In this document: in pieces, positions 1-62,337 of the stretch
Position numbering within the stretch: the first letter of the stretch is position 1
Layout: every line of letters begins with the position of its first letter
Source: a virus
Lineage: Duplodnaviria; Caudoviricetes
Length of the DNA stretch: 62,337 nucleotides
IMG/VR virus record: IMGVR_UViG_3300025128_000029
Span: 1-62,337 of that record
Strand: one strand, 5' to 3'
Made by a program: the position numbers and the translations under genes
The notes under the pieces: model-generated
Databases searched by the model: none
What the model was told of the DNA's origin: nothing
What the model saw: the letters and a program-made list of their open reading frames with translations, nothing else

Positions 1-44
1 GCAATAGTATTTCCATCTTTATCTACTATGTTTGTTGTTGCCAT
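1..44 (-). CDS. 5' part of a tail-module hypothetical protein (MATTNIVDKDGNTI...), truncated by window edge
   Basis: ATG at 44-42 immediately after the stop of 45..533; open to position 1. Confidence 0.6.
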   Translation of the reverse strand, partial: MATTNIVDKDGNTI

Positions 45-533
45 TTAAGCCACCTTTTCTTTCTGTATGGTTAGTTCTTCGTTAATCTTCCAAGCATTTC
101 GCCATACTCTAGTGCTTGGCAGTTGTGACCTAGTACAAATAACCATTCTAGGTTTATTTGCTTTGTCGTAATCTTTCCACACATGTTGTGGAAGATCTTT
201 CATAATTAAATACTCTATAGCTCGTTCTTCTGTCATTGCCTCAATAGGCTTTGTATTGTGAAGCAAATACCCTCTTGTATGTTTAACAAAATCTGGTTTT
301 GCCTCATCCTTCTTTAACTCCCAGTATGCCTCAACTGGAGGTAAAATGCCACCCTGTAATGCACAAGCCATCCAATTAGGATCTGGGTGCGTTACTTTTG
401 CAGGTGCATCAGGTTCTTCAGGATCTTCCCATACGACACAATACTCTGTTCTATAAGGCTCTAGCTTTTCTTTCGCCCAACACAATCTTTCCCAAAGATG
501 TGTGCCTTGAAATTCTGGTGTTTCTATTGTCAT
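45..533 (-). CDS. conserved phage hypothetical, tail fibre/assembly module
   Basis: 162-aa ORF coupled to neighbours; position within tail module. Confidence 0.6.
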   Translation of the reverse strand: MTIETPEFQGTHLWERLCWAKEKLEPYRTEYCVVWEDPEEPDAPAKVTHPDPNWMACALQGGILPPVEAYWELKKDEAKPDFVKHTRGYLLHNTKPIEAMTEERAIEYLIMKDLPQHVWKDYDKANKPRMVICTRSQLPSTRVWRNAWKINEELTIQKEKVA

Positions 534-913
534 GCTAAATCTCCAAATACTGCACCTGATGGTTGAGTATCACCTGCACTACCATCAGTAGAACCAATAC
601 CTTTTTGTCTAACTCTAGTAGTAAGCACACCAGTAGTTAATATTATATCATTTCCTGTTGTATTAAGTGTGGCACAAGGATAGGCATAGTCATCATTTGC
701 CATATTATTAGTAAAGTTAAAATCATACGTTGAACCTGCCACATCAGTTAAAGTAGATATATTAAAATCATCTTTTAAAGTAACATCATTAGAACTCCAC
801 CATACTTTAGCAACACCATTAAAAACATAACTTGTATCAACAGACTTAACTGTACCAGACTTAACTGAATCAGATGTTGATAATGTATCAAATGCTATTG
901 TTCCGTTTGCCAT
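530..913 (-). CDS. small tail-fibre-associated module protein (GDLA-ending family)
   Basis: AKVW...DDFNIS...F.NNM.N..Y motifs, ends VFGDLA; paralog of 913..1386, 61701..62069, 62069..62337. Confidence 0.6.
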   Translation of the reverse strand: MANGTIAFDTLSTSDSVKSGTVKSVDTSYVFNGVAKVWWSSNDVTLKDDFNISTLTDVAGSTYDFNFTNNMANDDYAYPCATLNTTGNDIILTTGVLTTRVRQKGIGSTDGSAGDTQPSGAVFGDLA

Positions 914-1386
914 TATGCTAGGTCTCCATGTATATTATTTGATACATAATTAAGGTCTTGAGAACCTGAAGCACTTGCTCCTGCATGGTTTGCAGTTATT
1001 CTTAAAGTACTTGTTGTAACAGAGCCATCTTGTAATGGTTGAGGACTATAAACAAAAGCTGTTGTATCACCTGCTGGAGCAGCTTTACCACTTACAGTAT
1101 ATCCTTCTGCTGTAGCCATGTTACTTGTAATAGCATAAGTTGTATCTCCTGCTGCATTATCTGATTGCACAGAAAAATTAAAAGAATCAGCAACTACTGG
1201 ACTTGTTGAATCTAGTGCATAAGCAATCCATCCTTTACATAATCCTTGTTGAATACTTGTCTGTGCTGAACCCTCACCTCTAATAGTCATAGAGTTTGCA
1301 CTTGCACTTACTACAGGTGTTGAGCCAATGGTTATGGTTGTTGCAGTGGACTTGCCTGTGATTGTGTCTAGGATTACTGTACTCAT
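913..1386 (-). CDS. small tail-fibre-associated module protein (GDLA-ending family)
   Basis: CKGW...DSFNFS...GDT...SNM motifs, ends IHGDLA. Confidence 0.6.
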   Translation of the reverse strand: MSTVILDTITGKSTATTITIGSTPVVSASANSMTIRGEGSAQTSIQQGLCKGWIAYALDSTSPVVADSFNFSVQSDNAAGDTTYAITSNMATAEGYTVSGKAAPAGDTTAFVYSPQPLQDGSVTTSTLRITANHAGASASGSQDLNYVSNNIHGDLA

Positions 1387-1388
1387 CT

Positions 1389-1673
1389 CTAACCTTTCGG
1401 ATACTTGTCTTTAACAGCTTTGATTGCAGCTTGAAATGTATCTCCACCCACACCTGCATGATACATCATGTCTAATTGTTCTGCTATTGCAGGATATTCT
1501 TCTTGTCTTTTTTCTACATATGCTATTGATGACATTTTAGTTTTTATATCTGTTTTAGATATTTCTGATGTTCCCCCTAACCATTCAATTTTACAATTAT
1601 CTATATCGTCTCCTCTAACAACAACTTCAGCTTTAGGATTAATAGCTTTTATTGCATCAATTACTTTTTTCAT
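1389..1673 (-). CDS. tail fibre assembly/chaperone-like small protein
   Basis: C-terminal KRQEEYPAIAEQLDMMYH...VKDKYPKG motif typical of small genes following marine phage fibre genes. Confidence 0.55.
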   Translation of the reverse strand: MKKVIDAIKAINPKAEVVVRGDDIDNCKIEWLGGTSEISKTDIKTKMSSIAYVEKRQEEYPAIAEQLDMMYHAGVGGDTFQAAIKAVKDKYPKG

Positions 1674-2152
1674 TATGCTCTTATCTCCGTAAGTTTAATT
1701 GTATAACGCTGACCATCTGTACCTGTGCTTGTTGTACCTCCAGACGCAGTTGATAAACGAAGTTTATACGTTTGTGAACTGGTTGAAGAGGGGCTATCCG
1801 TGCCGAATACAGACATAGGAGAAGAATTAGCAATCGCAGAACCAAGAACAGCTGTTGTAATAGCACTGTCTGAGGAGTCTGTTATATACAAACTAGCAAA
1901 AGCATTACTACCACCAACTACTACTTGCATCCTACTAACATATCCTTCAATATGTATTACACTATCAGTAAATTGAGGAGTTATCGAAGCAGTAATTAAG
2001 TCAGAAGCACTAGTTGAAGAAGAAGAGACAGTTGATGTAGACGTATTAATTACACTTTGTATAACATGACCACTAACATTCAACCCTAAATCAGTTGGTT
2101 TTGGCACTGAACCATTTACTTTTTGTATTGTATCTACTTTAATTGTACTCAC
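1673..2152 (-). CDS. tail fibre module protein (Ser/Thr-rich beta-sandwich)
   Basis: MSTIKVDTIQ N-terminus, VIQ...ITP....S.I motif, S/T-rich. Confidence 0.55.
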   Translation of the reverse strand: MSTIKVDTIQKVNGSVPKPTDLGLNVSGHVIQSVINTSTSTVSSSSTSASDLITASITPQFTDSVIHIEGYVSRMQVVVGGSNAFASLYITDSSDSAITTAVLGSAIANSSPMSVFGTDSPSSTSSQTYKLRLSTASGGTTSTGTDGQRYTIKLTEIRA

Positions 2153-2604
2153 GATATCACCAACCTTCCACCACTATTGACAGTCAATGTAACGCTATCT
2201 GCTATTGTAAATGTTCCAGTAACTTGTGCGTTTTCTGTAGCAAGTATTGTTGTATCAATAGTTAAACTTTGTGCGTTAAGTCTAAACATACCACCATTCT
2301 TAAAGTTACCTTTGTTCTCTTCTGCAGGGGTTACATTTCCTGCAGCTAATCCAAGAAAATATACAAAAACATTACCTGTTCCACTTGAGGGTGCATCACC
2401 TGAACCAAAAGTAAGAGTAGACCCATCAGGAACAGTGTAACTAGAACTGTCTTGCACAACACCATCTACTGATACTATTATTGATTGCACATTAGATATT
2501 GATCTACCTAAAGCAAAGGTTAATGTTGAACCATTACCATTAAATCTGACTACTGAAGGTAGAGATTGAAAATTAGCAGGTACATTATTTCCTATATATG
2601 CCAT
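2149..2604 (-). CDS. tail fibre/baseplate-wedge-like protein
   Basis: MAYIGN start, FNGNGSTLTFAL...IIVSVDGVVQ repeat-type domain. Confidence 0.55.
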   Translation of the reverse strand: MAYIGNNVPANFQSLPSVVRFNGNGSTLTFALGRSISNVQSIIVSVDGVVQDSSSYTVPDGSTLTFGSGDAPSSGTGNVFVYFLGLAAGNVTPAEENKGNFKNGGMFRLNAQSLTIDTTILATENAQVTGTFTIADSVTLTVNSGGRLVIS

Positions 2605-2939
2605 TAGGGTGTTATCTCCATAATACTTAATACTGTATCTAAACTATTAGCAATATCACAAGAAACAGTTAAAGTATGTCCAGCTTTCATAATAATTTTA
2701 TTTCCTGCCATGAATTCAAAACTACTACCTACAGGGATAGGAATTGCTTTAGCAAGAAACACTGTTTGTCCTGCACTTAGTTTAATATTTGCTGAAATTT
2801 GACTAGTACCTGTATTACATAAAGTTAGTCCTATAACAACTGTTGATGTTACAGTTGAACCTGCTGTATAGATATTCATTCCTGTACTAGCAGAAGTGTT
2901 ACTTCCATCAAAGACAGCATTTAAAAAGGTATTAGCCAT
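2604..2939 (-). CDS. virion structural protein (tail)
   Basis: MANTF start, beta-rich 111 aa, coupled in tail operon. Confidence 0.55.
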   Translation of the reverse strand: MANTFLNAVFDGSNTSASTGMNIYTAGSTVTSTVVIGLTLCNTGTSQISANIKLSAGQTVFLAKAIPIPVGSSFEFMAGNKIIMKAGHTLTVSCDIANSLDTVLSIMEITP

Positions 2940-2948
2940 TAATTACTC

Positions 2949-3416
2949 CTATGCTACATCATCTATGAGAGCTGCCACTATTAGATTAACTACTGCGTCA
3001 CCTGTATCACCTATATCTGACGATATGGCATGTAAATTTCCAACTGTTGTATTAGGTAATCTTCCAAACCATGTTTGAGAAGGTCCGATAAACACACCAT
3101 CTGCAACATCATTAGCAGCAGTGCCTCCATCAAATACAAGATATACACCATCTCCTGTGCTAGTGTTTTTAACCAAAAGAAACTTTACTTTATCATTTGC
3201 ATGAACTGCTGTGGGTGCTGTGTCATCATCAACAGCAGTATAATCTAAAAAATACCCTGCAATTAAATCTGTGTTTGTTGCTGTACAAGAAGTTAGTTTG
3301 TAATACCATTTATCATTTGCATCATCTGGTGTAACAGTCATGCTCCCTGATATTGTTTTAGCAATTTCATCAGGTAGTATAGTTGCCTGAATTGTTACTG
3401 TAGCGTCATCTGCCAT
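2949..3416 (-). CDS. virion structural protein
   Basis: 155-aa acidic beta-rich ORF with GGAG RBS in tail operon. Confidence 0.5.
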   Translation of the reverse strand: MADDATVTIQATILPDEIAKTISGSMTVTPDDANDKWYYKLTSCTATNTDLIAGYFLDYTAVDDDTAPTAVHANDKVKFLLVKNTSTGDGVYLVFDGGTAANDVADGVFIGPSQTWFGRLPNTTVGNLHAISSDIGDTGDAVVNLIVAALIDDVA

Positions 3417-3433
3417 TTATTTTCTCCTTTATA

Positions 3434-5374
3434 TTATCCCAAAGCTATAGCTAATGCTGTGGGGTCTTCACTACTAAACCCTTGAGCATTCATTAATGTT
3501 ATTAATCTTGATAGAGCAGCTTTTCTGTTTGTTCCTGCTCCTGCATCATCAACAATAATCAGATCAGAAGTTGTTAAATCAGCACCTATATCTGTGCCAC
3601 CATCTATTTCTAATGCAGTTAGTGCTACTTTCCCTGCTGTTGTCAATTGTGCTAATTTAGTATCAGCTATTGCTGCTCCCGAAGCTACACTTGCATTGAC
3701 AACTGCATTCGCTGCTAACTTATCTGCCGTGACGGCATCATCTGCTAAATGAGCTTCATCAATAGATCCATCAGTATAATGCTCTGAATCTAGAGCGTCA
3801 TCTGCAATTTTTGCACCTGTTACAGCATCGGCTGCAATCATAGCAGTTTCTACAGAAGTATTTGCTATCGTAACTACTCCAGCATTTGTCATAGTAACGT
3901 CACCACTCAATGCAGCAGCAGTGAATCCAGTTCCATCACCTATTAGTATTTGTGTATCTGTAACTGCTTTTGCAGAAACAACACCAGAACTGTTAGCGTC
4001 TCTCACCAATACAGTATTCGCAGCTTGGTTAGCTATTTTCGCTAATGTAACTTGAGCATCAGCAATATGAGCAGTATCTATTGATCCGTCTGTGTAATGT
4101 TCAGAATTTATAGCATCATCGGCTATCTTAGCACCAGTGATTGCATCGGCTGCTATTTTAGCAGTTGTAACTTGTAAATCACCTAGATGAGCAGTGTCTA
4201 TTGAGCCATCTGTATAATGTTCGGAATCTATAGCATCGTCTGCTATCTTAGCCCCTGTTACAGCATCGGCTGCTAGATGTGCAGTGTCTATTGATCCGTC
4301 TGTATAATGTTCGGAATCTATAGCGTCATCGGCTATCTTAGCCCCTGTTACAGCATCGGCTGCAAGTTCAGCAGTTACAACCCCACCGTCTTTAATCGTG
4401 ACAGCACCACTAGATACAGCAAAATTATCAGAACTAAATGAAGCTACACCTTTATTGCTAGTTGTAGCATCTTCTCCTGCTATCGTAACTGTTGTTCCAG
4501 TTGCTGATGTATCAATACCTTCGCCACCAGCTATAGTTAAGGTTTCACTGTCTAAATCTATATCTATTGTACCACTATCTGATGTAACATCTAAATCTTG
4601 TGCTGTTACTTGTGAATCTACATATGCTTTAATTGATTGTTGCGAAGCAATAGAAGAAGCACTGTCTGAGGACATGTTATCTTCATCTTTAAATGTTAAA
4701 GCCACACTCCCCAAAGTAAGCTGACCATCTGGAACAACTAATCCAGCAGCTCCGTTTAAAATTAAATCATCTGCTGATGTATCCCAAGTCATGTTTGCTG
4801 ATGCAGTATCACCATAAAGAATTACATCGTAACCCTGATCGTTAGCACCGACAGTTATAGTATTGTCAATTTGTACAGCACCGTCTATGTCAACTGCATC
4901 TAGGTTTGTTGTACCATCTACATCAAGATCACCATTAAAATCTGCATTACCAGCTAGAGTTAAAGTGGTAGCCATATCGACTGCACCATCTATATCAACT
5001 ACATCTAAATTAGTTGTGCCATCTACATCAAGATCACCAGCAATATCTAAATTACCACCTGCATTAAGCGAAACAGCTTTTTCGGCTGGTTGAGTACAGA
5101 AAATACTTCGTGTTCCACTTGTCCAAACAACAGCAGAATTACTATTACTAGATTCTAAAATAGCTGTTCTAGCTAAAGTATTGCCAGAACTTGCATATGT
5201 GCCAACACCTACCTCAAAATCAACACCATCAGTACAACAATAATAGGTTGTGTTTGTATTACCTATGACAGTAGAAAATGTTCTAAACCCTGTTTCAGCA
5301 CCACCTAAAGTATAATCGCCTGACCCTGTGGTTGTAGAAGTTTCCTTAACTCTATCTCCTAAAATTAAAGCCAT
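3434..5374 (-). CDS. tail fibre protein
   Basis: N-terminal DRVKETSTTTGSG anchor domain, internal A/D/T-rich repeats, C-terminal TALAIALG. Confidence 0.75.
   Translation of the reverse strand: MALILGDRVKETSTTTGSGDYTLGGAETGFRTFSTVIGNTNTTYYCCTDGVDFEVGVGTYASSGNTLARTAILESSNSNSAVVWTSGTRSIFCTQPAEKAVSLNAGGNLDIAGDLDVDGTTNLDVVDIDGAVDMATTLTLAGNADFNGDLDVDGTTNLDAVDIDGAVQIDNTITVGANDQGYDVILYGDTASANMTWDTSADDLILNGAAGLVVPDGQLTLGSVALTFKDEDNMSSDSASSIASQQSIKAYVDSQVTAQDLDVTSDSGTIDIDLDSETLTIAGGEGIDTSATGTTVTIAGEDATTSNKGVASFSSDNFAVSSGAVTIKDGGVVTAELAADAVTGAKIADDAIDSEHYTDGSIDTAHLAADAVTGAKIADDAIDSEHYTDGSIDTAHLGDLQVTTAKIAADAITGAKIADDAINSEHYTDGSIDTAHIADAQVTLAKIANQAANTVLVRDANSSGVVSAKAVTDTQILIGDGTGFTAAALSGDVTMTNAGVVTIANTSVETAMIAADAVTGAKIADDALDSEHYTDGSIDEAHLADDAVTADKLAANAVVNASVASGAAIADTKLAQLTTAGKVALTALEIDGGTDIGADLTTSDLIIVDDAGAGTNRKAALSRLITLMNAQGFSSEDPTALAIALG
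3760..4365 (-). repeat. coding repeats of ~90 nt (30-aa AADAVTGAKIADDAIDSEHYTDGSIDTAHL)
   Basis: four copies of KIADDA(I/L)(D/N)SEHYTDGSID; the copies at ~4190-4365 are near-identical at nt level. Confidence 0.85.
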
Positions 5375-6226
5375 TTATGTTCTCCGAGACTGAGGTAACC
5401 CTCTTCTATACGCATCAGCATTTTCTCGTGCTTCTGCTAAATCTTTTAATCTTGCCACACTTTCTAAAAACCTACCATTATATAAATCTAATATATCTTT
5501 TTCACCTTTTAAGTAAGTATAAGCTTCAAATAACGATCCGTAAAGTAAAGCATTTTTTGCATTTTCACTTAACCATGTGACTGTAGTATCAGATCCTATT
5601 GCCGAAATAGTAGTCGTTGCACCACTACTTGAACCTGTAATCGTTTCTCCAACTGTAAAAGTTCCTGTGGGAACAACAACTATCGCTGAAGTAGTAGTCG
5701 GTTTGCTATTTAATGTAGTTGTTTGACCACTACTTGCACCTGTAATCGTTTCTCCATCTGTGAAGCTACTACTTAACGCAAGAGTTAAAGTTATTGTACT
5801 TTTAGTTAAACTCGTTGGTCTATAATAATAATGTAATTCTAACGCATACCCAGAATTAGGGGTAGGGGCTACTATAAAATGGTCTACATCAAAGCGTGCA
5901 TAATATTTAGGAAGACCTGTAGTAGAAGCACTCGGAGTATAGTCTCTTAAAAAGTTTACGTCTTTTTCAAGCAAAAAAGTTTCTGAACCAGAAGTCGTTA
6001 TCTGTAAAGAAAAAGGGGCAAGCAAATCACTAGGTACAGTTAAGTATTGGTCTGAAGAAGTAAAAGCCCCTGTTACATTTTTTCTAAAATATTCTAAATC
6101 GACTGATTTAAATAATCTTTCTTCAGCAGAAAATATGAAGTCAGGTAAATGAGTAATAAAACTACTTTCTTCTGTCTCAGTATAATCTTTTATTGCTGTT
6201 TTTAATTGTGTGTATGTATAACTCAT
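5375..6226 (-). CDS. head-tail adaptor / tail tubular protein A-like, with inserted domain
   Basis: YTYTQLKTAIKDY...AEERL, PTP..Y..ELHYYYRP, LLYGSLFEAY motifs; insert with two F..GETITG.SSG.T repeats. Confidence 0.65.
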   Translation of the reverse strand: MSYTYTQLKTAIKDYTETEESSFITHLPDFIFSAEERLFKSVDLEYFRKNVTGAFTSSDQYLTVPSDLLAPFSLQITTSGSETFLLEKDVNFLRDYTPSASTTGLPKYYARFDVDHFIVAPTPNSGYALELHYYYRPTSLTKSTITLTLALSSSFTDGETITGASSGQTTTLNSKPTTTSAIVVVPTGTFTVGETITGSSSGATTTISAIGSDTTVTWLSENAKNALLYGSLFEAYTYLKGEKDILDLYNGRFLESVARLKDLAEARENADAYRRGLPQSRRT

Positions 6227-6726
6227 TATCCCACCACCGTTACTGGACCTGCTGTTGCGATAGTTCCTCCACCTTTTGTGTTTGCTAAAGTTGCTGTTTC
6301 ACCATTAGCAGAAAAAGTATAAGAATCATCATTTACTTTGGTTATACTATATCCTGTCGCTTGTTGTAAAACAGATATTGTAAATCCAGCAAAAGGTTTT
6401 ACATTTCTAAAGCGAACCACATCATCAGTATCTCTACCATGATTTTTCTCAGTAACTGTAATAGTTGCTGTACCTATAGAACTTGAAGTAAAAGGGTTAG
6501 GTACTAACAATCTTTCTATAGCTACCTCCGTTCGATCTACTCTAGCATTATACAAAGCTTGAGGTTCAAAAGGAGGTTTTCTAGGGGTTAATTGGGGGTG
6601 TTTTTCTTCGTATTCAGATCTATGGACAATAAAACCATTCCACTCTTTTACTTTTTCTCTAAAAGGAAAGGCAAATCCACTACGGTCGGAAATAAATTTA
6701 GCTTTTTTACCAAGTGCAAATTTCAT
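6226..6726 (-). CDS. virion protein with C-terminal beta-barrel extension
   Basis: ISDRSGF.F..REKVKEWNG..V...EYEEKHPQL motif; ITVT..HG...D.V.F extension. Confidence 0.55.
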   Translation of the reverse strand: MKFALGKKAKFISDRSGFAFPFREKVKEWNGFIVHRSEYEEKHPQLTPRKPPFEPQALYNARVDRTEVAIERLLVPNPFTSSSIGTATITVTEKNHGRDTDDVVRFRNVKPFAGFTISVLQQATGYSITKVNDDSYTFSANGETATLANTKGGGTIATAGPVTVVG

Positions 6727-7391
6727 ATCAATCCATAATAAGTTGTACTAGGGGTTAAACTTAAACTTGCTCTATCCCTATCTTCAGCAGCAGCTCTTTC
6801 AAACTCTTCTTCATAAACTGCTTTTAATATTTTAATTCTATCTGGAGCTCTTTTCATAGCTAAATAATAAGCTAATCCTGCTGTTAAACAAGGATAAAAC
6901 CTAAAAGGCACATCAACAGTATTCACAGAAGCATCAGCATCTTGTATTCTAGTTAAAGCATCATAATATAAAACATCTGTACTGTTTTCTGGAGCTGACC
7001 ATATTTTTAAGTTAGGAGTTATCTGCCTATCTAAAAAGAACTGACTTGGTCTACCTGTAGTCGTTTTAGAAGGTAAATTAATATAATCATCCCTACTTAT
7101 TCTTGTCATAGAATAATCTATATTACTTCTTCTAACAACCATACTAAGGATATCTATCACATCAGCTCCTAATGTATAATCTACATCATTAGCTGTAAGA
7201 GCCTGTGTTCTTTGTGTAATAGTCCATTGATTTAAACCTCTGTTAGCCCAGTCTGCAAATAATAAATTCATAGAACGTCTGGCTGACCTTAAATCATACC
7301 CTGTGCGAATCTCAATTCCACATCTTTCAAATGCTTCTTCAATGTATTCAGCTACATCTATTTCAAAATCTACAGAACTTGAAGTTGCCAT
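6723..7391 (-). CDS. head-tail connector/adaptor protein
   Basis: IEEAFERCG...TGYDLRSARRSMNLLFADWANRGLNQW motif; GLAYYLAMK. Confidence 0.65.
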   Translation of the reverse strand: MATSSSVDFEIDVAEYIEEAFERCGIEIRTGYDLRSARRSMNLLFADWANRGLNQWTITQRTQALTANDVDYTLGADVIDILSMVVRRSNIDYSMTRISRDDYINLPSKTTTGRPSQFFLDRQITPNLKIWSAPENSTDVLYYDALTRIQDADASVNTVDVPFRFYPCLTAGLAYYLAMKRAPDRIKILKAVYEEEFERAAAEDRDRASLSLTPSTTYYGLI

Positions 7392-7394
7392 TTG

Positions 7395-7517
7395 TTAAGC
7401 CTTTTTCATTACTTTTTTCTTTTTACCCAACTTTTTAAAATCTGCTCCTGTTATTTTATTTCTGGGAGAAGCCATACTAGCTAACTTTTTTTGTTTAGGA
7501 GATAATTTCTTAACCAT
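7395..7517 (-). CDS. 40-aa Lys-rich microprotein (MVKKLSPKQKKLA...KITGADFKKL)
   Basis: read manually, below ORF-track cutoff; AGGAAAAG upstream. Confidence 0.6.
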   Translation of the reverse strand: MVKKLSPKQKKLASMASPRNKITGADFKKLGKKKKVMKKA

Positions 7518-7634
7518 TTACTTTTCCTTTCTGGGTCTTCCTCGACCTCTTTTCATAGGGGTCTCATTTATTTTACTACATTGGCATATCTTTGGAAAAA
7601 AAGATAAAACCCATTTATAAAATTTTGTTACCAT
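7518..7634 (-). CDS. 38-aa microprotein ending in AT-hook-like KRGRGRPRKEK
   Basis: read manually; fills the gap between neighbours exactly. Confidence 0.5.
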   Translation of the reverse strand: MVTKFYKWVLSFFPKICQCSKINETPMKRGRGRPRKEK

Positions 7635-7636
7635 AT

Positions 7637-7828
7637 CTAAGCCTTTTTAGTTACTTTTTTCTTCTTTTTCTTTTTAGGAAACCCTGCTTTCATATTGGCA
7701 TAAGCTTCTTTAGAAATAGTACTATTCTTTTTTGATCTAGAAATACCTTTTTTCTTTCTTTTATTAATGTTCGCATATAGTCCTGGTTTACTCACTTGCT
7801 TCTCCATGTTTCCTCGTGTCATAGCCAT
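7637..7828 (-). CDS. small Lys-rich protein (PGLYANINKRKKKG)
   Basis: TAATG overlap with upstream gene gives start at 7828. Confidence 0.6.
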   Translation of the reverse strand: MAMTRGNMEKQVSKPGLYANINKRKKKGISRSKKNSTISKEAYANMKAGFPKKKKKKKVTKKA

Positions 7829-8106
7829 TAACACTTCCACCTTTTTCTAGATTGACGTAAACGACTATTTGGGTTTTTCGCAGCTTTAGGGAACTTTTTC
7901 ATTTGACCTGCCGATCTAGCACAATAAGACTTACGTCTTTTTGCAGCTTTACTTCCAGGCTTGACCTTCCCTGTAACAGCAGTTTTTAATTTACTTCCAG
8001 GATTTGCTCTCCTATAAGCAGCAACTCCTTTCTTAGTCAAGCCAGCTCCACTTTTAGTGGGTCTTTTATGTCCAGACTTAATAGACATTTTAGGTTCTTT
8101 AGCCAT
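7828..8106 (-). CDS. small highly basic protein (DUF6321-like)
   Basis: GAGLTKKGVAAYRRANPGSKLK...RRKSYCARS...RKRWKC. Confidence 0.65.
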   Translation of the reverse strand: MAKEPKMSIKSGHKRPTKSGAGLTKKGVAAYRRANPGSKLKTAVTGKVKPGSKAAKRRKSYCARSAGQMKKFPKAAKNPNSRLRQSRKRWKC

Positions 8107-8115
8107 TTTCTACTC

Positions 8116-8739
8116 CTATGCGAAGAAAAATGTCATCATATCTATAGTTGCTATTGTATAAACAATATATAAACCATCTGTAAAAACAATACCTTCATCT
8201 GGTATGGTATTATCTATAGTTGTATTATCTGTGCCAATAGTCCTTGCTTTAAATAAAGCAGAGCCACCATCATTAGGATCACCATTAAAAAATTCTATTA
8301 CTCCTGCTGTTCCTCCAGAAACTATAGAATAACCTTTTAATCTTACTCTTCCTGCGTGAACAACATCTGCTGCTGCTGTCGCAGTTCCTGCTGTCATTGT
8401 TCCTGCTGGATTCCCCACAGCAGTAATGCTAGTAATTGTCTTAAAGTATTTTGTGCTTGTTGCTGTGTCAGAATCAACACCACTTACAGTTTCTGTTAGG
8501 GCAGTACCATTAATATCTGTGCCTACTACTGTAAAAGAAATACCACTATCATCGCCAGCCGAAACAAGAACTACTTTTCTAGCCGAGCCACCTAATGTAA
8601 CTGTGCCTCCCGAATGTAAAGCACCTCCAATAACGAAAGCTGCATTATTACCAACTGAAGCTGAAGCTGATATTCCATCTGGGTCGGCTGCTATCTCATC
8701 ACTAATAAATTTAGCTTGAACATCACTTTGTACACCCAT
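8116..8739 (-). CDS. virion structural/decoration protein
   Basis: beta-rich; C-terminal RLKGYSIV...IPDEGIVF..GLYI domain; downstream of capsid genes. Confidence 0.55.
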   Translation of the reverse strand: MGVQSDVQAKFISDEIAADPDGISASASVGNNAAFVIGGALHSGGTVTLGGSARKVVLVSAGDDSGISFTVVGTDINGTALTETVSGVDSDTATSTKYFKTITSITAVGNPAGTMTAGTATAAADVVHAGRVRLKGYSIVSGGTAGVIEFFNGDPNDGGSALFKARTIGTDNTTIDNTIPDEGIVFTDGLYIVYTIATIDMMTFFFA

Positions 8740-8759
8740 TTAAATCTCCTTATAAAAGT

Positions 8760-8782
8760 GTGGGGGTATGAGAACCCCCACT
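8760..8782 (-). terminator. intergenic hairpin, possible terminator/attenuator
   Basis: GTGGGGG-N-CCCCCAC inverted repeat. Confidence 0.45.
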
Positions 8783-8787
8783 AATGT

Positions 8788-9801
8788 TTACTCGTACATG
8801 TATCTATTAATCGCTTCGTAGCCAACATGTAATGTTTTAGCTTCTGCAGCGAGTGCTTGGATACCAATATAAGGAATAAAGTCTTTATCATCAGTTAAAG
8901 CTGATCCGAGTGTTGTTCCAGCAGCAGTATCAACTCCACCACCTGTTGCAGTAGAAGTTAATGAATACTGTGTTCCATTTATAAAAGCTGCTGGCTTTCT
9001 ATCACTATCAATGATTATTTTTAAATGATAAATAGTGTTAGCAGCGACAGCTAAATTCAAATCACTTAAATAATCTGTACCACCTACACTATAAGCAAAA
9101 TGCCAATTAGCTTGAGTTGTGATTGTACCTAAATCATCGTCAGTAGCATATATAAAGTATGCTTGATCAGCATCAGTAGCTATGGTTGGAGTGTTTGTTA
9201 ACTTTAGTCCAGCCCAAATACAAGTGTTTGTAATAGCTGCTCCTGTTGTAATAAGACATTCCCACTCAGTTTGATTCTCAGAACCCCACTTAGTTCCTGT
9301 CCAAGCTGTTTGATTAGTATCTAAATGTGGAAGAATAATAATTTGATCATTATCTGCTCCATCAAGAGTAAGTTCGACACCACCTCGAGTAGCTGAAAAA
9401 GTAACATCATCAGTAGATGCGTTAGTTCCTAATATCTCAAAATTTTTATTTGCAGCTTGAGTTGCAGCAAGAGCAGAGGCATTATCAGCATCTGGATCTA
9501 TAATATTAACTGCATTAAGAGCTGGTCTTTGTAGAAAAAATTCTTCTAAATAAACTCTATCAATAGCCCTTGCTGTTCTATTAATACCCTTTGCTCCAGA
9601 AATAGTAACTGTATTATTAGCTGTTGTTGCTCCTGTAAGAGTTGTTGCTCCTGTTACAGCAAGTGTGCCACCTATAGAGGTATTACCTGTTGTAGAGGAA
9701 ATTGAAGTATGAGTTGTTTCTACACCTGTTGCATCGGCTGTAGAAATAACGGATAAACCACCCTCAGCTCGGACGGTTCCTTTAAAAGTTGTATTAGCCA
9801 T
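8788..9801 (-). CDS. capsid-associated fibre/decoration protein
   Basis: MANTTFKGTVRAEGG N-terminus typical of genes after this MCP type; C-terminal lectin-like beta domain. Confidence 0.55.
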   Translation of the reverse strand: MANTTFKGTVRAEGGLSVISTADATGVETTHTSISSTTGNTSIGGTLAVTGATTLTGATTANNTVTISGAKGINRTARAIDRVYLEEFFLQRPALNAVNIIDPDADNASALAATQAANKNFEILGTNASTDDVTFSATRGGVELTLDGADNDQIIILPHLDTNQTAWTGTKWGSENQTEWECLITTGAAITNTCIWAGLKLTNTPTIATDADQAYFIYATDDDLGTITTQANWHFAYSVGGTDYLSDLNLAVAANTIYHLKIIIDSDRKPAAFINGTQYSLTSTATGGGVDTAAGTTLGSALTDDKDFIPYIGIQALAAEAKTLHVGYEAINRYMYE

Positions 9802-9807
9802 ATATAT

Positions 9808-9852
9808 CTCCTATCGTGGCTTAGTCAATCACACCATTATGATTGTTAGGAA
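9808..9852 (-). ncRNA. structured element downstream of MCP, resembling the Mu-gpT-DE RNA motif
   Basis: minus strand UCCUA..CAAUCAU-AAUGGU-GUGAUUG..ACUAAGCCACGA..UAGGAG; outer stem sequesters the RBS of 8788..9801; family assignment from memory, not a search. Confidence 0.45.
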
Positions 9853-9869
9853 TAAAATCAGTATTACAT

Positions 9870-9899
9870 AAAAAAAGGCGACACGCAAGTGTCGCCTTT
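9870..9899 (-). terminator. intrinsic terminator after MCP
   Basis: AAAGGCGACAC-GCAA-GTGTCGCCTTT perfect 11-bp stem, T-run on minus strand. Confidence 0.85.
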
Positions 9900-9919
9900 G
9901 ATTTTAAATTTATTTTGGT

Positions 9920-10828
9920 TTATACTCCAGGAGATCCAAACACACATCTTGGGTCTGAAACACCGAAGCTATATCTCTCACGAGCCTTATATCTTACGTT
10001 TCCTGTATCGAAGTCACCTTCCATACTTGTTGCGATTCCTGCTCTTTCAAAATGCTTAAATCCGTTTGGAGCATCAGTTTTAATGAAAAACGCATCTGTA
10101 TCTGTTAAGAAGTGATTGATAACGTACCCTTGTGGTAACATTCCCATGTTCTTAACTGCGTTTACATCATTATCTGCTGTTCCAGGACGTAAGTTAGAAG
10201 CCATTAATCTTTCAGCAACAAATTGTAATGCTGGTGGAATAATTAACTTCTGTCCTTTAAGAGCAATCTTTAGTCCTCTTTCATCAATAAAAGCTGCAAT
10301 ATCTATTAATGCTTGTTCTAAAGAAGTTTCATTTAAGTCAGCTGAACTGCTCAATTCATTTCTGAATGTGCCTCCTGCTGCTGTTGGATGGTCTGTAGCA
10401 CAAAGCTCTTTTCCATCACCAAATGTAAAACCACTGTCAAACGCATTGTTTAATACAGAAGCTGCCTTGACTTGCTTGGTATTAGACATAGAACGAGCTA
10501 ACGCACGAGTATAACGAGAACTAAGTTTGTCATAAAGGTTATCCTCTACGGCTTCCTCAGTAATCGAGAACGCTAGTGCGATCGTTTCATGTGTGTACCT
10601 TGCTGTGAAGGACTCATTAGCAGTGTCAAACGATACAGCAGCACCTTCTGCTTTTTCAGGTGCTGTTCCAAAGCCTGACAACATTACCTCTTCTTCAAAC
10701 GCTCTGTCTGAAGATTCAGTGTCGTAAATTTCAGTATGCTCGTTGTCATACCTATCATACTCCAAACCAAATAGAGCGTTTAATCCAGGCTCTAATTCTT
10801 TAAGGAGTTGGGATCTTGCAATAGCCAT
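9920..10828 (-). CDS. major capsid protein (Mu-like gpT family, HK97 fold)
   Basis: MAIARSQLLKELEPGLNALFGLEY...SDRAFEEEV...GDFDTGNVRYKARERYSFG signature. Confidence 0.9.
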   Translation of the reverse strand: MAIARSQLLKELEPGLNALFGLEYDRYDNEHTEIYDTESSDRAFEEEVMLSGFGTAPEKAEGAAVSFDTANESFTARYTHETIALAFSITEEAVEDNLYDKLSSRYTRALARSMSNTKQVKAASVLNNAFDSGFTFGDGKELCATDHPTAAGGTFRNELSSSADLNETSLEQALIDIAAFIDERGLKIALKGQKLIIPPALQFVAERLMASNLRPGTADNDVNAVKNMGMLPQGYVINHFLTDTDAFFIKTDAPNGFKHFERAGIATSMEGDFDTGNVRYKARERYSFGVSDPRCVFGSPGV

Positions 10829-10840
10829 ATCAATATCTCC

Positions 10841-11461
10841 TTATAGACCAGTGGTTGCAGTGTGGAACGGAAGATTTAACTTCACCAAGAAGCGAACTCC
10901 TGCTGATGCTACATCAATGTCGTTGAAACTGTCTTTTATTCCAACAATTCTGAAGTTATCAGTTGCCGTAGTTGCTCCTGCTGTGGTTACGGATATTTCT
11001 CCAGTAGAAATATTACTATTTCCAGTGGTAGAACCAAATCCAGTTCCCTCAGCATTGGAATGAACAAGTGACTGAGCAGTTGCTACATTAGTTAAAGACG
11101 CATCCCCTTGTATTTCATAAACCTGATTAGGGTTATCATAAACAAACACAGTTGCTTCTGAGCTTGCTTTTAAAAGGGATGTTCCAGGATAGTAGTTGTT
11201 GAATACAGTTTTACCTGTAAGATCAACGTATTCACATCCAGCCATAACTCCTAAGATTGCTACACTTCCACCATCACTAGCACTAACATCTACAAGTCCA
11301 TTAGCCAACGGGATAACCATGTCACCTTGATAGATGGCAGAGGATGATCCAGCAGTTGCACTAACTTGAACCTTGTATGCAGTTAACCCATTTGAGTTTG
11401 GTGCAGAACCTAAGAGATTATATGGACGTAAACCAAAAGGGGCATCTATATTGCTTGCCAT
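10841..11461 (-). CDS. capsid cement/decoration protein
   Basis: NIDAPFGLRP...IYQGDMV...GVMAGCEY motifs; directly upstream of MCP. Confidence 0.65.
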   Translation of the reverse strand: MASNIDAPFGLRPYNLLGSAPNSNGLTAYKVQVSATAGSSSAIYQGDMVIPLANGLVDVSASDGGSVAILGVMAGCEYVDLTGKTVFNNYYPGTSLLKASSEATVFVYDNPNQVYEIQGDASLTNVATAQSLVHSNAEGTGFGSTTGNSNISTGEISVTTAGATTATDNFRIVGIKDSFNDIDVASAGVRFLVKLNLPFHTATTGL

Positions 11462-11485
11462 TTTTTAGTTTCCTTCTCTAAAAGT

Positions 11486-11947
11486 TTACTCGGTAGTACC
11501 TTTGTTACCACCGAAAGTTACACGACTTTGCCTTTCTGGTTTCAGAATAGGCATACTAGGGTGTTGTTCCCTCATCATATCGTTATCTACAGCTTTCATT
11601 TGATCTCTAGTCATATTTTTAAAATATTCCTGTCGTTCAGCTTTAGATTCTAATGGGAACCTTGCGAGTATTAAGCCACCCACCCCTATAACACCAGAAT
11701 GTTTTCCATCCTGTATCGTAGGAGCTTCAAAATCGGGGTACTCGTCTGCACGAACTAATTCAAAGCCTTCGCGAAGCCTTGCAGAAAGGTTTTTCTTATC
11801 GTCGTATCCCATGATTGATTCACGGATCCAACGATGAGTATAGCCTTCTGGAGCTGGGGGAGCATCTAAAGTAGATGGGGGTGTCCACGGTTTCCTGCGT
11901 GTTTGTTTTTCACGAGTAGCTGTGGTGCGTGAAGTGCGATCTGTCAT
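11486..11947 (-). CDS. conserved head-module protein
   Basis: WTPPSTLDAPPAPEGYTHRWIR...REGFELVRADEYP...VGGLILAR. Confidence 0.65.
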   Translation of the reverse strand: MTDRTSRTTATREKQTRRKPWTPPSTLDAPPAPEGYTHRWIRESIMGYDDKKNLSARLREGFELVRADEYPDFEAPTIQDGKHSGVIGVGGLILARFPLESKAERQEYFKNMTRDQMKAVDNDMMREQHPSMPILKPERQSRVTFGGNKGTTE

Positions 11948-11953
11948 AATGAT

Positions 11954-12871
11954 CTATCCTTTACGAGTTTCTAGCAAAGCAAGTTGCTCTGCATATTTGT
12001 CTAATGGTACACCAAGTTTCTTGGCGATTGCAACCTCTGATTTATTTAATTTGACAGATTTCTTTGTAACTCTGCCAGAACCACGATTAGTAGAAGCCAC
12101 TACAGGACCTCTAGGTTGGTTGACTACTCGTGATTGTTCTTCCCCTTTAAACTTATGAGGAAAATCTCTTTTCATTCTAGAATCTAATTCTTCATAATAA
12201 TCATCGGAAGTTGGATCAAATCCTTCAGATTCAACTAATGTTTTATGATGACTAAATGCTGTTAATGTCATAGGTTCATCTGCACCAAACCATGCGTTTT
12301 TCGCAGCCCATGCTGATGCTTTTGGATCGGGTGCTGGTTTAGCAGGAGGGACGGCTGCTGATGGAGGAGTTTCTGCAGCCGTATCAGTTTTCGCTTCCGT
12401 TTCTTGAGCTTTTTTGATGTAACTTAGCTTAACATTCTCACTAGCTAAATTAGCAAGTTCAGTTTGAGCTTGCACTTGAGCTTCAGTGTCTCCACGATCT
12501 ATTGCATCTCTCAATTTACTTTGTAAAGTATCTTGTGTTGCTTTTATTCTACTTTCAAATTCAGAAACATATTGAGTATCGGCTGTAGTTGCCTTTTTTG
12601 CTTGTTCTTCAACTTGAGCTTTTAGAGCTTCAGCATATTTTATCGCTGCTTGCTCTCTTCTTTCAGTTTCACGCATTTTAGCTGTTAAATTATCTATTCT
12701 GCGTTGAACTTTTTTACTATAACCCTCTAATTCTTCATCAGAAGATTCTTTTTCGGGTTCTTGTGGTGTCTCCGTCTGTTTCTCTACCTGTTCTGCTTTT
12801 TGTTTATCTTCAGGTAACTGAACTTCTACTTCTTCTAAATCTAAATCTAATTCTTGTTGTGCTTCTGCCAT
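11954..12871 (-). CDS. capsid scaffolding protein
   Basis: acidic coiled coil; DPKASAWAAKNAWFG; C-terminal VAIAKKLGVPLDKYA. Confidence 0.75.
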   Translation of the reverse strand: MAEAQQELDLDLEEVEVQLPEDKQKAEQVEKQTETPQEPEKESSDEELEGYSKKVQRRIDNLTAKMRETERREQAAIKYAEALKAQVEEQAKKATTADTQYVSEFESRIKATQDTLQSKLRDAIDRGDTEAQVQAQTELANLASENVKLSYIKKAQETEAKTDTAAETPPSAAVPPAKPAPDPKASAWAAKNAWFGADEPMTLTAFSHHKTLVESEGFDPTSDDYYEELDSRMKRDFPHKFKGEEQSRVVNQPRGPVVASTNRGSGRVTKKSVKLNKSEVAIAKKLGVPLDKYAEQLALLETRKG

Positions 12872-12880
12872 TGTTTTCCC

Positions 12881-13297
12881 CTATAAATGTAAAATGTCTG
12901 CAGGATCATTAATCGTAGCTAAGATTTCGTCATCATTTAACAATCTGACTTCACCTCCGTCTATTCTAAAACGACTTCCTGCGTATCTTCCAAAAATAAC
13001 CCAGTCTTCTTCCTTACACCACGCTCCACTATCACCAAATTTATCTGGATCTTTGTATGCGAGAGGACCAACTTTTAAAACTAAGGCACAAACAGTAGCT
13101 AAAGCTTCTCTTTCTACTGCTGCATCAGGGATAAAAACACCACCTTCAGTTTTTCCTTTGCCCTTATAAGGAAGAACAAGTATTCTCCACCCTGTAGGCT
13201 CTGGTAATTTTTCTAATGTTGGTGTTTCTTGAGATTTTTCTTTTTTAGGCTGCGATTTATTAGCAAATCGTTTAGGTAATATTAAAGTTTTACTCAT
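12881..13297 (-). CDS. groES: co-chaperonin GroES
   Basis: PTGWRILV...KTEGGVFIP...VLKVGP...RYAGS...LLNDDEILA. Confidence 0.85.
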   Translation of the reverse strand: MSKTLILPKRFANKSQPKKEKSQETPTLEKLPEPTGWRILVLPYKGKGKTEGGVFIPDAAVEREALATVCALVLKVGPLAYKDPDKFGDSGAWCKEEDWVIFGRYAGSRFRIDGGEVRLLNDDEILATINDPADILHL

Positions 13298-13487
13298 TTT
13301 GTTTTTCTACTCTTTCTAGCAGGGTCGTTAATTCCTGTCGAACGTAATTTAGCTCATGTAATTTAGCTCTAAGCTTTTCAAACTCTTGAAAATCCTTCAC
13401 AGCACCATAACATAAGGTTTCGTGCAAGTTTTCCTTGCGTTCATCCATCACTTTAAGCAATTTTTGGGAAATGTAAAGGTCATCCAT
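13290..13487 (-). CDS. conserved small head-module protein
   Basis: 65 aa, GAVKDFQEF motif, overlaps groES start. Confidence 0.55.
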   Translation of the reverse strand: MDDLYISQKLLKVMDERKENLHETLCYGAVKDFQEFEKLRAKLHELNYVRQELTTLLERVEKQNE

Positions 13488-13594
13488 CTACTTTTCTCCT
13501 CTTTTTTGTCTTTTTTTCACACATTGTACATGTTTATAGTAAAAATAGTTGCCAATTTTATCAAAAAACTTAAATATTCTCAAATATGTCCACA

Positions 13595-13990
13595 TCATTT
13601 GGTTAAACCTTTTTGTTTCTCATATGTTCTTAACCCACCAAGTCCTAACATTCCCATCAAAACAGTCATTAAACTACCCATATCAAAAGTAGGAAGTTCT
13701 GGTATCTGAACAGATAGATAGGCACATACAAATATAGTCACAGGGGCTAGGACAAAATGCCAACATAGAGCAATTCCACAAGTCCACCCAATAAAAGGTC
13801 TCCATCCAGCTACAAAAATAGATTTGTGCTGTGCTTCTGCTTTGTTTATTTCTATTTGTCCTTTAGCTAACTCCTGTGCGTGTTTCTCAGCCATAGTCGC
13901 AAGATCGTGTGCTAATTTATTTTTTACATCTTTGTCCTCAATAAACTTACCAACAAGTTTACTTACTGGACCGATTAGTGCTGTTAACAT
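13595..13990 (-). CDS. holin (3TM, gene-transfer-agent holin family)
   Basis: INKAEAQHKSIFVAGWRPFIGW...LMGMLGLGGLRTYEK; start at MLTALIG after GGGAG. Confidence 0.8.
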   Translation of the reverse strand: MLTALIGPVSKLVGKFIEDKDVKNKLAHDLATMAEKHAQELAKGQIEINKAEAQHKSIFVAGWRPFIGWTCGIALCWHFVLAPVTIFVCAYLSVQIPELPTFDMGSLMTVLMGMLGLGGLRTYEKQKGLTK

Positions 13991-14195
13991 TATTTTCTCC
14001 CTTATGTTCGTGACCCATCCATATACCAAATACACCAGTCATTACACCCATAACTACAGATACAAATGCAGACTGACTAGCAGTTGGTGCATCTAAATCC
14101 ATAAACCATTCGGCACATCTCCAGGACATTATTGTACTAGCAAGCATCATAAATCTTGGTAGTATCTTCCATTTTAGAAAAGTTTCTACATTCAT
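13959..14195 (-). CDS. small 2-TM membrane protein
   Basis: two hydrophobic segments, WFMDL.APT..QSAFVS. Confidence 0.6.
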   Translation of the reverse strand: MNVETFLKWKILPRFMMLASTIMSWRCAEWFMDLDAPTASQSAFVSVVMGVMTGVFGIWMGHEHKGENNVNSTNRSSK

Positions 14196-14407
14196 TTCAT
14201 TAATGCCTCATTTAGTCCAAACACTTCTAAAATCATAAACGTAAAAAATAATAATAGTATGCCACCAGCTATTAGCTTACCAGAAAAATTAGTTGAACCA
14301 ATTTTAATTGCGATAAACTCATTTCCTAATATTCTCAATATTAGTTCAAAACTATTACTTCCTACTTTTAAATCAACTGCTTTTTTCTTTCCACTTGTAT
14401 CTTCCAT
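14192..14407 (-). CDS. small membrane protein
   Basis: FELILRILGNEF motif plus C-terminal TM helix. Confidence 0.55.
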   Translation of the reverse strand: MEDTSGKKKAVDLKVGSNSFELILRILGNEFIAIKIGSTNFSGKLIAGGILLLFFTFMILEVFGLNEALMK

Positions 14408-14621
14408 TGTAATTTTCCCCTTTTAATCTTCCTACAGAAAGTTTTTTACATTTATATTGAGTGGGTTTCCATAATGGGTAGTATTTGTGTACTTGTCTAC
14501 TAATAGCAAGAGCTCTTTGTATGCAATCATATTCTGTTTTATAAGGACCATATTGATCTACTAAAACTTGACAGGTGTTAGGTATTCCTATTACACAAAT
14601 TGTTACAAGAGTTTTAAACAT
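14373..14621 (-). CDS. small Cys-containing, possibly exported protein
   Basis: hydrophobic N-terminus, GPY.TEYDC motif. Confidence 0.5.
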   Translation of the reverse strand: MFKTLVTICVIGIPNTCQVLVDQYGPYKTEYDCIQRALAISRQVHKYYPLWKPTQYKCKKLSVGRLKGENYNGRYKWKEKSS

Positions 14622-14751
14622 CTTCCTTTTTATTAGGTTTCTTTTTTGCTGCTCTTGCTTTCTTTATTTTTGCTTCATATTCACGCATTTCTTGTAACTC
14701 TTTACGAGCCACTTCGTTCGCTGAATTTTCAACTTTTTTTGCTTTTTTCAT
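14614..14751 (-). CDS. 45-aa charged microprotein
   Basis: read manually; AAGGAG RBS. Confidence 0.45.
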   Translation of the reverse strand: MKKAKKVENSANEVARKELQEMREYEAKIKKARAAKKKPNKKEDV

Positions 14752-14761
14752 TTTAATCTCC

Positions 14762-14929
14762 TTATCTTACTAATAATCCTATAAGCATTACTATTGCAGT
14801 ACCTGAAGTAGCAATCATAAGATGCTCCATACGTTTGATTCGTAAAATCGATTCTTTCCATCGTTCATCAGAAACAGCAATATGTTTTTCTAGTGTGACA
14901 TGTATCTCTTGTAGAGTTGGTTTAGGCAT
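14762..14929 (-). CDS. 55-aa coiled-coil plus TM protein (XhlA-like)
   Basis: MPKPTLQEIHVTLEKHIAVSDERW...IVMLIGLLVR, read manually. Confidence 0.5.
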   Translation of the reverse strand: MPKPTLQEIHVTLEKHIAVSDERWKESILRIKRMEHLMIATSGTAIVMLIGLLVR

Positions 14930-15217
14930 CTACTTCACACCTCTAAATTTTAACCCTTGCATAGACTTACGACCACCACGAGAAACTTCTCCACCTTTAT
15001 TCATTTTCATAGGTTTATCATAAACCATACCACCACCCATAAATTTACGAGTAGCCATTTTACGAGTAGGTGTTACAAGTCCACCCATTCTGTAACCATT
15101 TTGAGTTTGAAACTTTTCAGCTTCTATTAAATCTTTTATTTCCTGATAGTCAGGATTACTAGGATCCATGTCTTTTAACATTTGTTCTAGTTCCTGCATT
15201 CTTTGATCGTCTGACAT
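14930..15217 (-). CDS. hypothetical virion protein with repeated GG motifs
   Basis: YRMGGLV, FMGGGMV, MNKGGEV; ends RGG...QGLKFRGVK. Confidence 0.55.
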   Translation of the reverse strand: MSDDQRMQELEQMLKDMDPSNPDYQEIKDLIEAEKFQTQNGYRMGGLVTPTRKMATRKFMGGGMVYDKPMKMNKGGEVSRGGRKSMQGLKFRGVK

Positions 15218-15226
15218 TTTAATCTC

Positions 15227-15799
15227 CTATTCGTAAAAGTTATCGCTATATAATTGAGGTAATTTTTGCATAGAAATTGATGGAATCGCACCAGCTTGAT
15301 AAGTGTTCATTATTCCCATGTTTGTTGGAGGACCAGGAGGCTGTGTACCCAAATCATACACAGGGGTCGCATCTATCTGTTCTTGAGTTTTTGCAGGAAA
15401 AGGATTGGGTAACTCAGCTATCCCTCTATTTGCTAAACTCAAACCAAATTGTGCAGCTTTATCTAAACCTAAAGCTGGACCAGCAAGAAAAGTTAAACCC
15501 CCTAAAGGAGTGTTTTGTCCAGGAACTAACATATTATATAGATTAGTACTCAAAGCTAGATTGGGTTTATATCCTATCATTTTTTGGAAAACACTCATTA
15601 TCCCACTAGGACGTTTAGTTGTTACAGGACTGCGACCATCAGCACCCTTTTTATCACGACTATCTTTTCTTTCATCGTCCATAAAATCTTTTGCTGTATA
15701 AGTTTTGTTTTCTCCTGCAGAAGCAGACAAAATGTTAGCAAAGTTTGCTGCTGACTCTTCAGGAGTATTTCTTCCAAAATCACTAGCATCATATGCCAT
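15227..15799 (-). CDS. hypothetical protein
   Basis: 190-aa ORF coupled to portal stop. Confidence 0.5.
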   Translation of the reverse strand: MAYDASDFGRNTPEESAANFANILSASAGENKTYTAKDFMDDERKDSRDKKGADGRSPVTTKRPSGIMSVFQKMIGYKPNLALSTNLYNMLVPGQNTPLGGLTFLAGPALGLDKAAQFGLSLANRGIAELPNPFPAKTQEQIDATPVYDLGTQPPGPPTNMGIMNTYQAGAIPSISMQKLPQLYSDNFYE

Positions 15800-18225
15800 T
15801 ATTGTCCTGCCTTCCCATTTGCATTCTGGGCTTGCCTTTGTAATGCAATATTCGCTCTCATTTGTGCAATATCCTCTGTGCTATCTATTCGCTCTCTTTG
15901 TATCGCATTAGACTCTTGCATTTTTTGTTTATCCAACTGTAACTTAGCTTGGTCTTGCATAGCATCTTGTTGTTGTTCTTGGGCTTTTAAATCTAACTCT
16001 TGTTGTTTAATCTCTACTAACGGATCATCACTTTCTTTTGGTGGGTTCGCTTGTAAATATTCTGCCATTAATTCTGCTTGTACTTCTGAGACTCTATTCT
16101 CCATAGCTACTGGATCTGGTTGTTCCTGTTGTGCCATAGCTGGATCCATCGCTCCATCCATAGGTGGTTGTGCCATTTCCTGCTCGACCATTACTTTTGC
16201 TTTCAAAGCTAAATGTTCATATATATGTTTTTCTAATGTCATCAATACTGCTGGTTGTAATTTAGCTGTTTGACTCTGCATATATATCTGGTGTACTGCA
16301 ATATGTGCATCATGATTCTGTTCAGGAAACGCAGTTAATTTACTTTGTCCTATAGCAGCATCACTTGCTTCTTGGTTTTCTGTTCCAGGATCTTTTGGTT
16401 GTGGTTGTGGCTTAGGAGTTAATATCTGGTCAATATTACCTACACCTAAAGCTTCATACATACGTTTATAACTCTCATACATATTGTGCATTTCTGGTGC
16501 AGCTTGAGCCAATTTTAATTGTTCTTGAGCTAAAATTACTCTTTGCGACATACTAAAAATATTAGGGTCGCTTACTGGAAGCACATCAATACGTTGGTCA
16601 AAATCTTGTGCTTTTATCTGTTGGTCAACACCTGTTTCATAAGGATAAGGCACAGGGTCTTGTGCAAACTGTCTCGCAAGCATTTTTAATTCTATTTTCA
16701 TAGAAGCATGCAATCTCTTATGCACAGCATTAATTACTCTAGCACCACGCTCAAGTAAAGCGATTGTAGTTCCAACTGGCATCTCTTGTTTACCATCACC
16801 TACACCAATATCACTTGTGCCTACAAATTTTTGTGCAGCCGATACAACAAATCCCATCAATTCAAACAATGTTCTACTTGGCTCTTTATAGGGTAAAGGC
16901 ATTAATACTGAACGTAAATCTCCTCCTGGAACATCTACATCTCTAAATTCTCCAGGACTCAAAGGTTCACTATCATTTGCAATTCGCATTCCTCTTGCTT
17001 TAAATCCTGCTGGCATATTACTCAATGTACCTGCATCTATCAACTGTCTGAGGTTCGCTGTCGCTGTTCTACTTAAATTACCTATCATATGAATTAATCC
17101 AAAACCATAAAACCCTAATCCTGGAGTAAACTTATATTGCACAAAATGTTGAATCTTTTGCTTCTGTATATCGTCTGGCATAAAGTTACGGCGAACACTC
17201 AACACATCGCTTGTATCGCTACAAACTGTTACGATATATGGTAACTTTATGCCAGTCTCTTCACCCTGTTCATCTTTATCTGTATATTCTTCTATGTCTA
17301 AATAACAATGGCACTCGTACAATGTAAATTCTTCATCATAAGAATTACTGTTTGTACCCGAAATTTCATTATACTTATCTGTAATCTGGTCAGCATCTTC
17401 AGCAGAGCCACCTTTCATATCCACATTACTGTAAATTCCATTCCGTTGTTGTTTTTTGAGTTCATTCTCACTTATCTTTATAGTATGCGTTACTCTCTCA
17501 GCACTGCGTAAATCAGTTGCTGTGTAAGGTACTACTAATTCCTCAGCAGGAATAAACTTACTTACAGGTCTACCCAATACTTCATCGCGATAAACCTTTT
17601 TAAACGCACTACCAGCAAGACCTAGAAAATATAACATCTGATCAAACTCGGGCTCGTATTCTTCCATCTGGTACATAACCATATAATTCATGTACTCAGT
17701 TACTCGTTTTGCTTGTTTTTCAACTTCTGGGTTAGAAGTTCCTACTATATGAGCTCTCACTGGACCACCACTCGGCATCATCTCTTTATATGCCCCAGCC
17801 TGAAACTGAGTAACAGCTTCATTCAACATGGGGTGGATTACTCCAGTTGCACCCTCAAAAGGTTCACTACGTTGCTCATAACGTAAACCAAGTAAATCTA
17901 ATCCTTTTGTATAACCCTCTTCCCATTCGGAACGGCTATTTTTATCTTCTTCTACAGAATCTAATACATAACTAGAAACCTCACTCAAACTATCATCTGA
18001 TAAATTATCTACTAAATTATCAAAAAAGTTTTCTGGCTCACCACCCATAGGGGCTTCTTCATCGCCAAATTGTATTTCAACCCCACCCTCTTCATCTTCC
18101 TCAATCTCAAAATCTACCTGCTGAGCTTCCTGTGCCAGTAAATCATCTTCCTCTAAACTAAGGGTATCATTGGGGGCTTGTATAAGCGATCGGTCTACAT
18201 TACTTGGACGTGGTGAAATAGCCAT
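15799..18225 (-). CDS. portal protein
   Basis: 808 aa after TerL; PFEGATGVIHPMLNEAVTQFQA, GSAFKKVY, PGLGFYGFGLIH, LRQLIDAGTL. Confidence 0.9.
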   Translation of the reverse strand: MAISPRPSNVDRSLIQAPNDTLSLEEDDLLAQEAQQVDFEIEEDEEGGVEIQFGDEEAPMGGEPENFFDNLVDNLSDDSLSEVSSYVLDSVEEDKNSRSEWEEGYTKGLDLLGLRYEQRSEPFEGATGVIHPMLNEAVTQFQAGAYKEMMPSGGPVRAHIVGTSNPEVEKQAKRVTEYMNYMVMYQMEEYEPEFDQMLYFLGLAGSAFKKVYRDEVLGRPVSKFIPAEELVVPYTATDLRSAERVTHTIKISENELKKQQRNGIYSNVDMKGGSAEDADQITDKYNEISGTNSNSYDEEFTLYECHCYLDIEEYTDKDEQGEETGIKLPYIVTVCSDTSDVLSVRRNFMPDDIQKQKIQHFVQYKFTPGLGFYGFGLIHMIGNLSRTATANLRQLIDAGTLSNMPAGFKARGMRIANDSEPLSPGEFRDVDVPGGDLRSVLMPLPYKEPSRTLFELMGFVVSAAQKFVGTSDIGVGDGKQEMPVGTTIALLERGARVINAVHKRLHASMKIELKMLARQFAQDPVPYPYETGVDQQIKAQDFDQRIDVLPVSDPNIFSMSQRVILAQEQLKLAQAAPEMHNMYESYKRMYEALGVGNIDQILTPKPQPQPKDPGTENQEASDAAIGQSKLTAFPEQNHDAHIAVHQIYMQSQTAKLQPAVLMTLEKHIYEHLALKAKVMVEQEMAQPPMDGAMDPAMAQQEQPDPVAMENRVSEVQAELMAEYLQANPPKESDDPLVEIKQQELDLKAQEQQQDAMQDQAKLQLDKQKMQESNAIQRERIDSTEDIAQMRANIALQRQAQNANGKAGQ

Positions 18226-19709
18226 TAGTAATAAATCCTTTCTTTAGGTATTGGATCTTCATCTTGATAATCCTCTGGGTGGGTTATAAACCCTCCCTCT
18301 CTAAATCTTCTCAAAGCTTGTGACACTGTATCAACATAATCGTCGTGTTCTCCTGCAGGAAATGCTGCACACTCTTCAACAACATCTTCAGCCCATGATG
18401 TATCTGGACACCATACTAACCCACTTTCGAACAAAGGTGCAATAGAATTTACTCGACTTATCTTATCATTTCCTCTACTAGGAGAATAATTAGTGACGGG
18501 GATCCCCATCTGCCTTAGTTCTTGGGTCAATGGCATACCCGAAGCTTTTGCCTCAATTAAAACCATTTCTGGCTCCCAATACTTATATTCTTCCAAAGCT
18601 TTCCTTCTTAACTCTGGAAAATCCCATCTACCCTTTCTCGCATCAACAAGAATAATGTTCGGAGGTTCACCCTCCTTTGGGTAAAAAACACCCCATGTTG
18701 TTATCGCACTATAATCTGCTGATTCCTGTTTACTAAATGCTGTATCATAACTCTGCATTACATATTCCAAAGCAGGTAACTCTTTCTTCTCCCACTTCTT
18801 CCACCAATCACGCTTAATTATCGCACTGACATCACTCGTCGGATTCTGCTGCCACTGAGCTTCCCACTTACCAACTGACAAACTTCCCTTTACGGCAAGT
18901 AAATCTTCCTTCTTCCAAAACTCACCCCATAAAGGTTCATCATTCGGCATCAACGCAGGAAACTCTATTATCTCCCATTTATCAGCCAGTATATCTCTCG
19001 CTTGCTGTCTTATCAATTTACCAGTTAAATCATTCTCAGCCCATCGCGTCATCACAATTACTATCGTTCCTCCTGGCTGCAATCTCTGTCTCGGACCAGA
19101 AGTGTACCATTCATAAGCATGCTCTAAAGCCGTCGGACTTAAAGCATCTTGCTCAGAATGGGGGTCATCAATAATTAATAAATCTGCACCTCGACCAGTA
19201 ACAGCTCCTCCTACTCCAGCAGCAAAATACTCTCCACCCTTATCCGTCTCCCAACGACCTGCTGCTTGGGAATCAACTCGTAAAGCAACCTTTGGAAAAA
19301 TTTTTAAATATTCTTGGCTATTCATCAAGTTACGAGTCTTACGTCCAAAACGAAAAGCAAGCTCAGCAGTATGCGTTGTCTGCATAATCTTCAACATAGG
19401 GTTCCTACCCATTAACCATGCTGGAAGCATAAAACTCGCAAATTCACTTTTAGTATGTCTAGGGGGCATGTTTATTATAACACGCTTTAAATCTCCCGTC
19501 GCCACTCGATTAAACTTTTCTGCCATAAGCTTATGGTGGCGTCCATGGATAAATCCATCCCAAGTCTGCTCCACAAAAGTTAAAAAATCCTTTTGGGCTA
19601 ACTCGGAATCTTCCATCTCCTTCGCTCTCTGCATTAAGTTCGCAAAATGCTTTAAACGATCCTCTGGTATTAACTCAATATCCATAGCCATTATTTTTTT
19701 ATATATCAA
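18225..19709 (-). CDS. terL: terminase large subunit
   Basis: INMPPRHTKS Walker A, LLIIDDP Walker B, SYDTAF and HDDYVD nuclease motifs; true start may be 19691. Confidence 0.95.
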   Translation of the reverse strand: MIYKKIMAMDIELIPEDRLKHFANLMQRAKEMEDSELAQKDFLTFVEQTWDGFIHGRHHKLMAEKFNRVATGDLKRVIINMPPRHTKSEFASFMLPAWLMGRNPMLKIMQTTHTAELAFRFGRKTRNLMNSQEYLKIFPKVALRVDSQAAGRWETDKGGEYFAAGVGGAVTGRGADLLIIDDPHSEQDALSPTALEHAYEWYTSGPRQRLQPGGTIVIVMTRWAENDLTGKLIRQQARDILADKWEIIEFPALMPNDEPLWGEFWKKEDLLAVKGSLSVGKWEAQWQQNPTSDVSAIIKRDWWKKWEKKELPALEYVMQSYDTAFSKQESADYSAITTWGVFYPKEGEPPNIILVDARKGRWDFPELRRKALEEYKYWEPEMVLIEAKASGMPLTQELRQMGIPVTNYSPSRGNDKISRVNSIAPLFESGLVWCPDTSWAEDVVEECAAFPAGEHDDYVDTVSQALRRFREGGFITHPEDYQDEDPIPKERIYY

Positions 19710-19772
19710 AAATTTTTATAGGGCAATGAACCTATGACCTTTTTCTGGATAAGGGGGGTACTGACTTAATAA

Positions 19773-19859
19773 TTTTTTGACGTCACAAATTTTGCGAGGA
19801 ACATGGCAAGCCCCCTTGATAGGGCTTGCCTAAAAGTCTCTAGGGGGGGCGTCAAAAAA
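19773..19859. other. dyad-symmetric non-coding element, candidate genome terminus/packaging site
   Basis: TTTTTTGACG (19773-82) / CGTCAAAAAA (19850-59) around a centred GGCAAGCCC-N8-GGGCTTGCC hairpin (19805-30); G6/G7 runs nearby. Confidence 0.4.
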
Positions 19860-19885
19860 CCCTGTTAACCTATAGGCTAACAGGG
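19854..19885 (-). terminator. intrinsic terminator of 19903..20358
   Basis: minus strand CCCTGTTAGCCT-AT-AGGTTAACAGGG-TTTTTT. Confidence 0.75.
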
Positions 19886-19902
19886 CTAGGGGGTAACCTA
19901 AG

Positions 19903-20358
19903 TTACTTAGTTGTTGTTGGCATAGTGCTAACAAGTTTAATAAAAGGTGTACCCCAACTGCTACTACTAGGGCTATAACCACCATTTAACAGGGCTAATA
20001 AACAATTAGGTTTTTTACTGCTATGCCCTAAAGGTTTGCCAACTGCTAGGCTAGTACTAACAAGGTTACAAACCTTACCTGTTGTTTTGTTTTTAACACC
20101 ATGCAACATTGCATTTTGTATTATTGCCCTAACCCCATTAGGTTTACCACCATACCCAAAAGGTACAGGGTTAGCCTGTTGTAGTTTGCAATTAGGTAAT
20201 GGTACTATTTGTGCGTTAGCCATACTACCACCACAATTATTATTAATAAAAGCCCATAAACTAGCATAGGTTACCTCGTTGCCTGTATGTGTTAAAGTTG
20301 CGTAAGTTGTTGTTGGTGCTGTATTAGGTGCTACCTTACCTTTTGTTGTATTTTGCAT
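19903..20358 (-). CDS. hypothetical basic protein, Asp-free paralog of 20616..21059
   Basis: shared PVPFGYGG.P.GVR, PLGHS.KKP.CL.AL..GGYSPSS..W.TP.IKLV; own RBS (AAAAAGGGG) and terminator. Confidence 0.85.
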   Translation of the reverse strand: MQNTTKGKVAPNTAPTTTYATLTHTGNEVTYASLWAFINNNCGGSMANAQIVPLPNCKLQQANPVPFGYGGKPNGVRAIIQNAMLHGVKNKTTGKVCNLVSTSLAVGKPLGHSSKKPNCLLALLNGGYSPSSSSWGTPFIKLVSTMPTTTK

Positions 20359-20390
20359 TTTATACCCCTTTTTGGTTAATGCGTTAAAGT

Positions 20391-20426
20391 TGCTATTATA
20401 TAAACATTTATTTGTAATTTTTGCAA
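20391..20426 (-). promoter_or_regulatory. putative promoter of 19903..20358
   Basis: TATAAT at 20400-20395 (TATAATAGCA, also at 25180-25171); TTGCAA upstream with non-ideal spacing. Confidence 0.5.
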
Positions 20427-20470
20427 AACCAAAATAGTAGTTCTCTATATATAACCCCTATATTAATGCT

Positions 20471-20570
20471 TATGATTAGACCTCTCTCCATCCATCCTCT
20501 CATCGGGGAAATCATCGGGAATCCTCATCCTCTGGTCGGGGAAAATCCTCACGAATCATCGGAAGGCAAT
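20471..20570. repeat. TC/GA-dense degenerate repeat spacer
   Basis: ATCCTC / ATCGGG(G)AA units; 26 TC+GA in 100 nt by hand count. Confidence 0.75.
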
Positions 20571-20573
20571 GTC

Positions 20574-20605
20574 AAAAAAAGAGGGGACAGTCGCCTGTCG
20601 CCCTC
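20574..20605 (-). terminator. intrinsic terminator of 20616..21059
   Basis: minus strand GAGGG-C-GACAG-GCGA-CTGTC-CCCTC-TTTTTTT. Confidence 0.8.
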
Positions 20606-20615
20606 GTGTTAGATG

Positions 20616-21059
20616 TTAAGCTTTGACTACGAGCTTGATGTATGGAGTCATCCAGTATTTGCTGGACGGTGAGTATCCTCCGTGCATGAGAGCATGTAGA
20701 CAAGTAGGCTTTTTGCGACTGTGTCCAAGAGGAGCAGCTTTATTGAGTATGGTTTTAAGGGACATGTCCTTGTCCTTGCCGACACCGAATAATAACCAAT
20801 CCTGAATCATTTGTCGGACCCCTCCAGGCTGACCTCCGTAACCGAATGGGACAGGCTTGTCACTTTTTAAGTCACAGTTATCAAGTGGAACAACCACTAC
20901 GTTAGATTCTTGACCTCCTGCATGCTCCTGGACAAACTTCCAGATATCATTGTAGGATAGCTCCTTGTCAGTCACTTTTAACTCAACTGATTTTACAGTT
21001 TTAATTGGAGCGTCTAAGGTTAATGATGCCTTAGTCATCTTTTTAGTAGTTTTAGTCAT
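20616..21059 (-). CDS. hypothetical protein, normal-composition paralog of 19903..20358
   Basis: same motifs; TCGTAGAAAGGGG leader; 9 Asp + 4 Glu. Confidence 0.85.
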   Translation of the reverse strand: MTKTTKKMTKASLTLDAPIKTVKSVELKVTDKELSYNDIWKFVQEHAGGQESNVVVVPLDNCDLKSDKPVPFGYGGQPGGVRQMIQDWLLFGVGKDKDMSLKTILNKAAPLGHSRKKPTCLHALMHGGYSPSSKYWMTPYIKLVVKA

Positions 21060-21112
21060 TGTAATCCCCTTTCTACGAGATTGTTAAGTTAATAGCTGTT
21101 TGCTATGATTAA

Positions 21113-21141
21113 AGAATAGCAATTAATTTGTCTAGTTACAA
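21113..21141 (-). promoter_or_regulatory. sigma70-like promoter
   Basis: TTGTAA-17 nt-TATTCT with TG extension. Confidence 0.6.
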
Positions 21142-21187
21142 GTCTATTATTGTCCTATTTATTCGTTTTTTATCCTCAAATTAGACA

Positions 21188-21298
21188 ATCAATCTGGCGT
21201 CATCATCTTTCTTCTTCGGCGTCGTCAATCATCCTCTTTCCTCGGTGAAAAGAAACGATGACGCGAGGATGAAAGACGATAGAGGAAGATTGATGAGA
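21188..21298. other. bipartite TC-rich then GA-rich non-coding element
   Basis: 15 TC/0 GA in 21188-21243, then 15 GA/0 TC in 21247-21298. Confidence 0.8.
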
Positions 21299-21300
21299 AA

Positions 21301-21732
21301 CTAATCGTTGTCAGGACGACCCGATGATGATAGAATATGATTGATAATGCCCGTCCAGTCGTACGGGATTCTCGTCTCAAAATCAGGGATCAAGTCATCC
21401 TCCCTCCTCGGTGATTCTGTCCACTGTCTAGCTCGCCAACCCCCAAATAATTTGAGCGACGAGGAAGAGAGATGATGAACCAAGTTCCAGACATGTCCTG
21501 ATTGCGAAGAATATTGAGTTTGCCAGAGAATTTGGTGAGGAGACAAATTGATGGACTTTAATGACTTTAACCTGTGGACTTTCAATTCTAACCAAAAGGC
21601 ATGACCATCAACTATACCATGCAGATCTGGAACTCCAGGAATAGCCCACGACTCAAGACGTGTCCAAAACACCCCTTGAGCCTTTGTGTTGTCGCGTAGA
21701 TTATGCCACAGTTTGGACTCAGGCTTTTTCAT
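21301..21732 (-). CDS. VRR-NUC / PD-(D/E)XK nuclease (Holliday junction resolvase-like)
   Basis: PESKLW...RLES...GVPDL...FWLELK...LSPHQ. Confidence 0.75.
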   Translation of the reverse strand: MKKPESKLWHNLRDNTKAQGVFWTRLESWAIPGVPDLHGIVDGHAFWLELKVHRLKSLKSINLSPHQILWQTQYSSQSGHVWNLVHHLSSSSLKLFGGWRARQWTESPRREDDLIPDFETRIPYDWTGIINHILSSSGRPDND

Positions 21733-21977
21733 TAATCACACTCTACCTGCTCTACGTCATGTCGCCATTTTAGTAGATACTCACATACTCGTTTCCAAGT
21801 ATTTTGCACACTAGGGTCAACGTCTTCTACATGACCACTATTATACTCGTCATCACACTCTACAAAAAAGTTACTATCCTCTTCTATAGTACCATAGCAA
21901 TAGATTGTCCCTCCGTTTGGTTTGTTGTGGACGTAATCAATATGGTGACCTCGCTCGGTCGTTACATTATATGGCAT
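21732..21977 (-). CDS. hypothetical early protein
   Basis: preceded by TCGTAGAAAGG leader. Confidence 0.6.
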   Translation of the reverse strand: MPYNVTTERGHHIDYVHNKPNGGTIYCYGTIEEDSNFFVECDDEYNSGHVEDVDPSVQNTWKRVCEYLLKWRHDVEQVECD

Positions 21978-21982
21978 CAGTT

Positions 21983-22436
21983 AATCCTTTCTACGATTAA
22001 TTAAGTTATATTTAATAATAGCATAAAATACGTCTAGGTGTTTAATTTATTATCAAGAGTTCTCCGTGTCACGGAAGTAGTCTACTTGTACTTTAATGGC
22101 GATGCCGTCTTGTTCGGCTCCATTCCTCATTTCTTTTATAACACTAATAGCCTCGTCTAAGCTTTTCTGGTCAACAACTTTTGTAAACCAACTGATAAAG
22201 TCGCCTCCCTCTTCAATGTTATACAAAAAAGCATAGACTTCCTGAGGGGAAGACATTGTTATTACTAACCGACCATCTTCTCCCCACTGCTCAGTATAAG
22301 TACTAATATTATCAATAACAACAGGGTTGATATAGTAGGTGCTATGACCTGATTCTTTGATTAAAGTGTTAAACAACATGATAAATCCTTTCTACGATTA
22401 ATTTGTTTATACTTATATAATAGCATAAAATACGTC
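21983..22436. repeat. direct repeat of promoter/RBS cassette flanking 22053..22379
   Basis: AATCCTTTCTACGATTAATT at 21983 and 22384; ATAATAGCATAAAATACGTC at 22015 and 22417. Confidence 0.85.
22053..22379 (-). CDS. hypothetical early protein
   Basis: TCGTAGAAAGG leader; 108 aa. Confidence 0.6.
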   Translation of the reverse strand: MLFNTLIKESGHSTYYINPVVIDNISTYTEQWGEDGRLVITMSSPQEVYAFLYNIEEGGDFISWFTKVVDQKSLDEAISVIKEMRNGAEQDGIAIKVQVDYFRDTENS

Positions 22437-22983
22437 AAGTGGTGTCTTTTATTACCTTACTTTCTCCCTCTATGACAAGGTTATCTTCAGTAAAAGATTT
22501 GAGTGCAGGAAACTCTTCCTGGATTCTCTTAATTTCTTTCATGACCTCGTCGCGATTCATCGAGTCAATCTTTCCATGCAGAATCTCTTTGCGATCAATA
22601 TAAAGTCCGGCAGCTTGACCTCGGGACTTCTCTGCCGCGACTGCTGCTGCGAAATTCCCTCCTGTCATAGCTTGATCTCTGATCTCGGCTAATTTTTTGA
22701 CGTGTCCTTCAAATGAGACTTCATATTTTTTAGACAGCTCAGCTTTAAGCTCTTTGATTCGGGCGACTACTGCTGGATATCGGGTTCCGTTGAGGAGTTG
22801 CGATGCTATTGCATGAGCTGATGCGACAGAGTATCCTGCTCTTATCGCTGCTTCAGTCTGGCTTATGTCTTCAGTTACATAAATCTTAGCGAACTCTTCT
22901 TGTTTGGGAGTGATCCCCTTCTCCGATCGGGGATTGCCTACAATATCTAATGTGGGCTTATGTGTCTTTTTTGCTAATGCCAT
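22435..22983 (-). CDS. terS: terminase small subunit
   Basis: ITPKQEEFAKIYV...TEAAIRAGYS...ASQLL...AEKSRGQAAGLY; start MALAKK after AGGAG. Confidence 0.8.
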   Translation of the reverse strand: MALAKKTHKPTLDIVGNPRSEKGITPKQEEFAKIYVTEDISQTEAAIRAGYSVASAHAIASQLLNGTRYPAVVARIKELKAELSKKYEVSFEGHVKKLAEIRDQAMTGGNFAAAVAAEKSRGQAAGLYIDRKEILHGKIDSMNRDEVMKEIKRIQEEFPALKSFTEDNLVIEGESKVIKDTT

Positions 22984-23058
22984 AATTATCTCCTGTACTT
23001 TACATAATAGGAGCAGACTAAGAATTTGCAAAGAATTTTTTTATCTCCGATAACAGTG

Positions 23059-23153
23059 TGTGACCAGATGAAGTAAGATATTAGATATTGTATATCGGAA
23101 TATTTCTAAAAAATAATTCATTAACTTTTTCATTTCACTCCTATATAAGCAAA
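23059..23153. repeat. non-coding element copy A (origin-like; copy B at 44747-44830)
   Basis: TGTGACCAGAT, ATATTGTATATCGGAA, AACTTTTTCATTT, CCTATATA, GCAAA blocks shared with copy B. Confidence 0.75.
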
Positions 23154-23185
23154 CTCCGTGGACCATTGTTATCGGTCCACGGAGT
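23153..23185 (-). terminator. hairpin/terminator
   Basis: ACTCCGTGGACC-N9-GGTCCACGGAGT perfect 12-bp stem. Confidence 0.65.
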
Positions 23186-23216
23186 CTTAGGGGTATAAGG
23201 GTAAACGTAGAGAGAT

Positions 23217-23456
23217 TTACCCTTTGAGAATTCTATTCCAAGCAGTTTCTAAAAGCAAGTAGTGATCGGTATCCATACTTTTTTTATTTAGTTTAAGATA
23301 CGTGGAGATAATGGACACAGCAGATTGCCATGACATATCTTTTAGTTTTTCATCCCAATAGGCTTTACTGTCTTGTTCAGCCCAATATTTATCATCACGA
23401 TCGTATGGGTGACGTGGTAGTTTAGTGCTTGTCGTCATACCTTCTTTATTTTCCAT
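23217..23456 (-). CDS. hypothetical early protein
   Basis: 79-aa ORF with GAGG RBS. Confidence 0.5.
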   Translation of the reverse strand: MENKEGMTTSTKLPRHPYDRDDKYWAEQDSKAYWDEKLKDMSWQSAVSIISTYLKLNKKSMDTDHYLLLETAWNRILKG

Positions 23457-23466
23457 AGTTTTCCTC

Positions 23467-23658
23467 CTATATTTCTATGGTTGCGTAGTCAATGAGTTCT
23501 ACTTTAATTTTTTCTGGGTGATGAACTTTGTTTAATCGTTCAACTTCTGCCATTTGTGATACTCTATCATTTGTGACATTATATTCTACTTCGCCATCTG
23601 GGTAAGTAGTTTTCCATAAATATTTTTTGCCTGTCGGCGACATAACATCAAGAGCCAT
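23467..23658 (-). CDS. hypothetical early protein
   Basis: start revised to MALDVMSP after GGGAG. Confidence 0.5.
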   Translation of the reverse strand: MALDVMSPTGKKYLWKTTYPDGEVEYNVTNDRVSQMAEVERLNKVHHPEKIKVELIDYATIEI

Positions 23659-23854
23659 TCGGTTTCTCCCTGAAAGTATTAGCGAATTGTTTAGCATTAT
23701 GATAAGTACCTGTAAAATAATCAACAACCTCATACATCGGCGAACCCCAACACTCATCATAGTCGGGGTAAAGGGTAATATCGCCCTTTTTATTACCAGT
23801 CGCAAAATTATCTTTAGCCCATCTTAGGACAACCCACTCTTTAACATCTTGCAT
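23648..23854 (-). CDS. hypothetical early protein
   Basis: GAGGAG RBS, promoter upstream. Confidence 0.55.
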   Translation of the reverse strand: MQDVKEWVVLRWAKDNFATGNKKGDITLYPDYDECWGSPMYEVVDYFTGTYHNAKQFANTFREKPNGS

Positions 23855-23891
23855 TAACTTCTCCTCTTAAGTTATTGTTTACGTTAAATAA

Positions 23892-23920
23892 ATAATAGCA
23901 ACGGATAACCCGATAAGCAA
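23892..23920 (-). promoter_or_regulatory. sigma70-like promoter
   Basis: TTGCTT-17 nt-TATTAT with TG extension. Confidence 0.6.
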
Positions 23921-23927
23921 TTCTTGT

Positions 23928-24254
23928 TTAATCATTTAGCCTCACAATATCATCTTCCCCAAAATATGTACCGAGTTGTGTTTCAATAATGGTTAGAGGT
24001 CCATCAGTCTCGTTTGCTATATAATGAATACTTGTTTGTGGGATATCTATACTTTCCCCTTTTACGAGAGAGTAGAATACACCATCAAGGTAAACAGTTG
24101 CTTCCCCTTTTGTAATGAGCCAATGTTCACTCCTGTGCATATGATATTGTTTAGAGATTTGTTTATATGGATTAATCGTCAGTTTTTTTACTTTACAATC
24201 GTGATCGAGTTGTAGAACTTCAAACTTGCCCCATATTCTATTGACTATGTCCAT
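23928..24254 (-). CDS. cupin, mannose-6-phosphate isomerase type II C-terminal-like
   Basis: R.WGKFEVL...KVKKLTINP...S.QYH.HRSEHW...IIETQLGTYFGEDDIVRL; start MDIVNR after AGGAG. Confidence 0.8.
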   Translation of the reverse strand: MDIVNRIWGKFEVLQLDHDCKVKKLTINPYKQISKQYHMHRSEHWLITKGEATVYLDGVFYSLVKGESIDIPQTSIHYIANETDGPLTIIETQLGTYFGEDDIVRLND

Positions 24255-24281
24255 CGTTTTCTCCTGAAAAAAAAATTTTGT

Positions 24282-24353
24282 GCTTACATAATCAATCAAA
24301 GTTTCCCAATAAACTTCTGCGTCGCCACGCAAATTAAGACTGATTATGTAAGC
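24282..24353 (-). ncRNA. candidate three-way-junction RNA
   Basis: 16-bp outer stem (one G-U on minus strand) enclosing UGCGU-GGCG-ACGCA and AAGUUU-AUUGGG-AAACUU. Confidence 0.4.
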
Positions 24354-24435
24354 TAGAGCAGGAAGGAGGTACAGAAAGGAGATGCCCCCCTTCAATCAAG
24401 AGACAATAACTAAACTCTTGATCATAACCACTACT

Positions 24436-24795
24436 CTATTCTGTCTTTATAAATACTCCATCTAAATTATAACCTTTTCTATCTTGGATCTCAACTAATG
24501 CCTTGCGTAAACAATCTTTTACACTAATCTCATTCCTAATCATGATATTTATCATTACAACCAACATATCACCAAGTGAATCGGTTAGGTCATTATAAAT
24601 ATCGGAACAAATATCATCAGATAATTCACCTAATTCCTGCATCAACTTTAAACATTGGTCTTTGTCGGAACTACCCTCTATTAATCCTCTATTTTCATGC
24701 CACTTTTTTACTTCGTCAATGAGTTCGTCGTACTCCATTGAATCGAACTTAGAGCTAGTCCATCTTCTGGCATTTGGCTTACTAAAATCACTCAT
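24436..24795 (-). CDS. MazG-like NTP pyrophosphohydrolase
   Basis: W...RGL...QCLKLMQELGEL...DSLGDMLVV...EIQDRKG...DGVFIK. Confidence 0.8.
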   Translation of the reverse strand: MSDFSKPNARRWTSSKFDSMEYDELIDEVKKWHENRGLIEGSSDKDQCLKLMQELGELSDDICSDIYNDLTDSLGDMLVVMINIMIRNEISVKDCLRKALVEIQDRKGYNLDGVFIKTE

Positions 24796-25029
24796 TTACC
24801 ACCTCACTATGTAAGATCTGTTTGTTTTGATATTCAATACAGTAGCATAATCTTTATGGATCATCATATCTACTAACTCATAACCATAGGCTATAAGAAT
24901 CTTTTTTAAGTTATCTAATGTATTATCAAGTTCGTTCTTTCCATTTATCTGTTCCATAGTCAACTTAAAGTTATCGCTATGAAAGTCAGCAAGTACATTG
25001 GATAATTTTATATACTCTGGTATATTCAT
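24796..25029 (-). CDS. hypothetical protein
   Basis: start MNIPEY after AGGGAG. Confidence 0.5.
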   Translation of the reverse strand: MNIPEYIKLSNVLADFHSDNFKLTMEQINGKNELDNTLDNLKKILIAYGYELVDMMIHKDYATVLNIKTNRSYIVRW

Positions 25030-25059
25030 TTGGTTCTCCCTTAAAGTTAAGTCCAAAGG

Positions 25060-25170
25060 TAAGGAATCTTAGAAGGCAACTCCCGTCGAAGTTGAAGTGC
25101 TCGTATATTACAGTAGCTTCACTGTCTAGTCCCAGCTACTTCCCTCACCTCTGGTAGTTCACGCGAACTA
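25060..25170 (-). ncRNA. candidate structured leader/small RNA
   Basis: three hairpins (25155-70, 25112-40, 25077-94) directly downstream of TATAATAGCA. Confidence 0.35.
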
Positions 25171-25186
25171 TGCTATTATAATTACA

Positions 25187-25432
25187 TTAATTAGCCCGAT
25201 TTAAAACTCTAATGTGTTCTTTTAACCTCGTCAAATCAGAGTTAACAGTTTGCCAAAATTTAATAGCCCAACTATTATCATCAGGTAATAACTCTAGCAA
25301 TACTTCTACATTATTAATTTTTTGCAATATATCTTCTTCTGTAAGATGATCTCTATTGTACATTTTTAGGTTTCTCCTTTTTAGGTCTTCCAGGTTTGCC
25401 ATATTTAGGCTTCTGGTCTTGTTTACGTCCAT
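25187..25432 (-). CDS. hypothetical protein
   Basis: ORF track; start may be MANLED. Confidence 0.45.
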   Translation of the reverse strand: MDVNKTRSLNMANLEDLKRRNLKMYNRDHLTEEDILQKINNVEVLLELLPDDNSWAIKFWQTVNSDLTRLKEHIRVLNRAN

Positions 25433-25724
25433 ACTTTTTTATCTTTTCGTTTTGAACAACTCTACTTCTATTTGTTAAATTAAATAAATTAGAGTCATGT
25501 TTACTTGTTTGAGAGGGAGGTAAATAACCTGTCGGCATAAATTGTTCGTTTTCGTTTTCTTCTGCCATAATTTCCTCAGCATAACAAAGATGAAAAGGCA
25601 TACTTTTATTTGTCATACATTTTACATATTCAATAGTTTCTATCATTTCATCACTTATAATATCTAGGTACAACCTACCTTGTGAAGTGATAGTAAAATT
25701 AGTAAATGGATAAAACGGTTTCAT
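25353..25724 (-). CDS. hypothetical protein with basic GRP-containing C-terminus
   Basis: ends KYGKPGRPKKEKPKNVQ. Confidence 0.45.
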   Translation of the reverse strand: MKPFYPFTNFTITSQGRLYLDIISDEMIETIEYVKCMTNKSMPFHLCYAEEIMAEENENEQFMPTGYLPPSQTSKHDSNLFNLTNRSRVVQNEKIKKYGRKQDQKPKYGKPGRPKKEKPKNVQ

Positions 25725-25784
25725 TTACGTTCCCCAAACAAAAAGATTAACAATACCATCAATGCTAATATTATATAAAGCATA

Positions 25785-25976
25785 TCAAGTTGGAAACCTT
25801 AAAACATTGTCAGAGACTGCGATTGCATGGTCTCGTGTATATGTATCAATAAAGGTTTCAATATCATTTTCGTTCATGCCCCATGCTTTAAGTTGGGAGA
25901 TAGCTGTCTTAGCTGATATACACCCCTCAATAAATAAAGCTTGCACTTCTTCTATACTACTAGGAGTCATATTCAT
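25785..25976 (-). CDS. hypothetical protein
   Basis: GGAG RBS; ends NVLRFPT. Confidence 0.5.
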   Translation of the reverse strand: MNMTPSSIEEVQALFIEGCISAKTAISQLKAWGMNENDIETFIDTYTRDHAIAVSDNVLRFPT

Positions 25977-26151
25977 TATTTTCTCTCCACCAATTCCACC
26001 ATGCTTGTTCTTCTAATGTATCAAATATCATAACAATTCCTTTCTATGTTTATTGCTATATTTAAATTTAGCCCACCATAAAGGGAGGAGCAAGTCCTTT
26101 TGTATCTCCAACTAATTACGTCATCTTTCTTCATCGAACCGTACAATAGTC

Positions 26152-26187
26152 AAAAAATAGTGGGTTAGTTACCTACCACCCACTATT
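26152..26187 (-). terminator. intrinsic terminator
   Basis: AATAGTGGGT-N12-ACCCACTATT, T-run on minus strand. Confidence 0.6.
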
Positions 26188-26267
26188 AAACTGATTGTCA
26201 GAAGGGGCTTAAAACCCTCCTTTTTTACGTCAATATTGTAAAATTTACCAATATATGAGCAAAAAGG

Positions 26268-26504
26268 TCAATTGCTAGGGCTACTAGGTAATCCATCTTT
26301 TGCCTCCCTTTCTTGTATATCAATTACTTCGTCAATCATATCGGTCAACACCTCATGAAAAGCCTCGTTTAATGTAGGGTTTGCATCTGGGTGATGTACT
26401 ATATTATGAGCATACATTTCAGTCACTCTTGAAACGAACTCATCAAAAGGAGGTAGCTCGTATGTGTCTACCTCAATAGTAACCTTTTCAGTCATTTTTG
26501 GCAT
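26268..26504 (-). CDS. hypothetical early protein
   Basis: GGAGGAG RBS. Confidence 0.55.
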   Translation of the reverse strand: MPKMTEKVTIEVDTYELPPFDEFVSRVTEMYAHNIVHHPDANPTLNEAFHEVLTDMIDEVIDIQEREAKDGLPSSPSN

Positions 26505-26669
26505 TTTTCTCCTCCTTCATGCTAATACGCACAGACAGGTCTGTTTCATTTTGACGTATATACAATAACATTTCACCGACCCATTGTTGAGTTGCCTTTA
26601 TAGTTTTGAACTCAACACTATCACGAAGAGAACCATCAGGATAATGATGTTCTACTAAATAAACCATTA

Positions 26670-26861
26670 TTATCTCTCCCTCAAGTATTCATGGATTAAG
26701 TGGTTAACGACCTGTTGTAAACTGATACTGACACCAGTATTACTGTACAGTATGTCTTGGATACTTTTAAGATCTTTGATGGTTTCTTCTTGATTAATCA
26801 TAACGAAATTACGATCGGCTTGTTTTTGATTATAATTAAGTTTGCTTTTAGTTTTGACCAT
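26670..26861 (-). CDS. small putative DNA-binding protein
   Basis: GGAGG RBS; basic N-terminus and helical C-terminus. Confidence 0.45.
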   Translation of the reverse strand: MVKTKSKLNYNQKQADRNFVMINQEETIKDLKSIQDILYSNTGVSISLQQVVNHLIHEYLRER

Positions 26862-26933
26862 AAGGTCCTCCTTTGTTAATGGTTACTTTATTAATAATAA
26901 AAAACATTATAAGGATAGACTATTTAAAAGTTA

Positions 26934-27173
26934 TCAGTCCTTTAAAGCCTCTCCATTTTCCTTAATAAAAGTTCTGAGCTTTTTGTCGCAATCAGGTTCG
27001 CCCCCTAACTCATCAACAATAAATTGTGTGAGGGCATCACCACTTATTTCGCTTTTCTCAAAAAGCATTAACATAAAGTAAACTAGATCTCTACCCTCTA
27101 AGGTATCAATCATATGACACACTTTTTGCTTATCGGTTAAAGGTGTATCTAAAGCATCTATTAAATCATCCAT
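26934..27173 (-). CDS. hypothetical early protein
   Basis: TAATG-coupled ORF. Confidence 0.5.
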   Translation of the reverse strand: MDDLIDALDTPLTDKQKVCHMIDTLEGRDLVYFMLMLFEKSEISGDALTQFIVDELGGEPDCDKKLRTFIKENGEALKD

Positions 27174-27418
27174 TACTGTTCTCCTTTGGCTAATGGCATA
27201 TTGATAGGATCAACTCTACCCTGTGGTTGACAAACTGCGTATATCAATACTCGGGCAGTTGGTCGGTTAGCTTTTACATTGAACTCATAATCACGAGCTT
27301 CTTGCAATGATTCAAAAGCAACTTTCTCATATTTGCCACGACCAAGAAACTCAGTAACCATGTAACCTGTGACATGTTTGAACATTTCCTCTTCATAGCC
27401 TTGCCAAGTATCCATCAT
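27173..27418 (-). CDS. hypothetical early protein
   Basis: AGGAG RBS, promoter upstream. Confidence 0.55.
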   Translation of the reverse strand: MMDTWQGYEEEMFKHVTGYMVTEFLGRGKYEKVAFESLQEARDYEFNVKANRPTARVLIYAVCQPQGRVDPINMPLAKGEQ

Positions 27419-27442
27419 ACACTCCTTTGTAGTTATTAATTA

Positions 27443-27471
27443 ATAGTAACAATGGATATTTAGAAAGACAA
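27443..27471 (-). promoter_or_regulatory. sigma70-like promoter
   Basis: TTGTCT-17 nt-TACTAT with TG extension. Confidence 0.65.
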
Positions 27472-27474
27472 ATC

Positions 27475-27648
27475 TTATTGTTTCGGTGCCTCTAACCTAT
27501 CACGGACTTTTAAACCAAAGTCAAACCCTCTTTTATAATAAGCTGATGAAGTACTATTCTCATTCATTTCTCCATTAAAGAGGGCATCAATAATGCCCTC
27601 TTCATATATGGTTAGATAGGTTGATCTTCTTTTAGCTAATACGTCCAT
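27475..27648 (-). CDS. hypothetical early protein
   Basis: start revised to MDVLAK after GGGAG; YEEGIIDAL...YYKRGFDFG. Confidence 0.5.
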   Translation of the reverse strand: MDVLAKRRSTYLTIYEEGIIDALFNGEMNENSTSSAYYKRGFDFGLKVRDRLEAPKQ

Positions 27649-27719
27649 AGCTTCTCTCTCCCTTTGAGTTCGTCTTATTCGTAGACGAGTTTTGCGTTTT
27701 AACCATGTGAGGTTGACGG

Positions 27720-28088
27720 TCAATGTGTATGTTCCCATACTGCTTGGGATAATACTCTCAAGGCTGAACCTCTACCCATTTTTTGACCTGCTTCTCTCTG
27801 AGCATCTCGTAAACCAAAAAGATTTGTTAAAGCATTAGCTATCGTACTAGACATAACTCCTTGTAATGAATGAATAATTTCACCATTATCACCATAGATA
27901 GTGCTTTTTGGTGAACTCGTATCAGACTTATAAGTATGAGCATATTTTAGCACAAACTCTTCTGGTAAACCAAGATCGGTAAAAGCACTCGGCTTGAATA
28001 TAGTATGAGCATCACTCATAACTTCCCAGTACTTATCTTTTTCTACATTTTTTATAGCATCGTAGAACTGCTGTGTTTCACTCTTCAT
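27720..28088 (-). CDS. hypothetical early protein
   Basis: start MKSETQ after GGAGG. Confidence 0.55.
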   Translation of the reverse strand: MKSETQQFYDAIKNVEKDKYWEVMSDAHTIFKPSAFTDLGLPEEFVLKYAHTYKSDTSSPKSTIYGDNGEIIHSLQGVMSSTIANALTNLFGLRDAQREAGQKMGRGSALRVLSQAVWEHTH

Positions 28089-28284
28089 AGTTTTCGTCCT
28101 CCTGTGGATCATTATAAAAAATTACGACATGTGCTATTCTATCACTGTTAGGACTGTCGCCGTTCCTTTTCGACATTATAGACTCAACTTTTGCATGGAG
28201 CTTTGAATCTGCAAATCCCCAATTTCTATGACCGAGTATTGCTTCGCAGCAATCATCAATGTCGTCAGTGAAATCTCTACTCAT
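28078..28284 (-). CDS. hypothetical early protein
   Basis: overlapping-coupled ORF. Confidence 0.5.
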   Translation of the reverse strand: MSRDFTDDIDDCCEAILGHRNWGFADSKLHAKVESIMSKRNGDSPNSDRIAHVVIFYNDPQEDENYEE

Positions 28285-28573
28285 TTTGTATCCCCCTTTT
28301 TATAGTTTTAGCTTTTGGATGAAAATAATCAACATCGGAGCCTGTGCTTCCATAAGGCTCAACATATACTTTTTCCTCTTTCTCCCATTGTTTGATCATT
28401 TTTAGTAAGCCCTCAGCACACTCGTACCTACCCTCAAGCAAAGCAGATTCCCTTGTATCGTCATCCTCATACAAAGGGTTTTTTCTAACTTCGGATAGTT
28501 CGCCTCGTAACCATACTTTTATTTTATTGACTAGCTGATTAGCTAAGTCATCTGGGTTATTTCTCATTTGCAA
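28277..28573 (-). CDS. hypothetical early protein
   Basis: GGAGG RBS. Confidence 0.5.
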   Translation of the reverse strand: MQMRNNPDDLANQLVNKIKVWLRGELSEVRKNPLYEDDDTRESALLEGRYECAEGLLKMIKQWEKEEKVYVEPYGSTGSDVDYFHPKAKTIKRGIQNE

Positions 28574-28714
28574 CCTCCTTGGACTTATTAAACATTTCCA
28601 TTAAATTTTCTTCTAAGTACTTAACCTTATCTTTGTCAGTCATATGTTGTTTTTTATTAGAATAATCAATAAGACTGTACTCAATATCAGCTAGTATTTG
28701 ATCAGTGCTATACA

Positions 28715-28987
28715 TTAAGCTTCCTCCCTTTCAATAGGCATATAACCATTTTCAGGAATATCGGCTTCTATGTAAATGCCGTACTCTTCCTCTAAGGTTT
28801 CCTCAGATAAAAGAAAGATGCCGTTTTTGCTATGCTTACCTTCCTCAATATTCTCGGTCAGCCACCTACTAGCATCAAGTACAGTATCAAAAAGTTTTAC
28901 TTCTTGGTCTTCGTCACAAATAAATTCTTTGCCATTAAGGGAAATCCCATTAGGGTAGCGAAAGATTCTATACTTTACATCACTCAT
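28715..28987 (-). CDS. hypothetical early protein
   Basis: TCGTAGAAAGG leader; IFRYPNGISLNGKEFI motif. Confidence 0.6.
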   Translation of the reverse strand: MSDVKYRIFRYPNGISLNGKEFICDEDQEVKLFDTVLDASRWLTENIEEGKHSKNGIFLLSEETLEEEYGIYIEADIPENGYMPIEREEA

Positions 28988-29025
28988 ATTACTTCCTTTC
29001 TACGAAGTTTGTTGGTAATTATTTA

Positions 29026-29054
29026 ATAGTACAAATAGAAAAAGCGAAAGACAA
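29026..29054 (-). promoter_or_regulatory. sigma70-like promoter
   Basis: TTGTCT-17 nt-TACTAT. Confidence 0.65.
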
Positions 29055-29082
29055 CTCAAATGTTGTCCTTCGCTCTAAGGTA

Positions 29083-29409
29083 TTAAGCGACTATGCGTTG
29101 ATTATCGCTGGCTATTTCTGCATACTCAAGAATAGTTTTATCAGCTTTAAAAAACTTATCCCTTTCAACAGGTAAACCAAATGGAGGGAAACGTAAGTTT
29201 TGCAACTCTGAATAACTTACCATACCTAACTCTGGAGTACCCATACCTAAGTCACATAAGCCAAACATATAATCATTGCCGTCCCACTCACTTATTAGCC
29301 AAGTGCAAGCACCACCACCGAAAAACTTAACGACAGGCTTTACGTTTTCTTCTTCGCTTTGAAAATTTTCTATCAGCTTTTGAGCTAATACATTAGTTAA
29401 TAGTTTCAT
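29083..29409 (-). CDS. DUF2958 family protein
   Basis: PVVKFF...TWLISE...FGLCDLGMG.PELG.V...EL...VERD; TCGTAGAAAGG leader. Confidence 0.75.
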   Translation of the reverse strand: MKLLTNVLAQKLIENFQSEEENVKPVVKFFGGGACTWLISEWDGNDYMFGLCDLGMGTPELGMVSYSELQNLRFPPFGLPVERDKFFKADKTILEYAEIASDNQRIVA

Positions 29410-29482
29410 ATTTTTCCCCTTTCTACGAGAATAAGTTAACATTAAATATAGTATTACAAAAGATTTATTGAAAAGCAAATCT

Positions 29483-29716
29483 TTAGTTTTCAGGTCGCCA
29501 TTGGCTTCCAGTGAGAGTTCCACAATCAAAACAAGCAATCTGATGACTTTCATCAGACAACATCAAAAACGATTGTGAGCCACATAATCCACAGACAACA
29601 ACCTCAACCTCGTTAGTTACTACTTGTAATCCTGGGAGGGGTTTTGGTTTAGTCGGGAATGGTATGATGTTAGATCCTCCATGAATGGGGGAATTTTTCT
29701 TTTTTTCCATGTACAT
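29483..29716 (-). CDS. small Zn-ribbon protein
   Basis: CGLC...CFDC. Confidence 0.45.
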   Translation of the reverse strand: MYMEKKKNSPIHGGSNIIPFPTKPKPLPGLQVVTNEVEVVVCGLCGSQSFLMLSDESHQIACFDCGTLTGSQWRPEN

Positions 29717-30144
29717 ATATCCCTTGCTAATTGTTTATCATAATAATAATAATCTTGATACGCAAGCACTGGATCTGAAGTTTTATATTCTTCAGGCATC
29801 GCTTGAGCAAATTTAGTAAACCCCCTTGCTGTCAGTCCTGTGGGTGGGGATTTAATTAGGCAAAGCACTTGCTCACAAGCATGAATACGTTCATATCTGT
29901 AAGTATATTCTTTACATAAAGCGATGCCTAACTTCCATAACCACCGATAATTTTCTAATGTCTGTCCAGCCCACAAAGTACAAGGGTGTTTTTGATGAAC
30001 AATTTTGTATGGTCCTTCTTCATTATACCTATAGAATACTGTACTGAGCATTTGTGTTGTTTCTAAAGGCATTTTGACAATATGCTTATCACAGTGGTAT
30101 TCAGCACATTTCTTATGGTTGTAGTCCAGTACGAAAATGTTCAT
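29620..30144 (-). CDS. pyrimidine-dimer DNA glycosylase (DenV)-like protein
   Basis: MNIFVLD...HCDKHIVKM.LE..QMLST...HPCTLW...NYRWL...EYTYRY. Confidence 0.7.
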   Translation of the reverse strand: MNIFVLDYNHKKCAEYHCDKHIVKMPLETTQMLSTVFYRYNEEGPYKIVHQKHPCTLWAGQTLENYRWLWKLGIALCKEYTYRYERIHACEQVLCLIKSPPTGLTARGFTKFAQAMPEEYKTSDPVLAYQDYYYYDKQLARDICTWKKRKIPPFMEDLTSYHSRLNQNPSQDYK

Positions 30145-30186
30145 AACATAACCTACCCTATAAAAATAAGAAAGACCGTTCCTTTG

Positions 30187-30645
30187 TTATCCGTGAGGAA
30201 AAGTTTGCATCTTTTCCATTCTGTCTACGAGACGTTTTGCTCTGTTTGGAACTTGATTAAACCAACGAGAATCTTCCATTTGAATAGAAGCCTCAATCCA
30301 ATCGCCATCAGCTATAGCTTGATTCATTTTTTTAAATTTACTCAATCGTGGTCTACCCATATTGAACATCATATTACACAAAATCAACTGGACTTCATCG
30401 GGAAGTTCGTCAAAATTAGTATAGAGTTTTTTGCACTCGTTTATCGTAGTATGAATATCTGCTTGGAAACAAGAGGAGACCCTGTCCCCAGAGACAACAG
30501 TTCCTTCGGGTTTCCCATATTCTTCATCCCATTCTGTAATCAAATGTCCAATTCCAAAAGTAAGTAAGCCAAGATGATCTAAATAGATCTCGTACTTACA
30601 CCCCTCATCTTCCTCTATCTCTTTTCTTAATTGATTTTTATCCAT
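30187..30645 (-). CDS. lysozyme (GH24, T4-like)
   Basis: DEG...IYLDHLG..TFGIGHL...NMMFNMG...DSRWFNQVPNRAKRL. Confidence 0.85.
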   Translation of the reverse strand: MDKNQLRKEIEEDEGCKYEIYLDHLGLLTFGIGHLITEWDEEYGKPEGTVVSGDRVSSCFQADIHTTINECKKLYTNFDELPDEVQLILCNMMFNMGRPRLSKFKKMNQAIADGDWIEASIQMEDSRWFNQVPNRAKRLVDRMEKMQTFPHG

Positions 30646-30646
30646 A

Positions 30647-30931
30647 TTAATCTCCTAATGTTGAATGCTCACTCGCTAATTGAACTGTGGGTTGTCTAAC
30701 TACTCTACCGTATTCTATTTCTTTTACTGCTCTAGGGTCATCTTCAAATCGTTCTTCATCTGCTGAGGGTGGGGGAGGGTTCTTTTTAAGCTCTATAAAT
30801 ATTTTTCTAATTTCGCTATTTCCTCCGATTCTTGCTCCTCTGCATGAGGAACACATCTTAAGACTATTTCTCTCTGCTCCAACTCTTTTCAAAGGCTCGT
30901 TACATTTATAACATCTATTAAATTTATTCAT
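30647..30931 (-). CDS. Zn-finger hypothetical protein
   Basis: CYKC...CSSC; FEDDPRA. Confidence 0.5.
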   Translation of the reverse strand: MNKFNRCYKCNEPLKRVGAERNSLKMCSSCRGARIGGNSEIRKIFIELKKNPPPPSADEERFEDDPRAVKEIEYGRVVRQPTVQLASEHSTLGD

Positions 30932-30941
30932 ATTGTCCTCC

Positions 30942-31490
30942 TTATTTTAATTCTAGTAGAATACTATGTACTACTGCAAAGTCGGGATTGCTAGAAAATT
31001 TTCTATACAAATATTCTCTGCCACGAGTATAAATAGGCTCAGCTAAAGTATTTCCCATTTGCGTTTGTCTTTTACAATGCAGAACTAACTCAAGCATATC
31101 AGCCATTTTTACTAACCCTCTATCTCTGTCTGTTAAATCTTGTAACATAACAGGAAGTTCTAGATCTTTTTCGTATTTAAACTCTGCTTTTGAAAATTCT
31201 TGTGCTAAATCTGTGTACTTCCACTTTGTAGTAGCTGGAAGATCGCCTAACTCAGCTTCTGCCACATCGTGGAATAATAACCAGAGTATAGCCTCTTTAC
31301 TTACATCTTCCCATAATGTAGTCAGTACAATCAATGCCCTCCATGTATGACTGGCAACATTCTGTCCTTCACCTACTTCGGGTCTTGTATGGAATCTAAC
31401 AACATGACCCCCTTGTAATCTTCTATGTACTTTTCTTAGTAATAAGTAATCCCCTTTTTGTGAAGATCCCCATTTTATATTATCTGACAT
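30942..31490 (-). CDS. HD-domain 5'-deoxynucleotidase/dNTPase (YfbR/DatZ-like)
   Basis: VVRFHT...NVASHTW...HDVAE..LGDLP..TK...KMADMLE. Confidence 0.8.
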   Translation of the reverse strand: MSDNIKWGSSQKGDYLLLRKVHRRLQGGHVVRFHTRPEVGEGQNVASHTWRALIVLTTLWEDVSKEAILWLLFHDVAEAELGDLPATTKWKYTDLAQEFSKAEFKYEKDLELPVMLQDLTDRDRGLVKMADMLELVLHCKRQTQMGNTLAEPIYTRGREYLYRKFSSNPDFAVVHSILLELK

Positions 31491-31499
31491 TACTTTCTC

Positions 31500-33416
31500 C
31501 TATGTCTGCATGGTTGAATGATTATCTCGTAAACCTCTTGTCCAAGGTTTATCGCTCAAAGTTTGTTTTGCCTCACCCCAATTTGGACCGAGCTCAGCGT
31601 CTACAATACTTGGTACTTCAAGAGACACACAGGTCTCCATTATTTCTGTTATCCTTTTTACTTGTGCTTCATTTTCTACACTTACATCAAGTTCATCATG
31701 TACTTGTATCATAGGCATAATACCCTCTTCAGCTAATGCCACCATCGCAGCTTTTGTCTGGTCAGCAGCACTCCCTTGAATTAGTTTGTTTAAAGCTTTA
31801 TAAGTGAATGCTCTTTTAATAGCTGGACCATGTTCAGCATACGCATCTTTTTGAGTCATAGGTTTCCAGCTACCATATTGAGTTGGTTCCCATTTATCAA
31901 ACCTACATCTCCTGCCTAGTAAAGTACGGATAACTCCTTTTTGTGTGGCTCTGTTAATAGCATACTCAGATAACTCTTTTACAAAAGGCACTTTTTTGTG
32001 ATAAGTAGCAAATAAGTCCTGTGCTTCTTCAAATTCTAAACCTAAACTTGCTGCGAGCTTCTTACTTCCCATACCATAAAACAGACCTAGATTAATATCT
32101 TTAGCTTGTTTGCGTGGTACTCCTACAATATCAGCAGCCATCTGATGAAAATCTGTTCGAGCATCTATGTTATATTGGTCGGCAAACTCTTCTGCCCCTC
32201 TAAAGCCCATGAGTTTTGCATAATGCACCACCAATCGAGGTTCTTGGCTTGAGTAGTCGAACGCACCCCATAACGCATCCTGTTCTGGTATAAACAAGCT
32301 ACGAATAAGTGGACCAATTTCACCATGCCTAGCAGGGATTTGTTGTAGATTAGGGTTACTATAACTGAATCTTCCTGTTACTGTACCACCTTGATCATTG
32401 CGTAAAGGGTGGAGTTCAGCATGGATCCTACCATTTTTTTGGTGTTTCAGTATTGTATCTACAAAAGTTGTCCGTGCTTTATTAAATTCTCTTGCCTGTA
32501 CAATCATTTTAGGAACTTCATGTGGGTGTGTCGTTAAAAACCCTTTAGTAAAGCTAGGAGCTCCTGTCTTTTCTGTTTTACTGTAGCCTAACCCAACAGC
32601 ATCAAAAGCTTTAGCAACACTCTCAGAAGCCCATATTTCAACTTCTATACCTGTGATCCTTTTTATTTCTTTCATTAGCCTTTGTTCTTTTGCTAATAAA
32701 TCTACTTTTATTAGTTCAGCTTTATGTAAATCAACCCGAACACCTCTTGCTCGCATAGGGATAATTGTTTTAAGAACCTTGAGTTCAAGGTCAACTATAT
32801 CTGAGATGTCTTCTTTAATTATTAATCCTTTAAAATACTGCCATAATCTTAATGTTAATCCAGCATCTTGCTCAGCATACTTACCCACATAATGAGCAGG
32901 AAGTTTATACATCTCACTTTTAGCATTTACTCCAAATGCCTCAGCAGCTTCTCTTAAGTCAGCTTCTGACTTGCGTTCTTGTAAGTAATCCCTACCTATC
33001 GCATTAAGGGCATAACTGAATCTATTTTCATCCAACAGGGGAGCAACAACCATTGTATCACATATTCTACCTTTAATATGCACTCCCTCTGCAAGTAGCC
33101 AACCTACATCGTAAGGAGCATTATGAAAAATATAATCTCTATCTATAGAAACAACTTCTTTTAACCAATGTAATGTCCTCATAGGGTCAAAGTTTGAACC
33201 TATCTCATGCCTAATGGGAAAGTACCATTGACTACCCTCAACAGCTACAGCTACTCCAATTATATGTCCATCTTTTCTAGCCCACCCTGACCCCATTGTT
33301 GTTAGGTTAGGGTCTTTTGTTTCTAAATCAATAGCTACTTCTTTATACTTATCTAAGTCTGGGTAACCATCTGGCATAACCCAATCAATCGGGGGTTGAA
33401 ATAAAGGTATCTGCAT
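31500..33416 (-). CDS. polA: DNA polymerase family A with 3'-5' exonuclease
   Basis: DLET exo I, HNAPYD, TGRFS...PNLQQIP, DYSSQEPR, AKDINLGLFYGMG, QVHDEL. Confidence 0.95.
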   Translation of the reverse strand: MQIPLFQPPIDWVMPDGYPDLDKYKEVAIDLETKDPNLTTMGSGWARKDGHIIGVAVAVEGSQWYFPIRHEIGSNFDPMRTLHWLKEVVSIDRDYIFHNAPYDVGWLLAEGVHIKGRICDTMVVAPLLDENRFSYALNAIGRDYLQERKSEADLREAAEAFGVNAKSEMYKLPAHYVGKYAEQDAGLTLRLWQYFKGLIIKEDISDIVDLELKVLKTIIPMRARGVRVDLHKAELIKVDLLAKEQRLMKEIKRITGIEVEIWASESVAKAFDAVGLGYSKTEKTGAPSFTKGFLTTHPHEVPKMIVQAREFNKARTTFVDTILKHQKNGRIHAELHPLRNDQGGTVTGRFSYSNPNLQQIPARHGEIGPLIRSLFIPEQDALWGAFDYSSQEPRLVVHYAKLMGFRGAEEFADQYNIDARTDFHQMAADIVGVPRKQAKDINLGLFYGMGSKKLAASLGLEFEEAQDLFATYHKKVPFVKELSEYAINRATQKGVIRTLLGRRCRFDKWEPTQYGSWKPMTQKDAYAEHGPAIKRAFTYKALNKLIQGSAADQTKAAMVALAEEGIMPMIQVHDELDVSVENEAQVKRITEIMETCVSLEVPSIVDAELGPNWGEAKQTLSDKPWTRGLRDNHSTMQT

Positions 33417-33555
33417 TACTTTTTATCCTCATAGGTTTAGGGGGGCGACACTTTTTACACATCGCCCATTTATTTTTAAGAGTACGAAAGGTAAGGATTC
33501 TTTCATCTCCACATGTGTCACAAACTGCTTTTATCTTCTGGTCGAGTGATTCCAT
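33385..33555 (-). CDS. 56-aa Zn-ribbon microprotein
   Basis: MESLDQKIKAVCDTCG...CKKCRPP, read manually; GAGG RBS; overlaps both neighbours. Confidence 0.5.
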   Translation of the reverse strand: MESLDQKIKAVCDTCGDERILTFRTLKNKWAMCKKCRPPKPMRIKSNADTFISTPD

Positions 33556-33844
33556 TTAATCTTACCTCTGCCTCCACTAATAACAAGTACCTCCTTAAAT
33601 CTTGTATATCATCTAATATACCCTCTGGGCGAGTATCTTCCTTTATTGCTTGGAAAACATCGTAATTAACTTTTGTTACTTGGTTCTCAAGCCTATCCCA
33701 TTTACGAGCAAGCATCATAAAAGCACCTACACCACCTCGCTTTTTCCAACTATCACCGTAAGATTGCTCAGCTTCATGTAACCCTTTTACATCTTCGTTT
33801 GCTAATGTATTTACTTTTTGTATTATCTTACTTCTAGTACTCAC
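33518..33844 (-). CDS. nucleotide-modification-associated domain 1 (Nmad1/DUF1599-like, MazG-fold)
   Basis: SYGDSWKKRGGVGAFMMLARKWDRL...DDIQDLRRYLLL; GTGA overlap suggests GTG start at 33844. Confidence 0.65.
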   Translation of the reverse strand: MSTRSKIIQKVNTLANEDVKGLHEAEQSYGDSWKKRGGVGAFMMLARKWDRLENQVTKVNYDVFQAIKEDTRPEGILDDIQDLRRYLLLVEAEVRLNGITRPEDKSSL

Positions 33845-34824
33845 TTCAGTCTCCTCTCTAACCATTCTATACAAGCCCTCCTCCATGCTCTATCATTTAT
33901 TCTTGATGCAAACTTTAATGCTGTAAGTAGTTCTTTCTTTTTCCAAGCTTTCCATGACTTCATCATGGGGGTAGCTGTGTCTGTGAGATAAGTATTAGTT
34001 AATCCTTCTATAGTATAATCATCAAACCATTTGTACAACTCAGAATCAAAATTATGAGCATTATCTATTAATGGTGGCGAATTATAACTTAACCCATCTT
34101 CAGCTAATAAAAGATAAGGTTCATAATCGGGCTGTAGGGAATATAAGTTTAATTTTTCTAATACATCTGTATAAACATGAAGATTATTACTTATTTGATA
34201 ATAAGTACCAATTTTATTATCTGTCATGAAAGCCATATATTCTAACAAAAAAGACATATGTACTGCATTTGCTCCATAAGCACCCCAGATCATATCATTA
34301 CTTCTGTTTACCACAGTCATATTAAGATAACCTTTTCTAGCCCAAAAAAAGACTTGTGTATTACAAGGATAATCTACTCCTGTGTTTGTTGAAGTTAGAT
34401 CAGCATAAGGATCCCACATACCTACTACAACTCTACGATCATTAGGGTAACTTAACAATCTGTTTTTAGCTATGTTTAATTGGTCTACACCAAAGTGCTT
34501 CCTCCAGCGATGTCCGTATGCACCATGAAAGGTAATACCGTCATCGCTATAATTATTCATTCTTCCGTTAAATTGGCTAATCCACTCTACATCATTACGA
34601 CCTGCTAACATCCATAAGCTTTCCATAAAATGGAAATATGGGTTAGCATCACGTTGAGGGTAAAACAATACTCTTTCCCAACTGTGTGTGTATTCTGTGC
34701 AAACAGGCATTGGAAACTCTAAAGCTTTACCATTTCTAGTATCTACCTCTACCCCTGTGTTTTGGATAACCTGTATGCCGTGATATAAAGCCTCACTAAC
34801 ACCTCTACTATATATATTGTACAA
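33841..34824 (-). CDS. dUMP hydroxymethylase (thymidylate synthase superfamily)
   Basis: TRNG, ANPYFHFMESLWML.GRND, AYG.RWR, catalytic DYPCN, RSNDMIWGAYGANAVH with Asn (dUMP-type) specificity residue, NLHVY. Confidence 0.8.
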   Translation of the reverse strand: MYNIYSRGVSEALYHGIQVIQNTGVEVDTRNGKALEFPMPVCTEYTHSWERVLFYPQRDANPYFHFMESLWMLAGRNDVEWISQFNGRMNNYSDDGITFHGAYGHRWRKHFGVDQLNIAKNRLLSYPNDRRVVVGMWDPYADLTSTNTGVDYPCNTQVFFWARKGYLNMTVVNRSNDMIWGAYGANAVHMSFLLEYMAFMTDNKIGTYYQISNNLHVYTDVLEKLNLYSLQPDYEPYLLLAEDGLSYNSPPLIDNAHNFDSELYKWFDDYTIEGLTNTYLTDTATPMMKSWKAWKKKELLTALKFASRINDRAWRRACIEWLERRLK

Positions 34825-34850
34825 TATGCCCTCCTATGGCGAATGAGTTA

Positions 34851-34876
34851 TTATAGGGTACAAATATACCCTATAA
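34851..34876. promoter_or_regulatory. intergenic hairpin within modification operon
   Basis: TTATAGGGTA-N6-TACCCTATAA. Confidence 0.45.
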
Positions 34877-34909
34877 GTTAATTGTGACAGTCAGAGCCTA
34901 ATCGAGTGG

Positions 34910-35905
34910 CTACTCAATGTTTAAGAACTGCTTGTATTGGCTACCTATTATTATAGGGTCGTGTAATTTAAGAGCATTATACCCATTTTCTCTAATTGAT
35001 GGTATAGAATCAGAGTAAGCCCCATTGAGTATAGTAGCCAACTCTTCTGCAGAGCCAACAGCAAAACAGTTATAATCAGGCTTCATATCATCAGGTTCGT
35101 CAAGTATCCACTTATTATGTATAATAGGAATACATCCTGCATTCCAAGATTCTAAAGCTGTGTATTGTGTTCCACCACCATCACCCACTATTTGCGTCAT
35201 ATCTACATTAAACACATAATCTTGCATTAACTTAAACGCAAAATCATTTTCTCTAGGGTAATGGGCTTTAGATTGTACCCACTCTGGATACTTTGGCACA
35301 ATTTTAAACCGAGTAAAAATTCTGTTTTCAAAACCTCTTATATTTATTTTCTTATCTTCAGTTAATAACCTATTAGCATCTAATAATATTTCAGTGTGCT
35401 TATCAAAATCAATACGCGAAGTACTTACAGCACCCTTTCTATCAAGGTTAGTATGTTTAGGAAAAGGTGTATAAGGGTGACGGATAAAGGTTGCCCCCTC
35501 AAAAGTTCTTGCACCTATTTGTCTAATAACAACACACCTTTTAGGGTCTAAATCAACAGGTAAGTTTTTTAATTCAGTTGGGTCATGAACAACGATACTT
35601 GCACCTATATCGTACAATAGCTGTGTTTCTTCTTTAAACTGCTTTGCCCCAGCGACAACTAACTTAATCGTTTCTTTGTACTCGTTGTTTACAATAGTTT
35701 TACGATTCCTAGCCTCAGCCATAGAAATATTTCTATAATGTTTACCATAACCAAACTCACGGCTTTTGCGTTCACTCTTTGGTCTTATCTTAAACAGGGT
35801 ACACTTAACTCCTACTGCTTCAAGGGCTTCCATCAAATGATTAGTATAAGTAACCCAACCTCCATACGGATTAGGGCTTAAATAAAATAAATCTACATGT
35901 GTCAT
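34910..35905 (-). CDS. GT-B fold glycosyltransferase (GT4-like), putative DNA glycosyltransferase
   Basis: PYGGWVTYTNHL N-terminal loop, VVHDP, TSRIDFDKH, GGGTQYTALESWNAGCIPI; ATGA overlap gives start 35905. Confidence 0.7.
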   Translation of the reverse strand: MTHVDLFYLSPNPYGGWVTYTNHLMEALEAVGVKCTLFKIRPKSERKSREFGYGKHYRNISMAEARNRKTIVNNEYKETIKLVVAGAKQFKEETQLLYDIGASIVVHDPTELKNLPVDLDPKRCVVIRQIGARTFEGATFIRHPYTPFPKHTNLDRKGAVSTSRIDFDKHTEILLDANRLLTEDKKINIRGFENRIFTRFKIVPKYPEWVQSKAHYPRENDFAFKLMQDYVFNVDMTQIVGDGGGTQYTALESWNAGCIPIIHNKWILDEPDDMKPDYNCFAVGSAEELATILNGAYSDSIPSIRENGYNALKLHDPIIIGSQYKQFLNIE

Positions 35906-36816
35906 GCTACAGGTCCTTCCAATGTTTTCCATTTGTTGTAATTTAAAAGTGAACTAAGATGGGCATCGTACTTACTACGAGGTGTACCTTGCCCTAATCT
36001 AACTCTTTCATACTTATCCCACTCACACAGGCTATGCTCTATAGTTCGCATATCTACGTTTTCAATGGAGACTACATTTCTAGTACCCTGTGCAATATCT
36101 AATACTTTTTTCATTTCTATATTAGACTGAACAGCAGTTAGTCCTTTAGTAAGGGGTCTATCGTATAACCTGTTTAAACCTCGTTTTGCTCCTGGACCTG
36201 CGTTCGCCCAAGTAAAACGGTCTGTCGCCTCGTCCAGTATGCGTGTGTAGTTGAGATCGGTAACCACTTCGTAAGACATAAAGCCCCCTCCACCCCACCC
36301 ACGATAGGCAGACATCGCATGGTGTAAGGCTTGTAACGACTGAGTGTTGGTCGCAATCTCGGCAAGTTTTTCTTTGCTTTCCCAAATAGGGGTGAGGAAA
36401 TGGTCAACTACAACTTCTCCTTTAGGTAACTTTAACCCTTGATTAGTTATAATATATGCTCCTGTAAAAGTTCGCAACTTCTTAGCCAATCGTTCGGCGA
36501 TTAATTGCTTAGTATATTCAGGATCCCACTTTGAAGCCCAACCATGAGCCTCAGCAAACTCAGTTGTACCAACCATTCTAAACAAACAACAGTTAAATAT
36601 TATTTCGCCATCGGGTTTATTATGGTTTGGGTTTGTCCAGTTCTGACGCATCCATATAGTAACCTTATCGTTTTCACGGAAAGGGTTTGTAAATTTATAC
36701 TCTTGGAGTATTTTATCTTTTGTAAAGGGAGGTGGATCACCAATTACTTTTTTTCGGTAAATAGCATGTCGCTCATTTATCCAATAAAAGAACCTTTCTA
36801 AGTTCTCTATGTTCAC
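35902..36816 (-). CDS. aGPT-Pplase1-like DNA base hypermodification protein (HhH glycosylase-derived)
   Basis: FFYWINERHAIY.KK..G.PPP.T.D.ILQ.YKFTN.FRENDKVT, FTGAYII, FMSYEVVTDL, ANAGPGAKRGL, EH.LCEWDKY.R. Confidence 0.8.
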   Translation of the reverse strand: MNIENLERFFYWINERHAIYRKKVIGDPPPFTKDKILQEYKFTNPFRENDKVTIWMRQNWTNPNHNKPDGEIIFNCCLFRMVGTTEFAEAHGWASKWDPEYTKQLIAERLAKKLRTFTGAYIITNQGLKLPKGEVVVDHFLTPIWESKEKLAEIATNTQSLQALHHAMSAYRGWGGGGFMSYEVVTDLNYTRILDEATDRFTWANAGPGAKRGLNRLYDRPLTKGLTAVQSNIEMKKVLDIAQGTRNVVSIENVDMRTIEHSLCEWDKYERVRLGQGTPRSKYDAHLSSLLNYNKWKTLEGPVA

Positions 36817-36818
36817 AA

Positions 36819-37430
36819 TTACTCTCCCATACCTAGCTGGATTACTTTGTTTTGAATAGCAATAGTAATATCTCTGGCACTTCCTGGAGAAGGCTCTAGC
36901 TTACGCAAAGATTGTAATGCTTCACCTAAAGTATCAGAGTTTAAAATAACCATCATATTTCTATAACGATTTGTACCCTCACGCATAGGGGGTGAATCCA
37001 TAAGCTTTTTTATTTTTACATGAGGTTCTAACTTATGAATAGGCATAGATGTCAATGTTCCATCAGCAACTATGTTTAAGACTTCTTTGGTAGCTTCTGG
37101 TGTTAATTCAGTCATTTTCTTTCCTTCTGTTTTTTCTATAGGTTTATATTTTTTGGAGTGTGTTTCCACATATTCAAAAAAGTTAGTATAATGTTGGTCT
37201 TCGTTATACTTGTGAAAATGATATTGGTTACAGGCTACAAGAATCCACTTTAAATCTTCAGCAGAATAATCCCTTTGTAACTGTTGTATATCAGAGAAGA
37301 CAATACTATACTCATTAACTTCTTTACACTCTTTACTTGCACTTAATGTAGGAAAATGAAAAAAGCTATAAGCTGTATTCTTCCCACTATTATTATCGTT
37401 TTCTAAAACGATGTACACTTGTCTTGCCAT
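36819..37430 (-). CDS. hypothetical protein heading the modification operon
   Basis: start MARQVY after AGAAAGG; C-terminal PMREGTNR...TLGEAL...DI..AI....IQL domain. Confidence 0.55.
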   Translation of the reverse strand: MARQVYIVLENDNNSGKNTAYSFFHFPTLSASKECKEVNEYSIVFSDIQQLQRDYSAEDLKWILVACNQYHFHKYNEDQHYTNFFEYVETHSKKYKPIEKTEGKKMTELTPEATKEVLNIVADGTLTSMPIHKLEPHVKIKKLMDSPPMREGTNRYRNMMVILNSDTLGEALQSLRKLEPSPGSARDITIAIQNKVIQLGMGE

Positions 37431-37513
37431 GTATCTTTCCTTTCTATGAAAAAATGCCAATGTTCATATTCTGCAATATGCACATTGGCATGACAAGGTT
37501 TATTTTGTCGGTA

Positions 37514-38536
37514 TTAAGATGCGTACTCTAGCACTTTAGTTAATGCTTTTCTCTTAGTATTAGCACCTGTCCCAAACCATGCAGAGTGTAAAGAATTACC
37601 TATTACATTGGACTTTTTCTCATGGTCAACAACATAAGTCACTGCATTCAATGCTCCCCACCAAGTGCCTTTAGCAGACTTTAGCTGGGATCCTGGGGAA
37701 GTTTCTATAGCATCAAGAACATTTTCAGCAGTACGAGAAAACTCATCTCGTAGGGGTGGTAAACTTTCAAAACTGTCGGACTTACCTCGCTCTATAAGCA
37801 ATTTAGGTTGAAGTAACTCAGCAATAAAATTATCAAGGTCAGCAGATTTGTATTGCTTACTAGATAAAAACTCTGATTGCTCTTGGAAAGCTTTCATTTG
37901 TTGCCCTGAAAGACCTAATGCCTCCTCAGCAGCTTTTATAATTTCTTCGTCGAACATTTGTAAATGTAGAACTCTGAAACGTTCACCGTCAGCACCAAGT
38001 GCCATTGTCAAGGTGTTGTTACAAACAACTCGTATCGGTGTAAACATAATAGTCATAGCTTTACCAACTTGGTGACTATTATTTATTAATAGGTAACCTT
38101 TAACTTCGTCGTCACCTGAAAGCTTAAACTTGTCAGTTAGTTTTGCTAACCCCCAAATGTCCTTGCCCTCTTTTAAGCTTCCTGCAGTTTCCATTTGCAT
38201 TTGCCCTGCGTCAGTAAACTTTTTGAAAAAGTCCATAACTTCTGCATTTTGAAATGGTACATAACCATCACCACAAGAACTTAAAACCTTGTTGTCACTG
38301 TCACGCACTAAATGGTAACTGTCAGGGCAACGAATAAAGTTCGCTTCCCCTGAAGGGTCAAGTATATTCCAAACATCTGGTTTGTCTGGAACGTAGGAAG
38401 GTCGTTTGCTAACTGTCCAGTTTAACTTCGCAGCTTCTAACATTTGTTCAGGTGTCATGTCTGATGAAACCTGTTCGCCTAGACCATGCCATGGAACGTT
38501 TCCTGCATAAGCCATTGTTTCTATTTCGTGTGCCAT
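37514..38536 (-). CDS. DUF932 family protein
   Basis: MAHEIE...PWHGLG...L.WTV...Y.PFQN...ETAGSL..G...TPIRVVCNNTL...GTWWGALNAVT. Confidence 0.85.
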   Translation of the reverse strand: MAHEIETMAYAGNVPWHGLGEQVSSDMTPEQMLEAAKLNWTVSKRPSYVPDKPDVWNILDPSGEANFIRCPDSYHLVRDSDNKVLSSCGDGYVPFQNAEVMDFFKKFTDAGQMQMETAGSLKEGKDIWGLAKLTDKFKLSGDDEVKGYLLINNSHQVGKAMTIMFTPIRVVCNNTLTMALGADGERFRVLHLQMFDEEIIKAAEEALGLSGQQMKAFQEQSEFLSSKQYKSADLDNFIAELLQPKLLIERGKSDSFESLPPLRDEFSRTAENVLDAIETSPGSQLKSAKGTWWGALNAVTYVVDHEKKSNVIGNSLHSAWFGTGANTKRKALTKVLEYAS

Positions 38537-38552
38537 AATAATATACTCCTTT

Positions 38553-38864
38553 CTAATGAGTAGTTGGTTGATGTTGCACAGTTGGTAGTGAATCGAAAGT
38601 TTTAAAGGGTATATCTAAAAAACCCCTTTGCCCCTCTGCACCAAGTAAAACTTCTACACGCATTTCATGGTCATTGTGGGGCATACTAAAGGTAATAGGA
38701 AACTTAACATCTTCACCATAAGTAAATATCAATGTACTGAGGGCTTTTTTGTCAAGTGCTCTATTGCGTTTAGTTCTGTGGGCTACATTGTTTGCTCTAG
38801 TAAGACTTTGCTTAGTAAAGTATTTGTAGCTGTCTTGTTGTGTAAGCATTATATTCCTTTCCAT
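38553..38864 (-). CDS. hypothetical protein
   Basis: 103-aa ORF. Confidence 0.5.
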   Translation of the reverse strand: MERNIMLTQQDSYKYFTKQSLTRANNVAHRTKRNRALDKKALSTLIFTYGEDVKFPITFSMPHNDHEMRVEVLLGAEGQRGFLDIPFKTFDSLPTVQHQPTTH

Positions 38865-38923
38865 AATGTTTTGTTGCTATTAAGTATTAATAAAACATTT
38901 AGTTTAGATTGATAACTCTTTTG

Positions 38924-40441
38924 TTATCCAGTTGGTATTGAGTACCCACGACTAAACATTGGATGGATCAAGTGTAGGTTTTGCTTGGCTCTTGTTAAAC
39001 CAACATACCAAACCCTCGCTTCATCTTCATCAAAAGTACTAATCTTCCTCCACATAGAATAAGGTCTACGCATAGTATCAGTTAAAAGCATTACATTTGT
39101 AGCTTGAGCTCCTTTAGCTGAATGAATAGTAGATATCCGTATGCGTGGATCCTCTGTTAAAGACTCACCTTTTTTCAAACAAGCTTTTATGTAAGACCTG
39201 TCTTTTTGGGGAATTTTACCTAAACTTTCATCCCACGGACGAGTATGTAAAAGCCCATGCTCTTTTAATAGATCTTCTATACTATACATTACTCCTTGCT
39301 CGCCATTAGGCATCGCCTTATAGCCATAAGCGACTTCTGTGTTAAACAGCATCTGTTTAAACACTATTCGGACCTCATCAGCCGATTTTTTATCACCTTT
39401 ACGCAAAGACTCCCAGATGCGAACACTTTCTAATACTTTACTATCTATACTTTTAGAGCCATTATAGGTATAAAGGTGTCCACGTCTGCGAACTTCTTCC
39501 TCAATTTGTTGAGCTCCTTTAGTTGTTCTACTGAGAAGTAACCAGTCGCCTTGTGCTAAGTCAACTTCTTCGGAGTGCCTATGCCAATCCAAATAACCCA
39601 ACTCATCTTTTGGTTGAAAGGATTTTTCCCTGCGACCGACAACCCTCTTGATAACTTCATTACACAATGCGTGATGCTTGGAAGGAATTCTATAACTTTG
39701 TTTGAGAAAAGTGACATCACCAACCAAATTAACAAAGTGAGATACATCTGCTCCTGCATAACGGAAGATGGCTTGATCATCGTCTCCTGCAACGTAGCAG
39801 ATTTTGCTATTAGCCTGTAGTAGACTTACCATTTTCCATTGTAAGGGAGATAAATCTTGTGCTTCATCTATAAACACTACCTCTAGTTTAGGGGCAAGAT
39901 TTCTTTCTACAAAAGTTTCTAACATATCTGTGTAATCAAATAAACCAAATGAATTTTTCCAATGAGTTAATCCTCTGTGTACATAATCTACTCTAGCCCA
40001 ATCTGTTTTTAAGGGGACTATACTTTCATTATAAACTTTCCTCAAAGGTTGCTGCAAGATTCTAGATATGTTTATAATTTCTAAAAATTTATCGCCATAC
40101 CCAAAATCCTTGTATGGACCTTGATCAGTAGAATCGCTATAAAAGCCTCCTATCTTTAACCAATCAGCTATCTCTTGGTACTTTTCCCCTGTTATAATCT
40201 GACTGTGAGTTAGTCCAGCTTGCAAAAAAGCTAAACTGTGCAGAGTTCTAAAAAAAGGTAATTGTTTTTTATTGAAGTTGAATTTAAGGCAAGCCCGATC
40301 AATAGCTTCAGTTGCTGCTCTTCGGGTAAAAGCAAAATAGCCTATCCTATCAGGGGCTACACCTGAACTTAAATACTGTTCTACTAAATTCAATAGCTTA
40401 GTAGTCTTCCCTGTTCCAGGAGGACCGAGCACTATCTTCAT
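38924..40441 (-). CDS. UvrD/Rep-like SF1 helicase
   Basis: GPPGTGKT, AFTRRAA, DEAQD, GDDDQAIF, STIHSAKG, YVGLTRAK. Confidence 0.9.
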   Translation of the reverse strand: MKIVLGPPGTGKTTKLLNLVEQYLSSGVAPDRIGYFAFTRRAATEAIDRACLKFNFNKKQLPFFRTLHSLAFLQAGLTHSQIITGEKYQEIADWLKIGGFYSDSTDQGPYKDFGYGDKFLEIINISRILQQPLRKVYNESIVPLKTDWARVDYVHRGLTHWKNSFGLFDYTDMLETFVERNLAPKLEVVFIDEAQDLSPLQWKMVSLLQANSKICYVAGDDDQAIFRYAGADVSHFVNLVGDVTFLKQSYRIPSKHHALCNEVIKRVVGRREKSFQPKDELGYLDWHRHSEEVDLAQGDWLLLSRTTKGAQQIEEEVRRRGHLYTYNGSKSIDSKVLESVRIWESLRKGDKKSADEVRIVFKQMLFNTEVAYGYKAMPNGEQGVMYSIEDLLKEHGLLHTRPWDESLGKIPQKDRSYIKACLKKGESLTEDPRIRISTIHSAKGAQATNVMLLTDTMRRPYSMWRKISTFDEDEARVWYVGLTRAKQNLHLIHPMFSRGYSIPTG

Positions 40442-41086
40442 TTACTTTTCTTTCTTCGTTTTCCAAAAATACTCATCAGTATCACCTAATCTAGTATTAT
40501 TACCATTCTCTACCTGATAAAAAACTGTACTCACCTTAAAGTCGGGATTGATAGGTTTTTCAGGGGTCAAACTATTATCATATACTCGCATTCTATTATT
40601 AGGGTATAAGCAAAACTGTCCGTTTTCTAACTCTAGTAAGTTAAAAGATTTATGCTCCTCGGGATTCTCACTTGTACTATAATCAATCGAGTCGGGATCG
40701 GCATGATAGTTATCTATCGTACAAACATAATATCCTTTTTGTATGCCAAAATCTCTGGTTAATATTTCAAAATCCATACTACCGATAAATTGTTTGTGTA
40801 TAGCTGTAACATTGTAATCCATACAATTCCAAAACTGTAAGTTGTTAAGGGGCATGTCGGGTTTTGGTGGCTTTTTAGAAGCAACAAAAGCACTGATTGG
40901 TAACTTATCAAACAAAGCACCATAATCAGGTAAATAAGTTTCAAAGTAAAATGCTCTCCCAGGAATAGATTTGCATGAAGTCCATATTCCAGCAACATAC
41001 TCGCCATGTCCATCATTATGGTCTCTTAAATATTCTTTTCTAACCCAAACTTTTTGTGCTGGAAGATTACATATCAACTCTGCCAT
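40442..41086 (-). CDS. conserved phage hypothetical protein
   Basis: VRKEYL.D...GHGE...KSIPGRA..FE...KLPISAF...EHKSFN...PNNR. Confidence 0.65.
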   Translation of the reverse strand: MAELICNLPAQKVWVRKEYLRDHNDGHGEYVAGIWTSCKSIPGRAFYFETYLPDYGALFDKLPISAFVASKKPPKPDMPLNNLQFWNCMDYNVTAIHKQFIGSMDFEILTRDFGIQKGYYVCTIDNYHADPDSIDYSTSENPEEHKSFNLLELENGQFCLYPNNRMRVYDNSLTPEKPINPDFKVSTVFYQVENGNNTRLGDTDEYFWKTKKEK

Positions 41087-41328
41087 TAATCAACAAACTC
41101 CTCTAATGCTGTTTTTAATGAATGAAGATGAACAAATACAGGGGTGTCTTCGCCAACCCATGCACCAATAACATTATAAGACATCCATTCTTCTGCTTCG
41201 TCTTCACTCATCTTGTCTCGTTTCATTAAAATTTTTATACATTTAGAGTAATCATAAACAGCGACAACGATATTAAATCTGCAACCTGTACCAATAAAAG
41301 CTTTCTCAAATCCATCAGCTAACATCAT
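41086..41328 (-). CDS. conserved phage hypothetical protein
   Basis: ADGFEKAFIG...VYDY.KC...EAEEW...NV.GAWVG..TP.F. Confidence 0.6.
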   Translation of the reverse strand: MMLADGFEKAFIGTGCRFNIVVAVYDYSKCIKILMKRDKMSEDEAEEWMSYNVIGAWVGEDTPVFVHLHSLKTALEEFVD

Positions 41329-42863
41329 TATATCAAACCTGAACCTTTGGGTAGGTCGGGAATTTTTATTTCTACATCGTCAGTATCAAAATATTCTTGT
41401 GGTAAAGACCATACATGAATACCCTTGTTTTTAATTCTCCAAAACATTTTATCTGCCCCTAAATCTCTTAACCTTAATGTTATTTTATTAGAAGTATAAT
41501 GGTTGAAATCGTTTACAGACAAATGTTTTTTAACATCTTTTATTTGAAAATAAACTCTGCCCTCAACCCATACAGCAACTCCTTGAATAATTTCCTCTTT
41601 CTCTTCACCTTTGGCTCTTTCACAACAAAAAGCATGAAGTAAATCTTCAAACTCTCCTTTAAGTGTAGCATCAGGTGGAACTTCTACAATAGTTACTTTA
41701 TCTAACAAAGCTTGTATTCTTGTTTGCCAAGCCCTCTGGCTAATAGTAATCGGGAATTTATTTATTTGTGCAACACACTCCCTTTGAAACTGAGTCTGTG
41801 CTGTTAAACCACTTGTAGATAATTCAACCCTTTGATCATCTACGTTTAATATCCATATAGCAGGATCACCATCTATTTTAGTTAAGCTACTTAAATCGTT
41901 ACTAACTGTATTCGGACCTACACCATACTTCCGTGTCTTACAAACTTCTTTATCACAAAAAGGTTTTATTGGTTGGTCTTCACATTTATAAAAATATTCT
42001 TTTTTGTTAAGCTGTTTGATAACAGTGCCTACTTCACTATGACTCAAGGGTGGGGAAAAGTAATCTATATTATATTTTTGTATTAAAGTTTCCCAATTAT
42101 TTTCATCAAATCTTCTAGCATAAACACCCAAGTTAAACAGAGCATTATTGCGTGAACCCTCAGCAAATCCCTTACTACATAAATGTTGTAAGCATGGTGG
42201 ACCTTCCTCAAGAACACCCTCTTTTACTCCAAAGCTAAATTGTAACTTCATAAATTCTTTAGGGGTAATCCTGTTTCTCTTTGCATACTCTATAAAAGCT
42301 GTTGTTAACATTGTTGTGCCTTTTTCATCAAAAGCATAACGAGTAGTTTTATCCCCTGCATGATAAGGCATATTTAAAAAGTTACCTGTATCTCCTCGCT
42401 CTACTAATATAGTAGATTGCTTAGGAAATATCTCACAACCAGAATGACCTAGAGCTGCTGATAATTCTGTCATCTTGCGTTGCATATCAATAGCTTCAAT
42501 AGACTCTGTTAAAAATACCCATACATGAGCTCCACCACTTTTAGTCCTGCCTACAACAGCAGGGATATTATTGTTATGTAAAATATCGCATAATTCTTTA
42601 TGGTCAATATCATACTTATCAATATCTATTGCACCCCATTGACATTGGTTATCGCTTCGTATTGGGATAATACCTATACCTGTTCCTCCTGTTAGATGTT
42701 CTTTCCACATATCAACAGTAGTAGGCTCTTTTATAACCTTTGCAGTACCTTGTTTTTTACCACCTCCAGGACGGCTTGTGTTTACTATAAATGTTCCATG
42801 AGCAATATCACTGCCCTTAAACAAGTCAAAAAATTCTTGTGCTAAATCCATTAGTTTCTCCAA
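41328..42863 (-). CDS. primase (AEP/primase-polymerase-like with PriCT-like domain)
   Basis: HL.G..GIG..PI, IDID, RTKSGGAH, EIFPKQ, GNFLNMPY, PPCL, RNNALFN. Confidence 0.8.
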   Translation of the reverse strand: MEKLMDLAQEFFDLFKGSDIAHGTFIVNTSRPGGGKKQGTAKVIKEPTTVDMWKEHLTGGTGIGIIPIRSDNQCQWGAIDIDKYDIDHKELCDILHNNNIPAVVGRTKSGGAHVWVFLTESIEAIDMQRKMTELSAALGHSGCEIFPKQSTILVERGDTGNFLNMPYHAGDKTTRYAFDEKGTTMLTTAFIEYAKRNRITPKEFMKLQFSFGVKEGVLEEGPPCLQHLCSKGFAEGSRNNALFNLGVYARRFDENNWETLIQKYNIDYFSPPLSHSEVGTVIKQLNKKEYFYKCEDQPIKPFCDKEVCKTRKYGVGPNTVSNDLSSLTKIDGDPAIWILNVDDQRVELSTSGLTAQTQFQRECVAQINKFPITISQRAWQTRIQALLDKVTIVEVPPDATLKGEFEDLLHAFCCERAKGEEKEEIIQGVAVWVEGRVYFQIKDVKKHLSVNDFNHYTSNKITLRLRDLGADKMFWRIKNKGIHVWSLPQEYFDTDDVEIKIPDLPKGSGLI

Positions 42864-42870
42864 AAAGGGT

Positions 42871-42895
42871 GAGGGCTACATAACTTGTAGCCCTC
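42871..42895 (-). terminator. hairpin/terminator after SSB-like gene
   Basis: GAGGGCTACA-TAACT-TGTAGCCCTC. Confidence 0.65.
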
Positions 42896-42928
42896 GCAGT
42901 TGTAAGGTGATCAGTCCTTCCAACCGAA

Positions 42929-43723
42929 CTAAAATGGTATATCGTCTTTTACTTCTTGTGAGGCTGGCTCAGCAGAGGGTTCTTTTACTTCTACTTCTCC
43001 AGCTTGCACAGATTTAGCAAAAGCTATCGCAGCATCAAACATGTGCTTCTCATGGTTATTGGCTAAGTCTATTTGTTTTTCTTTATTAATAACCCAACCA
43101 AACCAAGAACCCATATCGTTCTGCTCGGGAACTGTAGTAAGCTTATATAAATGGGACATCATAGGTAAAGTGTACGGACCATTCTTACCCATCGCTGTTA
43201 AAGCATTCATTTGTGTAATCCAACGTCTGGACTTCTTTAACTGTGTACTAGACATAGTTATTAAAGCACGACTGAAACTACCATCAGCAGTTGCTAATAA
43301 TACAAAGTGTTGAGCAGTATTAGAAAGTAAATTACCATTTGGTAATACATCTGCATTTTTATCGTTTTTTGTAGTTGTCTTTACTATTGGGTCATCAGGT
43401 AAATAGCTACCCATGTATCCACCACCAGACTCACGAGGTTTCCACTCAATAAACCTACGATTAAAATAACAAGGCATCACAGAAACACCTACTTCACCAT
43501 CGTAAACTTCATTAGCTACTGTATTATATATCATTCCTGGCTCAGCACCATCAACATATGCACCATCTCTTTTGTTTACCTGTGGTGAACCTTTATCAAG
43601 AATACGCAAAAATGGTATAGACATATCCTCTGCACTTACTTCAGCAAACCCTGTTACTGAAACATCTTCAAACGCACTCATTGCAAGCTGAGTGCTTTGC
43701 TTTTCAACTATTTCTTTAGCCAT
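42929..43723 (-). CDS. single-stranded DNA-binding protein-like
   Basis: IPFLRIL...SPQV, MSSTQLKKSRRW, acidic C-terminal DDIPF. Confidence 0.7.
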   Translation of the reverse strand: MAKEIVEKQSTQLAMSAFEDVSVTGFAEVSAEDMSIPFLRILDKGSPQVNKRDGAYVDGAEPGMIYNTVANEVYDGEVGVSVMPCYFNRRFIEWKPRESGGGYMGSYLPDDPIVKTTTKNDKNADVLPNGNLLSNTAQHFVLLATADGSFSRALITMSSTQLKKSRRWITQMNALTAMGKNGPYTLPMMSHLYKLTTVPEQNDMGSWFGWVINKEKQIDLANNHEKHMFDAAIAFAKSVQAGEVEVKEPSAEPASQEVKDDIPF

Positions 43724-44265
43724 TATCTTTCCTTCCGTTTAATTTTAGTTTTATAACCCACATAAACACCAAAGGTGTCCATCGGGATTGTGCTTATTTG
43801 TTCTTTTGCAAAAGCTTTCAATGTCATTGGTTCAACCCACTTTCTTGTATTTACAGGTAAACCTCTGCTATTTAGTTCGTCAGCAAAATCTTCGGCTATT
43901 TGTTCTTGTCCACGCACAAAGTTTGTAGAAACAACATTCTTTATAAGGTCGCCGTGACCATTATTATTAAGCCAAGCAAAAGCTTCATCCTGCTTGTCTT
44001 TTGGTATACTCGCTGAAACATACTCAGATACAGTGATTTCTGCACCATCATGTAGTTCCAACTTTTTGAGGTTATGCTCCATCATCGCTGCTGGTAGCTG
44101 ATCCTCTGTTACCTCTCGGTAAGCCTTTTCTTTTTCTTTAAGTTCGGCTTTTAACCTTACGATATCATCTTCCATAGCAGAAGCCATTGTAGCAAGTTTG
44201 CTAATCTGGCTCATACCTGTTTCAGTAATACCTTTAAGGTTGTCGGCTGCTGATTCAAAGTCCAT
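43723..44265 (-). CDS. conserved replication-module protein
   Basis: LP..M.E...AFAWL...GHGDLIKN...VEPMTLKAF. Confidence 0.65.
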   Translation of the reverse strand: MDFESAADNLKGITETGMSQISKLATMASAMEDDIVRLKAELKEKEKAYREVTEDQLPAAMMEHNLKKLELHDGAEITVSEYVSASIPKDKQDEAFAWLNNNGHGDLIKNVVSTNFVRGQEQIAEDFADELNSRGLPVNTRKWVEPMTLKAFAKEQISTIPMDTFGVYVGYKTKIKRKER

Positions 44266-44590
44266 TAATACCTCCTTTCGGTTTATAATTACAATCGGCA
44301 GTAAGAGGGAAATACTTATTTTCTTGCCTATCCCACTTCAGCATTTTAAACCTTCCATTATTAGCACGACTCGCTAGTACAGCAGATAAAGCTATCGCTG
44401 CTGGATCTCCTGCTAATAACAAATAGTCATCGTCTGTGAACTTGTTAAGTCTCTGTTGTAGCCTACGGATCGTAGGTTGTGTTGAAAAACTTGTTTGTTC
44501 ACCATCAGGTAATAGTATCTCTAAATCCCCAAAGTTTTGAGCATCTGTAAGATCCCTACCTCGCATTTCTTGTACAATGTAAACGGTCAT
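44255..44590 (-). CDS. conserved hypothetical protein
   Basis: start MTVYIVQE after GGAG; A..FG.L, DDYLLLAGDP, LKWDR. Confidence 0.65.
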   Translation of the reverse strand: MTVYIVQEMRGRDLTDAQNFGDLEILLPDGEQTSFSTQPTIRRLQQRLNKFTDDDYLLLAGDPAAIALSAVLASRANNGRFKMLKWDRQENKYFPLTADCNYKPKGGINGL

Positions 44591-44746
44591 GTCTTTCTCC
44601 ACATGTTTTAACATAAGTAAACCTAGCATATTAAAATGCGATTTACGTTTCTTGTTTTATCTAAACTACTTTTTTCTATAAATAGTTTTACTTATTAGTA
44701 CCAAAATAAAAAAGTTGTGCTACTTTTTTTAAATCCGTTTTTATCT

Positions 44747-44830
44747 TGTGACCAGATATTGTATATTGTATATCGGAAAAGTTGTGAATACAAGTTATTA
44801 AACTTTTTCATTTACCCCCTATATAGCAAA
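44747..44830. repeat. non-coding element copy B (origin-like) in the divergent intergenic region
   Basis: same blocks and same 22-nt spacing as 23059-23153; AT-rich flanks. Confidence 0.75.
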
Positions 44831-44906
44831 GTGAGTAAATAGTTATAGCAACTCTTATACATTTATATATAATAAAGTAATTACATATTCCGAAGAAAGG
44901 GAACTA

Positions 44907-46346
44907 ATGCGTTATAAATTTAAGTTTGAACCATATAAACATCAGTTAGATGCTTTAACTAAGGCATGGAACAAAGAGTTTTTTGCTTTCTTTATGGATA
45001 TGGGTACAGGTAAATCAAAAGTATTAATAGATAATATTGGCATACTTTATGACAAAGGCGAAATAGACTCTGCTTTGATCATAGCACCCAAAGGTGTTTA
45101 CCATAACTGGACAAGAAAAGAACTACCTACACATTTACCTGAACATATCCATGCTGATATTGTTACATGGTCTCCTGAGAAAACACAAAAGAAAGCAAAA
45201 GAGCTTGCTGTGTTAAACCAAGTTACAGACAACCTTGTTATATTCGTTATGAATGTAGAGGCTTTATCTACTAAAAGGGGAGTAGCTGTAGCTGATAAGT
45301 TTTTGTTAACTCACAGGGCTATGCTTGCTGTAGATGAAAGTACTACCATAAAATCTAGAACAGCTTCAAGAACAAAAAATCTTATGAAACTAGGTAAACT
45401 AGCCAGTTATCGCAGAATATTAACTGGCTCCCCTGTAACTCATTCTCCCTTAGATCTTTATACCCAATGCACTTTTTTAAAAGAAGAAAGTTTAGGGCAG
45501 TCTTCATTTTGGACTTTCCAAAACAGATATGCTAAAATGGTTAGGAGAACACTTGGTTCACATAGCTTTAATCAAATAACAGGTTACCAAAACCTTGAAG
45601 AACTAAATGGTATTATAGAACCCTATAGCTTTAGAGTTCGCAAAGAAGACTGTTTAGACTTGCCAGATAAAGTGTATATAAAAAGGTCAGTGGAACTAAC
45701 TGATGAGCAAAAACTTTTATATGTTCAGTTAAAAAGTTCTGCTATGGCTTTTGTAAAAGAACAAGGGCAAATCACAGCACAAACAGTACTCACACAAATA
45801 ATTAGATTACAACAAGTATGTTCAGGCTTTGGCAAACTTGATGATGGGCGAATGGTTGAAGTTTCATCAAACAAACTTAATGAACTAATGTCTGTATTAG
45901 AAGAAACAACAGGTAAAGTTATTATATGGGCGAACTTTACACATGATCTACAAATAATTTATCAAGCAATAACAAAGGCTTACGGAGCAGATTCAGCTTC
46001 CCTTTTCTATGGGGAAACCCCTACTGATGACAGACAAGATATAGTAGAGCAGTTTCAAAACCCTAATAGCCCACTGAAATATTTTATAGGACAACCACGC
46101 ACAGGTGGATATGGGTTAACTCTTACTGAGGCTAAAACAGTTATATATTATAGTAATGGATATGATTTAGAAGTTAGGTTACAAAGTGAAGATAGAGCTC
46201 ACCGTATTGGTCAAACTAATAAAGTCACTTATGTAGATATAGTTACTGAAAAAACTATAGATGAAAAAATATTAAAAGCATTAAGGGCTAAAATAGATAT
46301 TGCAAGTCAAGTATTAGATGAAGGTGTGATGAACTGGATTATTTAG
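44907..46346 (+). CDS. SNF2-like SF2 helicase
   Basis: MDMGTGKS, DEST, LTGSP, GGYGLTLT, QSEDRAHRIGQ. Confidence 0.9.
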   Translation: MRYKFKFEPYKHQLDALTKAWNKEFFAFFMDMGTGKSKVLIDNIGILYDKGEIDSALIIAPKGVYHNWTRKELPTHLPEHIHADIVTWSPEKTQKKAKELAVLNQVTDNLVIFVMNVEALSTKRGVAVADKFLLTHRAMLAVDESTTIKSRTASRTKNLMKLGKLASYRRILTGSPVTHSPLDLYTQCTFLKEESLGQSSFWTFQNRYAKMVRRTLGSHSFNQITGYQNLEELNGIIEPYSFRVRKEDCLDLPDKVYIKRSVELTDEQKLLYVQLKSSAMAFVKEQGQITAQTVLTQIIRLQQVCSGFGKLDDGRMVEVSSNKLNELMSVLEETTGKVIIWANFTHDLQIIYQAITKAYGADSASLFYGETPTDDRQDIVEQFQNPNSPLKYFIGQPRTGGYGLTLTEAKTVIYYSNGYDLEVRLQSEDRAHRIGQTNKVTYVDIVTEKTIDEKILKALRAKIDIASQVLDEGVMNWII

Positions 46347-47091
46347 CTATACTTCTTAAACTTTCCATAACTTGATCAATATTCGGTTCTTTACCATTTG
46401 GATTTAACTTACATTTGTACTGACGAGGGCAACCAATATGTATGTCTGTAAACTCTAATTCATATGTTCTTTGAGCTCCTACATAGACGCATGCCATTTT
46501 ATCTTTAAAAACTTTTTGTAACTTTAATCGGCATGTAGTCATCTTTGGTTCAATAATTTCTCCTCGTTGTATTTTTTGTTGCCTCGTATAGTCTTTAGGA
46601 GCGTTATATATTTTCCCTTTTGCATATGCTTTAAAGGTGAGAATGACTCCAATAACAAGTACAGCAACCACACAAAAAACAATCCCCATTGTCTGAATAA
46701 CATCAATTATTTCTTTTTGTTGTTGTCTTTTTTCAATCTTTTGTAACCTAACAGCTTCTTTTGCCTGACTAATCCTATTTGCTCTTTCAGCTATAATTTG
46801 ATCCCAAGCAGTAGGTCCAAACCTTAAGTTAATCATATTCTTTAATTCTTGACGTTTTTCTTCTAATAGCTTTCTATCTATAAAATCTGTGGCAGCAGAT
46901 TCAACTCCAAACTGTTCTTTTATACCAAGACCTTTGCCTTTGCCTTTGTTCATTTGAGCTTCGCCCTCAAAGAATCCATCTATCTGTTTAGCTATTCCTG
47001 ATATATCTTGAACTGTGTTTATATTAGATTTTATGAACTCAACGGATTTTTGAACTAGGGCTATTCCTGTGAGTATTTCTGCAACAACCAT
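46339..47091 (-). CDS. hypothetical membrane protein
   Basis: coiled-coil N-terminus, single TM, Cys-containing C-terminal domain. Confidence 0.55.
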   Translation of the reverse strand: MVVAEILTGIALVQKSVEFIKSNINTVQDISGIAKQIDGFFEGEAQMNKGKGKGLGIKEQFGVESAATDFIDRKLLEEKRQELKNMINLRFGPTAWDQIIAERANRISQAKEAVRLQKIEKRQQQKEIIDVIQTMGIVFCVVAVLVIGVILTFKAYAKGKIYNAPKDYTRQQKIQRGEIIEPKMTTCRLKLQKVFKDKMACVYVGAQRTYELEFTDIHIGCPRQYKCKLNPNGKEPNIDQVMESLRSIAK

Positions 47092-47099
47092 TCTTCATC

Positions 47100-50000
47100 C
47101 TATGCTAACCCCATGATGCCTGATTGTTTTCTTTTTTCAATTGCAGCACTTGTAGCATCAAAAGGAAATAAATCAGTAACAGAGGTTTTATTTTTTACAT
47201 TAGTCGGGCTTGGTGCAGGAAGATTATTCGCTGTTGTTATATTGGGTTTGATATCTGCCTCTGCTGTTTGTACAACAGGGGGAGTAACTTCATTTGAGCT
47301 TAGTGGTTCTATTTCTATTTGTACAGGTGGAGCAGAAGGTGGACTCATATCTGCACCAAAAGGAATACCTAAATTAAATAAAAATTGATTTAGTCTTCTA
47401 TTTATTTCAGGTATAATAACAGAAGCAGAATCTTTTGGAGATTCTTGTACTAATAGTTTTGCTATTTGAGGATTAAATATAGCTTCTTGCATTAAGGCAT
47501 CAGCTCTTATATTAGATTGTTGAGAGATTGCTCTACTTAAAAAATAACCAATCGCAGCCCTCGGACCAAGACGTTTCTCTCCTACAGCAACTAACCTGTT
47601 AGATACGTTTAATGGTGTACTACCAATAAGATTTGCTAATTTGTCGCCCATACCTTTATTTGTTACTCCCTCTCCTAAGTTTCGTGGGAGTAAATTCACT
47701 CTTTCAACAGCATCAGCTATTAGATAAAGGTTTTCAAAATGTTCTTTACCTAAAGCAATATCTAATACTTTTTCATTTGTCGCTAAGTATTGTTTAAATG
47801 CAGTAGGGTTAGAAGCTAAGTCGGGACTCTTAGCAAATATTCTTTGGAATATCGCAGCATTAAATGCTTCAGTTGCTTTAAAATCATCTATCTTACCAAC
47901 TTCTCTTTTTAACACAGACATTAATTTACCATTCCGTAACGCATCGTCAAACATTTTGTCGGGATTTAAATTATCTGTTGCTAATAATAAACCTTTGACC
48001 ATTTTATTATTAGAAATTATTTTTGCTCTATTTGTTAAATCTAATCTTCTAGTAGCCATGTTTTGTAATAATTTAGCAGTATCACCAAACTCATCCATCA
48101 TACCAATAGTGGTTAATTTTTCTCTATTCTTATTTATAAAAACATTTAATTTATCAGCATTTAGACCATTTTTAGTTATCGCTGCATCATAAGCTTTATC
48201 ATAAATTGTGCTTTTCATTGCATTTATCATGTTTTTATTTTGTTTAAAAGTACCAATGAATTGACCTAAAGTTTCATCGCTTGCAAAAAAAGCATCAGCT
48301 ACATTTTCATCAGAAGTTTGGTAAACAGGATTCTCTTTACTTGACCCTGCCCCTTTTTGCATGACTTGTAAAACAGCACTCTTTTCATAAGGTTGTATTA
48401 CATTGTTATAATAACTTTTTCTGTATGTTTCAAAACTTTCATTTATTTTACCAAAATTTTTACCCATAATATCAAGCTCTTCTAATAGTATAGCTAACTG
48501 TTTTACTTGAGGTTTATTACCTAATGCTGATTGTTTACCTAATTCTGCTCCTGCCATTTCACGGAAGTTCTTCCAATCAAAAAAAGTAATACCATCTTGA
48601 CCTTGCTCGGGAAAAAACGTAACAAACTTTTTTATTAAACTGTTTACCCCTGAACCAGAAAGAGATTTCTCATTTATCTCTTTAATCGTTGCAGTACCTT
48701 TTAATTGTGGGATTAAATTTCTAACTTTAGCTTGGCTCTTTTTTAAAGAATCTATTGTAGATAAGGTTGTATTATTATTTATACCTAAATCTTTAGCTTC
48801 TTTTTCAGCTATCGTTTTTGCATTGTTATAGTTCTTTTCTATCGTTGTCCTTATATTTTTTCCAACAATAGATCTATTTGTTATTTTAGGTAATAATCCA
48901 CTTTCAGCATTACTTGCTTCATCAATTCTATTTACAAGAGTTCCGTCTTGATCTTTGAGTTTACCTAACATACTCGTGTATTTTTTAGTAACTAAATCTA
49001 CAACATAAAAGGGTGAATCTATTAATGGATCGCCACTAAAAGTGCTTGTTTTAAAATTTTCAATAGCATCTAAATTATCTTGTTTTCTTTGATTATTTTT
49101 TCTAGTAAAGTCGGGAGAACCTTTGCCCTCTACCTCTCTTTGTGCTTTTATTAAAGCAGGATCCATTGTTTGTTCGGCTGGGCTAAGTTTTAATCCTGGA
49201 ACACCACCAATGTTCTCTTCAATTTGTATTGCTCTATCTAAGTTAGCTGCTCCTTCTTCAGTTTCTACTGCTGCTTTGAGTTGTTTACCAAACTCGCTCT
49301 GTGCAGCTTTGCCTCCAGGAGTTGTATCCTCAAGAACATTTTGTTGTCCTTCTAATATCTTGTTTTGAGTTTTTATATCGGCAACAGCATCTTTACCTTT
49401 ACCAAATGTCCACTTAACTAATCTCGCTGCTGGACTATTTGTAAATAAATACTTACCTCCTGTATATATAGCTGGACCAGCTAAAGGAGCAGCCAGAGCA
49501 CCTATCCCTGTTTCTGTACCAAATAATTCTTTTTCTGCAGTCGCTCCACCACCTGATAATGCACCAAAACCTGTTTCTATCCCAGCTGTCAATGCTGGGG
49601 CTGAAGTATATCCTTTTGTAACAGCCTCTTGTAATATGGGAGCTACTTTGTCTGATCCTGCTACTGTTCCTGTTGTCCCTGTGCGAACAGCTCCTGAGCC
49701 TAGTTGTGCTGTTCTACCTGATAGCCCTACGAAAGGAAGAGCCAAGCCCCCTCCTTGTCCCGAGCCTCTTGCTAGTTTAGCTCCAGTGCCAGTCGGACCT
49801 ACAAACTCTCCAACACCATAACTCAATACATAGGGAATGATAACATTCATATCTTCATAATCAGTTGAGTTAAAAACTCGACTTAAAAAGTTACGGTCAA
49901 CAGTTCCTGGCTCTACAATTCCTGCTGATTCCATAGCTGAAGCAATAGCATTAATTCCAGCATCTGGTAAGGCTAATACAATATCATTAAAACCACCGAA

Positions 50001-50210
50001 AAGGTTTTGAGCTAAATTAACGAAATAATTTTGATCTCGTTCCCCAACAGATTGTTTTTCTGCTGTACCAACTAAAGATTCTGTACCAAAAGTCTTACTT
50101 TTCTTTTCTTCTGTTGATCGGGAATCAAAAGGTAAAAGACCTTTATATCCACTTTCAGCTTCATAAGCATTTACATCATCTTGACTAGGAGCAGTTATTT
50201 TAAAATCCAT
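47100..50210 (-). CDS. large internal virion/DNA ejection protein
   Basis: 1036 aa, Gly/Ala-rich N-terminus, helical; last of three large genes after tail stabilisation gene. Confidence 0.6.
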   Translation of the reverse strand: MDFKITAPSQDDVNAYEAESGYKGLLPFDSRSTEEKKSKTFGTESLVGTAEKQSVGERDQNYFVNLAQNLFGGFNDIVLALPDAGINAIASAMESAGIVEPGTVDRNFLSRVFNSTDYEDMNVIIPYVLSYGVGEFVGPTGTGAKLARGSGQGGGLALPFVGLSGRTAQLGSGAVRTGTTGTVAGSDKVAPILQEAVTKGYTSAPALTAGIETGFGALSGGGATAEKELFGTETGIGALAAPLAGPAIYTGGKYLFTNSPAARLVKWTFGKGKDAVADIKTQNKILEGQQNVLEDTTPGGKAAQSEFGKQLKAAVETEEGAANLDRAIQIEENIGGVPGLKLSPAEQTMDPALIKAQREVEGKGSPDFTRKNNQRKQDNLDAIENFKTSTFSGDPLIDSPFYVVDLVTKKYTSMLGKLKDQDGTLVNRIDEASNAESGLLPKITNRSIVGKNIRTTIEKNYNNAKTIAEKEAKDLGINNNTTLSTIDSLKKSQAKVRNLIPQLKGTATIKEINEKSLSGSGVNSLIKKFVTFFPEQGQDGITFFDWKNFREMAGAELGKQSALGNKPQVKQLAILLEELDIMGKNFGKINESFETYRKSYYNNVIQPYEKSAVLQVMQKGAGSSKENPVYQTSDENVADAFFASDETLGQFIGTFKQNKNMINAMKSTIYDKAYDAAITKNGLNADKLNVFINKNREKLTTIGMMDEFGDTAKLLQNMATRRLDLTNRAKIISNNKMVKGLLLATDNLNPDKMFDDALRNGKLMSVLKREVGKIDDFKATEAFNAAIFQRIFAKSPDLASNPTAFKQYLATNEKVLDIALGKEHFENLYLIADAVERVNLLPRNLGEGVTNKGMGDKLANLIGSTPLNVSNRLVAVGEKRLGPRAAIGYFLSRAISQQSNIRADALMQEAIFNPQIAKLLVQESPKDSASVIIPEINRRLNQFLFNLGIPFGADMSPPSAPPVQIEIEPLSSNEVTPPVVQTAEADIKPNITTANNLPAPSPTNVKNKTSVTDLFPFDATSAAIEKRKQSGIMGLA

Positions 50211-50223
50211 TAAATTCTCCTTA

Positions 50224-52728
50224 TCATTGTATCATCATTTGGTTACTTATTTTAATGGTTAATGAACCATCATCATTTGTTTTTAAAGACTTCGCTGCTG
50301 GATTTGCTTGTATGAATTTAGCTAAGAAAGAAGCTGGGATATTTAAAAACTTACCATTTAGAGCTTTTTTACTTGGGTCATTTTTAGCAATATTTTGTAG
50401 ATAAGGTATAACTCCCTGATTTCCATAATTAAATGGATCGTTTTCTGTTCCTGTAGCAACAGCTTGTAATTCTAAAATAGCAGGATCCTTAGGATCAATC
50501 GTATTTCTTCTTAAAGCAAGGTCATTAACTAATACCCTACTCAAGTTTTGCATCTTAACTGCCATACTTCCTGGGTCTCTAAAGAATGTTCCATCTTCTA
50601 TTTGACCTGCTAAACTCCTTAATATTTGTTGTTCGTACACATTATATCTATCACTTAACGCAATCGCTTGTACAAGTTTTCTACCAAAGGTTTCTATTTG
50701 GTTTCTTCCTCTATCAGTAGCATAGTATTTAGCCCATGCGTTACTACCCTCAGGTAATAAAGCAGCGACGTTATTTGTTAAAAAGGCTTTAATAGTATTA
50801 GTCGGACCATATACATCGCCCAATGCTTCTTTAGTAAGTGTTTCAATTTCACTAATCGCAGAGATTAAATAAGGGATTCTGCTTTGTGCATGTTTGATAA
50901 TATCTTGATTAGTAGAAGCATAAGTAACCCCTGACTTACCAATGTTCTTAACTAATGGATTACCTGATTCTATTACACCCTTTTCATTATACACAGGGGC
51001 TTCTAATGCGTAACCTAATCCACCTGTCATTGGAACAACTTCACCTGTTTCTGAACTTACAATACCCGATAAGAAACTCTTACCTTTATGCTTGCCACCT
51101 TTTATAGTAACAAAAACTCTTCCAACACTATCAGGTTCAGCTACTTGTAGTATATCTTTTTCGTTACCCTCTAAAAATCCTACAGGAGCTTTTACTGGAT
51201 CTGCACCAGCTCCTTTAAAGTAAAAATATCCTGCTCCAGGGATATACTCTCCAGCAACTTGTTTATAACCACTAATAGATTGACCATCGGGAATTAATAA
51301 ATTTTTAGCTTTAGCTTTAGTTCTATCTATTGTTCCATTTTTAAGACCTTTAGCTATAGCAGAATCCCCTACTTTTATATAACCCTCAGGTAAAGCTATA
51401 AGTTGACCATTTTTTATCATAGCTAACCCATTAGGTGCTGGAGAACCATCAGTTAAAGTTTGTGTTCTACGCACCATGACTGGAGAGCCTTCTATTTTAC
51501 CATTCACTACTTTAGCATAAGTCTCTGCTGGCATTCCATGGAACTGTAGATCTCTAGCAAAATTTTCAGTTATGATAGTATTATAATTTTTATTATTAAT
51601 CTGTGCCTTACTTAGTCCTTTCTCTAAAGATTTCTCAGCAGTACTGAACGTATACTTTTTGAAATCACCTTGTTCTTTACTTTCTGTACCTATTGCATCT
51701 AAAGCAATTTTTAAATTTTGTTCTTCAAGTTGATCTGATTCTTTTTTAGCTTCTGCTCTCGCTGCTAACTTAATATCTCGTTGGGCTTTCGCATCAGCAG
51801 CTAATATCTGACTTGTCTCGGGAACTCTATCTACAGCAGCATCAATAATTGCTGTAAGAGGTTTCTCCCCAGATTGAAATATATCTCTTCCTGCTTTTGC
51901 AAGTTGTAAATATAATTGCATATCCCTTGCATCAGCATCACCTTTACCCAAACTTTCAACAAGTTCTTGTTCTATCTCAGCTGCTGATCTAGGTTGTTTT
52001 AAAAAAGGTGCTAATGTTTTTTGATTCGCTGCAAGTATTTCTTCAGTAGTTCGTGGTTTAAATTTTTCTAAAAAAGGTTTATACATTTCCATAAACTGTT
52101 GAGTATTACCTGTTATATTACCAAAGTCAAGAGTTTTATAATTAGGAACACCTTGTGTAAAAATATTAGTATTGGCTATGTTTTGACTCATAGGTGATGG
52201 AAAAACATATTTCATACCTTGTTGTTGACCTAAGTTGGGAAACTTTGGGATAATTTCTCCTGACTGACCTGACCCTACTTTTCTATTTACAGGAACTTCA
52301 CCCATAGCTATTCGTGCAGAAGCTTCCTCTGTTCCTGGGGCTTGCATAGGCATAGCTTCATTAATCCCACCTTCTGGCACTTGCTCAGAAGCTTCCAACA
52401 TCAACATTGTTGGTTGTAATAAAGTTAAAACAGATTCAGGTGTTTTAGTTGCATCAGCTTTACCTACTAAATCAGCAAGTTCTTTTCTTAAACTTTCTAA
52501 TGTAACATCACCTCCACGGAGGGCTTGCATAATCGCTTCTGGGCTATCAGCTGAATCTATTTCATTAAACAAATTTTGCATACCCTCTGCTGTATTTGCT
52601 AATGCCTCAGCAGAAACTTGTTTTTCGTTTTCTACTAATCCATCTGTAATACCAACTCCTTCACTATTAACAGGAGGCACTTGCCCTTTAAACATGTTTC
52701 GTTGTAATGTAGGATCCATCATAACCAT
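50224..52728 (-). CDS. internal virion/ejection protein
   Basis: 834 aa; ELADLVG..DA..TPESVLTLLQP motif; position. Confidence 0.55.
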   Translation of the reverse strand: MVMMDPTLQRNMFKGQVPPVNSEGVGITDGLVENEKQVSAEALANTAEGMQNLFNEIDSADSPEAIMQALRGGDVTLESLRKELADLVGKADATKTPESVLTLLQPTMLMLEASEQVPEGGINEAMPMQAPGTEEASARIAMGEVPVNRKVGSGQSGEIIPKFPNLGQQQGMKYVFPSPMSQNIANTNIFTQGVPNYKTLDFGNITGNTQQFMEMYKPFLEKFKPRTTEEILAANQKTLAPFLKQPRSAAEIEQELVESLGKGDADARDMQLYLQLAKAGRDIFQSGEKPLTAIIDAAVDRVPETSQILAADAKAQRDIKLAARAEAKKESDQLEEQNLKIALDAIGTESKEQGDFKKYTFSTAEKSLEKGLSKAQINNKNYNTIITENFARDLQFHGMPAETYAKVVNGKIEGSPVMVRRTQTLTDGSPAPNGLAMIKNGQLIALPEGYIKVGDSAIAKGLKNGTIDRTKAKAKNLLIPDGQSISGYKQVAGEYIPGAGYFYFKGAGADPVKAPVGFLEGNEKDILQVAEPDSVGRVFVTIKGGKHKGKSFLSGIVSSETGEVVPMTGGLGYALEAPVYNEKGVIESGNPLVKNIGKSGVTYASTNQDIIKHAQSRIPYLISAISEIETLTKEALGDVYGPTNTIKAFLTNNVAALLPEGSNAWAKYYATDRGRNQIETFGRKLVQAIALSDRYNVYEQQILRSLAGQIEDGTFFRDPGSMAVKMQNLSRVLVNDLALRRNTIDPKDPAILELQAVATGTENDPFNYGNQGVIPYLQNIAKNDPSKKALNGKFLNIPASFLAKFIQANPAAKSLKTNDDGSLTIKISNQMMIQ

Positions 52729-53907
52729 TTATACAATCCCTGCTTTGTTTGCTGCTCCATATAAACCTAATCCTGTTATACCACCACCAAGTATTTGATT
52801 AAATAAACTAGGGTTTGTTGAAGATTGCAAGCTTGTTGTTTGTTGAGTACTTGGAGCTCCCCTTAATATATCACTATAATAACTTAACCTTTGATAAGGT
52901 TCATAGATGTTTTGCAGATCTGTTTGACGTTGTGCATCTAATTCTCTTTGTGCTTGTTGCTGTCTAGTTGCACCTAATGTTTCTAATAAGTTAATATCGG
53001 TAATTCCAGCTTTCTGTGCAAACTCTCCTAGAGCTGCTTGCTGTGTACCTATTTGACCTAACTGCGTACCTAGTTGACCTTTTTGAGCTCCTAATGCTCC
53101 TGCTGTTGTTGCAGCTTGATTTCCAATATTGCTATATGTTTGACCTAAGTTTCCTGCTATTGTTCCTAGATTACCTAATCCTTGTCCTGCTGCCATTTGT
53201 GCTTGAGCAGAAGCTAATTCTCTTGCTTTTTGGTTTTGGAAATCTTGCATAGAAGCTGTTCTAGCTTGTCCATAATTTCTTGAAAGGTCTTCAAATATTC
53301 TTCTACTTGTAACATCGGCTAGTTCACCCTGAGCAACCCCTTCCATAACTCCTGCTCTTGATCCACCAAATGCTCCAGATCCAATAGCTCCTGCTCCTCT
53401 TTGAGCTTGTTGTACCCCATATTGTTTATTTAATTGATCAATAGCACCTTGCGTAACCATTTGTTGATAAGGATCCATAAAAGCACTGATTCCTGCAGCA
53501 GGGTCATAAGCACTCGCCGAACCCATAGCTTGAGTTGCACCTGTATCATAATATCCTTTAGCTGGGTCTAAATAACCTTGTCCTTGCGTAACCATAGCTT
53601 GACCTGTTGCTGGATCAATATAACTCATACCTGTATCTATATCAGCAATCCCACCCTCTGTTGTTGTCGCTGCTGTGCCTAAAGTACTTTCGGCATCATC
53701 TAGAAAAGGTTGATACGCACCAATCCCTCCAACTGCTTGATCGTAAGCATCTATTTGTGCTTGGTCTAATCCAGCTACTTCATAATCAGGAAGACCTCCT
53801 ACAGGAGGAGCTGAAGTTAAATCTTTAGCTTGTTCTAATAGCCCAAGTTTATAAGCCTCTATTTCAGGGGCTTCTCTTTGAATGACGGTTTGGGTTTCTT
53901 CAGCCAT
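52729..53907 (-). CDS. internal virion/DNA transfer protein (Gln/Gly/Ala-rich)
   Basis: FMDPYQQMV...GAFGGSR...EPYQRLSYYSDILRG. Confidence 0.65.
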   Translation of the reverse strand: MAEETQTVIQREAPEIEAYKLGLLEQAKDLTSAPPVGGLPDYEVAGLDQAQIDAYDQAVGGIGAYQPFLDDAESTLGTAATTTEGGIADIDTGMSYIDPATGQAMVTQGQGYLDPAKGYYDTGATQAMGSASAYDPAAGISAFMDPYQQMVTQGAIDQLNKQYGVQQAQRGAGAIGSGAFGGSRAGVMEGVAQGELADVTSRRIFEDLSRNYGQARTASMQDFQNQKARELASAQAQMAAGQGLGNLGTIAGNLGQTYSNIGNQAATTAGALGAQKGQLGTQLGQIGTQQAALGEFAQKAGITDINLLETLGATRQQQAQRELDAQRQTDLQNIYEPYQRLSYYSDILRGAPSTQQTTSLQSSTNPSLFNQILGGGITGLGLYGAANKAGIV

Positions 53908-55340
53908 TATGCAGCTCCCTTTTCAAAATTACGCATCATTGCATACATTTTCTTTGCTCCTGCTTTCCTATCTCCATTTCCAGCACCACGCACAGCTTTT
54001 GCATTCATTACAAATTCTCCATCACTTAGCATAGCTGGAATAGAATCAGAGGTTGGAGTTCCAGGACCCATTATTTCTCCCCCTCCAGCAGCATAATATG
54101 GGTTAGTCCCATAAAACCTTGATGGATCAAAAGCATACTTATATGCACCACTTGCTATATCTTCATCAAACATAATCTTACCAGTGATAGGGTCTATGTA
54201 TGGCTCACCTTTAGGCTCTTCAAATGCTCCTAATCCATAAGCTAATGCTGTTCCTGCTGTAGCTAATGGAGCATACTTTCTTAGTGTTCCAGGAGTATTT
54301 TCTTTTATAAGAGCTTCGTATATTTTTGATCTATTTGCACCTGTATTTATATTAGCAGGAAGTTTAGAAATTTTTTCATTATACTGTTTTAGTACTTCAG
54401 TCATATCAGGAGACATGCTTGGTCGACTTGGACTTAAATATTTTTGGTAAGGCTCAACTACATACTGGTTAGCTAACTCTTTAGCTTGTGAAAATAAATT
54501 TTTATCAGCTACTTGTTCTATACCTACTTCTTTTGGAAATAAAGAAGTCTTAGATGGACCATCTACTCCTAATACTGTTTTAGGGGCTGAAGATGGAGGC
54601 ACATAAAAATCTTGACCTGAAGCTAAGTTAGCTGTTTTAGTCCCTAACTTTCCTGGACTAGAAACTGGTAATTTTTTTACACCACCCTCTGTTAAAAAAG
54701 GATTGTTTGCACTACTAGAAGCTAATGTAGGTGATCCTGTTCCTGAAGGTGTACCAAATATATTGTAATCTGTTGTTAAACCAGATTCAGCACCTGTCGC
54801 ACCAAACCCTTTACCAAAAGCTGCTGAACCTATCCCAGCTAATCCTCCTGCTATTACAGCACCTTTTAAAGCATCCATCGGGTCTTGTCCTGCAGCTAAT
54901 CCTCCTGCAAAACTACCAATACCAGCACTCAAGAATAAAGGCATTGTAGGCAATAAGTAAGGAGCAACAATAGGAAGCACTATTGGAGCAACTTTCTTAA
55001 CTATCTTTTTTAAACCTTTGAATAGTTTTTTAAGAAAAAACTCAGGTTTACCTGTAATAGGATTTATAGAATTTAATTCATTACCAACAACATAACGCTC
55101 TGGTTCTAACCCCATATCTTCCATTTGTTTAAAAATCATGTTTTTCATACGAGGATTAGCTTGTAATACTTCCATAGGTATTACTGTTTCGCCCTCAGCA
55201 GCATGAACAATATAAGTATCGCCTTCACGACCGAAGCTTGCCAACATATCGGCTGCTTTTTTATATTCGCTTAAACCTCCTGCTGGAACAAAAGGTTGCG
55301 ACTGTACCTCAAAAGGTAATGTTGCTATTCCTGCTGTCAT
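53907..55340 (-). CDS. internal virion protein
   Basis: GREGDT..VH...INPITGKPEFF; C-terminal GPGTPTSDSIPAMLSDGEFVM. Confidence 0.6.
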   Translation of the reverse strand: MTAGIATLPFEVQSQPFVPAGGLSEYKKAADMLASFGREGDTYIVHAAEGETVIPMEVLQANPRMKNMIFKQMEDMGLEPERYVVGNELNSINPITGKPEFFLKKLFKGLKKIVKKVAPIVLPIVAPYLLPTMPLFLSAGIGSFAGGLAAGQDPMDALKGAVIAGGLAGIGSAAFGKGFGATGAESGLTTDYNIFGTPSGTGSPTLASSSANNPFLTEGGVKKLPVSSPGKLGTKTANLASGQDFYVPPSSAPKTVLGVDGPSKTSLFPKEVGIEQVADKNLFSQAKELANQYVVEPYQKYLSPSRPSMSPDMTEVLKQYNEKISKLPANINTGANRSKIYEALIKENTPGTLRKYAPLATAGTALAYGLGAFEEPKGEPYIDPITGKIMFDEDIASGAYKYAFDPSRFYGTNPYYAAGGGEIMGPGTPTSDSIPAMLSDGEFVMNAKAVRGAGNGDRKAGAKKMYAMMRNFEKGAA

Positions 55341-55378
55341 GTTAGTACCTTAACAGTTTCATAATAATTATACAATCC

Positions 55379-55774
55379 TTAAACTCTTCGTTGTTGAGAG
55401 AACTCTTGTACACTTGCTACAACATGTAATCTTTCTCCTGTCGCAGCAGTTGCTTTTAATACTTCTCCACTTTGCAATACTAAATCTCTCGTTAATAGTT
55501 CTACTGATGTATTTGCAGCGATAGCCTTAACTTGGAACAAACTGAAAACATGAGAAGTAAGACTTCCAGTTGAACTTACACCATTTCCAGTAATGGTTAC
55601 AGTTATTGTATCACCACTACCTGAATCATTAGATACTATTATAGAACTAATAACGGAAACATTAAAATCGCCATCACTCGGTGCTGTGTAAACAGTTGTT
55701 ATCGCAGTTGTTGTTAGATCAGCTTTAGCATTTGTCATGCCCTGAATAAATTGTGGAACAGTTGTTATAAACAT
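55379..55774 (-). CDS. virion structural protein
   Basis: beta-rich 131 aa in tail operon. Confidence 0.55.
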   Translation of the reverse strand: MFITTVPQFIQGMTNAKADLTTTAITTVYTAPSDGDFNVSVISSIIVSNDSGSGDTITVTITGNGVSSTGSLTSHVFSLFQVKAIAANTSVELLTRDLVLQSGEVLKATAATGERLHVVASVQEFSQQRRV

Positions 55775-57882
55775 TATCTTCTTCCATCTGGTCTAATTTC
55801 AACTCGAGGAGACCCTAACTTCCATTTAGTTCCAAGCCCTGTTGATTGTACTTTTAATGAAAAAGACCTACCTCTTAATCTTACATCTAATTTTTCTGTC
55901 CATTGTTCAACGGGAGTTGTTGCTGATCTTGTTGCTGTGCCTGTATTAGTTTGATTATAATTTGCTCCAGGATGACGTCTAGTTTGTAGTGTAAAATCAA
56001 CAGAGGGTACTGGAGTGGTAGATCCATCAAACTTTACATCGGGAATTAATTTCGTTAACATAAGAAACCGATCACCATCGCCTGTATCTAATTGACTAGA
56101 TTCAACAAACGAAGTCATAGCAACACCATCATTATCATTACCTAACTCATGATTATAGATATACCCTCCCTGTGCAGCGATTGGATAAGTTTTAATCCCT
56201 CTGTCTAACCACGCTGTTCGGCTGAGTGTCCCATAGTACCAAACTTTTTGTATGTAGTTATAAATCACATATTTATCGTTTTCTTGGCTAGTAGAAGAAG
56301 GATAAAACCACCAAACTTCACCCCACTCTGAGTTTACTCCCGAAATAACTTTATCTCGTTGCTCAAAATTAAAATCTAAAAACACTTTATCTTTTACAGT
56401 ACAAGGTAATTGTTGGATTTGGTTTTGTGCGTATAAATAAAAAGTATCTAAACCCATCCAATAAACTATTTCTTCTGTGCCTATCGCTGCATTAGAACTC
56501 ATAAGAGTAATACTAGAAGATATTTGGTTTATACCAAACGTAAACGGAGGACCGATAAACTGCATAGAATGAAGAGAACTATCTGTCCATATAAGGATTT
56601 CTCGTTTAGTTTCAACAGCTTGTACAAAACCCGAACCAGAACCTAACCTTAAATCTCCTGCTGTATTTGTTGCTTTCGCTTCCCATTCAGCAGGAGATTC
56701 TTGGTTGGAGAAACGAATTAAAAGAGGGTCTTGAATAGTTGACCCTTGTGGGTTACAACCAAAAGCTATGACATGCCTGTCTTTATCTGATACTAAAACT
56801 TGTTTAGCAATAGTTGGAACTTCATTAGCCCCTGCTAAAGTAGAAATATTCACAGCTCTTGTCGATAAATTATTTGACCTATCCCAATAAAAAATTGCAC
56901 CATCTCTTGGATTAATTAATAAGTCTTCACCAAAGTTATCATGAGACCATAAACGTATTTGAGTTTTTGTGGTTAAAGCAGAAGATTGACCCCAACCAAC
57001 ATAATCATCATCACTACTTTCATTACCTTTAGCTACTATAACTATCGCATTATCAGCATGAGTAGTTGCTGTAGTACCACTATGTCCTCTTGTTACGTTC
57101 AATGTATTATCATCTGTATCACCAGCAACAAGCATTAATTCTGCCCCTACTAAAATAATATCTCCTGCTGTTGTGATTCCAGTTTCATCATCTACATTAA
57201 TTCCAGTTTCACTATTATCAAGGGCTTCAGCTAATTGAGTTGTTAAAGGGTTACTTGTTACACCACCAAATAATCCAGCTCCCCAACCTGTGCCTCCTAC
57301 TTGACTATCTAATCCTGCGTTTAATTGATATGTGCCTACAGTACTACTTCCTCCACTATTACCAGCATCAGTGGCGTTAGCAGTTACACTCACTGCAATA
57401 GTGTAAGAGTTACCATTTACAATACTTACAATTTCATGTTCAGCATTTAATATAGAAGCAATAACTGTTCCACCTAAACTATCAGCCCCACTAAAAGTAA
57501 CAAAATCTCCTGCTGCTGCTCCATGAGCAGTATCAGTAACAGTCAAAGTACTAGACCCATTTACAGCAGTAAAAGTTACATCTCCTGCACTTGTTGCAAC
57601 TCTCAAAGGTGTAATATCATTAAAATCTCCTCCCTCTTCTATATAATATTTAGAGTTAGTACCAATTCCTAAATATTCAGAACCATCTAAAGCAACCCAA
57701 GTGTGAAGTTCTCTTGCTGTGCCTTGATAAGTATTAGCAGAGTATTTTGACCAACCCCCTATTTTTTCTGGAAAGTTTAAATGAAACCTAATTAATTCAC
57801 CATCAAAATAACCACCCTCATTACTGTAAGAAGTTATATCTCTATTGATTCCTGGTTTAAAATTTAATTTAGTTAAGGTCAT
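55774..57882 (-). CDS. tail stabilisation/nozzle protein (P22 gp10 / tubular protein B-like)
   Basis: FKPGIN...PEKIGGW, DNFGEDL, DPLLIRFS.QE, WGEVWWFYP, RLRGR...RPDGRR. Confidence 0.75.
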   Translation of the reverse strand: MTLTKLNFKPGINRDITSYSNEGGYFDGELIRFHLNFPEKIGGWSKYSANTYQGTARELHTWVALDGSEYLGIGTNSKYYIEEGGDFNDITPLRVATSAGDVTFTAVNGSSTLTVTDTAHGAAAGDFVTFSGADSLGGTVIASILNAEHEIVSIVNGNSYTIAVSVTANATDAGNSGGSSTVGTYQLNAGLDSQVGGTGWGAGLFGGVTSNPLTTQLAEALDNSETGINVDDETGITTAGDIILVGAELMLVAGDTDDNTLNVTRGHSGTTATTHADNAIVIVAKGNESSDDDYVGWGQSSALTTKTQIRLWSHDNFGEDLLINPRDGAIFYWDRSNNLSTRAVNISTLAGANEVPTIAKQVLVSDKDRHVIAFGCNPQGSTIQDPLLIRFSNQESPAEWEAKATNTAGDLRLGSGSGFVQAVETKREILIWTDSSLHSMQFIGPPFTFGINQISSSITLMSSNAAIGTEEIVYWMGLDTFYLYAQNQIQQLPCTVKDKVFLDFNFEQRDKVISGVNSEWGEVWWFYPSSTSQENDKYVIYNYIQKVWYYGTLSRTAWLDRGIKTYPIAAQGGYIYNHELGNDNDGVAMTSFVESSQLDTGDGDRFLMLTKLIPDVKFDGSTTPVPSVDFTLQTRRHPGANYNQTNTGTATRSATTPVEQWTEKLDVRLRGRSFSLKVQSTGLGTKWKLGSPRVEIRPDGRR

Positions 57883-59027
57883 AAGGCACTCGTTGATCTT
57901 GTTCCTGTATAATTATCTACGTTAATTCCTCCACTGCCAGTACTTACATCAGAGAAAGCAAAAGGTCTACCAGCATCATTATTTCCAGAAACGCTTGTTA
58001 TTATAGAAAAAGAACCATCGGTAGAATCTCTATCTATACTTCCTGTTGACCCAGCACTAACAGAGGTGCTACTAAAAGGATTCCCTCCTGTAAGAACAGC
58101 AGTTGTTTGTAAATTATTTGTAAATATAAATCTTCTTCCTGCTGTTGGACCAAACACATCTACATTTTTGATTTGATTAAATGCTCCCCTTCCAGCTAAA
58201 AGAGCAATAATGGCATTACCTGAGTTTTGATCGATAAATATTCTAACACCAAAAGAGCCAGAATTTCCCTTATTCACTCCTTGTACAGCATTGTTCCACT
58301 GCATATATCTATACCCATTTCCAGTGGAATTAGTATTTGCATCAGGTTGATCAGCACTAACACCATCAAAGGTACTAGGACCTCCAGGACCAACTATTGC
58401 TCCACTTATTGGCGTACCATCTTCTAAAAAAGCATGGGTAAAAGACATAGCAAAATCAGATCTGTCTAGGTTTGTTAAATCAGTTCCTCCAAACAATGTA
58501 GCATAACTAAGATAACTTTCATGTACCATTAAGTTAGTGTTACTATTAGATGAAGGATCAAAAACTTGAGAAGTACCATCACCCCATCCTGGTCCACCAC
58601 CAGCACCTCTGTCGTCGTTAACAAGTTGAGCATCAAAAGTATGTGAAGTTACGTCTACATTAATAGTGGAATTATCTAACTCTTCAACAATAGTGATTCC
58701 TGAATTAGTAGTAGAAGTTACAGTAGTCGTTATACTTGTTTGTGTCGATTTTATATCTCCACTGCCTTTTAAATCTAAAGTAGTACTAGAGTTATTCGTA
58801 AGAGGAGCTCCACTAGAATTAGTTAAGTCAAACCCATTAGTGTCTAATATGACTTTTTTATGGGTATCATTATTATCTAAAGTTAAATTACCAGAAACAT
58901 TACCTGTTAATTTAAAATATTGAATAGGCATATCATCTGCTGATGAGGCTTTCTCAGCAGCTTTTTGATTCAAGTTTCCTGAAGAAGATACTTCTGTAAA
59001 ATTTAAAGGAGAAATAATTGGAATCAT
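57879..59027 (-). CDS. tail spike/fibre-associated protein
   Basis: N/S/T/G-rich beta protein in tail operon. Confidence 0.5.
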   Translation of the reverse strand: MIPIISPLNFTEVSSSGNLNQKAAEKASSADDMPIQYFKLTGNVSGNLTLDNNDTHKKVILDTNGFDLTNSSGAPLTNNSSTTLDLKGSGDIKSTQTSITTTVTSTTNSGITIVEELDNSTINVDVTSHTFDAQLVNDDRGAGGGPGWGDGTSQVFDPSSNSNTNLMVHESYLSYATLFGGTDLTNLDRSDFAMSFTHAFLEDGTPISGAIVGPGGPSTFDGVSADQPDANTNSTGNGYRYMQWNNAVQGVNKGNSGSFGVRIFIDQNSGNAIIALLAGRGAFNQIKNVDVFGPTAGRRFIFTNNLQTTAVLTGGNPFSSTSVSAGSTGSIDRDSTDGSFSIITSVSGNNDAGRPFAFSDVSTGSGGINVDNYTGTRSTSAL

Positions 59028-60211
59028 GATTTAATTGTTTCTGTAAAGGAAAAGTGAGTGCCATTGTAAAACGCAACGGCTAATTGACAAGAAGTTCCTA
59101 ATGAGATACCTTGTGAATTAGCAGGATAAGCAACTGTGAGAGTATTACTGCTTGTGTCTATTTTATCAATAACAACATAATCACCAACAGCTAATCCAGA
59201 ACCTACAGTAATCGTTACTGTAACATTTCCACTAGAACAGTTTACCACTTGGTAGTTTGATTGTGTTGCATTCAAAGTGCCATCAGCAGTGAGTGTAGTC
59301 GGAACTAAAAAACCTCTTGCTTTTGCATCTAATTGCGTTTGTATTGCTGAAGTCACACCATCAACATAGTTAAGTTCAGTAGTGGTTACTGTTGCTCCAT
59401 CTAATATTTCTAATTCAGCTTCAGTTACTTCAGCAGAACCTATTGTTACCCCTGTAGAAGCTGTCATTGTTCCTGTAACTGTTACACCAGAGGCAGAAGT
59501 AGCTATCTTTGCAGTATTATCATGGTAAAGGGTTACTGCTCCATCATCTGTAAAAGTAGCCATTGTTTCACCACTGTCAGCACCACCAAGTATATCTACT
59601 TGACTACCAGAGATTTTTAAATTACCTGTACCACTATCTACTATGTAACTATGGTTTGAATCATGATATATTTTTAAATCTTGAGATGCACCGAACTGTA
59701 ACGTATCATCACTTCCTGCTGTTGCAGCATCACCAAAGTTTATATTCTTACCATTTGTATCTAAGTTACCACCCAACTGTGGAGAAGAATCAGATAACAC
59801 ATCAGTACCAATATTATCAACTTTTGCTGAACCTCCACCTCCATCAGCATAAATCACAGCAGAAGCTCCATTAGCTATGGTAGCATTACCACCAGAGCCT
59901 TGAGTAATTGTTGCTGTTTGTCCTGTACTGTTTTTTACAAAGAAAAACTTTTGTTGAGTACTAGGAGTTATTGTTAAAGTAAATCCTGCTCCAGGAGTTC
60001 CTGCTAATAAAAGAACTTTATAATGTCCTGGGGATAATGTACCCTCAGTGGTTGTTATATTGGCATCACCTGAAATAGTAAGAGTAACTACTCCATTTAA
60101 CACTCTATCAATAATGCTAAGATTAGTGTTTGTTGTAGTCCCCCAAGTTCCAGCTTGTTCTCCTACCCCTATTAATTCTAATCCACCATTATCTGTATAT
60201 GTACTCGCCAT
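59024..60211 (-). CDS. tail fibre protein
   Basis: MASTY...GEQAGTWGTTTNTNL anchor, DSSPQLGGNLD, DLKIYHD, TTTELNYVDGVTS repeats. Confidence 0.7.
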   Translation of the reverse strand: MASTYTDNGGLELIGVGEQAGTWGTTTNTNLSIIDRVLNGVVTLTISGDANITTTEGTLSPGHYKVLLLAGTPGAGFTLTITPSTQQKFFFVKNSTGQTATITQGSGGNATIANGASAVIYADGGGGSAKVDNIGTDVLSDSSPQLGGNLDTNGKNINFGDAATAGSDDTLQFGASQDLKIYHDSNHSYIVDSGTGNLKISGSQVDILGGADSGETMATFTDDGAVTLYHDNTAKIATSASGVTVTGTMTASTGVTIGSAEVTEAELEILDGATVTTTELNYVDGVTSAIQTQLDAKARGFLVPTTLTADGTLNATQSNYQVVNCSSGNVTVTITVGSGLAVGDYVVIDKIDTSSNTLTVAYPANSQGISLGTSCQLAVAFYNGTHFSFTETIKS

Positions 60212-60220
60212 TTAATCACC

Positions 60221-60415
60221 TCATATAATTCTTGTTTTTATATCTGTCCAAGTTTCTGCACCTGAAGGAGTTATATTTGTCCATGACTCAGATCCCGAAG
60301 GTGTTAAGTTACTCCAAGTTTCATTCTCTGTAGGTATTATATGTCTCCAATGCTCTCTTGACAATATAGCAATATCATTAAAAGCTAATTCACCGAAAGT
60401 AAAACTAGAAAACAT
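60221..60415 (-). CDS. small virion protein with W-repeat
   Basis: ETWSNLTPSGSESWTNITPSGAETWTDI. Confidence 0.55.
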   Translation of the reverse strand: MFSSFTFGELAFNDIAILSREHWRHIIPTENETWSNLTPSGSESWTNITPSGAETWTDIKTRII

Positions 60416-60591
60416 CAATCAGCATCCTCTATCTTGTTGCCATCAGCTACCCATTCTTGGATTGCTATGTAGTGTCTGTTAGCTGTGTCCATTGGAACAG
60501 ACATCTCTTGTCCATCTATTTTACACATAATAGCTATTTTTGTTTTACCATCTATGGGATTTATAAACCATTTTGCATTTTCTATAACCAT
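60415..60591 (-). CDS. 58-aa tail-fibre partner protein
   Basis: VPMDTANRHYIAIQEWVADGNKIEDAD, read manually; GGAG RBS. Confidence 0.6.
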   Translation of the reverse strand: MVIENAKWFINPIDGKTKIAIMCKIDGQEMSVPMDTANRHYIAIQEWVADGNKIEDAD

Positions 60592-60600
60592 TGTTTTCTC

Positions 60601-61704
60601 CTATAGCTCTGCATCTAATGTTCCATCTGAACCATATAAGGCAGTTACATTATGATTATCAGTTCTACCACTTAGATTTCCATTAAATACAATAGATAAA
60701 TACCCTGTTGTGCCATCAACTTCATACGAGCCACTATTTGCAAATACTGCATGAGCTGCATTACTAAAACTATTATCGTCATCATCATAAACAGTTAAAG
60801 TAATATTTCCTATTGCTGGAGAAGCTCTAAAAGGTCTTGTAATTGGAATACCTGCTCGTAAGCTATTAGAACCAACTTCTACAGCACCTATAAAAAAAGT
60901 ATATTTAGGTACAACTTGATAATACCTCTGACACAAAGCTAGTTCTTCCCCATATGACCTATGCTCAAATGGTGTGGCTTGTGAGCCTACTTCTAGTTGT
61001 ATACCTGTTATTTGCCATGTTGCATTATCTGTTGTAGCAACTGCATTTGCATTATGTCCTACTGCGTGTTTAGCAGTAGCAAAAGTTTCCCAACCACTAT
61101 TTGAACCTGATGTATAGTCAGTTCCAGCCATTAAAAACCAATTTAATTGCATACCTATACCAGTATCATCATTAATAACATCTGAAGTATTACCTATAAA
61201 TGTTAAAGTTTTACGTTCCCAAGTGTTTGCAGAATTAATTGTGTATGCTTGTCCATTTACTTTGTTGGCATCATTTTGGTATAAATTAAATCCATAAGTT
61301 GCAGCGACAGAACTTCTTACATAAAAAGAAACAGTTATTCTTTCGGCTGCAGATGTTCCAAACTTTAATTGTTGTAAATCTTGTGCTTCTACTTTGTAAA
61401 TAACTCTAAATTCTTCATCTGCTGCAACAGCACTTTCTGCTGTAGTCGCTTGAACTTTTAAAGAATTAGCAAAGCCATCAGGACCTTCACTTGCTTGCGT
61501 TAATGTTGTTCTTAATTCATCTTCATTTACAAAATTAAAATTAAATCTATCTAGTGTAAGATAACCACTTGTATGTTGTCCTGTTTCTGAGGTGCTTCTT
61601 TGGCTACATTGCATTGCACCATTAATTACAATGTTGCGTCTGCCACCAATCTGACTATTGGTTAGGACTTCACCCATCTTTGCTAATTCTGCTGCTTTGG
61701 TCAT
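60601..61704 (-). CDS. tail fibre protein with carbohydrate-binding-like domain
   Basis: RRNIVINGAM...QR, DRF, GIQLEVGSQATPFEHRSYGEELALCQRYY. Confidence 0.75.
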   Translation of the reverse strand: MTKAAELAKMGEVLTNSQIGGRRNIVINGAMQCSQRSTSETGQHTSGYLTLDRFNFNFVNEDELRTTLTQASEGPDGFANSLKVQATTAESAVAADEEFRVIYKVEAQDLQQLKFGTSAAERITVSFYVRSSVAATYGFNLYQNDANKVNGQAYTINSANTWERKTLTFIGNTSDVINDDTGIGMQLNWFLMAGTDYTSGSNSGWETFATAKHAVGHNANAVATTDNATWQITGIQLEVGSQATPFEHRSYGEELALCQRYYQVVPKYTFFIGAVEVGSNSLRAGIPITRPFRASPAIGNITLTVYDDDDNSFSNAAHAVFANSGSYEVDGTTGYLSIVFNGNLSGRTDNHNVTALYGSDGTLDAEL

Positions 61705-62069
61705 GCTAGGTCTCCTTGTAACGCAACGAAGTTTCTTTGGTCAGCAGCGGCAAAGCTATCTGCCCTACTAAAAACTGAAACAGATATTGCTGAAGTTAAC
61801 AATGTTGCGTTTTTAACTTGTGCTATTTCAGCAGATATAGCATTACAAGTTTGTGACCATTGATTATTTGCCATATTATTGCTAAGAGCATAGGTGTAAT
61901 CACCTGTTCCATTATCTGTTCCGCCACTTATATTGAAAGAATCAGATAAAGCTGCTGCATCTGTTGCTTGAACCCAAGCCTTTGCAGTACCCTGATTGAT
62001 TGTACTCATAGCAGTAGAATTATTACTACTTGCATCTGTTAATGTGTTTACTCTTAATATACTAGCCAT
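61701..62069 (-). CDS. small tail-fibre-associated module protein (GDLA-ending family)
   Basis: start MASILRVN (TAATG overlap); AKAWV...DSFNIS...D.GTGDY; ends LQGDLA. Confidence 0.65.
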   Translation of the reverse strand: MASILRVNTLTDASSNNSTAMSTINQGTAKAWVQATDAAALSDSFNISGGTDNGTGDYTYALSNNMANNQWSQTCNAISAEIAQVKNATLLTSAISVSVFSRADSFAAADQRNFVALQGDLA

Positions 62070-62337
62070 TATGCGAGGTCTCCTTGCCAAGCTGCAGAAT
62101 TTAAATCAACATCATTTGCAGAAGTACCTCCGCCACTGGGAAAAGCAAAACTAAAAAAAGTTGTAGTTGTAGTTGTTGGTTCATTACTACTACTACTATA
62201 GATGCCTATACCTCTATTACCACCTCCAGTTAATTCTCCTATTCCTGTTATAATAATAAAGGTTATATTATTAAAAGGATTTGTTAAAGTCTGCTTACAT
62301 ACACCAGTGCCTAAATCACTAATGCTAGAAACGCCTA
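62069..62337 (-). CDS. 3' part of another GDLA-family module protein (truncated by window edge)
   Basis: ...VSSISDLGTGVCKQTLTNPFNN...AAWQGDLA*, read manually. Confidence 0.6.
   Translation of the reverse strand, partial: GVSSISDLGTGVCKQTLTNPFNNITFIIITGIGELTGGGNRGIGIYSSSSNEPTTTTTTFFSFAFPSGGGTSANDVDLNSAAWQGDLA

Follow-up and report, generated by a model that had tools for sequence, protein, structure and literature searches.

Predicted kinase-independent, sugar-adding version of the thymidine-hypermodification pathway in an HTVC023P-type marine podophage

The genome of an HTVC023P-type marine podophage appears, on balance, to encode a form of the phage thymidine-hypermodification pathway that adds a sugar and does without the kinase, as predicted from its genes and from the neighborhoods of their relatives. 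To our knowledge, every thymine-hypermodifying phage studied so far uses the kinase step. The window, which is the whole 62.3 kb stretch of DNA analyzed, is an entire viral record, and its minus strand carries a row of genes in the order PP1 (the PF18723 gene), GT-B gene, TS homolog, p122, p56, and PolA. All genes named in a preliminary description of the DNA were found on this strand where it had placed them, including the DNA polymerase behind the modification genes. The features are as follows:

35902..36816, minus strand: PP1, PF18723 'HMUDK_hel', the former aGPT-Pplase clade 1, 304 aa (Pfam E 2.3e-46; PHROG 2396)
34910..35905, minus strand: putative divergent GT-B (GT4-like) glycosyltransferase, 331 aa from the likely ATG start at 35905 (family-level matches)
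34851..34876, no strand: palindromic hairpin with a 10-bp stem in the GT/TS spacer
33841..34824, minus strand: TS homolog, putative hydroxymethylase of dUMP (5-hmdUMP synthase) with a TTG start codon preceded by AGGAGG (PF00303 2.6e-20; PHROG 5131 2.6e-104)
33518..33886, minus strand: p122, small conserved protein (no Pfam match even at E 10)
33385..33555, minus strand: p56, 56-aa Cys-rich (zinc-ribbon-like) protein (weak Lar-like match below the cut-off)
31500..33416, minus strand: family A DNA polymerase, PolA (51–55% identity to PolA of 023Pt_psg01, DSL-LC04, HTVC023P, and HTVC027P)
30942..31490, minus strand: HD-domain YfbR-like 5'-deoxynucleotidase (PF12917 6.6e-9; PF13023)
24436..24795, minus strand: weak MazG-like pyrophosphohydrolase candidate (PF03819 E 4.8e-4, below the curated cut-off)
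23928..24395, minus strand: stand-alone mannose-6-phosphate-isomerase-type cupin (PF01050 4.4e-31)

The TGA stop codon of PP1 and the ATG of the GT gene overlap as ATGA, and the gene pairs TS/p122, p122/p56, and p56/PolA also overlap. The coupling proposed previously is present at these junctions, with the GT and TS genes separated by 85 nt. The hairpin lies in this spacer; however, terminator-like sites in the region are no more common than in shuffled sequences, and therefore no function is claimed for it. The TerL of the phage is 57–61% identical to those of 023Pt_psg01, HTVC023P, and HTVC027P.

The predicted conversion of dUMP to 5-hydroxymethyl-dUMP by the TS homolog is well supported. 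The protein contains the motif NRSND...GAYGAN, with an asparagine at the position of ThyA N177, and the RSND...GAN strings on which the previous assignment of a dUMP-type hydroxymethylase was based are therefore present. In E. coli ThyA numbering, the signature of the enzyme is D143, C146, R166, N168, D169, and N177. The signature is that of the hydroxymethylases in phages whose modifications are known to start from 5-hmdU: the identical six active-site residues occur in AN14 (M6-like), Sonora, PaMx11, and Goe2 (SPO1-like); the enzyme of BSP101 (ViI-like) departs at position 168 alone, where it has Gln, and T4 td has L143. The signature is common to 95 of 96 distinct homologs from all fetched loci, the exception being a fragment. 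The closest cultured relatives are from M6-like phages and PaMx11, with 41–44% identity, followed by those of SPO1-like and ViI-like phages. The significance of positions 143, 169, and 177 is taken from the available excerpt of PMC13326640, according to which a 5-hydroxy-dCMP synthase of the RB69 gp48 type needs Asn169 and Asp177. This identity was rejected for the window protein, which has Asp169 and Asn177.

The longest ORF of the GT gene (34910–35932, start at 35932) encodes 340 aa. The likely start is the ATG at 35905, because the homologs start at residue Met10 of this ORF and the ATG overlaps the stop codon of PP1. A GT-B class is supported for the family of the putative enzyme: among 30 aligned members, five match Glyco_trans_1_2 (best 9.5e-7), two Glyco_transf_4, and one Glycos_transf_1, and the look-alikes of the window protein identified by a protein language model in the Atlas are glycosyltransferase clusters. 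The earlier GT-B assignment is therefore supported at the level of the family, whereas the window protein itself has no Pfam or PHROG match and no sequence match in the PDB. A sister family of ~434-aa GT4-like proteins aligns with that of the window GT with an hhalign probability of 96% and an E-value of 3e-9. Homologs of the GT number 612 in metagenomes and 0 in GenBank phages. Membership in the T4 AGT family was considered and rejected: PF11440 has no match at E ≤ 10 in the genome, the hhalign probability to T4 AGT is 0.7%, and the sole link is an Atlas feature look-alike.

PP1 is the only PF18723 gene in the genome and matches the model over its full length (positions 4–276 of 281), which confirms the aGPT-Pplase1-like gene of the preliminary description. 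It is 32–37% identical to the genes adjoining the 5-hmdU DNA kinase in M6-like phages and Sonora. The family has 20 invariant residues, including L263-C264-E265, in columns common to kinase-linked members. The LCE motif aligns with E243-T244-x-x-C247 of PaMx11 gp46, in which Cys247 is the proposed nucleophile (PMC11472151, excerpt). PP1 retains the Cys, aromatic, and acidic residues of base-flipping amino-acid:DNA transferases (ADDTs); the profile alignment between PP1 and ADDT is statistically weak, with an hhalign probability of 1.4%.

Nothing in the genome matches the 5-hmdU DNA kinase model PF18748 at E ≤ 10. Searches of the genome by phmmer with two known kinases reached a best E-value of 0.29, and a search of 483 six-frame ORFs with our own four-sequence kinase HMM (--max) one of 0.28. 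Within the window, strict Walker A motifs are confined to the UvrD-like helicase and an 834-aa protein, the second of these probably being a chance match. The ADDT model (PF18724, aGPT-Pplase clade 2) has 0 matches at E ≤ 10, with a best E-value of 2.5 for our own HMM, and Nmad5 was not found. The reported absence of a kinase is thus borne out for the record, and a kinase hidden in a missing part of the genome finds no support, as the window is the whole record with a CheckV completeness estimate of 100%; terminal repeats were not found. The same absence extends to 43 GT-bearing viral records, which we selected from 80 GT loci: PF18748 was found in none of them, a set that comprises 17 records of ≥90% completeness, and none contains an ADDT over the cut-off. 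The PF18748 model detected the kinase in all four known phages used as a positive control. However, it missed a kinase-like ORF in locus L147 that was identified by our own HMM (5e-29), and therefore whole-record screens based on Pfam alone lack full sensitivity.

PP1 and TS constitute the constant core of the modules in related loci, and the slot between them is occupied in 67 of 80 PP1-centered loci. The occupant is TAGT (PF20691) in 42, the ~434-aa GT-B in 12, the window GT family in six, an unknown family in six, and none of these four in one. The PP1 tree requires at least 25 changes of partner type. PP1 and GT genes abut in 24 of 36 pairs and occur in both orders. TAGT, the Pfam name of which reflects its association with TET, is absent from the window. 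A ParB – Tet_JBP – GT-B tandem is present in 17 of 80 GT-centered loci, and its GT-B belongs to the window GT family; nine TET-linked GTs that were examined keep most of the invariant residues of the family. Because TAGT and the window GT-B family both occur with TET/JBP where PP1 is absent, they can probably take the hydroxymethyl base directly. In the TET/JBP phages, the GT-B family does without PP1. Related modules also contain a nucleotide-sugar-type enzyme, FkbM methyltransferases, and second GTs. This comparative genomics supports a predicted sugar on hmU in DNA. The product proposed in the preliminary description, a glycosylated hmU, thus gains support of a comparative kind from the TS signature, the absence of the kinase and ADDT, the swapping of unrelated DNA glycosyltransferase families in the slot, and the GT-B behind ParB-TET/JBP.

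In the predicted pathway, host kinases would convert the hydroxymethylated nucleotide to the triphosphate, and the phage PolA would write hmU in place of T. Thymidine nucleotides may be kept low by the HD 5'-deoxynucleotidase, and perhaps by the MazG-like protein, the identity of which is a lead only. The HD enzyme is a candidate for excluding dTMP from the pool; the same family adjoins TS in AN14 and PaMx11 and is present in most related loci. The GT-B enzyme would then use a nucleotide-sugar to glycosylate the hmU of the DNA, as suggested by gene context across many phages; the acceptor would most simply be the 5-hydroxymethyl oxygen, yielding a base-J-like O-glycoside. It is possible that the cupin is linked to the supply of the sugar donor. 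Its family occurs in four of 13 near-complete genomes with the window GT family and in 0 of 23 others over the cut-off, and in locus L035 it is fused to a cytidylyltransferase-like domain and sited between PP1 and GT. In our preferred reading, PP1 would flip and hold hmU for an adjoining hydroxyl-derivatizing enzyme. This neighbor would be a GT-A or GT-B enzyme in this phage and its relatives, the kinase in the M6-like phages, and perhaps a methyltransferase in others. PP1 may also perform Cys-C6 chemistry of its own.

Two small genes accompany the module. The name 'Nmad1-like' given earlier to p122 could not be upheld, as the PF07659 (DUF1599) model finds nothing in the genome at E ≤ 10; the only lead comes from an Atlas cluster in which 11% of the members have DUF1599. 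Of 110 loci, 74 have a p122 relative downstream of TS at a distance of no more than 1.6 kb; none was found in the M6-like, Sonora, and PaMx11 loci. The p56 gene is kept between p122 and PolA in related loci.

A more general reading is offered tentatively and has perhaps one chance in three: HTVC023P-type marine podophages would replace T by glycosylated hmU by means of a modular core, consisting of the TS hydroxymethylase and the PF18723 base-flipping Cys enzyme, which takes interchangeable O-derivatizing enzymes. The plug-in enzymes would be the P-loop kinase, the GT-A TAGT, two GT-B families, and possibly a methyltransferase. If this is true, abundant marine podophages contain a bacterial-virus counterpart of base J, PF18723 is a general hmU-presenting or hmU-activating subunit, and the kinase route is one branch of a much wider thymidine-hypermodification family.

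Alternatively, PP1 may act first and the GT second, in a scheme resembling that of SP-15. An exocyclic methylene would be made by the Cys of PP1 from hmU, either lacking a phosphate or after an unknown activation, a small linker or nucleophile would be attached, and the linker would then be glycosylated, so that the GT avoids the hydroxymethyl oxygen. The retained catalytic-Cys motif fits this order of events, as does one 99%-complete genome with PP1 and TS and without a detected GT or kinase. RP13-like phages have Pplase1 and no detectable kinase, and in polymerase clustering they fall with SP-15, YerA41, and Carin-5, phages whose thymidines are hypermodified with a linker and a sugar (excerpts of PMC13697223 and PMC12686479). 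Radical-SAM/SPASM enzymes recur in related modules; however, the window contains no radical-SAM or other accessory enzyme. The loss of hydroxide from unactivated hmU would be chemically hard, and the occurrence of TAGT and the window GT-B family with TET/JBP and no PP1 also speaks against such an order, which we consider unlikely.

It is rather unlikely that, as the preliminary description proposed as an alternative, the GT is an activator replacing the kinase, with the sugar serving as a leaving group that is displaced by the Cys-C6 chemistry of PP1 to give another group or thymine. According to older work, the thymine of PhiW-14 and SP10 DNA is itself made from hmU at the polymer level, and we know of no enzyme assigned to that step. 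In M6-like phages, Sonora, and PaMx11, the partner to which PP1 is coupled is the kinase, and 12 longer proteins combine the two in a fusion; in the window, the GT is the coupled partner in a similar manner, and kinase and GT never co-occur within one locus. Against an activating role, a glycoside would be a far poorer leaving group than phosphate, PP1 is also found with TS alone, and the window lacks enzymes that would form the donor of a second group or tailor that group. Furthermore, M6 gp55, a PF18723 paralog, is dispensable for product formation in lysates (PMC8989533, excerpt).

PP1 might instead be a replication-coupled DNA-sanitizing or repair-type enzyme, acting for example on U or T in a genome that contains hmU, and the GT would glycosylate hmU on its own. 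Among the fusions found, besides those with the kinase, one PP1 is fused to PolA, one to MazG, and none to a GT. In the PolA fusion (P0121), PP1 (residues 12–270) is N-terminal to a family A polymerase (exo 451–530, pol 585–927), a layout reminiscent of the UDG-PolA fusions known from T-modified phages (PMC13697223, excerpt). The MazG fusion points in the same direction, as does the companion of PP1, which is always the TS-route hydroxymethylase and never the TET/JBP route, no PP1 locus having a Tet_JBP-like ORF. However, PP1 and GT are tightly coupled in translation whichever of the two genes comes first, which argues against repair, and the conserved Cys-Glu motif resembles transferases, not HhH glycosylases, in which the catalytic residues are Asp/Lys. 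A repair function is improbable.

Most GT4-like enzymes have lipid, sugar, or protein acceptors, and 21 of 80 GT-centered loci, some on giant-virus MAG contigs, have neither PP1/TS nor TET/JBP; nevertheless, it is very improbable that the GT glycosylates something other than DNA, for instance a host surface glycan or virion protein, and leaves only hmU or a PP1 product in the DNA, given the fixed place of the GT between PP1 and the hydroxymethylase, where TAGT replaces it, the ATGA coupling, and the ParB-TET/JBP-GT tandems.

Parts of the predicted glycosylation pathway have appeared in print. The window shares its phage lineage with the HTVC023P-type pelagiphages of Wittmers et al. 2022 (PMC9599517), in which TS and aG/PT-PPlase1 lie near PolA, in some cases accompanied by a 5'-deoxynucleotidase and a putative glucosyltransferase. 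There, the genes are labeled 'DNA hypermodification partner AMGs' and the system is equated with that of M6; the available text of that paper makes no mention of a lack of kinase and transferase, of the signature for uracil, or of a slot in which GTs are interchanged. RP13-like phages with a Pplase1 gene and no detectable kinase have also been described (PMC13697223, excerpt). The claim of novelty is narrowed accordingly: the gene pairing is already published for pelagiphages, and, as far as the excerpts of these papers extend, the absence of the kinase, the logic of the modules, and the putative product are new in these phages.

The SP-15, YerA41, Carin-5, and RP13 group resembles the window in having T-modified genomes with sugars, and its RP13-like members share the state of Pplase1 without a kinase (PMC13697223, excerpt). 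The modification in this group includes a C5 linker and a phosphate (PMC12686479, excerpt). These phages are large myoviruses with UDG-fused PolA and blocks of sugar-metabolism genes, whereas the window has one GT and one cupin.

The route of M6, PaMx11, ViI, PhiW-14, and SP10 consists of a dUMP hydroxymethylase, the 5-HMUDK kinase, and an amino-acid:DNA transferase. The window resembles these phages in the clade of its TS hydroxymethylase, the PF18723 gene, the HD phosphohydrolase, and the place of the module beside PolA. By contrast, it lacks PF18748, PF18724, Nmad5, PLP or flavin tailoring enzymes, and radical-SAM enzymes, and a glycosyltransferase stands in the place of the kinase beside PF18723. 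The T-even phages, with their dCMP hydroxymethylase and alpha/beta-glucosyltransferase, similarly use a TS-family hydroxymethylase before replication and add the sugar to the polymer afterwards. However, the predicted base in the window is uracil (Asn, not Asp, at position 177), PF18723 is an extra partner, and the GT is no detectable member of the T4 AGT family.

The predicted product, glycosylated 5-hydroxymethyluracil, is shared with the base J systems of kinetoplastids and of phages with TET/JBP and TAGT or GT-B; relatives of the window GT-B lie behind ParB-dependent-type TET/JBP genes, and TAGT substitutes for it in sister phages. Unlike in those systems, there is no GT-A enzyme (TAGT) in the window, PP1 loci carry no gene for a Tet_JBP-like dioxygenase, and hmU would be made as a nucleotide by the TS homolog; therefore, it could replace all T in the genome, not selected sites.

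The window of 62,337 bases is an entire IMG/VR virus record with a CheckV completeness estimate of 100%, and terminal repeats were not found in it. Its PolA shares 51-55% and its TerL 57-61% identity with those of 023Pt_psg01, DSL-LC04, and the Pelagibacter phages HTVC023P and HTVC027P; therefore, the virus is an HTVC023P-type marine podophage. Nearly all of its genes are carried by the minus strand. The genes of the module are transcribed in the order PP1, GT, TS, 122-residue protein, 56-residue protein, PolA, and 5'-deoxynucleotidase.

Genes of the module in transcription order, and a distant cupin gene of the window
35902-36816, minus strand: PP1, PF18723 protein of 304 residues (Pfam E 2.3e-46)
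34910-35932, minus strand: GT, candidate GT-B glycosyltransferase of 331-340 residues, without a family match of its own
33841-34824, minus strand: TS, thymidylate synthase homolog (PF00303, 2.6e-20; PHROG 5131, 2.6e-104)
3' of TS in transcription order, minus strand: 122-residue protein
Between the 122-residue protein and PolA, minus strand: 56-residue Cys-rich protein
Last in order, after PolA, minus strand: YfbR-like HD-domain 5'-deoxynucleotidase
23928-24395, 10 kb from the module: stand-alone mannose-6-phosphate-isomerase-type cupin

The stop codon of PP1 overlaps the ATG of the GT gene in an ATGA, and because homologs begin at the Met of this overlap, GT is most likely 331 residues long. 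The GT/TS spacer, the only sizeable one in the operon, contains a perfect 10-bp inverted repeat (TTATAGGGTA...TACCCTATAA, 34851-34876); the frequency of promoter- and terminator-like sites is not above that in shuffled sequences. Directly upstream of PP1 lies the gene of a 213-residue protein without a family match (36819-37460), which keeps its place in the closest related viral loci L005-L021. The replication block (41328-42863, 37514-38536, and 44907-46346) encodes an AEP-type primase-polymerase (AEP-TOTE and PriCT_1), a DUF932 protein, and an SNF2-family helicase, the last of which is among the few plus-strand genes. The set of coupled modification genes flagged in the preliminary description is real; however, two of the gene names used there are not proven.

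The TS homolog has Asp143, Cys146, Arg166, Asn168, Asp169, and Asn177 in HMMER alignments (E. coli ThyA numbering). The identical six residues are present in the homologs from AN14 (M6-like), Sonora, PaMx11, and Goe2 (SPO1-like), and that of BSP101 (ViI-like) departs from the signature at position 168 only. It has been reported for ThyA that Asn177 selects dUMP and Asp177 dCMP, that position 143 is Leu with methylation and acidic with hydroxymethylation, and that an Asp169-to-Asn change marks 5-hydroxy-dCMP synthases (PMC13326640). A plain thymidylate synthase was rejected because the window has Asp143 where T4 td has Leu, and dCMP hydroxymethylase and 5-hydroxy-dCMP synthase were rejected because of Asn177 and Asp169. 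Among 1,630 GenBank phage records, the closest homologs are from M6-like phages and PaMx11, with 41-44% identity over the full length, and the next-best are from SPO1-like and ViI-like phages. We take the window TS to be a dUMP hydroxymethylase, as predicted from its sequence.

The claim that the window encodes no 5-hmdU DNA kinase is borne out by HMM searches over all 483 of its six-frame ORFs. The models of the kinase (PF18748), the amino-acid:DNA transferase ADDT (PF18724), and Nmad5 (PF18757) have zero matches in the window at E <= 10, and phmmer searches with known members retrieve nothing from it. Our own HMMs, derived from four kinases and three ADDTs, detect nothing among the ORFs, with best E-values of 0.28 and 2.5, respectively. 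The window also lacks matches to dCMP deaminase, the GT-A glycosyltransferase TAGT (PF20691), radical-SAM, cytidylyltransferase, and DUF1599. The search was extended to 43 whole records, out of 50 put forward from 80 GT-bearing viral loci. The kinase, which the screen found in four of four known phages (over the cut-off in three), was detected in none of the 43, among them 17 with a completeness of 90% or more. The Pfam model overlooked a kinase-like ORF in the related locus L147, which our HMM scores at 5e-29. Because the record is estimated to be complete and the 17 near-complete relatives lack a kinase, its location in a missing part of the genome was rejected. In Salmonella phage BSP101, the "terminase small subunit" preceding TS (locus L086 1-604; NC_049382.1 145168-145830) matches the kinase model with an E-value of 1.5e-114, and its annotation looks wrong.

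A set of 80 loci centered on PP1 was kept out of 538 stretches encoding a PP1 relative. PP1 is followed by TS in 75 of the 80, with intervening genes in 67. This slot is occupied by TAGT in 42 of the 67 loci (1.8e-20 to 9.5e-16 on three examples), by a GT-B of about 434 residues in 12 (hhalign to the window GT family: probability 96%, E 3e-9), by the window GT family in six, by an unknown family in six, and by none of the four in one. A radical-SAM/SPASM enzyme is additionally present in 16 slots. The kinase is found in only three of the 80 loci, and none of the 80 combines it with a GT. On a PP1 tree with 107 rows, a minimum of 25 switches of partner label is required, versus a mean of 55 with shuffled labels. 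The window belongs to a well-supported clade of 34 rows, which includes 11 with TAGT and 11 from each of two GT-B families. PP1 and the window GT family are directly adjacent in 24 of 36 pairs, and both gene orders are seen.

The window GT has 612 metagenome relatives at E <= 0.001, many of them on contigs of about 60 kb, and no tblastn match in GenBank phages at E 0.01. Of 30 aligned family members, five match Glyco_trans_1_2 (best 9.5e-7), two Glyco_transf_4, and one Glycos_transf_1. The look-alikes identified by a language model are glycosyltransferase clusters, one composed of PF11440 AGT proteins; the AGT model itself does not match the window GT, and the comparison of the family with one T4 AGT sequence gives no match (hhalign probability 0.7%). 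Thus, the GT family is probably a divergent GT-B/GT4-like group. Searches of PDB sequences with the GT profile and with PP1 found nothing. Positions S19, R188, P213, Y215, E217, Q220, and M283 are conserved only in PP1-linked members, which is a hint at a shared surface or acceptor, nothing more.

In the proposed pathway, synthesis of hmdUMP would lead to DNA containing 5-hydroxymethyluracil (hmU), the GT-B enzyme would move a sugar onto hmU in the polymer, and PP1 would work on the same flipped base. We lean slightly towards the production of a glycosylated hmU-derived base without a kinase, and if such a base is made, a direct, base-J-like O-glycoside is the simplest product. This interpretation, already put forward in the preliminary description, is plausible and is now backed by the comparison across phages. 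In a rival order of events, PP1 would act first and GT would then glycosylate a linker. Alternatively, the sugar could be a leaving group for PP1, PP1 could be a replication-coupled sanitizing enzyme, or GT could act on a non-DNA acceptor. Kinase-linked and GT-linked PP1 proteins have 20 invariant residues in common, including L263-C264-E265; this stretch aligns with E243-T244-x-x-C247 of PaMx11 gp46, at an hhalign probability of only 1.4%. In gp46, Cys247 is the proposed attacker of C6 of the flipped base, and the clamp is Trp146 (PMC11472151). The PF18723 paralog in M6, gp55, is reported to be dispensable for product formation in lysates (PMC8989533).

Among 80 GT-centered loci, kept out of 224 viral-contig stretches encoding a GT relative, PP1 is present in 41, of which 37 also have TS; one locus, at a contig end, has TS without PP1. 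In 17 loci, GT follows ParB and Tet_JBP in tandem, without PP1 or TS (Pfam matched Tet_JBP in four of five examples, not in L059), and the nine TET-linked GTs examined retain most residues that are invariant in the family. Thymine dioxygenase activity, with 5hmU as the product, is ascribed to ParB-linked TET/JBP enzymes (PMC13229309), and the tandem is a putative glycosylating version of these ParB-dependent clusters. The remaining 21 loci lack PP1, TS, and TET/JBP, and several are giant-virus MAG contigs. The tandems, which often adjoin terminase, include L036, L041, L043, L047, L051, L061, L063, L066, L068, L070, L072, and L081-L083, with GT at about 6000-7000 in each. Relatives of the GT-B family with 32-37% identity are on contigs labeled as giant-virus MAGs (L046, L062, L064, L065, L073, L076, and L077), with PP1, TS, and TET/JBP not nearby. 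In L033 (7076-11214), an 857-residue ORF between GT and TS has weak Hint/intein and radical-SAM matches, all below curated cut-offs, and is followed by two PLP-dependent (PALP) enzymes.

That PP1 is a simple adaptor for GT is made less likely by the TET/JBP-linked GTs without PP1, by a 99%-complete genome with PP1 directly before TS in which GT-B, TAGT, and kinase were not detected, by the longer PP1-domain proteins, which are 12 kinase, one PolA, and one MazG fusions with none to GT, and by the failure to find a fused GT form (none of 596-2000 residues, which is weak evidence). The 12 thymidylate-kinase-like fusions have about 564 residues each, and some are on bacterial-size contigs. In P0121 (1024 residues, one 11.4 kb JGI contig), PF18723 forms the N-terminal part of a fusion with a family A DNA polymerase, and in P0131 (670 residues) it precedes MazG and MazG_C. 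Just upstream of PP1, L165 (4938-5786) and its near copy L166 encode a SAM-dependent methyltransferase (Methyltransf_23, 1e-11), which could represent an O-methylating branch; in both, PP1 adjoins TS, and neither GT nor kinase was found. The 99%-complete genome has a SAM methyltransferase gene in this position.

Related modules encode FkbM methyltransferases, second GTs, and a fusion of a cytidylyltransferase-like domain with a mannose-6-P-isomerase cupin, which is placed between PP1 and GT in L035 (5151-6020) and within or beside the module in L011 (10423-11247). Such fusions hint at nucleotide-sugar donors made by the phage. The stand-alone cupin is the only enzyme of this kind in the window; its family occurs in four of 13 near-complete genomes with the window GT and over the cut-off in none of 23 others.

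Wittmers et al. 2022 reported TS and aG/PT-PPlase1 close to PolA in HTVC023P-type clades (PMC9599517), Pyle et al. mined about 25,000 GT contigs, in which GT-B hits were often near thymidylate synthase homologs (bioRxiv 2023.12.21.572611), and RP13-like phages are described as having a Pplase1 gene and no detectable kinase (PMC13697223). A full-text literature search retrieved no paper testing the window GT or PF18723, identifying the product, or describing the interchangeable GT slot; supplements may list relevant genes. If true, a widespread kinase-free branch ending in a sugar would be new chemistry for phage DNA and a first clue to the role of PF18723, a family uncharacterized in the literature found. 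The carriers are relatives of pelagiphages common in the ocean, and sugar-modified DNA would affect the evasion of restriction and CRISPR in major marine hosts as well as the recovery of carrier genomes by sequencing. The enzymes of the module could serve as tools for labeling 5-hmU. To our knowledge, every reconstituted pathway of thymidine hypermodification begins by phosphorylating hmU in the DNA. M6-like AN14, Sonora, and PaMx11 carry their genes in the sequence ADDT, tailoring enzymes, P-loop kinase, PP1, (Nmad5), TS, HD, and PolA; in the window, PP1 is followed by GT and TS.
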